DNA from: Bdellovibrionales bacterium
GTDB lineage: Bacteria; Bdellovibrionota; Bdellovibrionia; Bdellovibrionales; UBA1609
Assembly (NCBI GenBank): GCA_965199825.1
Contig: OZ241329.1
Location: 2,528,001 to 2,592,000, forward strand
Direction: 5' to 3'
DNA: 64,000 bases
Numbering within the stretch: position 1 is the stretch's first letter; every line of letters starts with the position of its first letter. Below are positions 1 through 64,000 of the stretch, piece after piece. Position numbers and translations under genes: made by a program. A model generated the notes under the pieces. It worked only from the letters and a program-made list of their open reading frames with translations. It had not been told where the DNA came from and made no database searches.

Positions 1-643
1 ATGGATTTTCAGATTTTATTTTTAAGGCAATATCTGTTTGAACAAGCTCTTTGATATTGCGTTCAAATAAAGATTTTGTTCCTTCAATTTTAGCGAGCCC
101 CCAATTCGCGTTATAAAAATCGGACTCAAAATAAAGTGTGTTTTGCGAATCGAGTTCAACAAGTTTGATCAGACCTTGACTGTAAATCAGGTGAGTACTT
201 TTTTTGAGAGAGGTGCGGTAAATTTTTGCTTTTGGTTCAGAACTGATTTTGTAATACAGCTCGTGTTGAGGTCGTGATGCAAAAATCACTGGAGCACTTT
301 GGGTCCATGTGATCAGCCACTCAAATGGATTTTGTTTATCCGCCTCAACCCTTACCGTTTCGGCAAAAAGATCCTTGTAGGATTCAAAGTCTTCAAGCAC
401 ATTTTGGACTGTTTTTAATTCGGCATGAATCACAAACCTTTGAATGACGCCGACCGCGTGACGATCATCGAGGTGATCAAAACAATCTAAGACTAGACCT
501 TTACTCACCGATTGCTTGGCATCTAATTTTTTTGCGATGACTTGATAAGCTTCGTTGAGCGAGGCGCAAAAAGCGCACTCCGCCTGGACTTTGCATAGTA
601 TAAAACTAGACAAGAACCCCAAAATCAGATGACGTGAGAACAA
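1..643 (-). CDS. Partial secreted protein with possible SRPBCC/START-like domain (runs off the left edge; not in the ORF track)
   Basis: Manual translation gives an open minus frame from TTG 643 (or ATG 667) to position 1: MFSRHLILGFLSSFILCKVQAE...FVIHAELKTVQNVLEDFESYKDLFAE, resembling the SRPBCC N-terminal signature. Start uncertain. Confidence 0.55.
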   Translation of the reverse strand, partial: MFSRHLILGFLSSFILCKVQAECAFCASLNEAYQVIAKKLDAKQSVSKGLVLDCFDHLDDRHAVGVIQRFVIHAELKTVQNVLEDFESYKDLFAETVRVEADKQNPFEWLITWTQSAPVIFASRPQHELYYKISSEPKAKIYRTSLKKSTHLIYSQGLIKLVELDSQNTLYFESDFYNANWGLAKIEGTKSLFERNIKELVQTDIALKIKSENP

Positions 644-650
644 GCCCTTT

Positions 651-2240
651 ATGTCTGATTTAAACATCGTCAAACAATTGCAGTTGAGTGCCTTTAATTC
701 AAGCCATTACATGTGGGTGTTGAGCGACCTAGACTTTTATAAAACCAAAAATGGATTTTTATTTGGTTATAAGAAAGTTGGCGAAACTCTTTTCATTGCA
801 CTCGAGCCACTTCACGAAAGCGATGCGGATCTTTCTTTAGCGATTGAAGAACTCAAAATTTTTACCCAAACAAAAACGATAGCGGTCATTGGTATTTATC
901 AAAAAATGATGAGCCAATTGTTGAGCATGGGATTTTCGGGCCTTAAATTTGGCCGTGATCCATGGATCAGTTTAGAAAGCTGCGAGCCTAAGGGCAACAA
1001 GGGTAAAGGGATACGCTCGGCACGGAACCAGGCATTAAAGGATGGGGTCACCGTTTGCGAATGGAATCTAAAAGAAACTAATCAAGATCTGGCAAAAAAA
1101 AATAAACTGGAGCACGTTCTCAATGGTTGGAAGGCCCAAAGCGTTTTACAACTTGAGGGCTTCTTGCTCACCATTGATCCATTTAAAGAACTTCCCGGTC
1201 GCAAATTGTTTGTTGCTGAAAAGAACAATACAGTTGTGGCGTTTTTATTGGCAACACCTGTCGAAAACAAGGTGAGCTATTATTTTGAGGATTTGATCTA
1301 CACGCCCTCTGCACCAAATGGCACAACCGAACTCTTAACCCTTACAGCATTTCAGACTCTAAAAGATCTCGGATTTAAAGAGGTCAGCTTAGGTGTTGTT
1401 GCTATAAATAATTTAAGTTTGATCGACAATCAAAATCGGTTTTACGATTTTTGTATGGATGCTGCAAAATTTATTGCCTCATTTTTTTATAACTCGAGCG
1501 GCATCGAACTTTATCGCAAGCGTTATCAGCCTGTCCGATGGGATGATGTCTTTGTCGCGCTTCGGAGTGAAGCCTCACCTGTGACATTGACGACATGGAT
1601 GCGGATGATGGCCTCGGCATTTTTTTTATTTCGGCCAAAAATAAAATTAAGCACAGCTCAAATTTCCACTTTTTTTTCGCGTCAGATCCATCGCAACTAT
1701 GTTATTTTTAGTTTCGGGTTTGCGACGTTTACGATGTATCTACTGCATTCACATCCGGTTGAGTTCTTGATCTGTCTGATTCTCGGTTGCTATTTAATCA
1801 CTAAGTTGCAAAAAAATGTGCGCCGCTTTGAGCTCTCATTATTTGTACTTTTGATCTTTGGAATGGACTCTCTCTTATTGGGACCCGGCAACTTAAAATC
1901 GGCGCTGGAGTTTCAAGATGCTTTTCCGGTTGTCTTGTCGTGGTTGGCGCCTGCGGTATTGACCATTAGCATTTTTGGATTTTGGATACAGCAATTGCGC
2001 ACACAAAAAGTTAAATCATTTTTATTGAGTCTGATTTTGATTGCAGCAAATTGCGGTGGGATTTTTTGGCAAACACAATCGGTGTTTTTAACTTTGTCGC
2101 CGGTACTCTTTTTTGGGCTTGGTGTGAGTGGTGGCAAACTCTTTTCGATTTACGAACGACAATTAAGTCACTACTACGCCAAGGGTTCATCACCACACAT
2201 CAGCAAGGATTCTTCAGACCACAAACAGGGTGTGGCCTAA
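651..2240 (+). CDS. DUF2156/LPG-synthase-C (MprF-like aminoacyl transferase) domain protein with C-terminal membrane domain
   Basis: G.KGKGIRSARNQA, RKLFVAE..VVAFL, APNGTTELL, SLG, FFYNSSGIELYRKRYQPVRW match the MprF C-terminal transferase domain; about 200 hydrophobic residues follow. Confidence 0.75.
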   Translation: MSDLNIVKQLQLSAFNSSHYMWVLSDLDFYKTKNGFLFGYKKVGETLFIALEPLHESDADLSLAIEELKIFTQTKTIAVIGIYQKMMSQLLSMGFSGLKFGRDPWISLESCEPKGNKGKGIRSARNQALKDGVTVCEWNLKETNQDLAKKNKLEHVLNGWKAQSVLQLEGFLLTIDPFKELPGRKLFVAEKNNTVVAFLLATPVENKVSYYFEDLIYTPSAPNGTTELLTLTAFQTLKDLGFKEVSLGVVAINNLSLIDNQNRFYDFCMDAAKFIASFFYNSSGIELYRKRYQPVRWDDVFVALRSEASPVTLTTWMRMMASAFFLFRPKIKLSTAQISTFFSRQIHRNYVIFSFGFATFTMYLLHSHPVEFLICLILGCYLITKLQKNVRRFELSLFVLLIFGMDSLLLGPGNLKSALEFQDAFPVVLSWLAPAVLTISIFGFWIQQLRTQKVKSFLLSLILIAANCGGIFWQTQSVFLTLSPVLFFGLGVSGGKLFSIYERQLSHYYAKGSSPHISKDSSDHKQGVA

Positions 2241-2247
2241 AAGAAAA

Positions 2248-2415
2248 TCACATTGGAGTAACAACAGTTTTTGGATTTTGTGGCTCAACCGGCTTACCAA
2301 TAAATTCTTCGGCCATTAAATGTTCTGGCTTGTTGTCATTTTGCCAATTTTTTTGGCTTGGTTTTGATGATTCTGGTTGAAACCATTTGGCGATGCGCTC
2401 AAAAATATTTTTCAT
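2248..2415 (-). CDS. Small hypothetical protein (55 aa)
   Basis: GGGAG SD upstream of ATG 2415; MKNIFERIAKWFQPESSKPSQKNWQND...TPM*; fills the gap downstream of the LamG gene. Confidence 0.5.
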   Translation of the reverse strand: MKNIFERIAKWFQPESSKPSQKNWQNDNKPEHLMAEEFIGKPVEPQNPKTVVTPM

Positions 2416-2554
2416 TCGGAACTCCCTTTGTTTTTTTACACTTTATTAGATTGATAGCGATTATACCTAATCGTTTAATCGTAAGATAGTTTTGAGTGCG
2501 CTTTGAAATTAACCGCAACGCTTTGGTAAAATATAGTCCGCTGTTGCAGGGTCG

Positions 2555-4012
2555 CTAGTTCGATGAACAGGCCTGCTGGTCATAGAGGGCTCTGACTTGC
2601 TGGTGTGTGAGCACGACGTTAAAGATTGCGACTTCGTCTATTGTGCCTAAAAATACGGAGTTTGTATTTCCGGGCCATTCCGAAGTGCCGCCTCCAACCC
2701 GCCAGTACCCACTATAATTTTGAGCCACACCGACTGAGGTCGATTGCATCACCGGACTGCCATCAAGATAAAGAATCATACTTCCGGAGGAATAAGTGCC
2801 AACAACCTGATGCCATTTTCCATCGGAATAAGAGCCTGGGGTTGTAATCGTCGTAGTTGAACCATCATAGATTCCAAAAACAAGTTGACCACTGGACGAA
2901 AAATAAATCATGCGGTCGCGGCTGCTATTTTGAAAATTTGCTGATCCAGTTGAATCACTAAACCCGATGAGCTGGCCTCCCGAAAAAGAAGTTTTAAACC
3001 AGGCTGATAATGAAAACGCGGTGGGGTTACTGACTACAGTGGTGATCACCGCATTTGAATTAACAAGACCAAAAAACGAAACCCCATTGCCATATTTTCC
3101 GGTCGCGCCGTAAACCACCGCCTGGCCAGTTCCCGAGTTTGAGTGACCCGAAGAATCCAGAAATGGTCCCGATGATTCATCGAGATGCCAAAGACCGATC
3201 AGGTTCGCCCATTGTGGTGTGTTTGTCGAGGTCATTGCCGATCCTAAACTAAAGATGGTTGAAACATCGCTTGGTGAGAGAACCGTCGACCATATTGCGA
3301 CCTCATCTAAAATTCCGGTAAAGTAGCCATCCCCTGCACTACTGGACCAACCATTTATATTTCCGCCGCCCATTTTCCAATTTCCGTTGTAGTTTTGTGC
3401 TGCCGCTACCCCTGAGGTACGCGAAGCAACTACTGTGTTGTCGATATAAAGGATCAGACTATTGGCAGTATAGGTTCCAACAACTTGATGCCAATTGCCA
3501 TCGTTGTAAGATCCGGGGCTTGTGATCACCGCCGTTGAACCAGTGTAAATCCCAAACGAAATCTGTCCGTTGTTGAGCATGTAGATCATTCTGTCGTAGC
3601 TCGAGCCGGCCGCAAATTGGATCAGAATTCCACCGGTGATGGCAGAGGTTTTAAACCATGTTGAAATCGAAAATGTTTGGGGATCGGTAATTGTATTGGC
3701 GGTGCTGATAAAGCCGTCTGTGAGAGGTGACTGAGTAAACAGAAGTCCATTTCCAACTCTTCCTGTCGAACCTGTTGTCGCATTGGTAATGGTCGCGGCA
3801 TTGCCATTACTTGAGGTGTCGCTCAGATTTGTTGCTCCAGCCGCTTCGTTCATGGCTAAGTAACTAAACAAATTTAAATAACCTGGCGATGTGGAATTGA
3901 GATTGGTGCAGCTTCCGTATTGCGCGCTCTCGGAGCTAAAAAAATTTTCGTTAAAGCCCGCGCTGACCGACGGAAGCAAAAAGCACAAGGTACTTGTTAT
4001 TTTCCAAATCAT
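2555..4012 (-). CDS. Secreted tandem LamG/concanavalin-like lectin domain protein
   Basis: Two repeats with FSISTWFKT / DGNWHQVVGTY / LYIDN / FTGILDEVAIW. Probable start MIWKIT at 4012 overlaps the upstream stop (TGATG) and is followed by a signal peptide. Confidence 0.85.
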   Translation of the reverse strand: MIWKITSTLCFLLPSVSAGFNENFFSSESAQYGSCTNLNSTSPGYLNLFSYLAMNEAAGATNLSDTSSNGNAATITNATTGSTGRVGNGLLFTQSPLTDGFISTANTITDPQTFSISTWFKTSAITGGILIQFAAGSSYDRMIYMLNNGQISFGIYTGSTAVITSPGSYNDGNWHQVVGTYTANSLILYIDNTVVASRTSGVAAAQNYNGNWKMGGGNINGWSSSAGDGYFTGILDEVAIWSTVLSPSDVSTIFSLGSAMTSTNTPQWANLIGLWHLDESSGPFLDSSGHSNSGTGQAVVYGATGKYGNGVSFFGLVNSNAVITTVVSNPTAFSLSAWFKTSFSGGQLIGFSDSTGSANFQNSSRDRMIYFSSSGQLVFGIYDGSTTTITTPGSYSDGKWHQVVGTYSSGSMILYLDGSPVMQSTSVGVAQNYSGYWRVGGGTSEWPGNTNSVFLGTIDEVAIFNVVLTHQQVRALYDQQACSSN

Positions 4013-7000
4013 CAGTACCCCGTGGTCCAATTGATCAAGCAGTCGTAGGTTGATCCGTTGGAGATCGCAAGAATAGAGTAAACAGTCCAACTACTAGCTA
4101 CAGTTGGAGCATTGGCGGGCTTAAATCGCGAAGTGTTGCAATTGGTAAAGGTGTACGTGCGTGAGGTGCTATCCTTTACCACGATCGTGTAATTCCCGCC
4201 GTGAGCAAAATTGTTGAGAGTGATGGCACTTCCTCCCACTGATGCGAGCGTAAAGGTATTGCTGGTCGAAAGATCGAGCGTTGCGCCGGTGGCCACCGCA
4301 GTGGGTGTACTCACAATTGCGCCGGCCACTGTGAGTTTTGAAGCGGGTGATGTTGTGCCGATGCCGACGTTGCCTGAATTATCAATCCTCACACGCTCAG
4401 CGCCCATGGTATCCAGTTTTATATATCCAGCATTGTTGTTAATATCGAGGTAGGGCGCGTTTGTTTGAATTTGCGAAGCACCCGCCTGATAGATGCGCCA
4501 TTCGTTAAAGTAGGATGAACTGTAACTTCCTAAAGTGCTATAGGCTCCGCCGTTTGTTGAGGTGTTGGTCACACTCATAAGGACATTTCCGGCAACACTA
4601 TCTGACACCGATAATTTTCCGGTTGGACTTGTTGTGCCGATGCCGACGCTGCCATAAAAAATCGAATTTCCGTTTGTATTAAAATCGACAATTGGTCCGT
4701 TTATGCTTCCGGGTTTATCGGAATTAAATCGAAATCGTGTAACGCCATTCGCGTGTATGTTCGACATCCATGAAGTGGTACCAACATCCATCGACATCAC
4801 ATCGGAGGGGCCGGCAAACTGCCATTTCGTTCCCCAACTGTCATCCGTTACGAAATAGCTGCTTGTGTGCACAACGCCGTTTACGTCTAGAGGATATGCG
4901 GGAGATGTTGTTCCAATACCGACCAAACCACCCGATGGTTGCAATGTTAAATTTTGCCAAGCCAAGCCTTGATTTAAAGCTTCGATAAAGCCGAACCCAT
5001 TCGTAGTATCATACCCTAAGTTTAGGCGACTCGTTGAGCTGCTTGGTCCACGAATCACTATCTGCGACGTGGATCCGTTAACGGCATCATGCTCAACTGT
5101 TGATGCAACATCTAAAGTTTTGCTTGGAGCTGTAGTCCCAATTCCCACATTCCCGCTGCCATCAATACGCATTCGTTCTTGATAACTGGTTGCTCCCGTT
5201 TTTTGTCCGATCACAACAATGGGCGTATAACTAGATGAGCCTGCAACTGAGTATGCGGCGATGTAGGCTTGCTGGGTGTTTCCATTCGAGTTGTTGGGTG
5301 AGAATGAAATAAGGGCTTGGGTTCCGTCTGATGTGTTGGGATTCGACACATTCATTTGGACATAATCTGCCTCGGGCAAAGCCACCGAAGAACTTGAAGA
5401 ACTGTACACAGTGCCATGCCATGCTTGAGCGTTAAGTGTTCCGTTCGAAGCGATACCGCCAGATTGAATCGAAGTGGCGTTTAAAGTTCCATTTACATCT
5501 AAGTTAAAATTTGGGGTGGCTGTTCCGATCCCAACATTGCCGTTTGAAAAAAGAGTATTGCCTGTTCCCTTTGGTGCAAAACTTAAATTAATATTGGCGT
5601 CACTCCCTGCGGCCGACAGAGTTGGTGCGGTTGCCGCAAGAATTCCCCCGTTTGTTGCAGCACCTTTGATGGTGAGATAATCTACAGTGCTTGCTCCTCC
5701 ATCAATAATGGAAAGTTGGGTGCCGTTTCCAGATTTTAAATTTACCGCACCTGTTGTCGAAGAACTTAAATTTAAATTTTGAGCTGTCCCACCAGAGGAC
5801 AAAGTTACTGCACCTAAACCAGAAATGTTTGATCCTACATTTGTGATGTTGCCAGCGTTTGTGATTCCGCCTGAAGTCAAATTGAGGCCGCCACTTGATA
5901 TGGTGAGTGCTCCAGATAATGTTCCACCGCTGCTAGAAAGATAAGAATTCGATGCACCCGAAGTTAAAGTGGTCCACGAAGTTCCGTTATAATATTCAAC
6001 AACAGAATTAGTTGAGTTGAAGCGAATCATGCCGGCAGCAAGTGTAGTCGGTTGTTGCGCGGTCGTGCCCGCGGGGAGACTGACCGCATCGGTTTTGGAG
6101 CTGAGATCGAGGGACACTTGTGGAGACGAGGTTCCGATTCCAACATTGCCCAAAGGATCAATCCGCATACGCTCTAAATAAGTTGCAGCTCCCGTTTGCT
6201 GCCCAATCACTATTGTTGGAGTATAATTTGCTGCACCTGTGTTGGATACAAATCCAAGATATCCCCTTTGAGCAATACCTGCGCTGTTTTTAGCATAAGC
6301 GGAGTACGCCGCGATTGTGCCGTCGGTTGCTTGATTGTTTGCGGCGATAAAGGGATTCAAGCTCGGAACGGATCTCGAACCGTTTGGCGAATAGACTGTT
6401 CCTGTACTATCGACTCCAGTTATAACTGTGGTGCTAAATCCTGTCGAGACCGACAGAAAGCCGGCTTGAGACAGCGAAAGTCGAGATGCGCCGTTATACT
6501 GCAAATCGATCAAATTACCATTGTAACCAACGCCGGCATTTAAACCTAAAATTGTGCCATTGCTGTTTCCGGAAAATGAACCGGCTGTTCCGTTCCAACC
6601 TCCATTTCCCACTGAGAGCAAAGCGCTCGAAGCGCTCGCGATAGGTGCCCCCGCAATATTCAATAGTGACACAGGGCTTGTTGTTCCAATCCCGACGTTG
6701 CCGTTCGATAAGACAGTGAGTTGAGGCGATCCATTTGTAACTAAACTTAAATTATTTGTATCACTTGTGCCGAGGACGGCTGGTGCACCAAAGGAGTTTC
6801 CGCCGTTTTTAAAAATTCCTGCACCATTAAGAGTTGCGGCTCCGGTTCCCCCATTGGCCATCGGCAAAATTCCGGTAAGTCCTGAGGACAGACTTGGTAA
6901 ATCGGCACTGGCAAGACTTCGAAATGTGGGTGTTCCGCTAGTGCCGGTTGGACCCGCTAAAATGGTGTTGGCATTTTGCGAAGCAAAGTTTGTGGCGTCT

Positions 7001-8718
7001 ACCGAAATATTTTGGCAACTCATCACATCGCCTACCGCATTATATGTGAGAGTTTGATTTGAAGCGCAAGAGTTTGCAAATTGATTGCTCCCCGTGACCG
7101 TTGATCTCAAATCGGTCATCGCAACAAAATTGGGTGTCCAATTCGTTCCGTTAAACCGCAAAACTTGACCGTTGGTCATTGGTGCTGTGGCACTTAAGGA
7201 AATTCCATTTAATTTAACAACTGTAAAGCCGCCCGTATTGCTCATCAACACATCGCCAGAGGGTGAGATGGCGGTCGCCACATTACTTAAGTTTCCCACC
7301 CAAATTTTTGCGGCCTGGAGTGAGGAGCTCATTTTGTTATTAAAGATTGTCCAATCGCCAGCTGACAATGCTCCGTCTTGGGTGCCACTCGATAATTGAA
7401 TTGCGAGATTTGGAGCGGTTGTTGAGCCTGAATTTATCAGTGGGGAAGTTACAGCTATGGGTGATGTTACCGACGGTGTGACCCAAGATAAAATTCCCGA
7501 GGCATCGGTTGCCAAAACTTGATTGGCTGAACCCAAAGCCGAGGGCCAAGTCAAAAGATAACTGGAACTAACGGCTGTGGGAGCTTGGAATCCAATGTAA
7601 TTGGGCCCTATACCCGAATGATCGTATAAATATGTTTTATTTGATGTCACACTCCCGGTGGTTAAAATATTTCCCGAAGTCGAAATCGAGGTGCTGCCGT
7701 TGATTGCACCACTTGAAATTGCCGAACCATTTATATTGGTTAAGTTCGAAGCATCCAAAGCAGGAAGTTTTGCACCGGTTTGCACCTGTACGATTTTTCC
7801 AGCAGTGGTTCCTGTATCCACCGCGATGGATTGCCCACCGGTGGTAATGGTCCCGCCCGTAAGGCCCGCCCCTGCGGTCAAAGATGTGATTCCATTTCCG
7901 GCCGCACCTACGGTTTGCACCGAGGATCCATTATAAAATTTTAAAACATTTCCGCCGGAGTCATACCAAAATTGACCAGAGCTTAAGCCTGTTGAAGGCT
8001 GCCCCGCAATTTGTGGAACACCGGCTGCGCCATTACTTCCTGCTTGAACATAATTTGCAGGTGGAACCGCCAAAAGTGAAGTGAGTCGTGGATAGTTGGA
8101 ATTTGAAAAAACATTTTCTAGATTGGACTGCGACAAATTTGCGGGCGAATTGGTATTGACCTGCAGTAATTGCGAGGCGGTTAGACCTTGCACACTTTCG
8201 GCCCGCTCGGCAACGACAGCCATCGGAACAGAGTCCAATGTCATATAAGGACTGATCGCTCGAGTGATTCTATCGGAGGACGGGGTAAACTGAAATTTGA
8301 GATACCTTTGATCACCAGGCATCGGCACATAGTTACAACTTGATCCATTCGCAAGCGACCGCCCCGAAATATTTCCTGCGGTGTTCGAATAAATGTGAGC
8401 CATCATTAAAGCGGGATCACCCGAAGTTCTTTTAGAGGAACCCAATGGGGATCCCACTTGTTCCGAAAAATACCCGCTCGTAGTGATTGTGTTTACATTC
8501 TGACTTTCATCATAAAGGATGCAAGTTTGGGTGGGATCAAGAATTTGAATATGAATGGTCACACGGGGATCAATCACCGGAACGGTTCCTCCGGGATCAC
8601 TATAAAGCCTGCCGTCGAGGGTGAAAGATTGCGGTGTTTCACCCGCACCAAAACTGAAAACCGGAATCAATAAAAACAATACGCTAAGTAAATTGCACGT
8701 AGAAAACATTGAACACAT
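4012..8718 (-). CDS. Large Bdellovibrio-type fibre/adhesin (tail-fibre-like, MAT-like) protein
   Basis: Signal peptide, N-terminal PQSFTLDGRL domain, Gly/Ser/Thr/Asn-rich body, seven G(N/L/S)VGIGT repeats, GMIRFNST..VEYYNGTSW module. Confidence 0.8.
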   Translation of the reverse strand: MCSMFSTCNLLSVLFLLIPVFSFGAGETPQSFTLDGRLYSDPGGTVPVIDPRVTIHIQILDPTQTCILYDESQNVNTITTSGYFSEQVGSPLGSSKRTSGDPALMMAHIYSNTAGNISGRSLANGSSCNYVPMPGDQRYLKFQFTPSSDRITRAISPYMTLDSVPMAVVAERAESVQGLTASQLLQVNTNSPANLSQSNLENVFSNSNYPRLTSLLAVPPANYVQAGSNGAAGVPQIAGQPSTGLSSGQFWYDSGGNVLKFYNGSSVQTVGAAGNGITSLTAGAGLTGGTITTGGQSIAVDTGTTAGKIVQVQTGAKLPALDASNLTNINGSAISSGAINGSTSISTSGNILTTGSVTSNKTYLYDHSGIGPNYIGFQAPTAVSSSYLLTWPSALGSANQVLATDASGILSWVTPSVTSPIAVTSPLINSGSTTAPNLAIQLSSGTQDGALSAGDWTIFNNKMSSSLQAAKIWVGNLSNVATAISPSGDVLMSNTGGFTVVKLNGISLSATAPMTNGQVLRFNGTNWTPNFVAMTDLRSTVTGSNQFANSCASNQTLTYNAVGDVMSCQNISVDATNFASQNANTILAGPTGTSGTPTFRSLASADLPSLSSGLTGILPMANGGTGAATLNGAGIFKNGGNSFGAPAVLGTSDTNNLSLVTNGSPQLTVLSNGNVGIGTTSPVSLLNIAGAPIASASSALLSVGNGGWNGTAGSFSGNSNGTILGLNAGVGYNGNLIDLQYNGASRLSLSQAGFLSVSTGFSTTVITGVDSTGTVYSPNGSRSVPSLNPFIAANNQATDGTIAAYSAYAKNSAGIAQRGYLGFVSNTGAANYTPTIVIGQQTGAATYLERMRIDPLGNVGIGTSSPQVSLDLSSKTDAVSLPAGTTAQQPTTLAAGMIRFNSTNSVVEYYNGTSWTTLTSGASNSYLSSSGGTLSGALTISSGGLNLTSGGITNAGNITNVGSNISGLGAVTLSSGGTAQNLNLSSSTTGAVNLKSGNGTQLSIIDGGASTVDYLTIKGAATNGGILAATAPTLSAAGSDANINLSFAPKGTGNTLFSNGNVGIGTATPNFNLDVNGTLNATSIQSGGIASNGTLNAQAWHGTVYSSSSSSVALPEADYVQMNVSNPNTSDGTQALISFSPNNSNGNTQQAYIAAYSVAGSSSYTPIVVIGQKTGATSYQERMRIDGSGNVGIGTTAPSKTLDVASTVEHDAVNGSTSQIVIRGPSSSTSRLNLGYDTTNGFGFIEALNQGLAWQNLTLQPSGGLVGIGTTSPAYPLDVNGVVHTSSYFVTDDSWGTKWQFAGPSDVMSMDVGTTSWMSNIHANGVTRFRFNSDKPGSINGPIVDFNTNGNSIFYGSVGIGTTSPTGKLSVSDSVAGNVLMSVTNTSTNGGAYSTLGSYSSSYFNEWRIYQAGASQIQTNAPYLDINNNAGYIKLDTMGAERVRIDNSGNVGIGTTSPASKLTVAGAIVSTPTAVATGATLDLSTSNTFTLASVGGSAITLNNFAHGGNYTIVVKDSTSRTYTFTNCNTSRFKPANAPTVASSWTVYSILAISNGSTYDCLINWTTGY

Positions 8719-8890
8719 ACTCCGTCATTTCGCCTGAGTCCTGATTGACGCTGCGCCTAGCCTAGATGTTGGTCGATTAAGAAAATGTGGACAAGCAGTT
8801 ATTTTGCAAGACCTTGGGCTAGTAACTAAACATAAATAATTTGATTAGGTTTTTTGGATCAACTTAAAGGCTCGAAATCGTTGGGACACT

Positions 8891-8918
8891 TCATAATGCG
8901 TCATTCGAAACCGATAAG
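8891..8918 (+). promoter_or_regulatory. Possible sigma28/FliA-like promoter
   Basis: TCATA-N14-ACCGATAAG upstream of the 8933 ORF; the -10 resembles GCCGATAA, the -35 is weak. Confidence 0.3.
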
Positions 8919-8932
8919 TTGTGTAAAGAGGT

Positions 8933-10108
8933 TTGGACTTTAAAACCAACTTTAGGGAACTGATGCGATTGTTAAAAAATATAAATCGATTCGAAAGACG
9001 ATTGTTGATCGGCTGTGCAATTTGCATCTTGCTGATCTATTTTTTTTATTTTGGATCACCACCAAAAAAAGAATTGCCTCCACCTGCGCCACGATTAGTA
9101 CAACAGGAAGAAAACAAAAATAGTTTGATCGATCAGCCGCCTATTTTTGCTACATCCAGCGAGAGCTTAACTTTAATCAACAACAAAGCGACTTTACAAA
9201 TTCAACTCCAGACCGAAGCTTTGGTTTCTGGTTTTGAAATTGAATCCTCGAGAACTCCAGATTTTTCTGCAAGCCGCGTGTATTTGTCATCCTCAGCTCG
9301 GATTTCGAGGGATTTTTCATTTCCTGCGCGTTACTTTTACCGCTTTCGCTCGATCAATGGCGATCAGGAGCGCTCGCTCTGGTCAAAAACCTTGGTTGTA
9401 AAAATTGTTGAGCCTACGGTATTTCACCAAGAGGCAACTTTAAGGGATCCTGCTTCGGTTGAGACATTAAAAGAACTCGAAATTGAGAATTCAGTTCTCA
9501 GCGATCAGTATCGACAATCCAGACTCTCGATTGAGACTTTTTTATTAAATCAATATTCGACCCAGCAGTATTTTCAAGATCTGACCGCACCCAAATCATT
9601 GGGTGTTGGATTGAGCGGATTAAAATGGTTTGAAAAAAGCGGAATCGAGGCAAGCATCAAAACTCAAGGCTTGGGATTAAACTCATCGAGCCATCAAACT
9701 TCTTTTAAAGATCTTGAAGCTCGATACCACTATCGCTACTTCACCAATTTTGGATTTGCTCGAGAAATGCAAATTTCAATTTTTGGTGGATATGAAATCG
9801 TACGCAACAATGGAGCTTATTTCGCAAACGCCTACGATCTTTTAAAAATCGGAACGACTGTGGAATTTCCTTTGGGTGACAACTTTGCAATGGGCGGCAC
9901 TCTTGGTTACGGTCGAAGTTTAAGAGGCAGTTACAAACAAGAGATCTCCTGGCATCTCGATTACTTTTTAAATATGAGATGGTCCGTGGGAGTTGGCTAT
10001 CGCCTCTTTTTATTTCAAGCCGGCTCAACAAATGAAAGCGCTGGCAATCAAATCCCCTCTCGTGAATCTTCCACCGAAGCCTATTCGGTCTTAAATTATC
10101 ACTTTTAA
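8933..10108 (+). CDS. Membrane-anchored protein with Fn3-like domain and C-terminal beta-barrel-like region
   Basis: N-terminal TM; FEIESSRTPDFS...YFYRFRS..SLWS (Fn3-like); amphipathic strands ending in YHF. Confidence 0.6.
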   Translation: MDFKTNFRELMRLLKNINRFERRLLIGCAICILLIYFFYFGSPPKKELPPPAPRLVQQEENKNSLIDQPPIFATSSESLTLINNKATLQIQLQTEALVSGFEIESSRTPDFSASRVYLSSSARISRDFSFPARYFYRFRSINGDQERSLWSKTLVVKIVEPTVFHQEATLRDPASVETLKELEIENSVLSDQYRQSRLSIETFLLNQYSTQQYFQDLTAPKSLGVGLSGLKWFEKSGIEASIKTQGLGLNSSSHQTSFKDLEARYHYRYFTNFGFAREMQISIFGGYEIVRNNGAYFANAYDLLKIGTTVEFPLGDNFAMGGTLGYGRSLRGSYKQEISWHLDYFLNMRWSVGVGYRLFLFQAGSTNESAGNQIPSRESSTEAYSVLNYHF

Positions 10109-10144
10109 ATTGCACTCGATATTTTTAGTCATAAAATAAAACTC

Positions 10145-10423
10145 ATGAAGTATTATGTTTTGTTATTGAGTTTTATGATTGTGGCTTGTGATCAAACCGC
10201 CCAAAATTTTGTTTCTTCTGTCGAGGATCCCAACCGCAGCTCTTCGAGTACCTCAATATTTGGCAACGGTCCAATGGCAGCAAAAATCTCTGCGGGTCAT
10301 CTTCTAGGATTTACCACCAATGGTGCGGTCAACATTCATGTGAGCCCTACCGATCATTTCTATTCGGCAACTAATGGCAGTGCCCGACTGACAATGAGTC
10401 GCACTCGAGTTTCTTCGCACTAA
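10145..10423 (+). CDS. Small lipoprotein
   Basis: Lipobox IVAC after a hydrophobic leader; promoter TTGCAC-N16-TAAAAT ends 7 nt before the ATG. Confidence 0.65.
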   Translation: MKYYVLLLSFMIVACDQTAQNFVSSVEDPNRSSSSTSIFGNGPMAAKISAGHLLGFTTNGAVNIHVSPTDHFYSATNGSARLTMSRTRVSSH

Positions 10424-10497
10424 GTGACAACAATGACGGCTCTGATTCGAGTTCTGTGATAACCGTTGCATTAAAAAGCGATTGTACTGTGGAGGGA

Positions 10498-11304
10498 CTA
10501 ATGTCGATGATGGGCACGATGATGACCCGAGCACAAAATCGTCAGGTTCTCGATTTCATCTGTCCCACCTTTTGATCTGGGCTGCTGATGGTGGATATCA
10601 AGATGTCTTTGCTGCGTGCATCTTTCACCATTTTCATCGATGTGGGTACATTGACCCTCATACTTCTGATGCACTTTGCGTTTGATGGTGATTTTCGAAG
10701 AGCTTTTGGGCGGGCACGATTTTTTGAGTGGATCCAATTTCTCAAGTAATAACTGAGTTGCGTGATCGTGAACATCTTGGATGGTAGTAGCGCGTTTTAG
10801 TTTTTGGCTTAAAAGATCTTGGGCTCTTTCGATTTCTTTAAATTTTTCTTCTGTCACTGCATATGTGATTTGAATCAGAGTTGTTTCGCCCACTTGTTTG
10901 TATCGTGCCCGCTCGGGAATTGCTTTTTCAGGATGCGCTTTGGCGATTTGTTTTTCTAAATTTCTTTTTGTGCCTTTGGCGTGTTCGCACCATTCGAGAA
11001 CATTTTCTGGAGTGATGATACTTGCGATGCGGTTAATTTTAGAAACAGAAAGTTCACCCGTTTCCATTTGGGTTTTAAGTTCAGGAACTTCGGTAAATTT
11101 CTTGGCGAGTTTATTAAAGATGCTTGCCAGTTCCTCTGACATTTTGAGTTGCTTTGTTGAGTATTCAAAAAGGGATCGGCAGCCAAACTTATAATAGCTT
11201 CTGTTGCGCCACACTTGCTCTAAAGCATTCAACAATTCCATTTCGGTTTTGCGGTGGTTCTTTGCTGCGATCACTGCGGTCTCGTGAATTTTTTGATGAC
11301 TCAT
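10498..11304 (-). CDS. HNH endonuclease with helical (DUF222/ParB-HTH-like) N-terminal region, copy 1
   Basis: C-terminal QC..C..RHLDIHH..PRSKGGT..ENLTILCSGHHRAHH HNH motif; AGGAG SD; paralog of 38095-38919. Confidence 0.85.
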   Translation of the reverse strand: MSHQKIHETAVIAAKNHRKTEMELLNALEQVWRNRSYYKFGCRSLFEYSTKQLKMSEELASIFNKLAKKFTEVPELKTQMETGELSVSKINRIASIITPENVLEWCEHAKGTKRNLEKQIAKAHPEKAIPERARYKQVGETTLIQITYAVTEEKFKEIERAQDLLSQKLKRATTIQDVHDHATQLLLEKLDPLKKSCPPKSSSKITIKRKVHQKYEGQCTHIDENGERCTQQRHLDIHHQQPRSKGGTDEIENLTILCSGHHRAHHRH

Positions 11305-11360
11305 TAAATATCTCCTATTTACTGAGCCGATTGTAACATGGTTTTTTTGGATATGGATTT
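11305..11360 (-). promoter_or_regulatory. Conserved promoter/RBS block of HNH copy 1 (extended -10 TGTTACAAT, AGGAG)
   Basis: Aligns with 38040-38094 upstream of copy 2: aaat(c/g)cat..aaaa.ccatgtta...taaa.aggagatattt. Confidence 0.6.
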
Positions 11361-11510
11361 CAGGGGACTTCGTCTAGTTTTTACCATCAGGTTTTTCGTG
11401 GTGTTATTGAGTTGAGGTGCGCTTGTAAAGTGTGAACGCTTCAAAAATGAATCGAATGTATTTAAAAATTTAACCTTGGGGATTTAAAGACACTTAAAAA
11501 GCGGTCAATA

Positions 11511-11565
11511 TTTTTTTTGAGCGGGCACGATAATTTGTGAAACCAAACTCTGGCGGGCACGACAA
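11511..11565 (-). repeat. Two copies of the TCGTGCCCGC motif upstream of HNH copy 1
   Basis: GCGGGCACGA at 11521-11530 and 11553-11562 on the plus strand; same core as the 37511 array. Confidence 0.85.
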
Positions 11566-11669
11566 TCAACGAGATCGCCTAAGTCCACCCAAACACAAGT
11601 AAACCAAAGTGGTTTTTAGAGTGTTCGGATTCCGGGAGCAAATGGTTCATTAAGCGTCAGTTGTAAAAG

Positions 11670-11746
11670 TGGTCGGACCGACTGGATTCGAACCAGCGAC
11701 CCCAACCACCCCAAGGTTGTGCGCTACCAGGCTGCGCTACGGTCCG
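11670..11746 (-). tRNA. tRNA-Pro(GGG)
   Basis: CGGACCG acceptor stem, anticodon arm CAACC-TTGGGGT-GGTTG, GTTCGAATC T-loop, encoded CCA; usual position after ihfA-merR. Confidence 0.97.
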
Positions 11747-11802
11747 ACACAAGATGTCCGTGGCGTTTTGTTAGCAAATGCTCAGGGTGATGTAAAGCGC
11801 GA

Positions 11803-12285
11803 TTAAAAGCTGGAACGAAAACGAGATTTTAAACTTCTGATGTCATTAATCAGATCTTCGGTTTTGGATCGCGCATCTTCAAGACAATTGGTGACGGTGC
11901 GCAAATCTTTGACACGTTGATTGTCTTTGCGCAATTTTTTAAGAGCCGATTTTGCGCCTTCGATCGAAAATTTATCGCGATAAAGAAGTTTTTTGATGAG
12001 CATCAAAGTTTCAACATCTCGGCGCTCATACATGCGCTGATTGTGTTTTGATTTTTTGGGCCTGAGAGCTCCAAATTCGGTTTCCCAATATCGAAGAACG
12101 TAAGCTTTGACCTCTAACAGATCGGCAACCTCGCCGATTCGAAATGCCATTTTTTGCGGAATGCGTGAGAGATCACGCTCTAAAACATCATCCACCGCCA
12201 CTGGGACTGCCAGTGCCGCGGGAGCAAACAGTGTGGTCTCGAGAGTTAAGACCTCGTCGCGCTCAAGATTCGTCATCATCATCAC
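11803..12285 (-). CDS. MerR-family transcriptional regulator
   Basis: FRIGEVADLLEVKAYVLRYWETEF..RMY; conserved ihfA neighbour. Confidence 0.92.
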   Translation of the reverse strand: MMMMTNLERDEVLTLETTLFAPAALAVPVAVDDVLERDLSRIPQKMAFRIGEVADLLEVKAYVLRYWETEFGALRPKKSKHNQRMYERRDVETLMLIKKLLYRDKFSIEGAKSALKKLRKDNQRVKDLRTVTNCLEDARSKTEDLINDIRSLKSRFRSSF

Positions 12286-12607
12286 TCAAATTGGTTATGT
12301 CTTCGCCATTGAGAATTGCTTTTAAAACCTGGCTTGGACGAAAGGTCAAAACACGTCTCGCCGAAATTTTGATTTGATCACCGGTTTGAGGGTTTCGCCC
12401 CACGCGCTCTTTTTTTTCGCGCACAATAAAATTTCCGAATCCAGAAATTTTAACTTTGTCTCCATCGCACAACTTGTCTTTGAGGCTCGCAAAAACCATC
12501 TCTACCAACTCAGAAGCTTCTTTTTTTGAAAAGCCAATTTTTTGGTAAACCTTTTCGACAATATCAGCCTTTGTCATTGTGGATCGGCTTGTGTTGGTAG
12601 AATTCAT
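12263..12607 (-). CDS. ihfA: Integration host factor alpha subunit
   Basis: MTKADIVE..VKISGFGNF..R.GRNPQTG..ISARRVLTFRPSQ; follows pheT. Confidence 0.95.
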   Translation of the reverse strand: MNSTNTSRSTMTKADIVEKVYQKIGFSKKEASELVEMVFASLKDKLCDGDKVKISGFGNFIVREKKERVGRNPQTGDQIKISARRVLTFRPSQVLKAILNGEDITNLSDDDDES

Positions 12608-12653
12608 AGTGAAAGGCTAACAACCCAGATCGAAGTTGCAATTATTTTTCCAC

Positions 12654-15014
12654 TTACCGCATCGCAACGCCAAGGGTATTTTGGACCGCGGCGATCACCT
12701 TATTCTGGAGCGCCATTAAGGTCTCTTCCGAAAGGGTTGACTGCGCATCCTGGAGAATCATTCGGTAAGACAAACTACGAACACCTTGTGGCATGTTGTC
12801 GCCCACAAATATTTTTACCACCTGAAGGTGCTGCAAATAAGGTGTGGTGTTTTTTCGAATCACCTCTTCAACGCGCGATGTGGGCAAATCGAGAGGCACC
12901 AAAAACGAGAGGTCCCTTTCCACCGCAGGATAGAGCGAGAGACTCTTTATTTTGGTGGCACGGGGTTGACCTACCATCAATTGATCAAGATCAAGGTCGC
13001 ACAAAGCCAACTCGGTTTTTATTTTTTCTTGTTGAGCGCGTGCCGGATGCATGGTGCCTAATAAGCCCACCCGCCGTCCTTCGACTTTGATACTCACCGT
13101 TTGAGCGGGATGATACAGCGAGGGCACAGAATCTTCTTTTACAAATTGCAAACGACCAATTTTAAGTCGTGCACATAAATTTTCGATGACCGATTTTAAA
13201 ACAAAAACCGGAGGCTGGGGTTCATTCCAAAGGTCGGTGGTATTTCCAAATGCGATCAATGACAGTTTTCGTGTTTCGCTTTGATCGGAATTAAAAATTG
13301 AACCCAATTCAAAAATGCGCCCCGTGCCCACCCCATAACGCAAATTTTGGAGCACATTTTTTATCATGCCGGTTAAAAGCGAGCGCCTCATCACATTGTA
13401 CTCTTCGCTCAAGGGATTCAAAATTGGGATCTCTTGCCCCTCGCCGATCAAATCTAATTGGCGATCTTTATTTACGAACGCGTAGTTGATCACTTGCGAA
13501 AATCCTTCGGCCTCACAAATGCTGCGCAAGTATCGATCTTCAACATATTTTTTGGCATGCTGACTGGGCTCGATCAGCATTTTTGGAAAATGCTCCGGAA
13601 TTTTATCAAATCCATTGAGTCGACCGAATTCTTCAACAGCATCTACATCTTCTTCGAGATCGGCACGGTAAAGAGGTGCGGTGATTTTTAATTTGTTGTC
13701 GGACTCTTCGATTTTACAGTTGAGGTTTTTAAACGTGTCGATCAGCTGTTGTTTTGAAATCGGGTAACCCAATTTTTGACTTGGTAAATCGACATCGAGC
13801 AAAAAGGTGTGGGGTGTCTTTGGTTTGGGATATTGATCAAGCCCACCCACGCATTGGGCATGACAAATTTGTTCCAAAAGTTCTTTTGTGCGAGCAAGTG
13901 CTTGAGGAATAATATCGGCGTCTGTTCCGCGCGAAAATCGGTAGGCCGAGTCGGTTTCGATCCCAAGCTTTCGCGAAGTTTTGCGCACAGTTTGAGGAAC
14001 GAAATGGGCGGCCTCAATAAAGATTTCGGTGGTGTCATTCGAGATTCCAGAATTTGGACTGCCGATCACTCCGGCAATGACCATCGATTCATTTTTATTT
14101 TTGATCATCAGCTCTTCACCGCTGAGATTTATTTTTGATCCATCAAAACTTGTAAAAACCTCGGCTGGTGTCGAAAGGCTGACCTCAATCTGTTGACCAG
14201 TTAATTTTGCAAGATCAAAGGCATGCAAAGGTTGACCGAGTTCCATCATCACAAAGTTTGTGATGTCGACCACATTATTGACCGAGTTGATATCCACTGA
14301 TTGAAGACGCGTTTTTAACCACTGGGGCGAGGGTGCAACTTTGATATTCTTAAACTGCAGCCCCGCATAACGAGGACACAACTCGGGCTCCTTCAAATTC
14401 AAACTAATACTGCTATTTTTGAGTTCGACCGCTTCAGATATTTTTTGTTTTAATGGCCGATTAAAATCAAAGGTGAGCTCACGAGCCAAACCAAAATGGC
14501 TAAGAGCATCCGAGCGATTGGGATAAACTTTGAGATCAAAGATCACATCGTCTTTGCCCATGTAATTCGCAAAACTTTGGCCCACGGGTGCGCTCGAATC
14601 CAAAATCATAATTCCTTCGGAATCTTCTAAAAGCCCAAGTTCTTTTTCAGAACACAACATCCCTTGGCTTTCGACATCGCGAATTTTTGAAAGTTTGATC
14701 TCAAAATTTCCGGGCAACACCGCACCGACCATTGCAACCACCACATGGTCCAACGCTTTATGATTTTTGGCACCGCACACAATTTGTTTTGTGACTCCAC
14801 CGCCCACATCGACTTTGCAGAGGCTTAAGCGATCGGCATTGGGATGCTGACCTTTTTCAAGAATCTTACCGATCACAACATGATCAAAATTTTTACTTAA
14901 ATCCTCAACCCCTTCGACCTCAAAGCCCACCGAGGTCAAACGCTCGGCAATCGCTTGTGCCGAAAGATCTTTGAGATCAATAAATTCATTAAGCCACTTG
15001 AGCGACATTTTCAT
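12654..15014 (-). CDS. pheT: Phenylalanyl-tRNA synthetase beta subunit
   Basis: HPNADRL, IVCGAKN, SQGMLCS, PNRSDALS, ELGQPLHAFD, ERDLSF. Confidence 0.97.
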   Translation of the reverse strand: MKMSLKWLNEFIDLKDLSAQAIAERLTSVGFEVEGVEDLSKNFDHVVIGKILEKGQHPNADRLSLCKVDVGGGVTKQIVCGAKNHKALDHVVVAMVGAVLPGNFEIKLSKIRDVESQGMLCSEKELGLLEDSEGIMILDSSAPVGQSFANYMGKDDVIFDLKVYPNRSDALSHFGLARELTFDFNRPLKQKISEAVELKNSSISLNLKEPELCPRYAGLQFKNIKVAPSPQWLKTRLQSVDINSVNNVVDITNFVMMELGQPLHAFDLAKLTGQQIEVSLSTPAEVFTSFDGSKINLSGEELMIKNKNESMVIAGVIGSPNSGISNDTTEIFIEAAHFVPQTVRKTSRKLGIETDSAYRFSRGTDADIIPQALARTKELLEQICHAQCVGGLDQYPKPKTPHTFLLDVDLPSQKLGYPISKQQLIDTFKNLNCKIEESDNKLKITAPLYRADLEEDVDAVEEFGRLNGFDKIPEHFPKMLIEPSQHAKKYVEDRYLRSICEAEGFSQVINYAFVNKDRQLDLIGEGQEIPILNPLSEEYNVMRRSLLTGMIKNVLQNLRYGVGTGRIFELGSIFNSDQSETRKLSLIAFGNTTDLWNEPQPPVFVLKSVIENLCARLKIGRLQFVKEDSVPSLYHPAQTVSIKVEGRRVGLLGTMHPARAQQEKIKTELALCDLDLDQLMVGQPRATKIKSLSLYPAVERDLSFLVPLDLPTSRVEEVIRKNTTPYLQHLQVVKIFVGDNMPQGVRSLSYRMILQDAQSTLSEETLMALQNKVIAAVQNTLGVAMR

Positions 15015-16039
15015 TTTGCAAACTGCCTTAAAAATTGAATGTTGTTTTCAAAAAAATGACGAATGTCTTCGACCCCGTATTTTAAAATCGCCATGCGCTC
15101 GAGCCCAAATCCAAATGCAAACCCTTGCCATTCTTTTGGATCAAGCTTGAGTGCTTTAAAAACTTTTGGATGCACACAACCACATCCCCCAAGTTCGACC
15201 CAGCCCGTTTGCTGACACATTCTGCAGCCTTTGCCTTTACAGATCATACACGACCCATCAAATTCGGCCGACGGTTCGGTGAATGGAAAAAAGCTGGGCC
15301 GAAATCTCACTTTCATATCGCTGCCAAAAAGTTCTCGCAAAAAGTAAGAGATTGTTCCTTTAAGATCAGCCATCGAAACTTTTTGATCGACCACCAATCC
15401 CTCAACCTGATGAAAATTGGGCGAGTGCGAAACATCACTATCGCAACGAAATACCGATCCCGGTGCTAAAATGCGAATGGGCGGTTTTTCGGTTTGCATC
15501 ACACGAATTTGCACAGGCGATGTGTGGGTGCGAAGAACAGTGTCTTTGGAAATATAAAATGTGTCTTGCATGTCGCGCGAAGGATGATCGGGCGGAATAT
15601 TGAGAGCCTCAAAATTATACCAATCGCTCTCAATCTGCGGGCCCAGTCGCACCGAAAATCCGATGTGCGATAAAATATCGGTGATCTCATCTTGAATCAA
15701 AGCGATGGGATGAATTGAGCCGATCTCGCGTCTTGGCCCCGGAAGAGTAAGATCAAGAGTTTCTGATTTAATTTTATTTTCAAGTGCCTGAGATTTTAAA
15801 ACATCCTCGACCTTTAAATAATTCTCTTCAAGAATTTGCTTTGTGATATTCACAAGCTTTCCAAAAGCGGGCTTTTGTTCTTTTGAAAGAGACTGCATCT
15901 CCTTCATCAAATTTGTGAGTTCACCTTGTTTACCCAAAAATTTTGTTTTTTGTTCATACAAGGCCGTGGTGTCTTGAGCGTTTTTAAAGGCATCAAGGGC
16001 TTCACTTTGCAAATCGGTAAGCTTTTGTTCCAACGTCAT
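15011..16039 (-). CDS. pheS: Phenylalanyl-tRNA synthetase alpha subunit
   Basis: HPSRDMQDTFY, LRTHTSPVQ, FRPSFFPFTEPS, GFAFGFGLER. Confidence 0.98.
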   Translation of the reverse strand: MTLEQKLTDLQSEALDAFKNAQDTTALYEQKTKFLGKQGELTNLMKEMQSLSKEQKPAFGKLVNITKQILEENYLKVEDVLKSQALENKIKSETLDLTLPGPRREIGSIHPIALIQDEITDILSHIGFSVRLGPQIESDWYNFEALNIPPDHPSRDMQDTFYISKDTVLRTHTSPVQIRVMQTEKPPIRILAPGSVFRCDSDVSHSPNFHQVEGLVVDQKVSMADLKGTISYFLRELFGSDMKVRFRPSFFPFTEPSAEFDGSCMICKGKGCRMCQQTGWVELGGCGCVHPKVFKALKLDPKEWQGFAFGFGLERMAILKYGVEDIRHFFENNIQFLRQFAK

Positions 16040-16062
16040 AATAAATTTAGTACTATCCTAGG

Positions 16063-16812
16063 GTGACACCAAAATCCAAGATCTCTTCACGCGAAAATTA
16101 TCGATTTAAGATTTGGAAATCGCTTCTCTCAAGCGATGGGATCAAAAAGCATGGCCAATTTTTATTAAGCGGGCCCAAATTTGTGAGCGAGGCTAAATCC
16201 TCCTCGCTTATCGTCGAGGCCTTGGTGCCCGAAGACTCATTGGAAAACTTTGATCAGCCCACCACCATCTTAGGCCCAGAGCTTTTTAAGGCCCTTGATC
16301 TATTTAAAACCGGTTCACCACTTTTAGTCGGACGAATTCCAGAAATTAAAGCTGACGATCTCTTAAATGATGCCAGCGAGCCGACACTTATCACTGCCCT
16401 TGGCCATCCCGACAATCTTGGATCGCTCATTCGCTCGGCCGAAGCGTTTGGTGTCACCCGAATTGTATTGTTAAAAGAAAGCGCTCATCCCTTCCATCCC
16501 AAATGTCTTAGAGCTTCGGCTGGGAGTGCGTTGAGATGCCAATTTTCCAAAGGCCCTTCGCTTAATAATTTGAGCGCGGTTTCAGATCTTTTAATGATGG
16601 ATCTTCATGGCCAAAATATTTCTGAATTTGAATGGCCCAAGCATTTTCGTTTATTGATTGGATCCGAAGGAATGGGCATTCCCCAAAACCTCACCGCACA
16701 GCGCCTCCATATTCCGATGGCGCCTTCAGCCGAATCTCTTAACGGAGGCATTAGCGGCAGTATTGCTCTTTATCAAAGGTGGACGAAGGTAGACTTTAAA
16801 AACAGTAAATAA
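16063..16812 (+). CDS. TrmH/SpoU-family RNA methyltransferase
   Basis: PDNLGSLIRSAEAFG, RASAG, IGSEGMG, IPM..ESLN SPOUT motifs. Confidence 0.9.
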   Translation: MTPKSKISSRENYRFKIWKSLLSSDGIKKHGQFLLSGPKFVSEAKSSSLIVEALVPEDSLENFDQPTTILGPELFKALDLFKTGSPLLVGRIPEIKADDLLNDASEPTLITALGHPDNLGSLIRSAEAFGVTRIVLLKESAHPFHPKCLRASAGSALRCQFSKGPSLNNLSAVSDLLMMDLHGQNISEFEWPKHFRLLIGSEGMGIPQNLTAQRLHIPMAPSAESLNGGISGSIALYQRWTKVDFKNSK

Positions 16813-17668
16813 GATCATTATGGGTTTGTGGGGTCGACCATAAACTCAAAACAAATCCACCATCCCCAGAGCCTGTGGGTTTTGTTGCCAAAGCCCCACG
16901 GGATTTTAAATCGGTCATATGGGTTTGAAGTTCTGAATTGATCAGCCCCCAATTTTTAAAACACTCCACCGCAAGATCAAGAGCCGCACTCAACTGATCA
17001 AGCCCATTTTTTTGGCTCAAAGAAGCGATCGCTTGATGAACCGCCTGATCCATTTGCTGATCAAGACTCATGGCTAACTCTAAATTCTTTTTGAAAAGCT
17101 GACCCACTTTTTGCACACAATCTTTGGTCATGCCCCGACGCCCCGAATAGGACAAATACAAATGAGGTACCCAATTGAGTTTTAAAACTTTTGGTTCAAT
17201 CCCCCGTTTAAAAACCAAGGGTTGGGGATTCAAAGCCACCGCAATATCGACCCCGCTGCTTTCACCATGAAAAAGATTTTCGAGTCTACGCGCAAAAGTG
17301 TATGCCTCTGCCTCAGGAATCCAGCCCTTAAAAATGCACCACTTAGCAACTGCCCCACACAGTGCCGCCGAAGCTCCAAGCCCTGCTCCCACCGGAAGAT
17401 TAGAATCCAAAATAAAATGGCCACTTAAACCTTCGCGCTCAATTTTTAAAAAGCCGCACGCACTTTCAAGCACACCCCAAAATAACAACTCATATTCGCT
17501 GCCGTGATCACCCAAAAATTCGGCATTGAGCATCACACCTTGTGAATTATATTTAAGATGAAAATGCTTTCCTAAAAGTGGAAAGACCAAAGCGGTTCCA
17601 TGACGAATCACCGCGTGCTCGCCTGCTAAAATCCATTTTCCATGAGTGGTGATTTCAAAGTGCGACAT
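16796..17668 (-). CDS. mvk: Mevalonate kinase (GHMP family)
   Basis: GKWILAGEHAV, LPVGAGLGASAA, HGESSGVD, KPTGSGDGG. Confidence 0.85.
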   Translation of the reverse strand: MSHFEITTHGKWILAGEHAVIRHGTALVFPLLGKHFHLKYNSQGVMLNAEFLGDHGSEYELLFWGVLESACGFLKIEREGLSGHFILDSNLPVGAGLGASAALCGAVAKWCIFKGWIPEAEAYTFARRLENLFHGESSGVDIAVALNPQPLVFKRGIEPKVLKLNWVPHLYLSYSGRRGMTKDCVQKVGQLFKKNLELAMSLDQQMDQAVHQAIASLSQKNGLDQLSAALDLAVECFKNWGLINSELQTHMTDLKSRGALATKPTGSGDGGFVLSLWSTPQTHNDLIYCF

Positions 17669-18566
17669 CAGAGTATTGTGCTTTTATTTTGTTTTTGAGT
17701 TCGGTCTGATCATTCCTAAAAATAAGATGAATGTTGGGGCCTGCATCCATTGTGATAATTGGACCATCACCTTGAACTTCAAACTCGGTATACAATTCTC
17801 TTAAAATTTTGAGAGTCACATCGGTCATGTAACCAAAGGGCTCGGCACACGTTTCAAACAGAGTGTGCATCTCCCAAAATTCGGCCCAACAAATTTTAAC
17901 CGCACGAGTCCAATCTTTGAGAAGGGCTATTTTTAATTCCACCATTCTTTGGTGTGCTCTTTGAGCTCGGTGCTCAATAAGGGGTGAAGTCAAAACCCGC
18001 TGATGGGCTTCGCTGGAGGAAACATTTTTTTTATCGCGCGAAACAATGAGGGCCAAATGTTCGAGCTTTAAATCGGGCAAGTCCGATGGATAGGCCTTTT
18101 CGCCTGTCCACTCACCAAAAGGAAAAAATAAACTGCGGCACGAAGATCCCGAACCCTGCCGACTCAAAATCGCAAGCTCTTCGGGGGTGCGCTCCCGATA
18201 ATCCCCTTTTGTTTTTGCAAGCTCGGCCGTGGCCAAAGTCAAAGCGGCAAAACTCGAGGCCGAAGAGGCAAGCCCGCAGTCTGAGGGAAAATTGTTTTGG
18301 GTCGTAATCAAATACTCGCCCTTGATTTTAAATTGCTCGCATAAAAATTTAAAAAATTTCTCAAACCGCAGTCTGCCTTCATTAGAAAGCTCCACCTCAC
18401 CTTGAGTTTCAACTTTTGTTTTCGAACTTTTATCGAGCTGCACCTGTGTGGTGAGGTGATTCAAGGTTAATGACAGGGAAGAATTGAGCGGAATATTTTT
18501 GCCCTTGGCCTTCCCCATATATTTGATCAATGCAATATTGGCTGGAGCTGATGCCGACCACGTCAT
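17655..18566 (-). CDS. mvaD: Diphosphomevalonate decarboxylase
   Basis: NIALIKYMGK, P.NSSLS, GLASSAS, RQGSGSSCRS, TMDAGPNIH. Confidence 0.93.
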   Translation of the reverse strand: MTWSASAPANIALIKYMGKAKGKNIPLNSSLSLTLNHLTTQVQLDKSSKTKVETQGEVELSNEGRLRFEKFFKFLCEQFKIKGEYLITTQNNFPSDCGLASSASSFAALTLATAELAKTKGDYRERTPEELAILSRQGSGSSCRSLFFPFGEWTGEKAYPSDLPDLKLEHLALIVSRDKKNVSSSEAHQRVLTSPLIEHRAQRAHQRMVELKIALLKDWTRAVKICWAEFWEMHTLFETCAEPFGYMTDVTLKILRELYTEFEVQGDGPIITMDAGPNIHLIFRNDQTELKNKIKAQYSDVAL

Positions 18567-19450
18567 TTATTCTCTCCAAACGGATAAACCTTAAGCTCTA
18601 AACCTAAAGCCAGATCCTTTTCGGTTGCAACCAATTCATAAGATTTCATAGCCTCAAATATTTTTTGTTTATTCAAATTGGAGTAATAGATTACAACTGT
18701 ATCCGCACCCATTCCGCCAGAGCCTTTGACAAATTCAACTGCCGAATTTTTTTGTAAAAAACTAATTAAATCTTTGGTCGTTGCCGCAACTAAATTATTT
18801 GAATTGAGATGCTGTCCAAATTTTTTTAGAGCGGTCAAAAACTGATCGTAATCTTTGATTTCAAAACCATCGATCACCTCTTGAGCTGCGCCCTTGATCA
18901 CATCAAACGGAAGATCTTGAAGATCGACCAAATGAGAGTGGGTGTTGATTTTAAAACCGGTACGGTAAATTGCAAAACCGTGATTCTCAAATGGCCACCG
19001 CAGCGGCCGGGCTGCGGCAGGATCAAACGTCACTTGTGCAATCTGACCTACGCATTGACACAAAAGATCGGCACCACTCGACGAGTCTTTTTTTAAATCA
19101 AGTATGCGGCGAAACTCTTGCCACAGGGATTCAACACTGAGAGCTCTCGATTCGGCATAATTGTAAAGTGCGACCACCGACAAAAACTGTGCACCCGACG
19201 CTCCAAATCCACCCCGCCCCTGATGAGGATCTTCAAAACTCAAATCAAATTTAGAAAAAAACGAGCTGTGCTCGCGCACAAAATATCCCGCAGGACTTTC
19301 AGCATGAAACCCACTGGCTAAGCCATTGCCCTCTTGAACGATCAAATGAAAATAAGGTGTGGTTGCAGCAATAAGGGCTGCACCATTTTTAAGGGTGGCA
19401 TACTCACCACTCAAATAAGTTTTGCTCGGAATCGAGAGTTTCAATGTCAT
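18563..19450 (-). CDS. Divergent GHMP kinase, probable phosphomevalonate kinase
   Basis: PSKTYLSGEY, GFGASGA, SGAD, KGSGGMGAD; position within the mevalonate cluster. Confidence 0.7.
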   Translation of the reverse strand: MTLKLSIPSKTYLSGEYATLKNGAALIAATTPYFHLIVQEGNGLASGFHAESPAGYFVREHSSFFSKFDLSFEDPHQGRGGFGASGAQFLSVVALYNYAESRALSVESLWQEFRRILDLKKDSSSGADLLCQCVGQIAQVTFDPAAARPLRWPFENHGFAIYRTGFKINTHSHLVDLQDLPFDVIKGAAQEVIDGFEIKDYDQFLTALKKFGQHLNSNNLVAATTKDLISFLQKNSAVEFVKGSGGMGADTVVIYYSNLNKQKIFEAMKSYELVATEKDLALGLELKVYPFGENK

Positions 19451-20751
19451 CGCGGCTCGGCGGAACGCAACTCTTTTAGAACTTCGACCGCATGACTAAG
19501 AGAAATTCTTTTTTTAATTTCCAAGATTTCTTCTAGTCGTTTTTGAACAAATGGAATTTCGGATTCGCTTGCGCCAGCCCCAAGACTTAGATTTTTAATG
19601 TGCAATTTCATGTGGCCTTCGATAATTCCAACCGTGGTCAACGCGCGAAGTGCACCCAAATTTTGCACAAGCCCCACCGCTGCACAAATGCGCGAAAGAT
19701 GTTCTGCACTCTCGACTCCCAACATTTTAAGACAAATGCGAGCAATGGGGTGAAGTTTGGTCACTCCTCCCACAAGTCCCACCACAATCGGAGCAGTGAT
19801 CACTCCAACCAAGTCTTCCCCATCTTTTTTCCATTGCGTGATGCTGCGGTACTGCCCACTCTGACAGGCATAAGCATGAAGACCCGCTTCCACCGCACGC
19901 CAGTCATTGCCCGTAGCAATTAAAATTGGATCTATTCCGTTGAGCACACCTTTATTGTTTGTGGCCGCTCGATAGGGATCAATCTCTGAAAAATAAGAAG
20001 CCTCAACAATGCGTTCAATGAGATCAGCATCAAGCCCCGACATTCGTACTTCGGCTCGGGTCAGTTTTGTATCGACCAGATTTGAAAGTATACACATCGT
20101 GACCGTTTCGCCCGTGAGCTCTTCGATCGGATGTTTTAAAAATTCACAAACCTGATTCATGATGTTGGCACCCATAGCATCACAGGGGTCGCACAAAACA
20201 TGGAGCACACCCATCTGGAGTTGGTCATGTCGGTCAAGCAAACGGAGATGAATGTCATTGACTCCGCCTCCGCGATTGACCATTCCGACTGCGACTTCTT
20301 TGTTCGCAAGGGCAATTAGATTTTGTTTATGCTCATTGATTTTGGCCAAAAAGTTTTGTGGATTTTTGAGTTTGGAAATTTGAATTTGACCAATGATCGA
20401 ATGTCCAAGTGATGAGGTTGTGATCGCGCCGTGCTCTTTGATCCACTTTGCGGTTTTACTCGCAGCCGCGATAATCGAAGTCTCTTCAACCGCCATCGGA
20501 ATCGTCAAAGCCTTACCATCGATCACAAAATTGGTCGCCACACCCAAGGGCAATTGAAAGCTACCAATCACATTTTCGATAAATTTATCGGCCAGCTCAG
20601 GCTCAAGAGTATAAGAATTTAAGAAACTCACATCGTCTTGGCTTAAAGCACCAATCGAAATCAAACGCTGAAAACGCTCATCACGATCCAGCTTTGAAAA
20701 TCCAGAAAACGCCGCATGCATTGCTTGATTTAAGTCTTCAGCCATCGCCAT
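19447..20751 (-). CDS. mvaA: Class II HMG-CoA reductase
   Basis: ENVIG, PMAVEETSIIAA, DAMGAN, AATNNKG, GHMKLH. Confidence 0.93.
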   Translation of the reverse strand: MAMAEDLNQAMHAAFSGFSKLDRDERFQRLISIGALSQDDVSFLNSYTLEPELADKFIENVIGSFQLPLGVATNFVIDGKALTIPMAVEETSIIAAASKTAKWIKEHGAITTSSLGHSIIGQIQISKLKNPQNFLAKINEHKQNLIALANKEVAVGMVNRGGGVNDIHLRLLDRHDQLQMGVLHVLCDPCDAMGANIMNQVCEFLKHPIEELTGETVTMCILSNLVDTKLTRAEVRMSGLDADLIERIVEASYFSEIDPYRAATNNKGVLNGIDPILIATGNDWRAVEAGLHAYACQSGQYRSITQWKKDGEDLVGVITAPIVVGLVGGVTKLHPIARICLKMLGVESAEHLSRICAAVGLVQNLGALRALTTVGIIEGHMKLHIKNLSLGAGASESEIPFVQKRLEEILEIKKRISLSHAVEVLKELRSAEPR

Positions 20752-21764
20752 AGTCCTTTTTGTCGCAGGTCATTGATGCTTTCGCTTCCGGTACAAAACA
20801 TCGCGCATCGCAGTTCAAACTCAATCCGCTCCATCACAAATTCTAATTCACCAGCAAGTGCAGCTTTGAGTAAAGGTTGCGCAAATCCAACCAGACTTGC
20901 ACCCATTGCCAAAAGTTTTGCGGCATCAAGGCCTGAGCGCACTCCGCCCGATCCCCAAATTTCAAATGGGAGATCTTGCTCTACAGCAAGCAATAAGGAG
21001 TCCACAGTGGAGATTCCCCAGTGACTAAATTCATCGGCAGCTTGTGAACGGATTTTATCTGTGGCAGCACGATCGCCTTCGATGCGGCCCCAATGAGTCC
21101 CACCAAAACCGCTGATGTCCACAGCCGCAATTCCAGAATTTTTGAGGCGCGCCAAAGTTTGCGTACTAAATCCACAACCGGTTTCTTTAAGCACAACCGG
21201 AACTTTCAGTTCTCGAGCGATCTTTTCAAGAGCTTGAAGACCGCCTTTAAAAGAGGGGGTCCCTTCAGGCTGCAAACACTCTTGCAACGGATTGGTATGA
21301 ACAATCAATGCGAGGGCTTCGAGATTATCAACCAAGGCTTGAATACTTTGAGTTTTTGTTTTGATCAGTTGGGTGAGCCCCACATTGGCCAAGAGATGCG
21401 CCCGTGGGCAATCTTTTCGAACCGCCCGCCACTCACTCGAGGCTTCGGGATCATTGAGCTCTCGACGTTGCGAACCGACTCCCATTAACCAACCGCGGGA
21501 TTGAGCAGCAAATGCCAATCGCCGATTGAGTTCTTGTGACTCTGTATGACCTGCGGTCATTGAGCTAATCAAAAACGGTGTCAAAATTTGAGTTTCGAGC
21601 ACCGAAGTTTTTAAAGATATTTGGGTAAAATCAAGATCTGGGAGCGCTTCGTGCCACAGTCCAATGGAATCCAAGCCGCTCAATCCTGCGGCTTGGTTTT
21701 TTGGGTCTAATGCGAATCGAATATGATCCTGCTTTCGACTCTCAAATTGTGCTGTGGACTCCAA
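20730..21764 (-). CDS. fni: Type 2 isopentenyl-diphosphate isomerase
   Basis: RKQDHI, SMTAG, GVGSQR, NPLQE..QPEG, KETGCG, GGTHW. Confidence 0.95.
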   Translation of the reverse strand: MESTAQFESRKQDHIRFALDPKNQAAGLSGLDSIGLWHEALPDLDFTQISLKTSVLETQILTPFLISSMTAGHTESQELNRRLAFAAQSRGWLMGVGSQRRELNDPEASSEWRAVRKDCPRAHLLANVGLTQLIKTKTQSIQALVDNLEALALIVHTNPLQECLQPEGTPSFKGGLQALEKIARELKVPVVLKETGCGFSTQTLARLKNSGIAAVDISGFGGTHWGRIEGDRAATDKIRSQAADEFSHWGISTVDSLLLAVEQDLPFEIWGSGGVRSGLDAAKLLAMGASLVGFAQPLLKAALAGELEFVMERIEFELRCAMFCTGSESINDLRQKGLWRWLKT

Positions 21765-21772
21765 GCCACTCC

Positions 21773-22123
21773 TTAAACGGTGGGTAAAACCTGACGAACA
21801 AGCGCAGAAAATCCTGCCTCATCTCGAACGGCCATATCCGCCAAAACTTTTCGATCGAGTTCAATGTTCGCTTTTTTGAGTGCTCCCATCAAACGTGAAT
21901 AGGAAGTTCCATTCAATCGAGCTGCCGCGTTGATTCTTTGTGTCCATAAAACCCGGAATAAGCGCTTTCGCACTTTTCGGTCACGGTACATGTACACCAT
22001 TGCACGATCAGTTTTTTCAACCGCATGCGTGTAGGCACGTGAGCCTGCAGAATAAAATCCACTTGCTCGTTCACGAACTTTTTTATGTCGTTTTCTATTT
22101 GTAAAGCCGCCTTTAACTCTCAT
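21773..22123 (-). CDS. rplT: 50S ribosomal protein L20
   Basis: MRVKGG, YRDRK..KR.FR.LW..RINAAAR, LDRKVLADMA. Confidence 0.97.
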   Translation of the reverse strand: MRVKGGFTNRKRHKKVRERASGFYSAGSRAYTHAVEKTDRAMVYMYRDRKVRKRLFRVLWTQRINAAARLNGTSYSRLMGALKKANIELDRKVLADMAVRDEAGFSALVRQVLPTV

Positions 22124-22133
22124 CGCATACTCC

Positions 22134-22325
22134 TTAAAGGCCTAACAGGCGTTCGGTTTGATATGTATTGGCAGAATGCACATATCGGGTTTTTCCTAGA
22201 TGCCGTTTGCGTTTTGATGCTTTGTTGACAAGCAAATGCCGGCGCCCGCGGGGCTTCATCTTAATCTTACCGCCACCAGTCACGCGAAAGCGCTTTTTGG
22301 CGGAAGAGTGGGTCTTCATCTTCAC
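22134..22325 (-). CDS. rpmI: 50S ribosomal protein L35
   Basis: [19 protein letters not shown]. Confidence 0.97.
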
Positions 22326-22439
22326 TTGGATTCCCTTTTCTTATCGGGCGTCGCGAGCTCAATTGCCCGCGTGCTTTTTTGGCCACGATGAGTTGATTCA
22401 AAATGCTTACTTTAAACAGTCAAGAGGATCAAGCAACTT

Positions 22440-22562
22440 CGGGCGCCACTCCGATTCCACCGGCACGGTGTCCTTGCCTCTGCAAAATCGGCGATCGGCA
22501 TCGTGCCGATCGGCCCTTCGGGCTTTCCGATTTTGAGGCCGATGGAATCGGAGTGCCGCCCG
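22440..22562 (+). repeat. Structured REP/ncRNA-like element, copy A
   Basis: Nested stems CACTCCGATTCCA/TGGAATCGGAGTG, AAAATCGG/CCGATTTT and CGATCGGCA-TCG-TGCCGATCG; inverted homolog at 22749-22884. Confidence 0.8.
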
Positions 22563-22748
22563 GTCCCGTTTTGGCTTTGTGTTTAACGGCATGGTTTCAA
22601 ATTTGGAAATGAGGGCTAAACAAAAGTTATGTTGCAGGAAAAAATGATCTTTAGGATCGATCGCACGAACACGACTCAATCACAGATAAAGCATAAAAAA
22701 ATCTAAGGATTCACTTTCACCGTATGGACCGCGAAGCCAAAGTTGAGA

Positions 22749-22884
22749 GCGCGGCTTTGGTGGAGTCGACCTCAAAATCGGGAAGCCCAGCCCGTGGGGC
22801 CAAAAACCAGGGCGATCGGCACGATGCCGATCGCCGATTTTGTAGAGGCATGGATGCCGTGTCGACGCAACCAATGCCAAGCGC
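22749..22884 (-). repeat. Structured REP/ncRNA-like element, copy B (inverted relative to A)
   Basis: 30-nt identity with A (22813-22842 vs 22483-22512); outer stem differs in sequence but still pairs; starts right after the infC stop. Confidence 0.8.
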
Positions 22885-22885
22885 C

Positions 22886-23530
22886 TTATTCTTCTTCTTC
22901 GTCTTCGACAGTCTCAGCCTTAGGTTTAGGCGGAGTAATCTTATGAAGCTTTTGATATTCTTTGATCTTTACAGCGTCCGGCCCGAGCAGCACAAACATC
23001 TGTCGACCTTCCATCTTAGGCGGCGACTCAACAGTCGCAAGTGGCAACAGCTCTTTCATCACCCGCTTTAAAAGCTCATGACCAAATTCTTGATGGGCCA
23101 TTTCGCGTCCCGAAAAACGCATATTGAATTTTACTTTATCGCCTTCCATCAAAAACATTTTGGCTTGGCGAAGTTTCACATCCAAATCGTGATCGTCGGT
23201 GCGGGGTCGGATTTGAAGTTCTTTGATCGAAATGACGGTTTGTTTTTTCTTGGCAGCCGCAGCCTTTTTTTTGTTTTCATACTTCCACTTGCCGTAATCC
23301 ATGATTTTGCAGGTGGGTGGCTTTGCGGTGGGAGCAATTTCAATCAGATCGAGGCCGCGAGACTCAGCAATTCCTAAAGCTTCGCGAGGTGACATCACAC
23401 CAAGCATAGTGCCTTTTTCATCGATTAAGCGAACTTCGGGACACATGATATCGCGGTTGACTCGAAAGCCGTCGTCTTTTTTTGGGCGTTTGCCAAAGCG
23501 ACTGTTGGGTCCTGATTTAAATTCTCGAAT
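22886..23530 (-). CDS. infC: Translation initiation factor IF-3 (ATT start)
   Basis: VRLID, GLDLIEIAP, CKIMDYGKWKY, GDKVK..F.GRE; AGGAGG 6 nt before an in-frame ATT at 23530. Confidence 0.95.
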   Translation of the reverse strand: MREFKSGPNSRFGKRPKKDDGFRVNRDIMCPEVRLIDEKGTMLGVMSPREALGIAESRGLDLIEIAPTAKPPTCKIMDYGKWKYENKKKAAAAKKKQTVISIKELQIRPRTDDHDLDVKLRQAKMFLMEGDKVKFNMRFSGREMAHQEFGHELLKRVMKELLPLATVESPPKMEGRQMFVLLGPDAVKIKEYQKLHKITPPKPKAETVEDEEEE

Positions 23531-23545
23531 GGGAGTCCTCCTGGT

Positions 23546-25489
23546 TTAATTGACCTCAAGAAATGGGCTGCGTAATTTTCGTTCCGCGATTTCTTGAGTC
23601 AGTGTTGTTATAAATTGATTTACATCAAGTCCATTTTTATTTTGGCCATTGCTTAATCTTACAGAAACTTGGCCATTATCTTTTTCGTTATCACCGATAA
23701 TTAGCATGTACGGAATTTTTCTAAGCTGGGCTTCTCTAATTTTAAATCCCAATTTTTCGCCGCGAATATCTAACTCCGAACGAAATCCCGCAGCCTTGAA
23801 CTGATCGTGAATCTGTTTGACGTAATCCTCTTGGCGTTCGGTCACGTTCATCACCACCATTTGTACCGGCGAAAGCCATGTGGGCAAATGGCCCGCAGTG
23901 TGCTCAAGGTACACTCCGATAAACCGCTCGATAGATCCCAAGATCGCGCGATGAAGCATCACGGGTTGATGAGCCTTGTTGTCCTCACCCGTAAATTCGA
24001 GAGTAAATGCTTTTGGTAGATTAAAATCCACCTGTAAGGTCCCAAGCTGCCATGGCCGATCAATCGCATCGACAAACATAATATCTAATTTGGGGCCATA
24101 AAAAGCGCCGTCACCGGGATTGAGAGTGTAAGGCAAATTTAATTTTTCGAGAGCCTCTTTCAAAGCGCCTTCGGATTGATCCCAAACTTGATCTTCACCC
24201 ATCCGTTTTTCGGGGCGAGTGGACAGAAAAATTTTGTAGCTCGAAAGTCCAAGCTGCGAATAGATCTCGGAGAGCATGGTCATAAAACTTTGAATCTCGG
24301 TCATCAGTTGCTCGAGAGTACAAAAAATATGGGCATCATCTTGGCAAAATGTTCGAACCCGTGTGAGGCCATGAAGTGCGCCACTGCGTTCATAACGATG
24401 AAGCCGTCCAAAATCGGCAATGCGCCAAGGAAGATCACGATAACTGCGCTTGTCTGATCCATAAAGTAAACAATGGCCGGGGCAGTTCATAGGTTTCATT
24501 ACAAAGTCGCGCTCGTCGATTTTGGTCACATACATATTTTCGACGTAGTTGCTGACATGGCCCGATTGCTTAAAAAGTTCGATATCAAAAAGTTGAGGTG
24601 TGATCACTTCGTTGTAATCATATTTGCGATACATCGCTCGCATGTAGCTCTGAAGTTCATTGTAAATCACCGCACCCTTAGGAGTAAAGAACGGTCCCCC
24701 AGGAGCAAGCGGATGAAAGGTATAAAGCTGAAGATCTTTTCCGAGTTTTCGGTGGTCGCGCTTTTTGGCTTCTTCAAGATTTTTTAAATATTGATCAAGT
24801 TCTTTTTTATCATTGAATGCGGTGGCATAAATTCTTTGCAGCTGAGCTTTTTTTTCGTCTCCACGCCAGTAGGCACCAGCAAGTGACAAAACTTTTATGG
24901 CTTTAATTTGGGATAAACGCTGCACATGAGGGCCGCGACACAAATCAAACCACTCACCTTGCCGATAGATACTCACCTCTGGCACATCAAGATCTTTGAT
25001 GATCTCAACTTTAAAGCGCTCACCCATTTGTTCAAATGTGCTCACCGCTTTTTCAGAAGGCCATACCTCGTGGGTGACCTCAAGATCGCGCGCGATGATC
25101 TCTTTCATTTTAAGTTCGATGCGCTCAAGATCTTCCGGTGTAAAAGGCTTTTCGGAATCAAAATCGTAATAAAATCCATTTTCGATAATGGGACCGATGG
25201 TCACTTTGATTTCGGGCCAAATCTCTTGCACCGCTTGAGCCATCACATGAGCTGCAGTATGGCGAATGACTTCAACAGATTCTGTTTGTGAGGTGGTAAC
25301 AATTTTTAATTGAGTGCCGTCTTTGAGTTTGGTGCGCACATCAACGATATCTTTGGCACCATTGAGCTGAGCGCCCACCGCATCCTTGGCCAAACGTGGG
25401 CCAATTTTTTTGGCAACATCGAGCACCGTCGGCTCGAAGTCGAAATGGTGTGCAGATTGATCTGGAAGGAGGATTGTGACAGCTGCCAT
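23546..25489 (-). CDS. thrS: Threonyl-tRNA synthetase
   Basis: DLCRGPHV, RDHRKLG, KPMNCPGH, GAFYGPKLD, HRAILGSIERF. Confidence 0.98.
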   Translation of the reverse strand: MAAVTILLPDQSAHHFDFEPTVLDVAKKIGPRLAKDAVGAQLNGAKDIVDVRTKLKDGTQLKIVTTSQTESVEVIRHTAAHVMAQAVQEIWPEIKVTIGPIIENGFYYDFDSEKPFTPEDLERIELKMKEIIARDLEVTHEVWPSEKAVSTFEQMGERFKVEIIKDLDVPEVSIYRQGEWFDLCRGPHVQRLSQIKAIKVLSLAGAYWRGDEKKAQLQRIYATAFNDKKELDQYLKNLEEAKKRDHRKLGKDLQLYTFHPLAPGGPFFTPKGAVIYNELQSYMRAMYRKYDYNEVITPQLFDIELFKQSGHVSNYVENMYVTKIDERDFVMKPMNCPGHCLLYGSDKRSYRDLPWRIADFGRLHRYERSGALHGLTRVRTFCQDDAHIFCTLEQLMTEIQSFMTMLSEIYSQLGLSSYKIFLSTRPEKRMGEDQVWDQSEGALKEALEKLNLPYTLNPGDGAFYGPKLDIMFVDAIDRPWQLGTLQVDFNLPKAFTLEFTGEDNKAHQPVMLHRAILGSIERFIGVYLEHTAGHLPTWLSPVQMVVMNVTERQEDYVKQIHDQFKAAGFRSELDIRGEKLGFKIREAQLRKIPYMLIIGDNEKDNGQVSVRLSNGQNKNGLDVNQFITTLTQEIAERKLRSPFLEVN

Positions 25490-25560
25490 CAGATTTAAGA
25501 ATTAAAAACAAACTTCATCGAAAGGGATCTTACACAATCGTTGGCAAATATCAAACCTTT

Positions 25561-26760
25561 TCAATAGACCACGTGATGATGAAGGGCCTCATCTAGGCGA
25601 GGGTCGCGTATAGCGACCACACTGTGACGTGATAAAAAGTTTGAGACCATAAAAATAAAGCTACCCAAAAAGAGTAAAAACGCCGACACTTCGGGAATCC
25701 CAAACACTATCTCGTGTTCATTCATGCTGGGATAGGTCAGCCAAAACAAATCGACATACTCCATAACCAAAATCAGAACTGAGATCACAACCAAATGTGA
25801 CGAACTGCGCTTAGCCCAACGTGGAAGAAGAGCAAAGAACGGCACAATAAAGCGAAAGATTAAAAGCGCAAGACTCACGAGCACCCATGGCCCCTCGGAG
25901 CGCGGCAAGAAAAAAGTGGTCTCTTCGGGAAGGTTTGCATACCACATCAACATGTACTGGCTAAACGCGATGTAGGCCCAAAACACAGTAAAGGCGAAAA
26001 GGAATTTTGCCAGATCATGAATATGTTCCTCGGTCACAAAACCTTTGAGCTGATTTTTCATCATAATGGCCATGATAATCACAACAGCCATGGTCGCTTG
26101 AAACAATCCGCTAAAACAATAAACACCATAGATCGTCGAGAACCAATGGGGCTCAAGACTCATCAAAAGATCGATCGAAAAAAATGAATAGCTCAAAGCA
26201 AAAAGTAAAATAAAACCGATAGCAGTCTTTACCGATTTTATAGTGAGCTGAGGATCACCCGTTTTATCTTGCTCGGTAGATCGGCCCACAAGCACTTTTG
26301 AAAAATAAAGCCAGATGCCAAAAAATAAAATGCTGCGAACCCAAAAGAAAGTTTGATTGAGATAGCCCGCCTTATGCTGAAGCATTTCGTCTTTGGCCAC
26401 TTCGGCAGCGTTTAGCCATTCATACAAATGTTTTGCACCGAAAACCATAAACACGATCATCGCAACCGCTGCAAAAGGTAAAAATGCGGTGAGTGATTCG
26501 CAAAGCCTGCGGATGGTCACACTCCAACCTGCACTTGTCACATGTTGAAGGCAGGTAAAAAATAATCCGCCCAGACTTAAGGATACAAAATAAAACAGAG
26601 GTACAAGATAGGCATACCAAGCGCGATGTTGATCGCTACTTAATGAAAATAAAAATCCAGCAAGTCCTAAAAACATCAAGACTGCGGTGATGGTTTTAAT
26701 CTGCGCTGGAATGACAAGCGGTCCTGGAGAATTTAATTTTTTGATTTCAGTAGCCGACAT
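25561..26760 (-). CDS. actF: Alternative complex III subunit ActF
   Basis: DLLMSLEPHWFSTIYG, FWAYIAFSQYMLMWYANLPEE; start MSATE coupled to the actE stop (TAATG). Confidence 0.88.
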   Translation of the reverse strand: MSATEIKKLNSPGPLVIPAQIKTITAVLMFLGLAGFLFSLSSDQHRAWYAYLVPLFYFVSLSLGGLFFTCLQHVTSAGWSVTIRRLCESLTAFLPFAAVAMIVFMVFGAKHLYEWLNAAEVAKDEMLQHKAGYLNQTFFWVRSILFFGIWLYFSKVLVGRSTEQDKTGDPQLTIKSVKTAIGFILLFALSYSFFSIDLLMSLEPHWFSTIYGVYCFSGLFQATMAVVIIMAIMMKNQLKGFVTEEHIHDLAKFLFAFTVFWAYIAFSQYMLMWYANLPEETTFFLPRSEGPWVLVSLALLIFRFIVPFFALLPRWAKRSSSHLVVISVLILVMEYVDLFWLTYPSMNEHEIVFGIPEVSAFLLFLGSFIFMVSNFLSRHSVVAIRDPRLDEALHHHVVY

Positions 26761-27314
26761 TAATTTCCTCCAGCGGATTTCTTTTGCATCGATCGCACAT
26801 AATTGACAATGGCCCAACGCTCTTTTTCGGTATGAATTTGGGTGGCATACATGCCCATCAAACCCTGACCATACGTGATGATGTGAAAGATGCGACCATC
26901 TTTATGAGTTTTAATTTTTTCAGACAAGAGTGAAGGCGGCTTGATCAACATTTTGGGCGCCACAATTCCGTCGCCCACCAAATTGGGCCCGTGGCACATA
27001 ATACAAAATGTTTCGTAGCGCGTTTTGCCTAAGTTTAAAATTTCTGGAGACATGTCGCCCGCATATGGATTTTTGATTTTCTCATTTGCGGCAAGAGCAT
27101 CGTTTTTATAAGGGACAAATTTAAATCCAATCGGATTGGTGTGCTCTGGAGGATAAAAGTTTGCCAGCATACCAGGACGATCTGGATCCCAGTCTTGGGC
27201 TTTGACATTAATCTGATCCATCATGTCTTGGATCAATTCGATATTAGTCTGATTTTTTGATCCATTACAAGCCGTCAACAACATGGCGGCGATGAATAAA
27301 CTAAAGCCCTTCAT
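26760..27314 (-). CDS. actE: Alternative complex III monoheme cytochrome c lipoprotein ActE
   Basis: Lipobox LTAC, CIMCH, ERWAIVNYVR. Confidence 0.88.
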   Translation of the reverse strand: MKGFSLFIAAMLLTACNGSKNQTNIELIQDMMDQINVKAQDWDPDRPGMLANFYPPEHTNPIGFKFVPYKNDALAANEKIKNPYAGDMSPEILNLGKTRYETFCIMCHGPNLVGDGIVAPKMLIKPPSLLSEKIKTHKDGRIFHIITYGQGLMGMYATQIHTEKERWAIVNYVRSMQKKSAGGN

Positions 27315-27317
27315 GAC

Positions 27318-27833
27318 TTAAAACTCCGTTTTCTTAATTTCCTGCGCGCCCAATTCCTGAAAGAGTTTTTCGATATTTTGGGCGTTGTAGGACACATCAT
27401 CTTCGGGAACAAACAATCCAAATTTGTGCGAGGTCAATGCAGGATCAATAATTGGCGGGTCAATTTTGGGAAGGCCACAAATCGCAAAAAGGGCACCCAC
27501 CGATGTGAGCGCTGCAAATAGAATGGTGCACTCAAATACTACAGGAATAAATGCGGGCAAACTCCACATTGGTTTTCCACCAACGATAATTGGCCAGTCC
27601 ACAGCCGAAGCCCACCATGTAAACCAAAGTCCAAAGGCGCATCCCGCAAGGCCTGCCACAAATGTGATCCAAGGAATAAACGAGCGTGGGATACCCATTG
27701 CTTCATCAATCCCGTGAAGTGGAAAGGGAGAGATCGCTTCAAACTTTTTAAATCCAGCTTCGCGTGTACGGCGAGCTGCTTCAACAAATTCGTGTTCATC
27801 CAGCCAGAGGCCTGCAATTCCTTTTTTAACCAT
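27318..27833 (-). CDS. actD: Alternative complex III subunit ActD (DUF3341)
   Basis: [33 protein letters not shown]; probable start MVKK. Confidence 0.88.
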
Positions 27834-29187
27834 GTTGATCCTCACCTTCTTTACCGAACCTCAGTACGGGTTTTATTTCTGCAATCGAAATCGCAGGAAG
27901 GGTGCGAATGTAGAGCATAAAAATAAGTAAGAACATGCCAAAACTTCCAAACAGCGCACCAAAATCATACATGGTCATACGAAACATTCCCCAGTTTGAG
28001 GGAAGAAAATCGCGATGTAGACTTGTGACCACAATCACAAACCGCTCAAACCACATTCCGATATTGACGAAAATGCTAATCACAAACATCACCGGAATAC
28101 TGCGACGAATTTTTTTAGACCAAAACAACTGAGGAATGATCACATTGCAAGTGACCATAATCCAATACGCCCAAGCATAGGGCCCAAAGGCACGATTCAA
28201 AAACACAAAGCCTTCATAAGGAGACCCTGAGTACCATGCGATAAAGAATTCAGATCCATAGGCATAACCCACCATCATCCCTGTGGTCATGATGATCTTA
28301 TTCATCGCTTCCATATGATCAAGAGTGACGTAGTCTTTAAACTTGGGCACAAAAATGCGTACCAAAGTCATCAAGGTCACAACCATTCCAAAGCCCGAAA
28401 AAATCGCACCGGCAACAAAGTAAGGTGGAAAAATCGTGGTGTGCCATCCCGGAAGTTGAGCCACCGCAAAATCAAACGAAACGATCGAGTGAACAGACAA
28501 AACCAGTGGAGTCGAAAGGCCTGCGAGCAACATATAAACCATTTCGTAATGATTCCAGTTGCGTGCGGTCCCTCTCCAACCGAGTGACAAAGCACCGTAG
28601 ATCAAACGGCGAATTTTATTTCTCGCACGATCTCTAACGGTTGCTAAGTCAGGAACAAGTCCCACATACCAAAACACCGCTGAGACTGTGGCATAGGTCG
28701 ATACCGCGAACACATCCCAAACAAGGGGCGATCTGAAATTCACCCAAAGAGGTCCACGTTGGTTGGGATAAGGCAAAAGCCAATAAGCAATCCAAGGTCG
28801 ACCGGTGTGAAGAATCGGAAAAAGTCCTGCGGTCATGACCGCAAATACAGTCATCGCCTCAGCGGTGCGGGCAATCGAAGTCCGCCATTTTTGGCGAAAC
28901 AAAAAGAGCACTGCAGAAATCAAAGTTCCCGCGTGACCAATCCCAATCCAAAACACAAAGGTGATAATGTCTGTTCCCCACATTACCGGATGGGTCACAC
29001 CCATTAAGCCCATTCCCACTGCGACAATTGCTGTCATGCAGGCGATGTAGAGCAGAAACAAAACATTGATTCCCATCAGCGCGGTCCAATACCGCGGCCC
29101 AGGAATTTGTTCGATCAATTCACAGATGTCGTCTGTGACATCTTTATAAGTCTTATTTCCTAAGACTAATGGGTTGCGCTTTATCAT
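27826..29187 (-). CDS. actC: Alternative complex III NrfD-like subunit ActC
   Basis: [49 protein letters not shown]. Confidence 0.93.
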
Positions 29188-32100
29188 GAGTGATGTCCCT
29201 CGTGACCAGTTTCAGCATTGCGAATTTTTGATAAATAATGAAGTGCCGGTTGAGTGTTGAGCTCTCCCAATACCGCATAATTTCTTTCGGAGTGAAAGAG
29301 CTTAGCAACAGCACTCTCGGGATCTTTTAGATTTCCGAAGGTGATTGCATTTGCGGGACAGGTTTGCTGACACGCGGTTTTTACTTCGCCATCGTGAACT
29401 TTACGATCTTGAAGTTTAGCCGCTTGTTTAACTTCCTGAATGCGATGAGTGCAAAAGGTGCACTTTTCCATCACCCCTCGCGAGCGAACAGTGACTTCGG
29501 GATTGAGCGCATTGTGCAAAGGTTTTTCGACCGTTTTGACATAGTTAAACCAATTAAACCGTCTGACTTTATAAGGGCAATTGTTTGAACAATATCGCGT
29601 TCCCACACAACGGTTGTAAATCATATCGTTGGTGCCTTCATCCGAGTGCACGGTTGCAAGCACGGGACACACAGTCTCGCAGGGTGCGTTGTCACAATGT
29701 TGACAGGTCATAGGCTGAAACACCGCCTGAGGCTCTTCGGGTGTCCCTGTGTAGTAGCGATCGATGCGGATCCAATGCATCTCGCGCCCTTTAAGAACAT
29801 ATTTTTTGCCGATGGTCGGAATATTATTTTCAGACTGACACGCAATCACACAAGCCGAACAGCCCGTGCACGTATTGAGATCAATCACCATCCCCCATTT
29901 GTATTCGGGGTATTGATGTTCACTCCAGATCGAGCGAATTTTTTCGCGATGAATATTTGCCGAAGGATTTTTTTTGTATTGAGCAAGGGTGGCCTCAATC
30001 ACAATTTCGCGGCCTTCCATCGAGTGATGATCTTGGGTGGCGGCAAGCTCATATTTTTCGCCCGTTTTTTCAAACTTGGCATTGAGCCCTGAGTAAACGG
30101 TCAAACCATTTTTAAAACTTGATAAGGGATAGGCATTTACACCCACATTGTTGGCGATTTTGCCAAAACCGGTGCGACCATAACCCACCGCTAGACCAAG
30201 AACGCCATCGGATTGACCTGGCTGAATATGAATCGGTGCAGTCACCGTTTGCTCACCGACAGTGAGCTTGATCATATCGCCTTCTTTTAATTTTTCTTTT
30301 TTGGCATCTGAGGGAGAAAAACAAACATAGTTGTCCCAACAAATTTTTGTAACAGGATCTGGAAATTCTTGAAGCCATGAGACGTTGGCCAAAGTGCCGT
30401 CGGCCAAACCCACAGTCATAAAGAGGGCTAATTCATAGCCTGATTGTTTCTTTATTTCTTTAAAAGCTGGCGTGAGGTCAGGTGCATGCGAGCTATTGGT
30501 GGTCGAAGTTTTGGTGTTGACCACTCCTGTTTGCAGAAGTTGATCCCAAGCGGTTTCAAAATCTCCCGTTTTTGCTTTAGGGAAAATATCGGTCTTCCAA
30601 TAATTTCTTAAATATTCGTAGGCGTCGGCAACATCCTTCATGCGCGCAGGCACATGCTCCGACTTTTTGCTCCACTGAATCATGTTGTCTTCAAAACTGC
30701 GCGAATTGTAAAGCGGACGAAGGGTGGGCTGTTGAATGCTGTATACTCCAGCCTGAATTTCGGCGTCGCTCCAAGCTTCAACCGGATGATTCACCGCCAA
30801 AACATAATCAGAGATTTGGCCTGTTTCATCCATACGGTCTTCAATGTAGATCACAGTTTTGGCTTTTCGGAGAGCCTCGGTCACTTTTAAATCGGCTGGA
30901 GCGCTATAAACTGGATTTGATTTATAAATGATTACGGTTTGATAGCGTCCAGACTGAATGCCTTTTACTAACTGCTCAAGATCTTGAGAAGTGGTCATCC
31001 GACCAGCAGTAGACAATCGACCATCAAAGCTATTGGTGTCGTTTTCTAAAGCCGCATTAAGAAAATTCACCGCGGCCTGGAGTTCGGCAGCGTTTTCGGT
31101 TTGGGTGACCATTCCGCCGGCAAGTACCGCAGATTTTCCGCGATTGCGCCACAAGTCTTCGGCAATCTTTTTAAATGCGGCTTTTGGAATATTGAGTTCG
31201 GCCGCAGCATTCGAATATTTTTGTAAAGCGCTGCTCACTTTTGAATCCGAAGCAAAGCGCGACACTTTTTGGGTGTTAATCAACTCAGCAAGCAAACCTA
31301 AAACAACACTGACTTGTTGTGAGGGCTTGATTCGATATCGCTCGTCGGCATTTAAACCTGTTAATGAAACCAACGATTCGAAAGAAACAAGTTTGGTCAT
31401 ATCACCTGAAGGACTGCGAGCCGCCGAAAACTTTTTGGTAAATTCGGTTGGCGCGAGGTAAGTTCCAAGAAAATCACAGTCAATGCTCACAACATAACGG
31501 GCTTTATCAAGCTGAGGTGCCGCAAAACTACTGCGACCAAAAGATTGCTTTTGGCCAAGTGCTGCACTCTCAAGACCCGTTGCTTCCCATAACAACCAAT
31601 CGGCTTTATAGGCCGAACAAAAATCGGTGAGAGCTTGCCTGGCTGTGGGCGAACTCATTCGCCCGGTGAGAACTGCAACTTTGCCTTCTTTTAAGAGATC
31701 AGGAATTTCTTTATCAACTTTTTCCCATGAGGCTTCGATCGTATCGCGATTCGATTTTTTTTGATTTTGCAGATTCTTTTTTGGACCATTCAAACGATCG
31801 GGATCCCACACACTCAACACATGGGCATTGGCGCGTGCAGACAGTGATCCTAAGTTTGAGGGATGATCGGGATTTCCTTCGATTTTGATTGGCCGACCCT
31901 CGCGAGTCTTAACAATTGTTCCAAATCCTTCGATCGAATCGACATAAGAAGAGGTGTAGTAGTTTGCGATCCCAGGAATAATTTCGATTGGTGCTTTGGC
32001 ATAAGGAACAATTTTTTGGGCTGGACGACGAACACATCCAAAGGATCCAAGGGCTAAACTTGCGCCCATCAGTTTTAAGAATTCGCGGCGCGCCCATCCA

Positions 32101-32222
32101 TCCGCCGAATCTGATTCTTTGAGTGGGCTCGAAACGAATTCATTTTCGGCGACTTTTTGAAATTCAGGATCGTTGCGCCACTGTTCGAGACTTAACCAAT
32201 ATTGTGGTGAATTGTCTTTCAT
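29184..32222 (-). CDS. actB: Alternative complex III subunit ActB (molybdopterin-oxidoreductase-like plus Fe-S domain)
   Basis: Tat motif [51 protein letters not shown]. Confidence 0.93.
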
Positions 32223-32237
32223 ATGATTATTCCCTTG

Positions 32238-32771
32238 TTACCGGTGACACGTGCTGCAGTTGACCTTGGCTTTGTTTTCAGGAAGGCGATGACAGTTCAC
32301 ACACCAACCCATTGCCAAGCTTGCGTTTTGATAAACTTGCGACATCTTTTCGACTTCCCCGTGACAGGTCTTACACTCTTTGCCCGCTTTGATATGAGGC
32401 GCGTGACTAAACTTCACATGGTCAGGCAACAGATGCACCTTTTCCCAGGCGATACTTTCACCTTTGTCATAAGCGGCGGTCAGTTTCTTGATCGCCGGCT
32501 TATCGGTGGCCACCACACGATGACAGTTCATACAGATATTTAAGGTGGGTACGGTCGCATGCCGAGATAACGCCACATTGGAGTGACAATATTGGCAATT
32601 GATTTTGTACATTCCCGCATGCTGCTCATGCGAAAATGGCAAAGGCTGATCGGGTTGATAGCCCTTATTATACCCTATGACGATTTTATTATTGGTGAGC
32701 GCATAAATGAAGACGCAGAGGCCAACAAGTGCTCCGAGGACAACGATGCCAGCTACGATCTTTTTTGCCAT
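32238..32771 (-). CDS. actA: Alternative complex III pentaheme cytochrome c ActA
   Basis: Five CxxCH motifs (CQYCH, CMNCH, CKTCH, CVNCH, CSTCH), QPLPFSH, N-terminal TM. Confidence 0.92.
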   Translation of the reverse strand: MAKKIVAGIVVLGALVGLCVFIYALTNNKIVIGYNKGYQPDQPLPFSHEQHAGMYKINCQYCHSNVALSRHATVPTLNICMNCHRVVATDKPAIKKLTAAYDKGESIAWEKVHLLPDHVKFSHAPHIKAGKECKTCHGEVEKMSQVYQNASLAMGWCVNCHRLPENKAKVNCSTCHR

Positions 32772-32902
32772 ACCCTTCCCATGTCGATTCAGTCAGTGAT
32801 GTGAGGATGGTTCTCAAAATACTTTCAAGTACACACAATAATTAAATGTAGCAGGAAGCATTAGCAATCATAAATTCACATATTCATGAAATGAGTCGAG
32901 CT

Positions 32903-34486
32903 TTAAATGCGGCGTTTCACGCGCCGATGAATCACACTGACATAAATGACGTAAAGAATATGAAGCGCAACAAATGCGGTGACGTACTCCACACCACCTG
33001 CGCCAAAGCCGTACGAGTGAAGGCCTGCACCCAACACAAAGTTGACTCCATACCAAGCCATGATCACCAATGAAAATGCGATGACTGCCCCTGCGGCCAT
33101 TCCAAAATTTCGAACGAGACCAACCAGTCGGCCGTGCAACAGGGCTACATATCCAAGTAATGCGATCAAGGCCCATGTCTCTTTTGGATCCCATCCCCAA
33201 AACCGTCCCCAAGAGTAGTCAGCCCAAATTCCTCCGAGAATGATTCCAAGACTCAACAGCACAACACCGACTTGGATTGAGCGATAAATCGCCTCGGCAC
33301 AAATAGCGATCTGTTTTGCAAAGCGCTTTTCGTCGCGCAAAAAATAAAACAAACAAAAGTCACCAATCGCAAAAGCGAGAAAAAACCCAGCATAACTTAA
33401 TGTGATGATCACAACGTGCGTACTTAACCAAAACGTTGAGCGGAGCACAGGCTCAAGAGGTTGCAGAGTCGAATCCAAAATGACAGGAGCAACATCGGTC
33501 AATATCAAACAGAGAATTGCTACGAGCAACGAAGACACAAGTGCGATTTTGAATTGATAAACATAACTTAAGACCAACGAGATCACCAAAACACCGAGTG
33601 GCACCCACACCACGGTCTCATACATATTTGAAACCGGCGGCCGACCATTGATGATCGAGCGAAGCACAATCCCATAGATATGAAAACTCATCCCTGCCGC
33701 TACAAAACTCCAGCTCATCGGATTCAGCCAAATGGTTGGAAAGATTGCGGCCATTGCCATCAATAAAACAGCTGTTAAATAGAGTGACCAAGCCCAGCGA
33801 AAAGGATGAAGATGATTGTAATGGACCTCAAGCTTCATCATAAAATCGGAGCCATACTCGGCGGGATTTTCGGCGCGAGCAAGCTCTCGAAATTGGTCAA
33901 CCGCGACTTGAAGATCTTTTTTTTGACGAGACTCTAAGCTTTGACTATAGAGCGAAGTCACATTCAAAAAAGAACTTTTCAGTTCGCCGTCGAGCTCTTT
34001 CAAAGAGCGCCAAGGACCATCGGTTTTTTGGGGCACGATACGGATCGCTTCACCCGATCGAATCGCAATATAAAGAGAGAGCTGATTTTCTAGACGCATC
34101 ACCGCTTGAAAATAGGGATTGAGTTTTCCACCGCGCGCTTTTTCGGTGCGCAGTTCTGTAATGGCAAGACCAATGTTGTCGTTGGCTTCAAGCTCTTGTG
34201 GAGTAAAAATAAATCGATCATGCGACAAATGGAGAGTGGAGCGAAGTCCACTGTGTCGCACTTCGAAAAATTCCATGGTCTGCCAGGCTTGGGGCGCCAA
34301 GATCCAAGTCATCATCACATCGAGCGCCGCTTTTTCGTGATAGCTGGTCTTCCCATAAATCAACTGCAAGCTTTCGCGAGCAAAGGTATCCAGAGGCTTA
34401 ATGCGTCCACCGTCTTGAACGTGCAACACGCCAAGGGGTGCAGCCATAGCCAGGGATGAAAATAAAAATGCAAAAATCCATTTCAT
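32903..34486 (-). CDS. ccsA: Cytochrome c biogenesis protein CcsA/ResC (system II)
   Basis: GRIKPLDT, WADYSWGRFWGWDPKETW (WWD domain), GLHSYG. Confidence 0.92.
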   Translation of the reverse strand: MKWIFAFLFSSLAMAAPLGVLHVQDGGRIKPLDTFARESLQLIYGKTSYHEKAALDVMMTWILAPQAWQTMEFFEVRHSGLRSTLHLSHDRFIFTPQELEANDNIGLAITELRTEKARGGKLNPYFQAVMRLENQLSLYIAIRSGEAIRIVPQKTDGPWRSLKELDGELKSSFLNVTSLYSQSLESRQKKDLQVAVDQFRELARAENPAEYGSDFMMKLEVHYNHLHPFRWAWSLYLTAVLLMAMAAIFPTIWLNPMSWSFVAAGMSFHIYGIVLRSIINGRPPVSNMYETVVWVPLGVLVISLVLSYVYQFKIALVSSLLVAILCLILTDVAPVILDSTLQPLEPVLRSTFWLSTHVVIITLSYAGFFLAFAIGDFCLFYFLRDEKRFAKQIAICAEAIYRSIQVGVVLLSLGIILGGIWADYSWGRFWGWDPKETWALIALLGYVALLHGRLVGLVRNFGMAAGAVIAFSLVIMAWYGVNFVLGAGLHSYGFGAGGVEYVTAFVALHILYVIYVSVIHRRVKRRI

Positions 34487-35829
34487 GTTTTTGCCTTTCG
34501 CAGGCGATGTTTGAAGTAAAACAACATTACTGATCCTAAAACCATAAGGAAAGATCCAAAATATTTAAGTCCACGACCTGGATCATAATTGACCGAGAGT
34601 ATCGAAATCACCGGCTGGCCGCTCATGTCTTCTTCAAAACTGGATTGATAAAATGTAAAGCCGCCGTGTTTAAGAGGCTCATTCATCGAAATCGTCACGG
34701 GCTTTTGACCATCGACCAACACATCACTCTCATAGGAAGAGGCACGCTTCGTACCGGGATAATGGCCCACCCGAAATCCATTAAGTTTTAAATCAAATGG
34801 CAGACCCAATTGCTCGTTGGTGTAAACAATTTGGTAAGCGGTATTTTTGGTAAAAATGCGGAGCTCGGAATTCAGCCCAAGCCAATGATCTTTATCTAAA
34901 AAACGAAGATGAAGTGCCGGCGATGTTTGGTTATTGGGTGAGCCTTGATCATGATAAGTGACATTTTCTTTTGAATGTTCAAAATATCTTAAGATTCTTA
35001 AGTTCATTCCCTTGGCCCACGAGGTTTTGATCACATCGCCTTCTTGGGCTTTGCCACTCTGAACCCGCTTGCCCAATTTATCAAAAATTTCATAACGCAG
35101 AAATTGGCCTTCGCTATAAAATACGGCCTCATTATTTTTTGTCGGCTCGTAAGTTTTTTCAGCTATCACGATTCGTGCGGGACCGAGTTCTCGGGTCTCA
35201 AAGGGCTTTCGAGCATCCCGACGGATCCATTCGGTTTGATTGACAAAAGCATTTTCAAGATTGATTCGCAGCGCGGGGCCATCGCCCAAATGATCGCTGT
35301 TTTGAATTTCACTCTCGCGTGCGGCAAAATGGATATAGCCCACAACCTCTATTGGGTTTTCGCCCACATTCATGGTCAGAGGCGGAGGCAGAGATAAAAA
35401 ATCGACGGTCTCAGATGCTAGTCTCTGATAGCTCGACCCATCAAATGTCGCATAAACAGAAAGAGTTTGGTTGCTTGTGGTAACACTTTTTTTAATTTCG
35501 CCTTTGTGAAATGTCATTGTCCCGTCGACACCCATTTTTTGGGTCATCACCGAGCCTGCGAGTAAAATCAAAATTCCAATATGAGCCAAAACAAATCCCG
35601 AATGACGAGGCTTCCATGGCCAGCGCGAAATCATTACGGCAATCAGGTTGATACTTAAGAGAACCAAAACCGTATTCATCTCCCAAGAATGGTAAACCAT
35701 TTTTTGGGCGTACTCGGCGTCGTATTTTGATTCGAAGATCGTACCGACCGCAGCAATCACCGCAAGCAGAACAATAATCACCACTGCAAGCTTGATCGAG
35801 CTTAAGGGTCTTATCCAATTTTTGGCCAT
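34483..35829 (-). CDS. resB: Cytochrome c biogenesis protein ResB/CcsB
   Basis: SSIKLAV, HIGILILL.G, SSYES, ISMNEPL..GGFTFYQSS, DPG. Confidence 0.85.
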   Translation of the reverse strand: MAKNWIRPLSSIKLAVVIIVLLAVIAAVGTIFESKYDAEYAQKMVYHSWEMNTVLVLLSINLIAVMISRWPWKPRHSGFVLAHIGILILLAGSVMTQKMGVDGTMTFHKGEIKKSVTTSNQTLSVYATFDGSSYQRLASETVDFLSLPPPLTMNVGENPIEVVGYIHFAARESEIQNSDHLGDGPALRINLENAFVNQTEWIRRDARKPFETRELGPARIVIAEKTYEPTKNNEAVFYSEGQFLRYEIFDKLGKRVQSGKAQEGDVIKTSWAKGMNLRILRYFEHSKENVTYHDQGSPNNQTSPALHLRFLDKDHWLGLNSELRIFTKNTAYQIVYTNEQLGLPFDLKLNGFRVGHYPGTKRASSYESDVLVDGQKPVTISMNEPLKHGGFTFYQSSFEEDMSGQPVISILSVNYDPGRGLKYFGSFLMVLGSVMLFYFKHRLRKAKT

Positions 35830-35850
35830 TCCTTTGAATTATCATGGGGC

Positions 35851-36648
35851 TTAAACGAGAGCGAGGACAATCTGCGAAATGGCCGACTGCAGTTGGGTCT
35901 GCACCGCAGAAAACTTTTGTTCCAGTCTCTCTTTGGTTTCTTCATTCATATAGAGCGATCGATTCATCTCAACCTGAATGGTGTGTTGTCCAAGATGAGG
36001 TTGGCCATAGGTTTGGGTGATGCGCCCACCTTTGTAGGGCCAATTGTAGAACACCTGAAATCCGGCATCTTCATAAGCTCGGATCACCGAATCCTTAAAT
36101 TTTTCAGAACATGATTTGCCGTCTTGATCGCTCACCACAATTTGTGGTCGAACATCGCCCTGGTCTCGATGAGCCGAAGTTCCTTTGGAGGGCATGCTGT
36201 GAGCATCTAAGTGATAGATGTCTTTATGGCCTTGCTCTTTAAATTGTTTAAAGGCCTGTTTGATTTGGTTATGAAATGGCAAAAAATAATCGGTAGTCAG
36301 TTGCTGATGTAACTCTTTTGAAATTGGTTGGTGCATCAGCACCTCACCGAGAGTGGTTTTGACCCAATGATACCCGGTGGTAAAGGAGCCGGTAGGATTT
36401 TTGGAATCTTTAACCGAATCCTGATCGACATCCTCGGGCAAACGATTGAGGTCGACCACATAACGATGAATATCCCCGCGGATCGATTTTATTTTGGCAA
36501 TCGCAGGCTCATAGAGCTTGTCGACAAAACGGTCCACATCGCGAAGAAAGGTTTGTGGTGCAACGTTTTTGAGCCAGTCGGCTTCCTTCGGGATAAATTC
36601 TCCACTATGCGGGACCGTAACAAAAAATGGCGTCATAACACTTTCCAT
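35851..36648 (-). CDS. N-formylglutamate amidohydrolase
   Basis: PHSG, RYVVDLNR, DAHSMPS, NWPYKGGRIT, IQVEMNRSLY. Confidence 0.9.
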   Translation of the reverse strand: MESVMTPFFVTVPHSGEFIPKEADWLKNVAPQTFLRDVDRFVDKLYEPAIAKIKSIRGDIHRYVVDLNRLPEDVDQDSVKDSKNPTGSFTTGYHWVKTTLGEVLMHQPISKELHQQLTTDYFLPFHNQIKQAFKQFKEQGHKDIYHLDAHSMPSKGTSAHRDQGDVRPQIVVSDQDGKSCSEKFKDSVIRAYEDAGFQVFYNWPYKGGRITQTYGQPHLGQHTIQVEMNRSLYMNEETKERLEQKFSAVQTQLQSAISQIVLALV

Positions 36649-36679
36649 TCGTAAATTTTTGCGGCTATCATCGTTGAGA

Positions 36680-37240
36680 ATGAAAATTTACACAAGAACT
36701 GGCGATAAAGGCATCACTTCTCTTGGAAGTGGCGATCGAGTTTCAAAATCTGACGCACGTTTGGAAGCCTATGGGTCACTCGATGAGCTCAATTGTTTTC
36801 TGGGCGAATTGGTTTTACGCCTTGCCGAAAAATCGGGTGTTGCCCACCTGCCACGTCTTGAATCGGAAGTGATGCGAATTCAAAATGATCTCTTCACTTT
36901 GGGAGCCCATCTTGCCTGCCCGAGTGAGGAGCAGCGTCAGAATCTGCCACGCCTTCCACTTTCGCGAGTGTCGAACCTCGAACATGAAATTGATTGGATG
37001 TCGGCTCAGCTGCCGCCGTTAAAGGAATTTATTCTTCCTTCGGGCACTAGCATTTGTGTGCAGTATCATATCTGCCGCACCGTCACGCGCCGAGCAGAAC
37101 GGCGATGCGTTGCTTTGGGAAATACGGTTGAAGCCTCAATTGTTGAATATCTCAATCGACTTTCTGATTATCTTTTTGTTTGCGCGCGGCTGAGTTCGCA
37201 TTTGGAAGGGGTCCAAGAACTCCCCTGGAAAAAACCATGA
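36680..37240 (+). CDS. PduO-type cob(I)alamin adenosyltransferase
   Basis: MKIYTRTGDKG (true start 36680), YGSLDELN, RTVTRRAER, YLNRLSDYLF. Confidence 0.93.
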   Translation: MKIYTRTGDKGITSLGSGDRVSKSDARLEAYGSLDELNCFLGELVLRLAEKSGVAHLPRLESEVMRIQNDLFTLGAHLACPSEEQRQNLPRLPLSRVSNLEHEIDWMSAQLPPLKEFILPSGTSICVQYHICRTVTRRAERRCVALGNTVEASIVEYLNRLSDYLFVCARLSSHLEGVQELPWKKP

Positions 37241-37510
37241 ACTGAATTTTCTGTTAAGGTCTTGAGCCCTCAGGACAATTTTGAGGCCTCTCCCATAAAT
37301 TGAACAGTTTTAGTTACGTTAAAGATTTTGGTCGGTTTGTAAGAACCACTCAGAGGTAACATTTTTTTGTCGCCTATTATCTGTGCAAAGGTTGTGACTA
37401 TGTCCTATCCGAATTGAATTCTAAAAGGTTAAATTTTTCTATTGAGTCAGCTGGAAAACCCATTTGCTATCGAAGGTTGCTGCAACTGAATGCGAACGAA
37501 GGTACGATCG

Positions 37511-37773
37511 TCGTGCCCGCTTGAGTTGTCGTGCCCGCTTGAGTTGTCGTGCCCGCTTGAGTTGTCGTGCCCGCTTGAGTTGTCGTGCCCGCTTGAGTTG
37601 TCGTGCCCGCTTGAGTTGTCGTGCCCGCTTGAGTTGTCGTGCCCGCTTGAGTTGTCGTGCCCGCTTGAGTTGTCGTGCCCGCTTGAGTTGTCGTGCCCGC
37701 TTGAGTTGTCGTGCCCGCTTGAGTTGTCGTGCCCGCTTGAGTTGTCGTGCCCGCTTGAGTTGTTGTGCCCGCT
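37511..37773 (+). repeat. Perfect tandem array of TCGTGCCCGCTTGAGTTG (18 bp x 14, plus a partial 15th unit)
   Basis: Units start every 18 nt from 37511 to 37745; the last partial unit is TTGTGCCCGCT; no spacers. Confidence 0.97.
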
Positions 37774-37812
37774 AATTTTATATTTAACTAAAAACTGACA
37801 CCGCCGGAAATT

Positions 37813-37874
37813 TTGTCGTGCCTATTTGAAGTTGTCGTGCCCACTCAAGGGTTGTCGTGCCCACTCAAAAAAAT
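37813..37874 (+). repeat. Three degenerate copies of the array motif
   Basis: TTGTCGTGCCTAT, GTTGTCGTGCCCACTCAAG, GTTGTCGTGCCCACTCAAAAAAAT at 19-20 nt spacing. Confidence 0.9.
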
Positions 37875-38039
37875 GAGACATATATTATTGTTGTTGACAC
37901 GATTTTTGTTCAGTTCTTTTGGCTTCAGTTGTATTTTTAAGAGAGTTTTGAAACTTTTTGTTTCGATGACTTCTCCAATTGCTGTTACGGCGAAAATTTC
38001 CATCCAAATTAACCTGCCTCAATGTGGTGTCGCCGCTAG

Positions 38040-38094
38040 CAAAATGCATTCTAGAAAACCCATGTTAAACTTTTCTCCTAAACAGGAGATATTT
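38040..38094 (+). promoter_or_regulatory. Conserved promoter/RBS block of HNH copy 2 (extended -10 TGTTAAACT, AGGAG)
   Basis: Homologous to 11305-11360 (minus strand). Confidence 0.6.
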
Positions 38095-38919
38095 ATGGAT
38101 CATTTAAAAATTCATTCACACGCAGTCAGGGCGGCTGATGCCCACAGAAAATCTGAAATGGATTTGCTTAACGCTCTTGAGGTTGTTTGGAGAAATAAAA
38201 CCTATTATCAGTTTGGCTGCCGCTCTTTGTTTGAATACTCCACCAAACAACTTAAACTTTCTGAAGAGATGGCGAGCATCGTAAATAAAATAGCTAAGAA
38301 ATTTACCGAGCTGCCTGAACTGAAATTGGAAATGCAAACGGGAGAGCTTTCTCTTTCAAAAGTAAACCGGATCACTGGAGTCGTGAATAAAGACAACGTT
38401 CAACATTGGGTAGATCTTGCCAAAGGGACCAAACGTAATTTCGAAAAAGAAATCGCAAAGGTCCAGCCCGAAAAAGCAATTCCTGAGCGGGCACGATATC
38501 AAAAAGCTGATGAGACTCTGAGAGTTTCGATTTCTTTTTCAATTACACAAGAAGAGTATGCCGTTTTTGAACGAACCAGAGATCTATTAAGTCAAAAATT
38601 AAAACGTCCCGCGAGCATTGGCGAAACACATGTTGCGGCTATTCATGAGCTCAATCAAAAATTGGATCCACTTAAAAAGCCTATTCGCAAAGACACAGCG
38701 GGCACGACAAAATTGACTGTTAATTTAAAGCGAAAAGTTCATTACACTTTTGATAGTCAGTGCACGCATGTGGATCATAACGGCGAGCGATGCACGCAAC
38801 GTCGCCATCTTGATATTCATCACATCGTTCCAAAAGCAAGTGGTGGGACTGATAATGAAGCCAATCTGACTTTATTGTGCGCGGGACATCATCGTGCCCA
38901 TCACAGAATGAAGTCTTAA
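38095..38919 (+). CDS. HNH endonuclease with helical N-terminal region, copy 2
   Basis: Start MDHLKIH after AGGAG aligns with copy 1 MSHQKIH; RHLDIHHIVPKASGGT..NLTLLCAGHHRAHH. Confidence 0.85.
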   Translation: MDHLKIHSHAVRAADAHRKSEMDLLNALEVVWRNKTYYQFGCRSLFEYSTKQLKLSEEMASIVNKIAKKFTELPELKLEMQTGELSLSKVNRITGVVNKDNVQHWVDLAKGTKRNFEKEIAKVQPEKAIPERARYQKADETLRVSISFSITQEEYAVFERTRDLLSQKLKRPASIGETHVAAIHELNQKLDPLKKPIRKDTAGTTKLTVNLKRKVHYTFDSQCTHVDHNGERCTQRRHLDIHHIVPKASGGTDNEANLTLLCAGHHRAHHRMKS

Positions 38920-39009
38920 GATTTGCACCCATTAAGTCATTCACCGTCTGCCTCCATATTAAATTTTAGTTCATCGCTATAATCACTCATCGAGTTGAAG
39001 CTGAATCGC

Positions 39010-40545
39010 CTATTGGATGCTTTCTTTTTTTGTGGTTCTTCCAACCTCACTTAAACCGGCTCCTTCATAGTCCCTCAAACACTCTTTACTCTTGGACTCG
39101 CAACAGAACTTGGCATCGGGAATAAATAATTTTAGTTTGCGATACTCTTCAACAATGAGGTTCGAGATACCAAGATTGCTGGTGACATCCTCAGAGCGAC
39201 CGGCAAATTTAAAGTTGCGAACTTCTAAACCATTTTCGGTTGTTAAAATTTTGGTGATATTTTTTTGATCATTCATCTCGACTTTATATTGAAGGCGTCT
39301 TTGGGTTTTTGGATCGACCGTATTGAGTAAAAACTGGTGATCATTGGTGCAGGTCAATTGTTCAAATTGAGGTTGCGAAAAAAAATGATCATAAAGATCT
39401 TTGTAGTATTGGCAAATCTCCTTATTTTTTAAAACCTCCACTTGTTCTTGTTCGGTCAAAACCAAAAATTCATCTATTTGCTGGTTGATTTCAAATTTTG
39501 GAGCACAGTGATTGTTGGGATCAAGATTGACGTAAGATTGCGACTCACAGCCAATGCCATTCGTCCCGAGCAAGGTAGAGGCAAAACGTATACTGAGCCC
39601 AACCACACCTCCCAGTAACAGTAACGATTTGCTTCCGCCTGTTTTTGCAAGTGCGATTGCCGACGAATAGGCGTGGCTCAAAATTTGATTTTCGATTTGG
39701 TCGAGAATGACACTTCCTGTTTTGAACAGAATTTTTACTTTTTGCTCTTCGATCAACGCAATTTTTTTAAGGGCTGCACGTTGCTCTAAAGTGGACCATC
39801 GATTGGTTAAGCCAGAATTAATTTCATCCAAAAAAGGTTCATCAAGTGGAAGGCCTTGAATAATTCGTTGCCGAATCTTTCTCGCATTGGAGCTTACAGA
39901 AAAACGACTGGCTTCTTGTATTGCTTGAGGAAGATTGTCGAAATCGGTGTTGGCGATGTCATACGTGCGCCCCATTAGAGGTAAGAAATAGGGCTCGTAA
40001 AGTGGTTGATCAGGATCGGCGTTATCTCTTCTTTGTCGAATGACTGATCGAGAGCGGAGCAAGTTTTTGCGCTCAGAATCAACATCTTGTTCATGAGGAT
40101 CAAGGTCAGCAATGTCTTGCAAGTAATCACTGTGGCGAGCCGCCATGATATCGGCTCGAGATCCTCGCGATTGGATCGATATACTTAAAGCCCGCATATT
40201 TGTTTGTTGTTGTGAGAGGTGTTCAATCTCGTGATCAATTTCTAACAGTCTTAAAGATGGATTTTCGATAAGTCGAGACTTGCGCCATTCGTCGTGAAGG
40301 AGACTTGCCATCTTGTGGCTTAACAAATCGCGGGCCTCGCTCATCAGCTGGTCATACTGGGATGTCAGTGCTGGGGCCGTGCTGCGGCCAGAAACCTGCG
40401 CACCCAATCCACCGCAAGCTTCGAGCGATGTCGAAGCTTGGCAGGACACAAAACTTTTTATTTGGTTAAGACCTTTGATGTTTTGGCAAAATGAACCCGG
40501 GGCTGCAAACGAAGCTAAATGAGTTAAGTAGAATAAGATAAACAT
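39010..40545 (-). CDS. Secreted hypothetical protein (Cys pairs, coiled coil, RyR-repeat-like motifs)
   Basis: Signal peptide; LHDEWRKSR and DIANTDFDNLP segments. Confidence 0.6.
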   Translation of the reverse strand: MFILFYLTHLASFAAPGSFCQNIKGLNQIKSFVSCQASTSLEACGGLGAQVSGRSTAPALTSQYDQLMSEARDLLSHKMASLLHDEWRKSRLIENPSLRLLEIDHEIEHLSQQQTNMRALSISIQSRGSRADIMAARHSDYLQDIADLDPHEQDVDSERKNLLRSRSVIRQRRDNADPDQPLYEPYFLPLMGRTYDIANTDFDNLPQAIQEASRFSVSSNARKIRQRIIQGLPLDEPFLDEINSGLTNRWSTLEQRAALKKIALIEEQKVKILFKTGSVILDQIENQILSHAYSSAIALAKTGGSKSLLLLGGVVGLSIRFASTLLGTNGIGCESQSYVNLDPNNHCAPKFEINQQIDEFLVLTEQEQVEVLKNKEICQYYKDLYDHFFSQPQFEQLTCTNDHQFLLNTVDPKTQRRLQYKVEMNDQKNITKILTTENGLEVRNFKFAGRSEDVTSNLGISNLIVEEYRKLKLFIPDAKFCCESKSKECLRDYEGAGLSEVGRTTKKESIQ

Positions 40546-40548
40546 ACC

Positions 40549-41118
40549 TTATTTTAAAATACGAAGAGCAGAATAGATATCACTAGCCGGGTATTTAAAT
40601 GCGGCACGTCTTTCATATTTTTCTAAGCCATAAAATTTGACAAATGTTCGCCCCAGAAAATCCTTAAAGCCCCTTCCAAAAGTGAGCTCAATATTGACTT
40701 CCTTGAATGTTCCGTCGACCTGGCCTTTGAGATAATTTTCGTTTGTGATGGTGTTGGTCCACAGGGCAGACAGATGTCTTTTGTGAGTAGGGTCGCGGTA
40801 AGAATTGGCCGAGGTAAAATGAGGCACAGCCAAAATTGCAAGCCCCTGAGGTTGGACTATGCGATGTAGATTTTTAAAAAATGTCAGTGGATGTTGAATA
40901 TGTTCAAAAACTTGGTGAGCCAAGACGACATCAAATCGGTTGTCCTCAATATCCCACTGGTCTTCGTCAAGATCTTGAATTTGATCGACCTCAGGAAATT
41001 GAAATGAATCGACACCAAAACTTTTTGGAAATTTCTTAGGCCCACATCCAAGATCGCAAATTTTAATTTGGGACTCGTTTTTTAATATCTGCGACACATA
41101 ATGATGAAAGCTGGTCAT
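40549..41118 (-). CDS. Class I SAM-dependent methyltransferase
   Basis: DLGCG, FDVV..HQVFEH, DPTHKR; probable start MTSF. Confidence 0.85.
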   Translation of the reverse strand: MTSFHHYVSQILKNESQIKICDLGCGPKKFPKSFGVDSFQFPEVDQIQDLDEDQWDIEDNRFDVVLAHQVFEHIQHPLTFFKNLHRIVQPQGLAILAVPHFTSANSYRDPTHKRHLSALWTNTITNENYLKGQVDGTFKEVNIELTFGRGFKDFLGRTFVKFYGLEKYERRAAFKYPASDIYSALRILK

Positions 41119-41870
41119 AGAGTTATGGTTTCCTTTGGAGTTGCAGTCCAAAACCAAGATAAAAGCGGATCAAGATCCACACTGTCGATAGTTTGAATAT
41201 CTAAAAAATCAAATTGGTTTCGATCAAGGTTTTTGGGGCCGATTGTTACAAAACGCTGCACCAAGAATTTTTCGGCAAGCAAAGTGATGGCAGATTTAAG
41301 ATCCGCACCAGGCATATCCAGCGGATGGTAGCTCAGATCAGATTTTTGAAATGCTTGAAAAGGCAGATTCATGTCGTTGTCATCTTCGGCAATTGAAAGC
41401 GGGCGGATCGTGCGCATGCCTGGACTTTGCAAAACCATATCAAAAAAACTTTTTTCGCCGCTCGCAACTTCCACTGGTGAATCTGCGGATAAGGTTCCAA
41501 TTAAAAAATCGGGATAAGAATTTTGGCGCAAGTATCTTTGGTAAAGACCGATTTGCACCACTGCAACACTAAGACGCCGAAGCTGAAAGTGATTTAGAAA
41601 ATGAACGTCTTCGCTCAGTAAAAAATTGGCAAGATCGAATCCGCCAATGCCTTGATTATCATAGATTTGCTGAGTTTCATAAATGCACTTCATCACCTCA
41701 GGAATTCGAGTGGCCTTCGATCGAATACTAAATTGATCAAGGCAATCTCCAATTTGAAAGATGACACAGTCCCTCATTATGTCTTTCCCACTTTGCAACT
41801 CCCCGTGGTCGTCCATATCAACAAAACTTCGAACCGACAACCTCGACTTCCGTCTTGCCATCTGCAACAC
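41115..41870 (-). CDS. Hypothetical protein, possibly a degenerate FabD/acyltransferase-like fold
   Basis: VVQIGLY..YL....PDFLIG and FVTIGP resemble FabD segments, but GHSxG is absent. Confidence 0.5.
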   Translation of the reverse strand: MLQMARRKSRLSVRSFVDMDDHGELQSGKDIMRDCVIFQIGDCLDQFSIRSKATRIPEVMKCIYETQQIYDNQGIGGFDLANFLLSEDVHFLNHFQLRRLSVAVVQIGLYQRYLRQNSYPDFLIGTLSADSPVEVASGEKSFFDMVLQSPGMRTIRPLSIAEDDNDMNLPFQAFQKSDLSYHPLDMPGADLKSAITLLAEKFLVQRFVTIGPKNLDRNQFDFLDIQTIDSVDLDPLLSWFWTATPKETITL

Positions 41871-41910
41871 TTGTGGCCAGGAAAAATTTTAAACAGTTAA
41901 ACTAAGGTCG

Positions 41911-42831
41911 ATGGCACTTAATTTTCGCAACTGGTTGACCTCATTAAAAAAAGGTCGACCGCCTCTTGAAGGCGCCTACATTTACATTCTCTCACTCTTG
42001 ATCGGATATTGGATTTCTGATCTAACTCTTATTTCTATCAGACCAGCGATGCTTCCAACCAAAGCCCCACCAGGCCGACCGCAGCGCGGGCGCAGTGATC
42101 GTGCACTCTCGCGTCAGGACTACAACTCTATTGTCGATCGAAATATTTTTACTCTCGATGGACAAATCCCCCCGCCTCTCTCGGTTGATGGAACAAGTAA
42201 TGGCAATGATGAAGTTCCGGCTGTTTTGTCGCAACTTCCGCTGACACTTCAGGGAACCATCGTTCACGCAAACCCTATCAAGTCGGTTGCAACAGTTTTG
42301 CTAAAGAGCCGAAATCTTTCAAAAGCTTTTCGTGTGAATGAAGAGATCGAAGGTGTCGCGAAAGTGACAAAAGTAGAGCGCACACGCGTTACATTTCGCA
42401 ATCTCAACAACTCGCGACTCGAATACATCGAGATCGTATCAGATGTTAAAATCAATTTTGGTATGAATCAAAAGCATGATGACGTTGAAGCACGCGGAGA
42501 TTTTGATTTTGCCTTAAAGCGCGATGATGTTAAAAAATATACCGCGGATTTGTCGGCGGTTTTAAATCAAGCACGGATGATCCCAAACGTTGTACCAGGT
42601 ACGGGTGGTCGGGTTGAGGGATTTCGATTCGTCAACATTCAAGCCGGAAGTATCTATGAGAAATTGGGATTTAAACCTGACGATGTGATCAAAGGTGTAA
42701 ATGGTGAGTCGGTAAATTCGCCAACCAAAGCGATGGAACTTTATCAGACGCTTAAAACAGACAATAAAATTTCACTCACGATCGAACGCAACGGCAAAGA
42801 AGAAACTTTTCAATACACAGTGACTGAATAA
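41911..42831 (+). CDS. gspC: Type II secretion protein C (PDZ-containing)
   Basis: TM, RNIF, LTLQGT, C-terminal PDZ (LGFKPDDVIKGVNG); first gene of the gsp cluster. Confidence 0.88.
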   Translation: MALNFRNWLTSLKKGRPPLEGAYIYILSLLIGYWISDLTLISIRPAMLPTKAPPGRPQRGRSDRALSRQDYNSIVDRNIFTLDGQIPPPLSVDGTSNGNDEVPAVLSQLPLTLQGTIVHANPIKSVATVLLKSRNLSKAFRVNEEIEGVAKVTKVERTRVTFRNLNNSRLEYIEIVSDVKINFGMNQKHDDVEARGDFDFALKRDDVKKYTADLSAVLNQARMIPNVVPGTGGRVEGFRFVNIQAGSIYEKLGFKPDDVIKGVNGESVNSPTKAMELYQTLKTDNKISLTIERNGKEETFQYTVTE

Positions 42832-42847
42832 ACGAAAGGCATCAGCT

Positions 42848-45085
42848 ATGATTCTCCGCTCGGTTTTAATATTTTCTACGGCAAGCGCATGGGCGCAAAT
42901 ACCGATGAAAAAGCCGACGCCTGCGCCTTCAAAAGGCCCTTTGGTAAGTTCAAAAACAAAGATGCCTTTTTCAAAAGCTCAGCCCGAAGATATTACCAAC
43001 GAAAATTTTCCCGACTTGATCGAAAGTTTTGATTACAACAACGCCGAGATTGGCGATGTGATCGAAGCGATTTCAAAATTGACAGGCAAAAACTTTATTG
43101 TCGACCCTCAAGTGCGCGGAAAAATAACTATTCTTGCGCCTTCGCAAATCACAGTGGCCGAAGCTTATCGGGCTTTTTTATCGGCGCTGGCCATTAATGG
43201 TTTTACGGTTGTGCCTTACGGAAATTTCTTAAAAGTGATGTCCACACGAAACGCCCAACGTTCAAGTATTGAGACCTACTCTGGCAATTATTTTCCCGAC
43301 TCGGATCAACTGATTACCCGAATCATTCGTCTCAAATATATTAGTGCAGACGAAGTAAATAAAAATTTAAGAATCTTAAATTCCAAAGACGGTGAGATGG
43401 TGCCCTACCCTCCCACCAACTCCCTCATCATTACCGATTTTGGATCCAACATCGATCGGGTGATGAAGATTGTGACCCAACTCGATGTTCCAGGTTTTGA
43501 GGAACGACTTGAAGTGGTGCGAATCCGATTTGCACGCTCAAAAGACATTGCCGATATGATCACCAAAATTATCAATAAGGGTGATCCTAATGCGGGCAAT
43601 CGTTTTGCACCGGGCATTCCGCGATTTCGTCAACCTGGCGAAGGCGGCACAGGAGGCAATGCCGAGAGTTATTCGCTCGTTGTTTCTGATGACCGCATCA
43701 ATTCTATAATTGTTGTTGGAAATAAAGCGGGCATCGAAAAAATTCGAAAACTTGTTTCGCAACTCGATTTTAGATTGCGCCCCGAAGATCGCGGCGGAGT
43801 GACGGTTTATCACGTCAAACACACCGAAGCCGAAAAGTTGGCCACCACCTTAAACGGAATAGCTGCAGATTCTAAAAAAGCCCAAGACACCGCAAATCCT
43901 GCAGCAGGTGGCGCGGGCGGCGCAATCGCAGCGCCACGTCCTGGCCAAGAAGCGGGAGCACTCTCTGCTCAAGCGGTTTTTGGAAATGATGTGAAATTCA
44001 CCGCAGACAAAGTGACCAATAGTATTTTGATCACCGCAAGCCGCCAAGATTATGAAATTATAAAAAGCATTTTATCAAAAATCGACGTGCCTCGCGATCA
44101 GGTTTTTGTCAAAGGGGTGATCATGGAAATGAAAGTCACCGAAAATCTCAATTGGGGTGTGAACTATTATAAATTTTTACCCGACACCAACGGCATTGGC
44201 CGAATGGGATTTCGAACCGGTGACATCAACAATTTAATCAATCCTGCAAGTGATAGCGGTGGAGTTTTGGGTTTTGGACTTGGTGCGATCACCAGCATTA
44301 TGATTCCTGGAGCACCTGGGGGCACATCAACAACCGGGGCAACAACCGCTGCTGGAACTTACAATGTTTCGAGTTTAACCGGTCTCGTGAAATTTTTTAA
44401 AACAAACGCCCAGGCCAATGTTTTGTCCACCCCTCAAGTGATGGCTTTAAATAATGAAGAAGCGATGATCGAAGTGGGGGATAAAATTCCGGTGGCACGA
44501 AATAACGTGCAGACCTCAACGGGTGTAAACACAAACAGTGTAGAACGCCAAGATGTCACAATTAAGCTTGAGCTCACTCCTTATATTTCGCCCGATACTG
44601 ATATTGTCCAATTAAAGATCAACCAAAGTGCCGATGGTCTATCTTCGTACACGCCAAAAGCGAGTCAATTGGCCGACACCGCAATCGCAACCACCACGCG
44701 CAAAATCAAAACCCAAATCATTGTGCATTCTGGAGATACCGCAGTTTTAGGCGGGCTGATGAAGGATGAAGACAATGAGAACATCACCAAAGTTCCGATC
44801 TTGGGAGATATTCCGATTTTGGGTTGGCTCTTTAAAAGTAAAAGCAATGATCGCCAAAAAGTGAACCTGATGGTTTTTTTATCGCCGACGATTGTTCGCA
44901 ATATGGAAGATAACGCTAAAGTGATGAACGGTAAAATTAATGAACGTATTGATTTTATTCAACGCTCGGCGAGTGGTCGCGATCCTTATGGAGAATATAT
45001 TGATTCACTTCCAAGACGCGCGGTTGGAGATGATTTAAAGAAAAAACCAGAGAGCGAAGAAGAACCAGAAACCGAAACTTTCTAA
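42848..45085 (+). CDS. gspD: Type II secretion secretin D
   Basis: TGKNFIVDPQVRGKITI, NVLSTPQ, KVPILGDIPILGWLFKS. Confidence 0.96.
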   Translation: MILRSVLIFSTASAWAQIPMKKPTPAPSKGPLVSSKTKMPFSKAQPEDITNENFPDLIESFDYNNAEIGDVIEAISKLTGKNFIVDPQVRGKITILAPSQITVAEAYRAFLSALAINGFTVVPYGNFLKVMSTRNAQRSSIETYSGNYFPDSDQLITRIIRLKYISADEVNKNLRILNSKDGEMVPYPPTNSLIITDFGSNIDRVMKIVTQLDVPGFEERLEVVRIRFARSKDIADMITKIINKGDPNAGNRFAPGIPRFRQPGEGGTGGNAESYSLVVSDDRINSIIVVGNKAGIEKIRKLVSQLDFRLRPEDRGGVTVYHVKHTEAEKLATTLNGIAADSKKAQDTANPAAGGAGGAIAAPRPGQEAGALSAQAVFGNDVKFTADKVTNSILITASRQDYEIIKSILSKIDVPRDQVFVKGVIMEMKVTENLNWGVNYYKFLPDTNGIGRMGFRTGDINNLINPASDSGGVLGFGLGAITSIMIPGAPGGTSTTGATTAAGTYNVSSLTGLVKFFKTNAQANVLSTPQVMALNNEEAMIEVGDKIPVARNNVQTSTGVNTNSVERQDVTIKLELTPYISPDTDIVQLKINQSADGLSSYTPKASQLADTAIATTTRKIKTQIIVHSGDTAVLGGLMKDEDNENITKVPILGDIPILGWLFKSKSNDRQKVNLMVFLSPTIVRNMEDNAKVMNGKINERIDFIQRSASGRDPYGEYIDSLPRRAVGDDLKKKPESEEEPETETF

Positions 45086-45148
45086 AGCTGGCCTCCTTCA
45101 TTGTTATTTTGATTGAAATGGATGATTTGTTTCATCTAGGCTTTAGAC

Positions 45149-45652
45149 GTGGTGAAAATCGCAATCCTCTTATTCGGAATTTATTTTGCTCAACAATCTG
45201 GAGCTGCGGAGATTCGTCTTTTTTCGAGAGATTTTAGAGTTGTCTCCTTAGTTAATCCCAAGGGCTATATCGATACCGATGACTTTGTTTTGATTATGGC
45301 AAAACTGGATAAAATTTTTAAGTGCGAAGATCTTTTGTGGGATGCCCATAAACTGACGCTTCTTGTCCCCTCCAGCCAAACCAAAATAGAACTGGGCCGG
45401 CGAGCGCCAAGCTTTTTTTACGATATCAAAAACACAGATGACATCACCACCATTCGAATTTTTATTGGTGGAAACATTTTTGCGATGGATTTTGAAAGGA
45501 TGTCTTTTGGTAGAATCAAAATTTATTATCAAGGCGATGATGAGCCCAGATTTGAAGTCGAAAACAAGGCGATACAACAACCCTTTACCAACATTTTTCA
45601 ATTCTCTAAGCCTAGCGATCCATCAAGTCCAAAGGTGAACCTGACCTTATAA
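45149..45652 (+). CDS. Secreted hypothetical protein inserted between gspD and gspE
   Basis: Signal-peptide-like N-terminus; no recognisable motif. Confidence 0.55.
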   Translation: MVKIAILLFGIYFAQQSGAAEIRLFSRDFRVVSLVNPKGYIDTDDFVLIMAKLDKIFKCEDLLWDAHKLTLLVPSSQTKIELGRRAPSFFYDIKNTDDITTIRIFIGGNIFAMDFERMSFGRIKIYYQGDDEPRFEVENKAIQQPFTNIFQFSKPSDPSSPKVNLTL

Positions 45653-45697
45653 AGTCGCAAGTTGTGACTTCAAGAACTCCTTGTTACACTTATCCGC

Positions 45698-47386
45698 ATG
45701 GCTGCAACATTCGAAATGCTTTTACTCAAAGGAACGAGCTTAACAAGCGATCAGCTCAAATCGGTACTCGGCATTATGAGCACCCAAGGTGAAACGATCG
45801 AGCAGCATCTCGCAAAAGGTCAATACACCACTCCTGAAGAAGTGTTGAGCGATCTGTGTAAACATGTTCATGTTGAATTCATAAAAGAAATTCCGGTGAA
45901 TGATATTCCTGTGGATCTCGTGAGAGATTTGCCGATCAATTATGCAAAAACTCAGGAAGTACTCCCCTATCGGATGGAAAATGAGCGACTTCTTGTCCTC
46001 ACCACCAATCCGCTTAAAACCAAAGCGCTCGATGATTTAAGGGTTAAGTTTAATAAACGAATTTATCCTTTGGTCACCACAAGCTCACGACTTCAAGATG
46101 CAATCAATCGTGTTTATGAAAAATCAACCGCCGCGCTTGAAGGCCTCGATGAAATCGAGTCCGAAGAATATGATCTCGACGATCCAGTTATAGATCTTTT
46201 AGAAGCGGGCGAAGATGATGCGCCTGTGATTAAGCTCGTAAACACTTTGCTTTTTAGAGCGGTAAAAGAAAAGGCATCTGACATTCATATTGAGCCTTAT
46301 GAGCGCGACATGGTGGTTCGGTTTCGGATAGATGGAATTTTATTTGATATTTTTAAGCCGCCAAAAAAATTGCAAAATGCCATCACCTCGCGGATCAAAG
46401 TGATGGGCAATCTCAACATTGCCGAAAAGCGATTGCCTCAAGATGGACGAATTCCTCTCAAACTTGCGGGTAAAGATATTGATGTGCGTTTGAGTTCGGT
46501 TCCCACCGCATTTGGTGAGCGCTTGGTGATGCGACTTCAGGATCGATCCAACGTGGTGCTTGAACTCGCAAGCCTCGGATTTTCTGAAGACTCCCTCGTA
46601 AAAATTGATCAACTGCTTACAAAAACTTACGGCATTATGTTGGTGACCGGACCCACAGGAAGCGGAAAATCCACAACCCTTTATGCTTCAATTTCAAAGA
46701 TCAACACGATCGATAAAAATATTATTACGGTTGAAGATCCGGTGGAGCAGCGCATTCACGGCATCGGTCAAATTCAGGTCAATTCAAAAATCGGTCTTAC
46801 TTTTGCGAATGGTTTGCGCTCGATCTTAAGACAAGATCCAAACGTGATTATGATCGGAGAGATTCGTGATCTCGAAACCGCAGAGATTGCGATCAATGCT
46901 TCACTTACGGGTCACTTGGTTTTATCCACCATTCACACCAATGATTCGGCAGGTGTTTTTCCTCGGCTCATTGATATGGGTTGTGAGCCATTTTTGATTG
47001 CAACATCATTGCTTGGAGTCGTGGCGCAGCGGTTGGTTCGACTGCTCTGTCCCCATTGTAAAGAGCCCTACACCCCAACAGAAGTGGATCTTGCCAGTTT
47101 AGAGCTCACTCGCGATCAGATTCGTGGAAAAAATATTCATCGTGCTGTTGGATGTGCCGAGTGCAATCAAAAAGGATATATTGGCCGAACGATTATTCAA
47201 GAAATGATGATGCTCAATGATGATCTGCGCTCGATGATCATGAAGCGCGAAGACGGCAACGCAATCAAAAAAGCGGCGGTACAAAAATTTGGGATGATCC
47301 CCTTTCGCCAACATGGAATTCAAAAAGTTTTAAGTGGCCTTACCACAATCGAAGAAGTTCTCACCAATACACAATTGGACGTTTAA
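45698..47386 (+). CDS. gspE: Type II secretion ATPase E
   Basis: ASDIHIEP, GPTGSGKSTT, LRQDPNVIMIGEIRD, TGHLVLST, CPHC/CAEC. Confidence 0.96.
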   Translation: MAATFEMLLLKGTSLTSDQLKSVLGIMSTQGETIEQHLAKGQYTTPEEVLSDLCKHVHVEFIKEIPVNDIPVDLVRDLPINYAKTQEVLPYRMENERLLVLTTNPLKTKALDDLRVKFNKRIYPLVTTSSRLQDAINRVYEKSTAALEGLDEIESEEYDLDDPVIDLLEAGEDDAPVIKLVNTLLFRAVKEKASDIHIEPYERDMVVRFRIDGILFDIFKPPKKLQNAITSRIKVMGNLNIAEKRLPQDGRIPLKLAGKDIDVRLSSVPTAFGERLVMRLQDRSNVVLELASLGFSEDSLVKIDQLLTKTYGIMLVTGPTGSGKSTTLYASISKINTIDKNIITVEDPVEQRIHGIGQIQVNSKIGLTFANGLRSILRQDPNVIMIGEIRDLETAEIAINASLTGHLVLSTIHTNDSAGVFPRLIDMGCEPFLIATSLLGVVAQRLVRLLCPHCKEPYTPTEVDLASLELTRDQIRGKNIHRAVGCAECNQKGYIGRTIIQEMMMLNDDLRSMIMKREDGNAIKKAAVQKFGMIPFRQHGIQKVLSGLTTIEEVLTNTQLDV

Positions 47387-47389
47387 TCT

Positions 47390-48610
47390 ATGCCAGTTTT
47401 TGAATACAAAGGCCTAAACAAAACCGGTAAGAACGTGCGCGGCACTATTGATGCCGAAAATGTGCGGACCGCAAAACTTCGTCTCAAAAAAGATGGAATC
47501 TTTGTGGTGGATTTAAAAGATCGCACCAAAATAGAAAAGCGTGGGAAAACCAAGAAATCGGTGGCCTCTCGCCGAGTCAGCGTGGAGGATCTCTCGCTTC
47601 TCACACGTCAGTTGGCCTCACTTCTTAAAGCCAATGTTCCTTTAGTTGATAGCCTTCAAGCGGTGAGCGAACAGATTGAAAATCCGATGCTCTCCGACGT
47701 CATGGCCGATATCAAAAATTCGGTGAACGAAGGTGGTGCTTTTCACAAAGCGCTCGCCAAGTATCCAAAAATATTTGATAGGATTTATATCACGATGTGC
47801 GAAGCCGGAGAGATGTCAGGAACACTTGATGTGATCTTGATGCGTCTTGCTGAATTCACAGAGTCGGCTTCTGAACTTCAGAGTAAGGTGCGCTCGGCAT
47901 TGATGTACCCGGTCTTGATGGTTGCATTTTCGTTATTGCTGCTCGCGGGTCTTTTTATTTATGTGATACCACAAATCGTTGCGGTGTTTGAGAGTGCTCC
48001 AGAGTTGAAGCTTCCATGGTACACATTAGGAGTTATCGCCATATCGGGTTATTTAGTAAACTACTGGCATGTGATTGGGATAAGCATCTTTTTGTCCTAT
48101 GTGGTTTTTCGCAACTGGAAAAATTCTGAAAATGGTCGAAAACAATGGGACGCTTTTTCGCTCAAGATGCCGGTGTTTGGAAAAATCAATCGCATTGTTG
48201 CGGTTTCAAGATTTACCAGAACACTTGCGACACTTTTAACCGGCGGTGTCCCCATGCTAACCGCGATGGGCATTGTGCGAAATGTTGTTGGCAATGAAAC
48301 CATAGCTGAGGCTTTGGATATTGCGCGCGACAATATTAGTGAAGGAGAATCGATTGCGGGTCCGCTTAAAAAATCGGGTCAATTTCCACCGATCGTGATT
48401 CACATGATCAACATTGGTGAAAAAACCGGTGAGCTTGAGCGCATGTTGGTACAGGTGAGTGACTCTTACGATTTTCAGGTGAAGAATTCGGTGGATGGGA
48501 TGACATCACTTTTAACCCCAGTGATGATCATCATGATGGGTGGCGTTATTGGGGTGATCGTATTTGCGATTATGGTTCCAATGTTTGAAATGTCGAACCT
48601 GGGCGGCTAA
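47390..48610 (+). CDS. gspF: Type II secretion platform protein F
   Basis: TRQLASLL, AGEMSGTL, ALMYP, GEKTGEL. Confidence 0.95.
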   Translation: MPVFEYKGLNKTGKNVRGTIDAENVRTAKLRLKKDGIFVVDLKDRTKIEKRGKTKKSVASRRVSVEDLSLLTRQLASLLKANVPLVDSLQAVSEQIENPMLSDVMADIKNSVNEGGAFHKALAKYPKIFDRIYITMCEAGEMSGTLDVILMRLAEFTESASELQSKVRSALMYPVLMVAFSLLLLAGLFIYVIPQIVAVFESAPELKLPWYTLGVIAISGYLVNYWHVIGISIFLSYVVFRNWKNSENGRKQWDAFSLKMPVFGKINRIVAVSRFTRTLATLLTGGVPMLTAMGIVRNVVGNETIAEALDIARDNISEGESIAGPLKKSGQFPPIVIHMINIGEKTGELERMLVQVSDSYDFQVKNSVDGMTSLLTPVMIIMMGGVIGVIVFAIMVPMFEMSNLGG

Positions 48611-48647
48611 ACTTCCCAGTGAAATTTATTTTGGAGGCAACTTGAAA

Positions 48648-49058
48648 ATGATCAGAAATTCTCGCGGTATGACCCTTGTTGAAATCATGGTGGTGCTTGC
48701 AATCATCGGCGGTCTTATTGGGATCTTAGCCGGAACAGTGAACAAACAATTTAAAAAAGCGCGCACCAAACAAGCTCGGATTCAGATTTCAGAGATTGGC
48801 AAATCTCTTGATCTTTATCTCACCGACTGTGGATCCTACCCCACCACCGAACAAGGCTTGCAAGCACTCGTCGAGCAACCCTCGGATTGTAAAAACTGGG
48901 GACCCGATGCGTACATTAAAAAAGTTCCCACCGATCCTTGGGGAGCCCCTTTTATTTATGAGCTGCGCGGCAATAGTTTTGTTTTAAAATCTCTTGGTGA
49001 TGACAAAAAAGAAGGCGGATCTGGAACAGCGGCTGACATCTCTAGCGACGACAACTAA
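48648..49058 (+). CDS. gspG: Major pseudopilin G
   Basis: GMTLVEIMVV, YPTTEQGLQAL, DPWG; GGAGG SD upstream. Confidence 0.95.
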   Translation: MIRNSRGMTLVEIMVVLAIIGGLIGILAGTVNKQFKKARTKQARIQISEIGKSLDLYLTDCGSYPTTEQGLQALVEQPSDCKNWGPDAYIKKVPTDPWGAPFIYELRGNSFVLKSLGDDKKEGGSGTAADISSDDN

Positions 49059-49665
49059 AGGATTTACCCTCGTTGAGATTATGGTCGTAGTGGCCATAAT
49101 CGCAGCGGTGGTTGCGATTCTTATTCCGCGTATTGATAATAAAAATAATAAAATGAAGGCAGCGGTTCGTCGCTTTTCTGCATTAACTCGCGAACTTCAC
49201 ACACGAGCAAAACTAAAAGGCACAACCTATCGTTTGGCGATCGATCTCAAAGATGGATCCGAAACCCAAACCACGCAGCAGTACTGGGTCGAGCGATCCA
49301 ATGCGACAGTGATTTTGAGTGAAAAAGACGAAAAGGCATTTAAAGATGATCTTAAAAATCTTCGTCAGGACGAAAAAAAGCCAAAGGATCTTTATGGATT
49401 TGAATTGGACTCGACCATTATTAAAGGTGTGCAAGAGATCAAGGTGCCTCTGAGAATCATCTCGGTTGAAAAAAAAGGCTACAAAGATATCTTCAACTCG
49501 GGCCTTGCTTACATTTATTTTTTTCCCCAAGGACTTTCAGAAGAAGCGATCATCCAACTCAAAGCGGGTGAAAATTTGCAATGGAGTTTGGCGGTTCAAC
49601 CGCTCACCGGAAAATCAGATGTGGTCTCAAGACTGATCACACTTAAAGATTTGATCCAGCAGTGA
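48994..49665 (+). CDS. gspH: Minor pseudopilin H
   Basis: KGFTLVEIMVV prepilin motif, YFFPQG; start uncertain. Confidence 0.8.
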   Translation: MVMTKKKADLEQRLTSLATTTKGFTLVEIMVVVAIIAAVVAILIPRIDNKNNKMKAAVRRFSALTRELHTRAKLKGTTYRLAIDLKDGSETQTTQQYWVERSNATVILSEKDEKAFKDDLKNLRQDEKKPKDLYGFELDSTIIKGVQEIKVPLRIISVEKKGYKDIFNSGLAYIYFFPQGLSEEAIIQLKAGENLQWSLAVQPLTGKSDVVSRLITLKDLIQQ

Positions 49666-50162
49666 AAAACTTAGGCTTCACCCTTATCGAAGTTTTGGTG
49701 GCCATGATGATCCTGGTGGGTGGAATTATTATTGTGGCCAACAGCTGGTCAGGAAATCTTTTAAAAATTCGCAAAGCCAATGTGTACAATAACGTGGGCG
49801 TTTTACTCGAGCGCAAGGTCACCGAACTTGAGGTCAAATATCGCGACAAGCCCTTAACCGAAATCAAAGCCGAAGACAGCGGTGATTTTGAAGGGCTCCC
49901 TCAGTATCAGTGGAAAATGAAATCTCGCGAATTTAAAATGCCCGATCTCACCGCCGCGTTGCTCAAAAATAAGGGCGGCAACGCAGACGAAATGTTTTTA
50001 ACCATGATGAAACAGGTCAATAGCTTTATCGAAAAATCGGTCAAAGAAGTTAAAATTTCTGTGATTGTAAAATCAAATAAAAAAAATATTGAGTACTCGG
50101 TCACCACCTATTTTGTCGACTACACCAAAGATTTTAATCCTCTCGCTGGCGGCGCTCAGTGA
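49662..50162 (+). CDS. gspI: Minor pseudopilin I
   Basis: GFTLIEVLVA; gene order. Confidence 0.8.
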   Translation: MKNLGFTLIEVLVAMMILVGGIIIVANSWSGNLLKIRKANVYNNVGVLLERKVTELEVKYRDKPLTEIKAEDSGDFEGLPQYQWKMKSREFKMPDLTAALLKNKGGNADEMFLTMMKQVNSFIEKSVKEVKISVIVKSNKKNIEYSVTTYFVDYTKDFNPLAGGAQ

Positions 50163-51001
50163 GGTCGGGATTTACTCTGATCGAAGTTGTGGTGGCGATT
50201 GCGATCTTAGCAGTTCTCTCAATTTACACAGCCCAAAGTATTCAACGCGGAATCAAATCCAAAGCAAAAATCGAAAAGGAAATCGAACGCACGTCGGTGG
50301 TTCGTGACGCGCTCAAGGTGATCGAGCGTGATATTAATTTGGCTTTTAATTATCGCGACATCAATGTGAGTCTTTATAATCTTGCGGGCCAAGCGCGCAC
50401 CTCGCAAAGCCCGAGTGCTTCCACCACTCCGATCCCGGGATCCACCCAATCCGCAGTGGCAGTTCCCCAAGCTGCGGCGTCGCCGTTTAAGCCCAAAGAA
50501 CAAAAACTTCTCACCGCATTTTTGGGATCGAACAAAGATATTTCTTTGACCACATTGAGCGGTGTAAGAACTCAGGCCGACACCCAAACCTCAGACCAGG
50601 TGGTTGTCGGTTATCAAGTTAAAGACTGCACCAATCGCATAAATAAAAATCTCAAAAGTCGGTGCTTATGGCGACGTCTCAATCCCATCATTTCTGATGA
50701 CATCACAAAAGGTGGTGATGAGACCGTGCTGCTCGAAAACGTGACCCGATTTGAATTGAGATATCTTGGGCCTGGAAAAGAAACCGAGTGGATCAAAGAT
50801 TGGTCTTCCGGAGTCAAAGGTGATGATTCCACTCGCGGGAAATTTCCTTATGCGGTCGAGATCACCATTGAGGCCCAAAACAAAAACATTCCAGGCGATA
50901 AACCAGTAGCCATGACTTGGGTTGCTTCATTAAGATTTCCAAATAATGCCGAGCCCACGAGTTCGGCGGGAGCAAGTGTTGGGACTTCTCGCACCCCTTA
51001 G
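50159..51001 (+). CDS. gspJ: Minor pseudopilin J
   Basis: GFTLIEVVVAI, ERDI, W..DW, P.AVEI. Confidence 0.82.
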   Translation: MRSGFTLIEVVVAIAILAVLSIYTAQSIQRGIKSKAKIEKEIERTSVVRDALKVIERDINLAFNYRDINVSLYNLAGQARTSQSPSASTTPIPGSTQSAVAVPQAAASPFKPKEQKLLTAFLGSNKDISLTTLSGVRTQADTQTSDQVVVGYQVKDCTNRINKNLKSRCLWRRLNPIISDDITKGGDETVLLENVTRFELRYLGPGKETEWIKDWSSGVKGDDSTRGKFPYAVEITIEAQNKNIPGDKPVAMTWVASLRFPNNAEPTSSAGASVGTSRTP

Positions 51002-52196
51002 AAATAATCGAGGTGTCGCACTCTTAATTGCGATTTTTTCTTTGATGCTGATGGTATTTATCGCCAACGAAGTCTCCTACGACACGACGATCGAATATTT
51101 GATTGCGTCTCAGCAGGTCAATCGACTCAAAGCCTACTATGCGGCAAAAGCCGGAGTTGAATTTAGTCTTTTAAGAATTTCGGTTTACAAAAAAATTCTT
51201 GCAACCTTTGGCGATCAGCTCAAAGGCAACACGGCAATGCTTGATCCGGTTTGGCAATTTCCTTTTTCTTGGCCGCCCCTTATGCCGGGCGAAATGAATT
51301 CGGCAGACAAAGACAAAATCAATTCGGCAGTAAAAGAATCCACAATGGATGCCTCTTTTTCTTCGACAATTTCTTCGGAAGGTCAAAAAATTGATGTCAA
51401 TGATCTAGGCGCCTTTTTGCCCGAGGGAAAAGGATTTCGAGACGCCACCCGTCTTCAAATTCTCAAGATTTTTCAAAACCAAATGGAAACCGATGATGGC
51501 TTTCGCAAAAAATATGGTGGGACAAATTTCGAAGAGGTCGTAAACAATATTACCGACTGGGTTGATGAAGATAGCGAGTCTTTAAATGGTGGGGATGAAA
51601 AACGCTATTATCCTGATATTCGCTCTGATTTTATTCCGCCAAATACCCCTTTTAAAACAGTCGATGAACTTCATATGGTTGCCGGGATGAAAGAGGATTT
51701 CTTTAAAGTTTTAAAAGATCGGATCACCGTTTATGGAACCAAAGGATTGAACGTCAACTATGCCACTCGCGAAGTTTTAAAATCTTTTGATGTGCGCATG
51801 ACCGACGAGGTAGTGAACAATATTATGAAGCGAAGAAACAATCCTCAAGAAGGTCCTTTTAAAGACACCACTGATTTTTATAATTTTTTGGATGGTCAAG
51901 GTGTGCGTCTTGATCGCAATGCCAAAAATCAAATTCCATTGTTGTTTGGACCAGAATTTAATTTTCGTATTCAGAGTACTGGTATATTTGCCAACTCTCG
52001 GCGCGAAATCACCGCGGTGGTTTACGATTACGATAACGTAAGCCAAAATTATTCCAATTGGGTTCAAAGCTCGAGTGCTCAAAATACCGCAACTCCGGGT
52101 GCCGCACCTTCCACCGCGACACAGGGCCAACCCACTGCTCCCAAAATTCAAACCGGAAAAGGACGACCAACCATTGTGTATTGGCAGGAAAATTAG
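50946..52196 (+). CDS. gspK: Minor pseudopilin K
   Basis: RGVALLI, DWVDED, ELHMVAGM, LNVNYA. Confidence 0.9.
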   Translation: MPSPRVRREQVLGLLAPLRNNRGVALLIAIFSLMLMVFIANEVSYDTTIEYLIASQQVNRLKAYYAAKAGVEFSLLRISVYKKILATFGDQLKGNTAMLDPVWQFPFSWPPLMPGEMNSADKDKINSAVKESTMDASFSSTISSEGQKIDVNDLGAFLPEGKGFRDATRLQILKIFQNQMETDDGFRKKYGGTNFEEVVNNITDWVDEDSESLNGGDEKRYYPDIRSDFIPPNTPFKTVDELHMVAGMKEDFFKVLKDRITVYGTKGLNVNYATREVLKSFDVRMTDEVVNNIMKRRNNPQEGPFKDTTDFYNFLDGQGVRLDRNAKNQIPLLFGPEFNFRIQSTGIFANSRREITAVVYDYDNVSQNYSNWVQSSSAQNTATPGAAPSTATQGQPTAPKIQTGKGRPTIVYWQEN

Positions 52197-52275
52197 GATG
52201 GGCATCCGCCTCGACAAAAGTCGGTCGTACTGTGTCCAGTGTTGCAATGAATTTCTCATAGCCTAAGGTATTAAT

Positions 52276-53913
52276 ATGAAGTCGGTCGGCATCGATATTG
52301 GAAGTTTTAGCGTTAAAATTGCAGAGATAGACACCACTTCCAAGGGCTTCTCTCTTTCGCGTCTTCAAGAATTCCCACTTTCGCAAGATCCCACTCGAGA
52401 TCGAAAAATCGAGGTGATCGAACTTTTACGCAACACTTTTAATAATTATGATCCTTCTGTTTATCGATTTGTTTTGTGCTTAAGACAAAACCACGTGAGC
52501 TCAAGGGTAAAACGATTTCCATTTCGCGAACGCCACAAAATCTTGCGCTCGCTCGCATTTGAACTCGAAGATGATTTGCCCTTTTCGCCTGAGGATTCAA
52601 TTTTTGAAGCCAAGATCACAAAATATTTTGGTAACGAGGCCGAAGTTTTTGCACTGGCAAGCCCCAAAGAGCGCATCACCGAAGTTTTAAGTTTGGCCTC
52701 GGACAGTGGCGTCGATCCCGATCTATTAACCAGCGAAGGGGTAGCCCTTAACAATTTGATTGAGCCGTTTTTATACCCTCCCCGCGAAGAGCCCCAACTC
52801 GAGAGTCCCCTGCCCGAACCAAAAAGTTCACAAGTGATTTTAAGTTTGGGCCACGAGCATTCGGTTTTGGTTTTATTAGAGGAAGGCACTCTCAAACTGA
52901 TTCGTCATATCGATTGGGGCGGAAGAAATTTAGCCGAGAGCCTCTCAAAGGCTGCCAACATCCACTATCTCGAAGCGCTCAAAATTATGCGCAAATCGGC
53001 TCTGTTATTTGGGGACGAAACAGCGACGCCTGAGCAAACCGGAATCAGCAAAAGTTTAGCCAAAGGATTTGAACCGCTCATTCAAGAAATGAAACTGTCG
53101 CTTTTAGAATGCAGTGCTGATTTTCGATTAGACATCAAAGAGATTTTTATTTGTGGTGGTGTTGCCAACTTAAGAAATATCAATGCATTTTTAACTCAAC
53201 AATTCGGTGTTGTGGTCAATCGCATCTTGCCGTTACCTTTGTTTCCAGAACTCAATTTTGAAACCAACACTCAAGGTGAACTTTCTGGAGCCTTGAGCAT
53301 TGGGCTTGCGATCGAAGGTATGCGTCGGCCAAAAAATCCGGCGGTGCAGTTTTTAAAAAATGAATTCGCCAAACAAAGTCAAAGTCTTCAGATGGCCTGG
53401 GACAAGTGGAGTTACACACTTAAAATCGCCACTGCCACATTTGCTTTGTTGCTGGCTTATTCTTACTTTAAAGATGATTTCGCAAGCTCAGCAGCAGAAG
53501 AGGCCCAAACTTTACTTCGGAGCCAAGCAAGCTCGATTGCGGGCCTTAAAGGTCCAAAGGCCACGGTCAAAGCGATCCGTGATTTTTTAAAAGAAAAGCA
53601 AGATGAAGAAAAAGGCCGAGCTCTTTCCGAAAAAATCTCTGAGCTCAATCAGGGGCTTGATGTGCTAAATCGCTTAAGCTCCTCACTCCCCGGTCGCAGA
53701 AATTTATCGGTCCAAATCAGTCATATGGTCTTAAGCGGCGAAATCTTAGATCTGCAAGGTGATGTGAGCTCACAAGTGGAGCTGGCCACTTTAAAAAATA
53801 CTCTGACTAATCTCTCGAGTGATTCGCGCCTAGAGGTTCTCTCGGTCAAACCGCAAGGTGGGCGCGTGGGATTTGCATTTCGGCTTCGTATGGCAAGGTT
53901 AAAGGGAGGCTGA
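52276..53913 (+). CDS. gspL: GspL (PilM-like actin fold plus TM and periplasmic domain)
   Basis: VGIDIGSFSVK, ICGGVA, TM near residue 380. Confidence 0.8.
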   Translation: MKSVGIDIGSFSVKIAEIDTTSKGFSLSRLQEFPLSQDPTRDRKIEVIELLRNTFNNYDPSVYRFVLCLRQNHVSSRVKRFPFRERHKILRSLAFELEDDLPFSPEDSIFEAKITKYFGNEAEVFALASPKERITEVLSLASDSGVDPDLLTSEGVALNNLIEPFLYPPREEPQLESPLPEPKSSQVILSLGHEHSVLVLLEEGTLKLIRHIDWGGRNLAESLSKAANIHYLEALKIMRKSALLFGDETATPEQTGISKSLAKGFEPLIQEMKLSLLECSADFRLDIKEIFICGGVANLRNINAFLTQQFGVVVNRILPLPLFPELNFETNTQGELSGALSIGLAIEGMRRPKNPAVQFLKNEFAKQSQSLQMAWDKWSYTLKIATATFALLLAYSYFKDDFASSAAEEAQTLLRSQASSIAGLKGPKATVKAIRDFLKEKQDEEKGRALSEKISELNQGLDVLNRLSSSLPGRRNLSVQISHMVLSGEILDLQGDVSSQVELATLKNTLTNLSSDSRLEVLSVKPQGGRVGFAFRLRMARLKGG

Positions 53914-53914
53914 T

Positions 53915-54583
53915 GTGGCAGGCTTAAGTGATCTCAAAGATCAGTTGCGGGAGCGTTGGCAAGCCGTCTCAGAACGTGTTCAAGAAAATGCGCTTTACAA
54001 CAACATTATCGAAAAATACGAAGCGTGGCCGTTAATCGCCCAGCGTGCTTTGTGGATTTCGCTGATTGCGGGTGCATTTTTATTTTTGTTTTCTATCCCC
54101 TACTCGTTTTTAGATTCAGCCTCGCAACACCTTGCTGATTTTGAAGAGCGCAGAGTTTTAATTCGAGAACTATTGAAATCTTCAAGAGCTTCAAGAGAAA
54201 TGACCCCGGTGATCTCGGGCCCATCGTCTTCAGACTTAAAAAATCAAATTACAAATGTGCTAAAAATGGCAAACCTGATTCCCGAGCAAATTGCCGCAAT
54301 CAGCGACACCGATGCTCCAGAAATGCAATCGCTCACCCCCAAAGGAATTTCGAATTCTTCTTTGAGCGTGCAGTTAAAAAAACTCAATGTTCGGCAAATT
54401 GCTGATCTGGGTTTTGAATTTGGAAAAATCCATCCTGCGGTCAAATTGGTAAGCCTCGAATTGACCGCTGCTCGCGATATCAAAAATTATTTTGATGCGA
54501 CCTTTAAATTGACGAGCTTTTCATTTCCGTTTGGCACAGGTCATCGCGGCGCAGTTTCACACGACGAAGAGAGCGACGAATGA
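53915..54583 (+). CDS. gspM: Type II secretion protein M
   Basis: Single TM plus periplasmic domain; position between L and N. Confidence 0.65.
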   Translation: MAGLSDLKDQLRERWQAVSERVQENALYNNIIEKYEAWPLIAQRALWISLIAGAFLFLFSIPYSFLDSASQHLADFEERRVLIRELLKSSRASREMTPVISGPSSSDLKNQITNVLKMANLIPEQIAAISDTDAPEMQSLTPKGISNSSLSVQLKKLNVRQIADLGFEFGKIHPAVKLVSLELTAARDIKNYFDATFKLTSFSFPFGTGHRGAVSHDEESDE

Positions 54584-55548
54584 AAAGTGCAATTCAATGG
54601 GTCTTAAATATTTTTCGTTTTCATAAATTGAAAATCGTCGTGGTGATCTTAAGCTTTTTGGTTTGTAGTCTGCTGCGATTTCCGCTGGATGATCTGTCTG
54701 GTGTAATGTCGGCACAGATCACTGAGGCAACCCAAGGCCAAGTGTTTTTACAGTTTGAAAAATTGGGTTTGGCATTTTTCCCTCAACCCTCGCTCTCTTT
54801 TACGGATGTTCTTATCGACACTCCCGTTATCTCGAATCTCCACTCCAAACGCTTAAAGCTTTCGCCTTCGATTCCTGCACTTTTGACTTTCCGAATGGGA
54901 TTTGTGGCCGACGCGAGCGAAATTTTGGGGGGAGATACCGATTTTAGTTTGCGCGAAGGCGAAAAAACCAAGGAAGGCGCAAGAAAATATCAGATCGCCC
55001 TTAATGCCGAGCATCTTAACCTCGCCGAAATCAAAAAAGCGCTCGATCTGCCCGTGCCCCTAAAAGGTGCGGTCAATGCCAAATTGAGCGGCAACGTGGA
55101 TCCAAGTTTTATTGATCAGCCCGAGGGTGATGTGCAGATGACGTTTGCAAGCCTCGAGGTTCCGGCGTCGAGTGTGCCCACTCCTTTTGGTCCTATGAAC
55201 TTGCCCACTGTCAAATGGAGCAACGTGGTTTTGAAGGGGCGCATGGCCCAGGGCAAATTTTTTGTTGATGAAGGCAAGGTGGGTGCGGCCCAAGATCCAT
55301 TGAACGGCCAAATCAAGGGTCAAATGGATGTGCGAATTTTACGCAGCGGAAATGCCGATGTGAGCAGCTATGATTTTCGTGTGGAGCTCAACTTAAATAA
55401 GTCGGTCGAAAAAGATTTTGGGCTTTTTTTAAGTTTTCTGGACACATTTCGGACCCCAAACCTCTCAGGATCTAAATACCTCTTTCGCGCCACTGGCCTA
55501 CGTTTTGGAGTGCCACCTCGCTTAAGTGCTTTGGCAAGTTTTAATTAA
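54580..55548 (+). CDS. gspN: Type II secretion protein N
   Basis: TM followed by FPLDDL; beta-rich; last gene of the cluster. Confidence 0.7.
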   Translation: MKSAIQWVLNIFRFHKLKIVVVILSFLVCSLLRFPLDDLSGVMSAQITEATQGQVFLQFEKLGLAFFPQPSLSFTDVLIDTPVISNLHSKRLKLSPSIPALLTFRMGFVADASEILGGDTDFSLREGEKTKEGARKYQIALNAEHLNLAEIKKALDLPVPLKGAVNAKLSGNVDPSFIDQPEGDVQMTFASLEVPASSVPTPFGPMNLPTVKWSNVVLKGRMAQGKFFVDEGKVGAAQDPLNGQIKGQMDVRILRSGNADVSSYDFRVELNLNKSVEKDFGLFLSFLDTFRTPNLSGSKYLFRATGLRFGVPPRLSALASFN

Positions 55549-55623
55549 CATGCTAGCTTCGGCCATCGCTAATCGCGATTTTAAACCAGCCGAGGCGATT
55601 TCAAAACAGGAAAGGGTATTTCA

Positions 55624-56049
55624 ATGTCAGGTATTAATAAGGTTTTAATCATTGGTCGACTCGGGCAGGATCCCGAACTTAAAACTGTAGGATCGGGTCA
55701 GCAGGTAGCGCGTTTTAGTATTGCGACAAGCGAAAATTGGACAGATCGCGATGGCAAAAAACAAGAACGAACCGAATGGCACCGTATAGTTGTTTGGGGA
55801 AAACTTGCCGATCTTTGCGGAAAATATTTGGCAAAGGGCCGTCAAGTGTATGTAGAGGGTCGACTTCAAACTCGTTCTTGGGAAGATAACCAAGGTCAAA
55901 AAAAATTCACCACCGAAGTGGTTGCCAACACGGTTCAATTTTTGGGAAGCACCAATTCTGCTCAAGCCAGTGGTGGACAAAAAGATAATTTTGAAGACTT
56001 CGGGCCCGAACCTTCGTTTGACAACACCGCAGACGAGATTCCGTTTTGA
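55624..56049 (+). CDS. ssb: Single-stranded DNA-binding protein
   Basis: [30 protein letters not shown]-terminal DEIPF. Confidence 0.98.
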
Positions 56050-56285
56050 TTCGAGTTTTATGCTGTTTTATTTTTTTAAGCGCGTGCTCGGTCTATCAGT
56101 CCGACGCACGCAAAGTGCTCGAGAGCCGTGGGCTTTCGGTGGCAACCGTTGCGACGATGTCGGCTAAAGTGGAAGAGGGCTGTGTTGAAGCTCCAGCTGA
56201 TCAAAAACTAAAAGTCGAGGCCAATGGATTTATACCTCGAGTGATTCGTCACCAATCCTCCGGCCTTTATTATATCTGCCCATAA
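56046..56285 (+). CDS. Small lipoprotein
   Basis: Lipobox LSAC; overlaps the ssb stop. Confidence 0.55.
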
Positions 56286-56351
56286 AGTCCTGATGAAGTT
56301 GTGGTTGCCCTAAATAAGTTTTTGCTCTTAGACTTATAACCGAGGGTGCTT

Positions 56352-57209
56352 ATGAAATTGATCACAATATGTCTTGCCGCTTTTTTTATTACTCCTTTAG
56401 CCGCTTTGGAAGTGTCCAAGGTGAAAGGCAATAAAGTTCTTATCCAAATGGATGATAAACCCATTGCTCCGGGTGAGGAGTATTTTGTGGTCAACGGTGA
56501 CGGCAAAAGAAAAGGACTTGTGAGCATCAAACAGGTTCGCGACGAACGCGCCATAGGTTTACTGACAAAAGGCCAAGCCGAACCCGGTTGGACACTCGAA
56601 AAACGAAAAAGCAAAATTGTTGGCAAAAACAAAGCGGACTCTACAAAACGGGTTTCGATATCGGGACGTCCTCACGATCGCGCCTACTATGGTATTCAGA
56701 TTGGTTACTCACAAAACAAAATGGATGTGACTCAGAGTAACGGGTCCGCAATTGCAATGACCGGTGGCTCGATCAATGTTCGAGGGATTTTTGATTACGA
56801 AATGTTTGATCGGATTTGGTTTCGCGGCGGAGTGGGCTATCTCGGATTTACAGTCAATGGGCCAAGCACCGGATGTAATCCCAATAACAGCTACGGCAGT
56901 GCCTGTAGCGCAAACATCACCTACATTGATTTTGATTTTTGGGGCCGCTATCTCTTTTCAGACGGATTTTATAGACCTTGGATCGGTGGCGGGTTTGCTT
57001 TGATATTCCCAATGAGCAAGACCGCAACGCCCCTTGACCCTGCCTCGATCAGCAACAATAGCGTGATCTCGATTGGCGGCGGTCTGGATATGTTCTTTAG
57101 CGAAAAGTTTTTTGTTCCATTACAGATTGAATATGGGATGTTGCCAAAATCGGATACGGTGGCTGCAAGCCTGATCACCGGCCGCATTGGGGTCGGTTTT
57201 ACTTTTTAA
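56352..57209 (+). CDS. Outer-membrane beta-barrel protein
   Basis: Signal peptide, amphipathic strands, C-terminal GVGFTF. Confidence 0.75.
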   Translation: MKLITICLAAFFITPLAALEVSKVKGNKVLIQMDDKPIAPGEEYFVVNGDGKRKGLVSIKQVRDERAIGLLTKGQAEPGWTLEKRKSKIVGKNKADSTKRVSISGRPHDRAYYGIQIGYSQNKMDVTQSNGSAIAMTGGSINVRGIFDYEMFDRIWFRGGVGYLGFTVNGPSTGCNPNNSYGSACSANITYIDFDFWGRYLFSDGFYRPWIGGGFALIFPMSKTATPLDPASISNNSVISIGGGLDMFFSEKFFVPLQIEYGMLPKSDTVAASLITGRIGVGFTF

Positions 57210-57218
57210 GAGGAGCAC

Positions 57219-58088
57219 ATGGCGATTGTCAGCATGACAGGTTTTGGCAACGCCAAAGGATCCACTTCGGATGTTGAAATCGAAATTGTGCTCAAATCGG
57301 TCAATGCCCGGTTTTTGGAAGTTAAAACCCATCAACCTCGCGAATATCTTATTTTTGAAGCCGAAATTAAAAAACTGATCAAAACATTTTTTAATCGCGG
57401 CAATATTGATGTCTTTATTTCGCGCAAAACTCGCAATGTAAAAAAAATGGTGAAGCTCAACGAAGATGTTTTGGCTTCTTATTTTTTAAATCTAAAAAAA
57501 ATAAATGCTCGATTTAAAATTCCGGTAGCGATCTCTTTTGGTGATCTTTTAAAGGCCGAAGGGGTTCTCAATCTTGTCGAGAAGCACAAGCCCATCACTT
57601 CTGAAAAATCTTTTTTGTTTAAACTTTTGAAACAAGCCCTCTCGAAAGCTCGTGAAAATCGATTGCGCGAAGGACGAGATCTTTATACCGAGCTTTTTCG
57701 CCTGTTAAAAACCCTAAAGGAACTCAAAACCAAGATTGAAGAAAAAATTGTCAAAGCCCAAGTGGATCGGTCACAACGACTTCACGCGCGCTTTAAAAGA
57801 AATCAGCCCGAAGAGGCTGGCCGAGCCATTCATGAGATTGCGGCAATCTTAGAGAAATCAGATATCCAAGAAGAACTTGTGCGGATTTCAACCCATATCC
57901 AATTTTGTTTCTCAATTTTGAAATCCGAAAAATCTCCGGGAAAAAGTTTGGAGTTTTATGCCCAAGAACTTTTGCGAGAAATGAATACGATTGGATCAAA
58001 GGCTCAGGTGGCAGAAATCGCTCACCTCGTAGTGCGCTCAAAAACCACCATTGATCAATTTAAAGAACAGGTGTTGAACATCGAATGA
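57219..58088 (+). CDS. yicC: YicC/YloC-family endoribonuclease
   Basis: [39 protein letters not shown]. Confidence 0.93.
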   Translation: MAIVSMTGFGNAKGSTSDVEIEIVLKSVNARFLEVKTHQPREYLIFEAEIKKLIKTFFNRGNIDVFISRKTRNVKKMVKLNEDVLASYFLNLKKINARFKIPVAISFGDLLKAEGVLNLVEKHKPITSEKSFLFKLLKQALSKARENRLREGRDLYTELFRLLKTLKELKTKIEEKIVKAQVDRSQRLHARFKRNQPEEAGRAIHEIAAILEKSDIQEELVRISTHIQFCFSILKSEKSPGKSLEFYAQELLREMNTIGSKAQVAEIAHLVVRSKTTIDQFKEQVLNIE

Positions 58089-58645
58089 ATAAAATCCTTA
58101 TTATCGTTGGCCCAAGTGGTGTGGGAAAATCCACCTTGATTGCTCGAGCCTTAAATGAGTTTAAAGAACTCGAAGATACAACGACCTACACCACCCGAAA
58201 TATGCGTGAGGGCGAAAGCGAAGGATGTCCCTATCATTTTGTTGATCACAAAAAATTTGAAGAACTCATCACTCAAGATTTTTTTGTCGAATGGGCCAAG
58301 GTCCACACCAATCTCTACGGCACCCCCATGCAACAGTTAAAAGAAGCTTGGGCTAAGGATCATGTGGTCATCATGGATGTGGACATTCAGGGTGCGCAAA
58401 GTTTTAAAAAACGCTTTAAAGAGGCTGTGGCGGTTTTTATACTTCCCCCCTCGATTGACGAATTGAAGAAAAGAATTATCAAGCGCGACAAAGGTGAGCC
58501 TAAAGATATTGGGGTTAGGATGGAGAATGCGGTCAAGGAAATCGCTCAGGCTCCGTTATGTGACCATCAGATTCGAAATGTTGATATCGACCAAGCTTAC
58601 GATGAATTAAAGAAAATTATTGTCGAATTGGTCAAAGCTCGCTAG
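58085..58645 (+). CDS. gmk: Guanylate kinase
   Basis: [37 protein letters not shown]. Confidence 0.97.
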
Positions 58646-58689
58646 TTTACGGGGTTTTGCCTTTTAAACTCAAAAAAGATGGAGTGCTC

Positions 58690-58941
58690 ATGGCTAGAAT
58701 TACGGTGGAAGACTGTCTTGATCGAATGAACAACCGATTTGCACTGGTCATCTTGGTCTCAAAACGCGCGAAACAACTGTTAAAAGGCGACTCAAGCACC
58801 CTGCCAAATAAAAATAACAAATATATCGTCAATTCTTTAAGAGAAGTGGCTGCAGGTCATGTGTACTACGAAATCGACGAGAGCCTGGGTACGGTTGAAG
58901 AACAAATTCAATCCGATCTCAATTATTTAAAGTCCTATTGA
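58690..58941 (+). CDS. rpoZ: RNA polymerase omega subunit
   Basis: [16 protein letters not shown]...KRAKQL; GGAG SD. Confidence 0.95.
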
Positions 58942-58946
58942 TTTGA

Positions 58947-61166
58947 ATGAGTGAGCTCGAGGGCGACGATCGCTTTTCTGAAAAAGCACCACGAACAGTC
59001 GATGAACTCCTCGAGCGCATTTTAGGTTATTACCCCCAAGCCGATTCTGCCTTTATCAAAAAAGCCTATGAATTTTCCGAAAAAGCTCACTCCGGCCAAA
59101 TTCGCCGCAGTGGTGAGCCATATATTTCGCATCCCCTGGGTGTGGCCGGAATCCTCGCCGAGCTTAAGCTAGATTTGTTTACTATAGCCACGGGACTTCT
59201 TCACGATACAGTCGAAGACACCACGGTCAGTCTTAAAGATATCGAAAATCAATTCGGCGCAACGGTCAGTCAATTGGTCGATGGTGTCACAAAAATATCT
59301 AAATTTAGCTTTCGCAACACGCACGAAAAACAAGGCGAAAATATTCGCAAAATGATTATTGCGATGGGTAAAGATGTGCGGGTGGTTTTGGTCAAATTGG
59401 CCGATCGTCTCCACAATATGCGCACCCTCAATCATATGCCCTATCAAAAACAAGCGGTGATTGCCCAAGAGACTCTAGATATTTACGCTCCACTTGCAGG
59501 ACGTCTCGGGATTATGTCTCTTAAGATTGAGCTCGAAGATTTAAGCTTTCGTTATTCGCAGCCCGAATCGTATTACGAAGTCGCACAAAAGGTTCAAAAG
59601 AAAAAGCGCGAGCGAGAAAAGTATATTGAAGACACCAAACGAGTTTTAGAAGGCGAAATCACAAAACGAAGTCAGATTGATTTTGAAATTCAGGGCCGTC
59701 CTAAACATCTTTACTCTATCTATAAAAAAATGCAGTCGCGCGTGGTCGATTATGATCAGGTTTACGATGTGCTGGCATTTCGGGTTTGCGTCAATACGAT
59801 TTCGGAATGCTACGAAATCTTAGGCCTCGTTCATAATCTTTGGAAACCGATTCCTGGACGATTTAAAGATTTTATCGCGATGCCAAAGGTGAACAACTAT
59901 CAGAGTCTTCACACTACAGTGATTGGTCCCTTAGCTGAGCGAATCGAAGTTCAGATCCGCACCTATGAGATGCATCTTATCGCCGAGCGCGGAATTGCCG
60001 CCCATTGGGCCTATAAAGAAAATTTAAATGAAAGTGGTTTAGACGCTAAGAGTGCCGAAAAGTTTAATTGGTTAAGAGAGTTGATCAATCTTCATCAACA
60101 CTCCCCCACTGCCGACGAATTTTTAGAGAATGTAAAAACCGATTTATTTGAATCAGAAATTTATGTGTTTACCCCCAAAGGAGAGGTCAAAGAATTTCCC
60201 GAGGGTGCCACACCCATTGATTTTGCTTACTCGGTTCACACTGGACTCGGAAATCAAATCACTGCGGCACGTGTGAATGGCAAAATGGTTTCGCTCAAAT
60301 ATCAGCTTTCAAATGGCGACACCATAGAAGTGATCTCTTCAAAGAACCAGGTTCCTTCAAAAGACTGGCTCAAGATGTGTGTCACGACTCGGGCAAAATC
60401 TAAAATTCGGGCCTTTGTAAAAGCCGAAAGTCGAAAACGCGCCCAAACTCTGGGTAAGGAGATTTTAGAAAAATATTTTAGACGCATGTCAGTTTCGATT
60501 CACCGCCTTGAAGGGGCTTTGTTTGAAAAGCTTTTGCGTGATCATGGCTGCAATAACATCGACGATTTGCATGTGCATTTGGGTTACGGCACGTTGACCG
60601 CGCAACAAGTTTTGAGCGCAATTCTACCAGAGATGCCCAAAGCACAACCGCCTCCGGAGAAACCTTCGTTTTTAAAAAAAGCATTTCAAGCGGCTGTTGG
60701 AAAAACAAAAAAATCGGGATCATTGATTCGGGTCGATGGACTTGAAGATGTGCTGGTGCGATTTGCAAGATGTTGCAATCCAATTCCTGGTGATCCGATC
60801 ATTGGATTTATCACGCGTGGACGAGGCATTGCGATCCACCGTGCGGATTGTGAAAAAGCATTCGAACTCGATCAAGATCGGCGACTCGAAGTCGAATGGA
60901 ATGTGGCTCGCGCTCAAGAAATGGGACGACTTGTGCGAATACGTGTAGTCTCGCATGACTCTGCTGGACTCTTAAAATCGATGACCGAAGTTTTTGCGGC
61001 AAACAGTGTGAATATTCAAAACGCCCAAGCGCGCACGACCAAAGACCTGAAGGCCGTTTCGATTTTTGATGTGACCGTTCGCGACACTTCCCAACTCAGC
61101 ACTGTTATGAACCAGTTAGCAAAAATCAAAGGCGTCATCGGCGTTACACGCATCACCCACTCTTGA
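58947..61166 (+). CDS. spoT: Bifunctional (p)ppGpp synthetase/hydrolase (long RSH)
   Basis: RRSGEPYISHP, LHDTVED, KLADRLHNMRT, YQSLHT, TGS and ACT domains. Confidence 0.95.
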   Translation: MSELEGDDRFSEKAPRTVDELLERILGYYPQADSAFIKKAYEFSEKAHSGQIRRSGEPYISHPLGVAGILAELKLDLFTIATGLLHDTVEDTTVSLKDIENQFGATVSQLVDGVTKISKFSFRNTHEKQGENIRKMIIAMGKDVRVVLVKLADRLHNMRTLNHMPYQKQAVIAQETLDIYAPLAGRLGIMSLKIELEDLSFRYSQPESYYEVAQKVQKKKREREKYIEDTKRVLEGEITKRSQIDFEIQGRPKHLYSIYKKMQSRVVDYDQVYDVLAFRVCVNTISECYEILGLVHNLWKPIPGRFKDFIAMPKVNNYQSLHTTVIGPLAERIEVQIRTYEMHLIAERGIAAHWAYKENLNESGLDAKSAEKFNWLRELINLHQHSPTADEFLENVKTDLFESEIYVFTPKGEVKEFPEGATPIDFAYSVHTGLGNQITAARVNGKMVSLKYQLSNGDTIEVISSKNQVPSKDWLKMCVTTRAKSKIRAFVKAESRKRAQTLGKEILEKYFRRMSVSIHRLEGALFEKLLRDHGCNNIDDLHVHLGYGTLTAQQVLSAILPEMPKAQPPPEKPSFLKKAFQAAVGKTKKSGSLIRVDGLEDVLVRFARCCNPIPGDPIIGFITRGRGIAIHRADCEKAFELDQDRRLEVEWNVARAQEMGRLVRIRVVSHDSAGLLKSMTEVFAANSVNIQNAQARTTKDLKAVSIFDVTVRDTSQLSTVMNQLAKIKGVIGVTRITHS

Positions 61167-61258
61167 TTAATCTTTGAACATTTCCCCCAGGATTACAGTC
61201 TAGCAAGGCTTTAATCGATAAGCCCTTAGACGAGATTTACAACTAAGGGAGAAAACAC

Positions 61259-62791
61259 ATGGGAATATTTTTGGCAATCATAGGGACCTGGGCAATGGCG
61301 CTCAGCACTCCTGACTTTTGGAAATGTACCGGAAAAGTGGGCGGCTCATGGCTCCCTGCTCAAAATCCGAATGCGTGCAATGTCTCAGATTTTGGCGATC
61401 CAAAATCGGTTCAATCTAATTACACGTCGGTCATTTATAGCGATGCGAAGTCATCAGCTTCGCAACTTCCTGCGTACATGAACAATATGAATGCCGATAT
61501 TCGCGACGCTGCCACTTACTATTATCAAATCAGAAATGTTGGATCTACCGGAATGGTTTTGAATGATTGGCTTCAGCTCGTGATGGCCACCGCATTTCAA
61601 GAATCCATGTGGTCACATTATCGTTTAGGAAATGACAAGCTTGTAAAAATGATGCGCGGAGATTCAGGCCATGGCCACGGGATGATGCAAATTGATGATC
61701 GTGATTCAGGTCATTACAATGCCCTTCTCAAAAATTCTGCAGGCTGGGAATTGTCGCAAAATATTGTCAATGGTTTAGATGAACTCTTTAATGATGTGAA
61801 GCTGGCCAAAAAATCAAAGTGTGCCACCAACTCGCAAAATCTCGCACGTGCGGCTTATTCTGATTACAATGGTGGACCAGGAAATGAATGTCGTTGGCAA
61901 AATGCGAACAGCTCATGGGCTCGCAATGACGTTAATTTTTTAAATAACTATAAATCAAAACTTTGGAACAATTACGTTACAAACACCAAAGCGATCAGTA
62001 CATCAAACATGTCTTGTTTAATGGAAAAAACAGCTTCATGTTCGGCTCAACCCGTACGTACCACCGCATCGATTACCGTCACATCGGCACCCCACCTTTA
62101 TGACACTTCAGATGGTTCAATCTGCGCTCTTGTAGGCCAAAGCTTAAATTGTGTAAAAACAAAAGATGTTTTGTGTTTAAAACAAAGTTTGGATTTGAGC
62201 GGTGATGCGGTCAGCTTGCCACAACAGCTTCAAGCTCTTCCCCGTAAAAATCTAGATCGCCATACTTTATGCCAAACCATTTTTAAGTCGATGGCTTCTG
62301 TTTCTGAATTCGTAAAAACCGACCGTGATATCTTTGTAAGATCCGCACCTCAAGGGGCCGAACTCACAACTGTTCAAAAAAATAGCCTCAATCAAGTCTT
62401 GGATTTTCAAATCGAAGACAACGGTGATCTTTATTATGGCGTTCAAGTGAACAACCGCTTTGGATATTTTTATGCCGGAAACGTTTTGCAAAATGTGTAT
62501 TGGGCAACCGAACAACTCGACTCAATGAATGATCAACGGGTGATTGCAACTCACGGGCATCAAGTTCAGATCACATTAAAATCGGGACTTAATGTTTACA
62601 ACAAAATCGGTGGAAGCATTGTTTCCAACCTCAAACTGAACGATAAAGTTGTGGTTGATACCGTTGAAATCAACAGTGACAACAATGAAGTTTATTATCA
62701 GGTGATCACATCAAAGGGACCTGGTTATATTTTTAGCGGACACATCCTTCCCACTATGAATTTAAAGCAATGGACTAGGAATTTAAATTAA
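61259..62791 (+). CDS. Secreted lytic-transglycosylase/lysozyme-like protein with C-terminal SH3-like repeats
   Basis: AFQES, GMMQI, AYSDYNGGPG (SLT motifs I-III); two C-terminal repeats with YY.V....GY. Confidence 0.65.
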   Translation: MGIFLAIIGTWAMALSTPDFWKCTGKVGGSWLPAQNPNACNVSDFGDPKSVQSNYTSVIYSDAKSSASQLPAYMNNMNADIRDAATYYYQIRNVGSTGMVLNDWLQLVMATAFQESMWSHYRLGNDKLVKMMRGDSGHGHGMMQIDDRDSGHYNALLKNSAGWELSQNIVNGLDELFNDVKLAKKSKCATNSQNLARAAYSDYNGGPGNECRWQNANSSWARNDVNFLNNYKSKLWNNYVTNTKAISTSNMSCLMEKTASCSAQPVRTTASITVTSAPHLYDTSDGSICALVGQSLNCVKTKDVLCLKQSLDLSGDAVSLPQQLQALPRKNLDRHTLCQTIFKSMASVSEFVKTDRDIFVRSAPQGAELTTVQKNSLNQVLDFQIEDNGDLYYGVQVNNRFGYFYAGNVLQNVYWATEQLDSMNDQRVIATHGHQVQITLKSGLNVYNKIGGSIVSNLKLNDKVVVDTVEINSDNNEVYYQVITSKGPGYIFSGHILPTMNLKQWTRNLN

Positions 62792-63486
62792 TGAAAAAGT
62801 CGGGAGCTTTGCTGACGCTTGCCTTAATGTCGTTTTATTTTTGGACCAAACGTCATCAGACTCCCGAAGTCGAGGGCGCACTCGTTAAGCCATTGTCACA
62901 AAAAAATGTGATTGTGCTCGAGAAAGCCTCGCCCCTTATTATACCACTCAAAGAGGCAGAGCGATTTCAGCTCTGCGCTGAAGACTCGATCCCTCAATGT
63001 TCCACTCAAGCCAATGATCCAAAACAAATTTACTTTGAAACCGCCGAGCGAATTCGTGAAGTTTTAAAAAGCAGCAGAGGCAAATCGGAATCCGAACGAC
63101 TGCTTGTGGCAAGTCAGGCTTTAGAAATTGCAAACGACGATGTTCGTGCTGCGGCCTTGCAATTAATTAGCGATCTTAAAAAACAACCACTCAATTTAAT
63201 TTTTGAAAACTGCTCAGACGCCCGAAGCCCAAGATTGATAAATGAAATGTTTGAGGCCTTTGAAAAAAGCGAAAGCCCAGAGGATCTCACTCGAATTCAT
63301 CAATTTGTGCAGGCCAGTATTCTATCTGGCCCGCTTTCAAGTGCACCAGTGTATGCAGATAAGATTGGTGTCCTGCTCGATTCAAATTCAATTGCTCAAT
63401 ACCAAGATATCTTAAATCAGTTGCCAAAAAATTCGGCAAGGTATCTGGCCCTTGAAACCTCACTCAACGAATTTGCTAAGCGCTAA
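62791..63486 (+). CDS. Membrane-anchored helical (HEAT-like) hypothetical protein
   Basis: N-terminal TM; NDDVRAAALQLI; coupled to the upstream gene by TAATG. Confidence 0.6.
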   Translation: MKKSGALLTLALMSFYFWTKRHQTPEVEGALVKPLSQKNVIVLEKASPLIIPLKEAERFQLCAEDSIPQCSTQANDPKQIYFETAERIREVLKSSRGKSESERLLVASQALEIANDDVRAAALQLISDLKKQPLNLIFENCSDARSPRLINEMFEAFEKSESPEDLTRIHQFVQASILSGPLSSAPVYADKIGVLLDSNSIAQYQDILNQLPKNSARYLALETSLNEFAKR

Positions 63487-64000
63487 TCCATACAATTTGT
63501 TTATCTCGTTTGAACCAAGTCATTTGCTTTTTGGCGAGTTGCCGGGTGTGAAGAACAATCAATTCAAGGAGCTCTTGCTTCGTGATTTGCTCATCTAAAT
63601 ACATTTGGCATTCTTTGTAGCCCACACTTTGGAGCGCCCGACTCTTTCCAAATCCTTTTTGGCGCAAAAGAGTGACCTCATCAATCAGACCATCTTTCAA
63701 CATGCGGTCGGTGCGAAGGCGAATGTGCTCTAAAAGATTTTGAGGTTGAAGCCCAATTTTTTTGATTGGATATGGAAATGGAGTTTTATTTTTGAGGAAT
63801 TTATTTTTTAAACTCGAAAGGGTTTGGCCAGTTTGTAAAAATACCGTCAGTGCCCGCTCAATCCGGTAGTGATCCGCGGAAGAAATTGTTTTTGCTGCCT
63901 CTGGATCCACCCGCAACAGTTCCTGATAAAGATCGCTCTTTGATTTTTTGAGTTGACCCAACAAATCACTGTCAGTGGGGGGAGAATCAAAAACACCATA
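63476..64000 (-). CDS. miaA: tRNA dimethylallyltransferase (3' part; 5' end outside the window)
   Basis: DP..A..I...D.YRIERAL, GLIDEV, SVGYKE, TRQLAKKQMTWFK. Confidence 0.95.
   Translation of the reverse strand, partial: YGVFDSPPTDSDLLGQLKKSKSDLYQELLRVDPEAAKTISSADHYRIERALTVFLQTGQTLSSLKNKFLKNKTPFPYPIKKIGLQPQNLLEHIRLRTDRMLKDGLIDEVTLLRQKGFGKSRALQSVGYKECQMYLDEQITKQELLELIVLHTRQLAKKQMTWFKRDKQIVWISA

Follow-up and report, generated by a model that had tools for sequence, protein, structure and literature searches.

Silent-site evidence that motif copies inside HNH nuclease genes of a Bdellovibrionales bacterium are maintained at the DNA level

Two HNH genes and their motif sites

The stretch of DNA analysed here (64,000 nucleotides, hereafter the window) carries two paralogous HNH nuclease genes, each preceded by copies of a short motif that recurs, in both orientations, within the coding sequence itself. 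The features are listed below by window position, with distances (+ or -) given relative to the ATG of the gene concerned.

10498..11304, minus strand: HNH gene copy 1, 268 aa, 62% identical to copy 2
10512..10519, minus strand: 3' site of copy 1 (HRAHH), forward relative to the gene
10710..10719, minus strand: linker site of copy 1 (KSCPP), AAA TCG TGC CCG CC, forward relative to the gene
10901..10914, plus strand: ERAR site of copy 1, motif reversed relative to the gene, with the 10-mer at 10903-10912
11521..11562, minus strand: two motif units upstream of copy 1 (11521-11530 and 11553-11562), the proximal one at -226 being the left limit of the repeated unit
37510..37773, plus strand: tandem array upstream of copy 2, 18-nt period, 14.7 copies of GTCGTGCCCGCTTGAGTT, 99% matches
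37813..37864, plus strand: three looser motif units closest to copy 2, with cores at 37817, 37835 and 37855
37865..38094, plus strand: leader of copy 2, about 230 nt, with a TTGACA box (37894-37899), a TG-extended -10-like box TGTTAAACT (38063-38071) and then the RBS
38095..38919, plus strand: HNH gene copy 2, 274 aa
38485..38496, minus strand: intragenic site 1 of copy 2 (ERAR), GAG CGG GCA CGA, reverse motif, +394
38697..38710, minus strand: intragenic site 2 of copy 2 (linker, AGTT), reverse motif, +605
38890..38903, plus strand: intragenic site 3 of copy 2 (HRAHH), CATCGTGCCCATCA, forward, +797, the right limit of the repeated unit

The exact 10-mer TCGTGCCCGC occurs 21 times in the 64-kb window compared to 0.10 expected occurrences, and none of 100 shuffles reached 21; a chance origin of the motif occurrences is excluded. 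In copy 2, the last looser unit before the gene (-240 from the ATG) coincides with the left limit of the repeated unit, the TTGACA and -10-like boxes of the leader are separated by 166 nt, and homology between copies stops approximately 5 nt past the core of the HRAHH site.

A sequence-only reading of this DNA had pointed to several of these identities, and each could be recovered at its place: TGAGCGGGCACGATA at 38484-38498 is identical to 11518-11532 upstream of copy 1, the 18-nt array unit contains TTGTCGTGCCCGCT, whose reverse complement is AGCGGGCACGACAA at 38697-38710, TCGTGCCCA starts at 38892, and the codons GAG CGG GCA CGA are common to both paralogs, where they are flanked by CCT/CCC and TAT/TAC. 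The matches it had listed in copy 1 were found at 10903-10912, 10710-10719 and 10512-10519. The same reading had described the motif as being written into the coding sequence in several frames and both orientations, and the four site classes do correspond to four orientation/frame combinations, with the core beginning at codon position 3 in the ERAR (reverse) and HRAH (forward) sites and at codon position 1 in the AGTT (reverse) and KSCPP (forward) linker sites.

A repeated unit and the silent sites of its motif codons

The genome (2.84 Mb, 44% G+C) contains 29 matches to the HNH protein. Both genes of the window belong to the 27 copies of an approximately 1.04-kb repeated unit that were analysed, namely those with a recognisable start, and a 70-residue fragment (C1:1029905-1030114) was set aside. 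Genome-wide, TCGTGCCCGC is found 300 times, as against 3 times for a reversed control word. Of these 300 exact 10-mers, 119 precede HNH genes, 38 lie within such genes and 1 follows shortly after; the remaining 142 are found elsewhere, 118 of them in seven gene-less (orphan) arrays. Within the 27 HNH genes, core 8-mers number 71 where about 0.7 would be expected. On a gene-centred map the upstream copies are forward, the last one lying at approximately -220 to -350, while the intragenic copies occupy recurrent positions: the reverse ERAR site at +394 in 19/27 copies, the linker site in 25/27 (forward at +585 in 14, reverse at +605 in 11) and the forward HRAHH site at +785 to +797 in 25/27. The paralogs that carry ERAR and HRAH sites at these fixed positions have diverged to 50-60% protein identity, and the arrays vary in length and period even among near-identical copies.

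Beside the seven orphan arrays, blastn detected no remnant of the unit, and the genes that lie behind these arrays are unrelated to one another. A family of IS200-like HUH genes (17 tblastn hits in the genome, 14 of them at 52% identity or more) was considered as a partner of the motif and rejected, as only one of its copies adjoins an array. Two public runs contain the stretch (shares of 0.98 and 0.95) in the form of contigs that break at repeats, and neither an insertion polymorphism nor an excision junction was seen in these repeat-broken contigs; the joints listed in public runs (30-nt sides, 85% likeness) represent cross-mapping between paralogs. None of the RNA runs is listed as containing the stretch, and three RNA runs of the same label yielded 0 reads, a result that has no bearing on expression.

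According to the sequence-only reading, selection acts on the DNA or RNA motif and not on the peptide, which should be visible as reduced synonymous variation in a codon alignment. We aligned the 24 copies of at least 260 aa, leaving out g799110 (truncated), g841266 (internal deletion) and g1248723 (in-frame stop), and the outcome was positive. Among the 106 four-/six-fold degenerate columns, the seven least variable are all motif codons, and mean synonymous heterozygosity amounts to 0.18 in motif columns versus 0.62 (one-sided Mann-Whitney p=1.2e-6, a generous value because paralogs are not independent). Since one tree stands behind all columns, relatedness is not the source of the contrast between motif and non-motif columns. 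In detail, the ERAR codons read GAG in 21/23, CGG in 18/20, GCA in 18/19 and CGA in 21/23 copies, with free variation at the adjoining Pro, Ile, Ala and Tyr codons; the HRAH codons read CAT in 24/24, CGT in 24/24 and GCC in 23/24; and the forward-linker codons read TCG in 13/13 and TGC in 13/13. In the same 24 paralogs, the remaining Arg and Ala columns show heterozygosities of 0.36-0.78.

Could these codons simply be the preferred ones for residues that are conserved as peptide? ERAR and HHRAHH are indeed conserved peptides. Elsewhere in the HNH genes, however, CGG accounts for 8% of Arg codons (the second-rarest) and GAG, the minor Glu codon, for 27% of Glu codons; every other conserved Arg, Ala or Ser column is variable, and the linker peptide differs between subfamilies. 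Codon preference is thus contradicted by both silent-site diversity and codon-usage counts, and we give peptide selection of this kind virtually no weight. The motif-less G036 lineage (nine copies, 35-37% identical) provides a further comparison, as its homologous codons vary normally: Glu is encoded by GAA in 4 and GAG in 5 copies, Arg by CGA in 6 and by CGC, CGT and CGG in 1 each, and the Arg of HHR by CGA in 1, CGG in 3 and AGA in 5. Taken together, the near-invariance of the motif codons at silent sites supports the view that the constraint targets a nucleic-acid motif rather than the peptide.

The linker provides a second line of support for this view, as here the word is kept while peptide and orientation differ between subfamilies. 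Linker peptides are KSCPP (AAA TCG TGC CCG CC) in one subfamily and AGTT (GCG GGC ACG ACA) in the other, which amounts to the same DNA word at the same place in opposite orientation, and the linker of g1203249 combines a degenerate forward copy with a reverse copy (TCGTGCC and GGCACGA, 12 nt apart). In an AlphaFold model (mean pLDDT 85), residues 197-205, which contain the linker site, form the sole long stretch with pLDDT <50.

We also examined where homology between copies begins and ends. It begins at the last upstream motif copy and stops just past the motif in the HRAHH codons. The pair g37218/g639324, 96% identical, is alike only from -231 to +805, homology between g876415 and g904299 extends from -221 to +809, and more distant pairs stop at +809 to +816. 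At the right junction the sequence is CA TCGTGCCC A Y C A Y, after which the copies diverge, and this divergence is why the C-terminal tails are variable. In this genome's lineage (G000), the motif copies at the two limits share one direction and terminal inverted repeats are absent; as the motif itself is present at both ends, a target-site duplication would be indistinguishable from it. Between g876415 and g904299 there are zero mismatches from +288 to +808 (521 nt) and complete divergence from +809, with the first 290 nt differing by approximately 7%; judging from its sequence, the identical stretch looks like a recent conversion tract ending at the right-end motif. Similarly, the homology between g799110 and the copy nearest to it breaks off exactly behind the linker TCGTGCCC. 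A max-chi-square scan of the 24 paralogs placed the best breakpoints at +75 to +789, most of them at +557 to +790 and off the motifs, a pattern that rate differences between domains can mimic. Finally, g535332 and g576436 (88% identical) were duplicated though they lack the ERAR site, and therefore this site is dispensable for copying.

Protein, leader and related elements

The protein of copy 2 is composed, in this order, of a helical N-domain, a beta hairpin followed by two helices, a disordered linker and an HNH domain. The latter matches PF01844 in 27/27 members (30.2 and 27.5 bits for the window copies, cut-off 21.4), its best solved relatives being McrA, the HNH domain of IscB and the En domain of group II introns. 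Pfam matches are confined to HNH families, and a direct match to PF02720 (DUF222) was obtained for 0/27 members at E <=1. Profile comparison nevertheless links the family over its full length (hhalign probability 99.75%, E 3.2e-27, 277 columns) to P0024, a protein that carries PF02720 at residues 43-173 (25.7 bits, cut-off 24.4) in addition to HNH, and the family is therefore a distant relative of DUF222-HNH proteins.

Residues 16-125 resemble the DNA-binding domains of KorB, Spo0J and ParB at a middling level (Z 5.9-6.6 over 93-99 residues, below a Z of 8), with fold matches to 8qa8 (Z 6.4, rmsd 3.5, 96 residues), 1r71 (Z 5.9) and 1vz0 (Z 5.9) at rmsd 3.2-3.5 over 93-96 residues; Foldseek against the PDB returned nothing at E <=0.001, with probabilities of 0.6-0.75 accompanied by E >0.1. 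Residues 126-196 are predicted to form a homodimer, scoring 0.63 versus 0.00 for the best of three controls, and the mark applied to this score is reached by 20/30 solved pairs and 1/23 single chains. Model runs agree in at least 88% of contacts with a partner pLDDT of at least 71. In the predicted dimer, strand 141-152 runs antiparallel to its twin in a ribbon-helix-helix-like arrangement, with the interface formed by residues 141-152 and 154-190. This pass may reflect likeness to solved ribbon-helix-helix dimers; fold matches reach Z 4.2-4.6 only. The residues encoded by the ERAR codons open the strand that lies just ahead of the predicted dimer strand.

Several known system types were considered for the unit and set aside. 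A transposase of known class (DDE, HUH, serine or tyrosine recombinase) was detected in none of the 27 members, the nearest hit being rve_3 in 1/27 at E 0.1. An IscB/OMEGA (HEARO) element was rejected, as the match to NF040563 spans the HNH part only and stays at 32 bits (cut-off 175), with neither conserved leader structure nor Rfam match. The protein is an HNH nuclease and not an HUH Y1 transposase (TnpA-REP), which dismisses a REPtron in the strict sense, and an 18-nt period lacking spacers, again with no Rfam match, is not that of a CRISPR array.

Between the last motif and the ATG, the leader (approximately 230 nt) is poorly conserved save for two boxes: a TTGAC box at a median of 28 nt after the last motif, and a TG-extended -10-like box before the RBS. 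The two are spaced by 165-168 nt in 20/23 copies in which a regular expression found both. Scans with promoter and terminator consensus sequences gave counts at or below shuffle expectation. At the RNA level, an Rfam scan of 36500-39500 at E <=1 yielded no match, and the alifold consensus of 25 leaders amounts to 0.0 kcal/mol, that is, no conserved structure; eleven subfamily-B leaders share only a 4-pair hairpin at the RBS, with single-sequence z-scores of -2.4 to +1.0.

These leader results bear on a role at the RNA level, whether by pairing of an array transcript with reverse-oriented sites of the message or by pairing of forward with reverse sites inside a single mRNA. Copies of opposite orientation are complementary when they lie on the same strand, as are the TCGTGCC and GGCACGA found 12 nt apart in the g1203249 linker. 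On the other hand, the linker orientation flips between subfamilies with the motif being kept, array units often read CCCAC while gene sites stay GCGGG without compensating change, and conserved leader structure and Rfam matches are both absent, which makes pairing at the RNA level highly improbable. Thus, from the three options raised by the sequence-only reading, self-binding sites fit best, DNA looping between sites is possible, and RNA pairing is unsupported. As an observation in its own right concerning looping, the spacing between the two promoter-like boxes of the leader is fixed.

Beyond this genome, 66/121 genomes of the order Bdellovibrionales carry the family (E <=1e-25), many with at least 10 matches, and the family profile retrieves 5,084 cluster representatives at E <=1e-30 among 1.84 billion. 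When close relatives were sought outside the genome, scans of genome contigs and metagenome contigs gave HNH-domain matches only; the search for plasmid relatives found none and that for phage relatives one 36-residue match. A word-based protein search yielded three short foreign contigs (P0003 at 88%, P0013 at 60% and P0020 at 40%). Two strains of Peredibacter starrii are reported to carry 10 and 13 HNH endonuclease genes with only 6 at shared sites (PMC13147790), and these may belong to the same family.

The word TCGTGCC is absent from around the gene in all related loci examined. To allow for lineage-specific words, we compared 770 nt of upstream sequence with fixed gene windows, scoring the longest exact match in either orientation; the linker window comprised the 200 nt before the HNH domain, a match required at least 14 nt, and three control windows were included. 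The two samples gave the following numbers of matching loci.

Exploratory sample, 40 distinct loci (42 rows, 2 duplicates): linker 9, stop-codon window 4, each control window 0
Fresh sample, 36 evaluable loci of 40 fetched (4 dropped by preset filters): linker 6, stop-codon window 3, each control window 0

In the fresh sample, the linker result (6/36) compares to 0/108 pooled control windows (Fisher's exact p=1.7e-4), and a uniform re-run gave linker matches of at least 14 nt in 16/77 loci and control matches in 0/77. The stop-codon window matches the flank in 7/76 loci of both samples pooled. By contrast, not one of the 77 loci from other genomes shows a match of 14 nt or more in the ERAR-equivalent window (0/77), and consequently the linker site is family-wide while the ERAR site is confined to this lineage. 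The shared flank/linker words comprise at least 10 different motif sequences and contain perfect palindromes in 5/16 cases, examples being a 23-nt palindrome in L057, ACCTGTCGCGCGACAGG in L052, GACCCGCGCCAGCGC in three copies of G035 and ACTTCCACAGCGGAGTTCTGAAA in L122. In G035, the left limit of the unit is where the upstream motif copies are located, and the linker of one of its loci (L060) contains several tandem motif copies reading RPAPARKEPAPADAARPAPAR; G034 linkers are long and repetitive, and in G015b approximately 55-nt inverted repeats surround 2/6 copies (L061 and L063). As judged by exact matching, flank word and linker word covary across lineages.

Competing explanations and known systems

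On sequence grounds, we conclude that the intragenic TCGTGCCC(G/A)C copies are DNA-level features of the approximately 1.04-kb HNH-nuclease unit, in which the motif is positioned in left-end arrays, at the right end within the last codons, in the inter-domain linker and, in this lineage, in the ERAR codons. The explanation that we favour, with moderate confidence, is that the protein encoded by the element recognises these motifs as its own sites, which act in cis in copying or gene conversion and probably in self-control as well. In such a model, the motif would be bound by the KorB/ParB-like N-domain together with the predicted ribbon-helix-helix-like dimer, so that the HNH domain comes to lie beside it. 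Cutting or nicking there would initiate copying of the unit or conversion of one copy by another, and protein bound near the promoter and within the gene would keep nuclease output down. Intragenic sites would be placed where the peptide is least constrained or already suitable, and we propose that the right-hand and internal sites are dual-coded because the unit has almost no non-coding DNA there.

We count in favour of this explanation the silent-site constraint and the normal variation of the homologous codons in motif-less G036, the motif-bounded unit, the cross-lineage covariation of flank and linker along with the matches between stop-codon window and flank (7/76), the truncation of g799110 at the linker motif, the g876415/g904299 tract ending at the right-end motif, the KorB/Spo0J-like N-domain, the predicted dimer and the location of the linker site in the stretch with pLDDT <50. 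Counted against it are fold matches of no more than middling strength (Z <8), the lack of the ERAR site in 8/27 copies, including the duplicated pair g535332/g576436, the ERAR-equivalent result of 0/77 and a long exact linker match in only about one fifth of other-lineage loci, as well as max-chi-square breakpoints that lie off the motifs, the seven arrays that have no HNH gene, and the fact that neither insertion polymorphism nor excision junction was seen.

Besides codon preference and RNA pairing, discussed above, the strongest competitor is pure self-regulation, in which the motifs serve as operators only, without a role in mobility, and the protein, bound to the promoter-proximal array and to the intragenic sites, keeps a toxic nuclease low through looping or through a roadblock ahead of transcription of the nuclease domain. 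Short direct-repeat arrays beside a promoter that are bound by a small dimeric repressor are familiar from plasmid partition and omega-type repressors, and the unit offers comparable features, namely the short distance from the last motif copy to the conserved TTGAC box (median 28 nt), a box spacing that stays constant (165-168 nt, 20/23 copies) though the leader in between is poorly conserved, and the predicted dimer. Operators as such, however, leave unexplained why homology between copies is bounded by motifs, why a copy is truncated exactly at the linker motif, why seven arrays stand before unrelated genes and why the unit has spread 27-fold, and we consider self-regulation as the sole function unlikely. 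Still less probable in our estimate is that the intragenic motifs are a by-product of motif proliferation, with slippage or array-templated repair seeding unneeded copies wherever the peptide tolerates them. The disorder of the linker, the tandem copies in the L060 linker, the long repetitive linkers of G034 and the variation in array length and period between near-identical copies all agree with such seeding; yet the ERAR site lies in a strand and the HRAH site in the catalytic motif, their positions are fixed in 19/27 and 25/27 copies at 50-60% protein identity, and as the flanking codons vary freely a refreshing tract would have to be about 12 nt long.

A motif that served as the attachment core of an integrase encoded elsewhere would account for the direct core repeats at both limits of the unit, which resemble the outcome of site-specific integration, and REP13E12 (DUF222-HNH) genes are known as attB for the phiRv1 serine integrase. 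Nevertheless, the unit itself encodes no recombinase, and from genome to genome the motif changes together with the lineage of the HNH gene; we attach very little weight to docking of another recombinase. Extending the own-site explanation to the family at large, we would only tentatively suggest that DUF222-HNH genes constitute an undescribed class of bacterial mobile elements. Each would encode a single sequence-specific HNH nuclease that recognises a lineage-specific site, present in the linker as well as at either end of the element, copies itself by break-induced repair and amplifies the site into landing-pad arrays, with protein and site specificity co-evolving. This wider claim is possible but more doubtful than the explanation for the present unit.

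Among known systems, the REP13E12/DUF222-HNH genes of mycobacteria share the domain order and whole-length homology with the present family. REP13E12/HNH/DUF222 genes are named among the repeated elements of mycobacteria (PMC10589994), and the two are alike in being multi-copy repeated genes. The present proteins differ in being shorter (268-285 aa) and in the absence of a PF02720 match (0/27). In the main texts of the literature searched, we found neither a description of motif arrays or coding-sequence motif copies for DUF222-HNH genes nor a mechanism for the family. The nearest described logic is that of REPtrons (TnpA-REP/RAYT), in which a single gene is associated with many copies of a recognised short sequence and protein and repeat co-evolve (PMC8266576). 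The likeness consists in one gene travelling with many copies of a short sequence, which in the present unit would likewise be recognised by the gene product. The REPtron enzyme, however, is an HUH tyrosine transposase acting on single-stranded hairpins whereas the present unit encodes an HNH nuclease, and the G000 motif is not palindromic, forms head-to-tail arrays and also lies inside the gene.

In some insertion sequences, the 3' end of the transposase gene also contains part of the element's end sequence or of its transposase-binding sites, and some transposons carry sub-terminal binding-site repeats in both orientations. The present unit is similar in that its cis sites are dual-coded with the reading frame, are multiple near the ends and occur in both orientations, but differs in lacking a known transposase fold and, in this genome, in having ends in direct orientation. 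With ParB-parS and KorB-operator systems it shares the N-domain resemblance, a middling fold match, and clustered short specific sites; Bacillus subtilis spo0J reportedly contains a parS site, that is, a binding site inside its own gene. Neither a ParA partner nor a CTPase domain was seen in the present family, however, and its proteins carry a nuclease domain in addition. Free-standing HNH homing endonuclease genes likewise encode HNH nucleases, and the 521-nt tract at the right-end motif looks conversion-like, but homing genes disrupt or lack their own target whereas the present element keeps several copies of its presumed target inside itself, and no empty target allele was seen for it.

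DUF222-HNH genes are very common, and the family includes the REP13E12 repeats of mycobacteria. The results presented here offer a handle on this family in the form of a defined 10-14-nt word per lineage, at exact positions, where the protein is predicted to bind and cut. They also point to natural dual coding, in which a cis DNA site would override codon choice in a structured protein and force the peptide of a linker. If the covarying protein/site pairs hold, they would provide a natural specificity series for how a small nuclease retargets, and if the mobile-element reading is true, each lineage would supply a naturally matched pair, made up of a binding module that looks programmable and the target that belongs to it.

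Leader and extent of the HNH unit

Across the copies of the HNH unit in this genome, the leader carries a TTGAC box shortly after the left-end motif. Ahead of the ribosome-binding site it has a second box, -10-like and TG-extended (window 37894-38071). The distance between the two boxes was found to be 165-168 nt in 20 of the 23 copies in which both were located, while the intervening DNA is of low conservation among them. From its sequence, this two-box leader looks like a promoter that has been split by ~150 nt. Using a word-based protein search, we also retrieved a relative (P0020, 40% identical) whose foreign contig measures 1,035 nt, the length of one unit, as expected if assembly breaks fall at the repeated ends of the unit. 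Copy 1, the HNH gene at 10498-11304 (minus strand), has a tRNA-Pro(GGG) gene (window 11670-11746) on its upstream side, ~110 nt beyond its distal motif unit.

Motif arrays and lone motif copies away from HNH genes

Seven motif arrays devoid of an HNH gene are present in the genome, with periods of 16-20 nt and up to 37 units.

Motif arrays without an HNH gene (genome positions, G000:C1)
246215-246812
484398
808753-810312
953713-953893
1355529-1355989
1575809-1576469
1618395-1618819

The genes located behind these orphan arrays, among them mraY-like and selD-like genes, are mutually unrelated, and in one array a 148-nt spacer is repeated between its blocks. The orphan arrays could represent empty landing pads, or leftovers after loss of the unit. 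Behind one of them, at a distance of 178 nt, lies an IS200-like HUH gene (179 aa, HFHLL motif; G000:C1:247000-247536, outside the window); among its 17 genome matches (tblastn), 14 of which have at least 52% identity, this copy is the only one near the motif.

The array head ACCGCCGGARATTTTGTCGTGCC is recurrent, with 7 occurrences at up to 2 mismatches versus 0 for the control.

Recurrent array head ACCGCCGGARATTTTGTCGTGCC
window 37800-37822
G000:C1:246442
G000:C1:246742
G000:C1:841502

Lone motif copies were additionally found within non-HNH genes (window 6063-6072; G000:C1:211108-230732), one of them within a 1568-aa ORF (window 4012-8718). Seven lone copies have the common context ACTTGTCC(G/A)TTCGTGCCCGC(A/G/T)GGCAATC, which seems to be a coding module that recurs in paralogous genes.

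Repeats around and within related HNH genes

Inverted repeats accompany HNH genes in two related lineages from other genomes.

Inverted repeats in lineages G036 and G015b
L036, L047, L048, L049, L051, L053 (G036): REP-like inverted repeat, ~20-90 nt past the stop codon
L061, L063 (G015b): ~55-nt inverted repeats, at roughly -300 to -245 and +820 to +880 relative to the ATG

The REP-like repeat, AACTTTTCAAAA ... TTTTGAAAAGT with a centre rich in G+C, occupies the 3' flank of 6/9 G036 copies, and the ~55-nt repeats lie at both sides of two of the six G015b copies. The inner part of the latter, ATTTCCAAGCGCCTA, is found again in the linker preceding the HNH domain, where it is translated as QISKRL. 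In a further lineage (G034, L068-L072), the linkers are ~150 aa long and contain repeated peptide modules (NQLFTRTVKLRL ...), the sequence of which suggests that they arose from DNA repeats growing within the reading frame.
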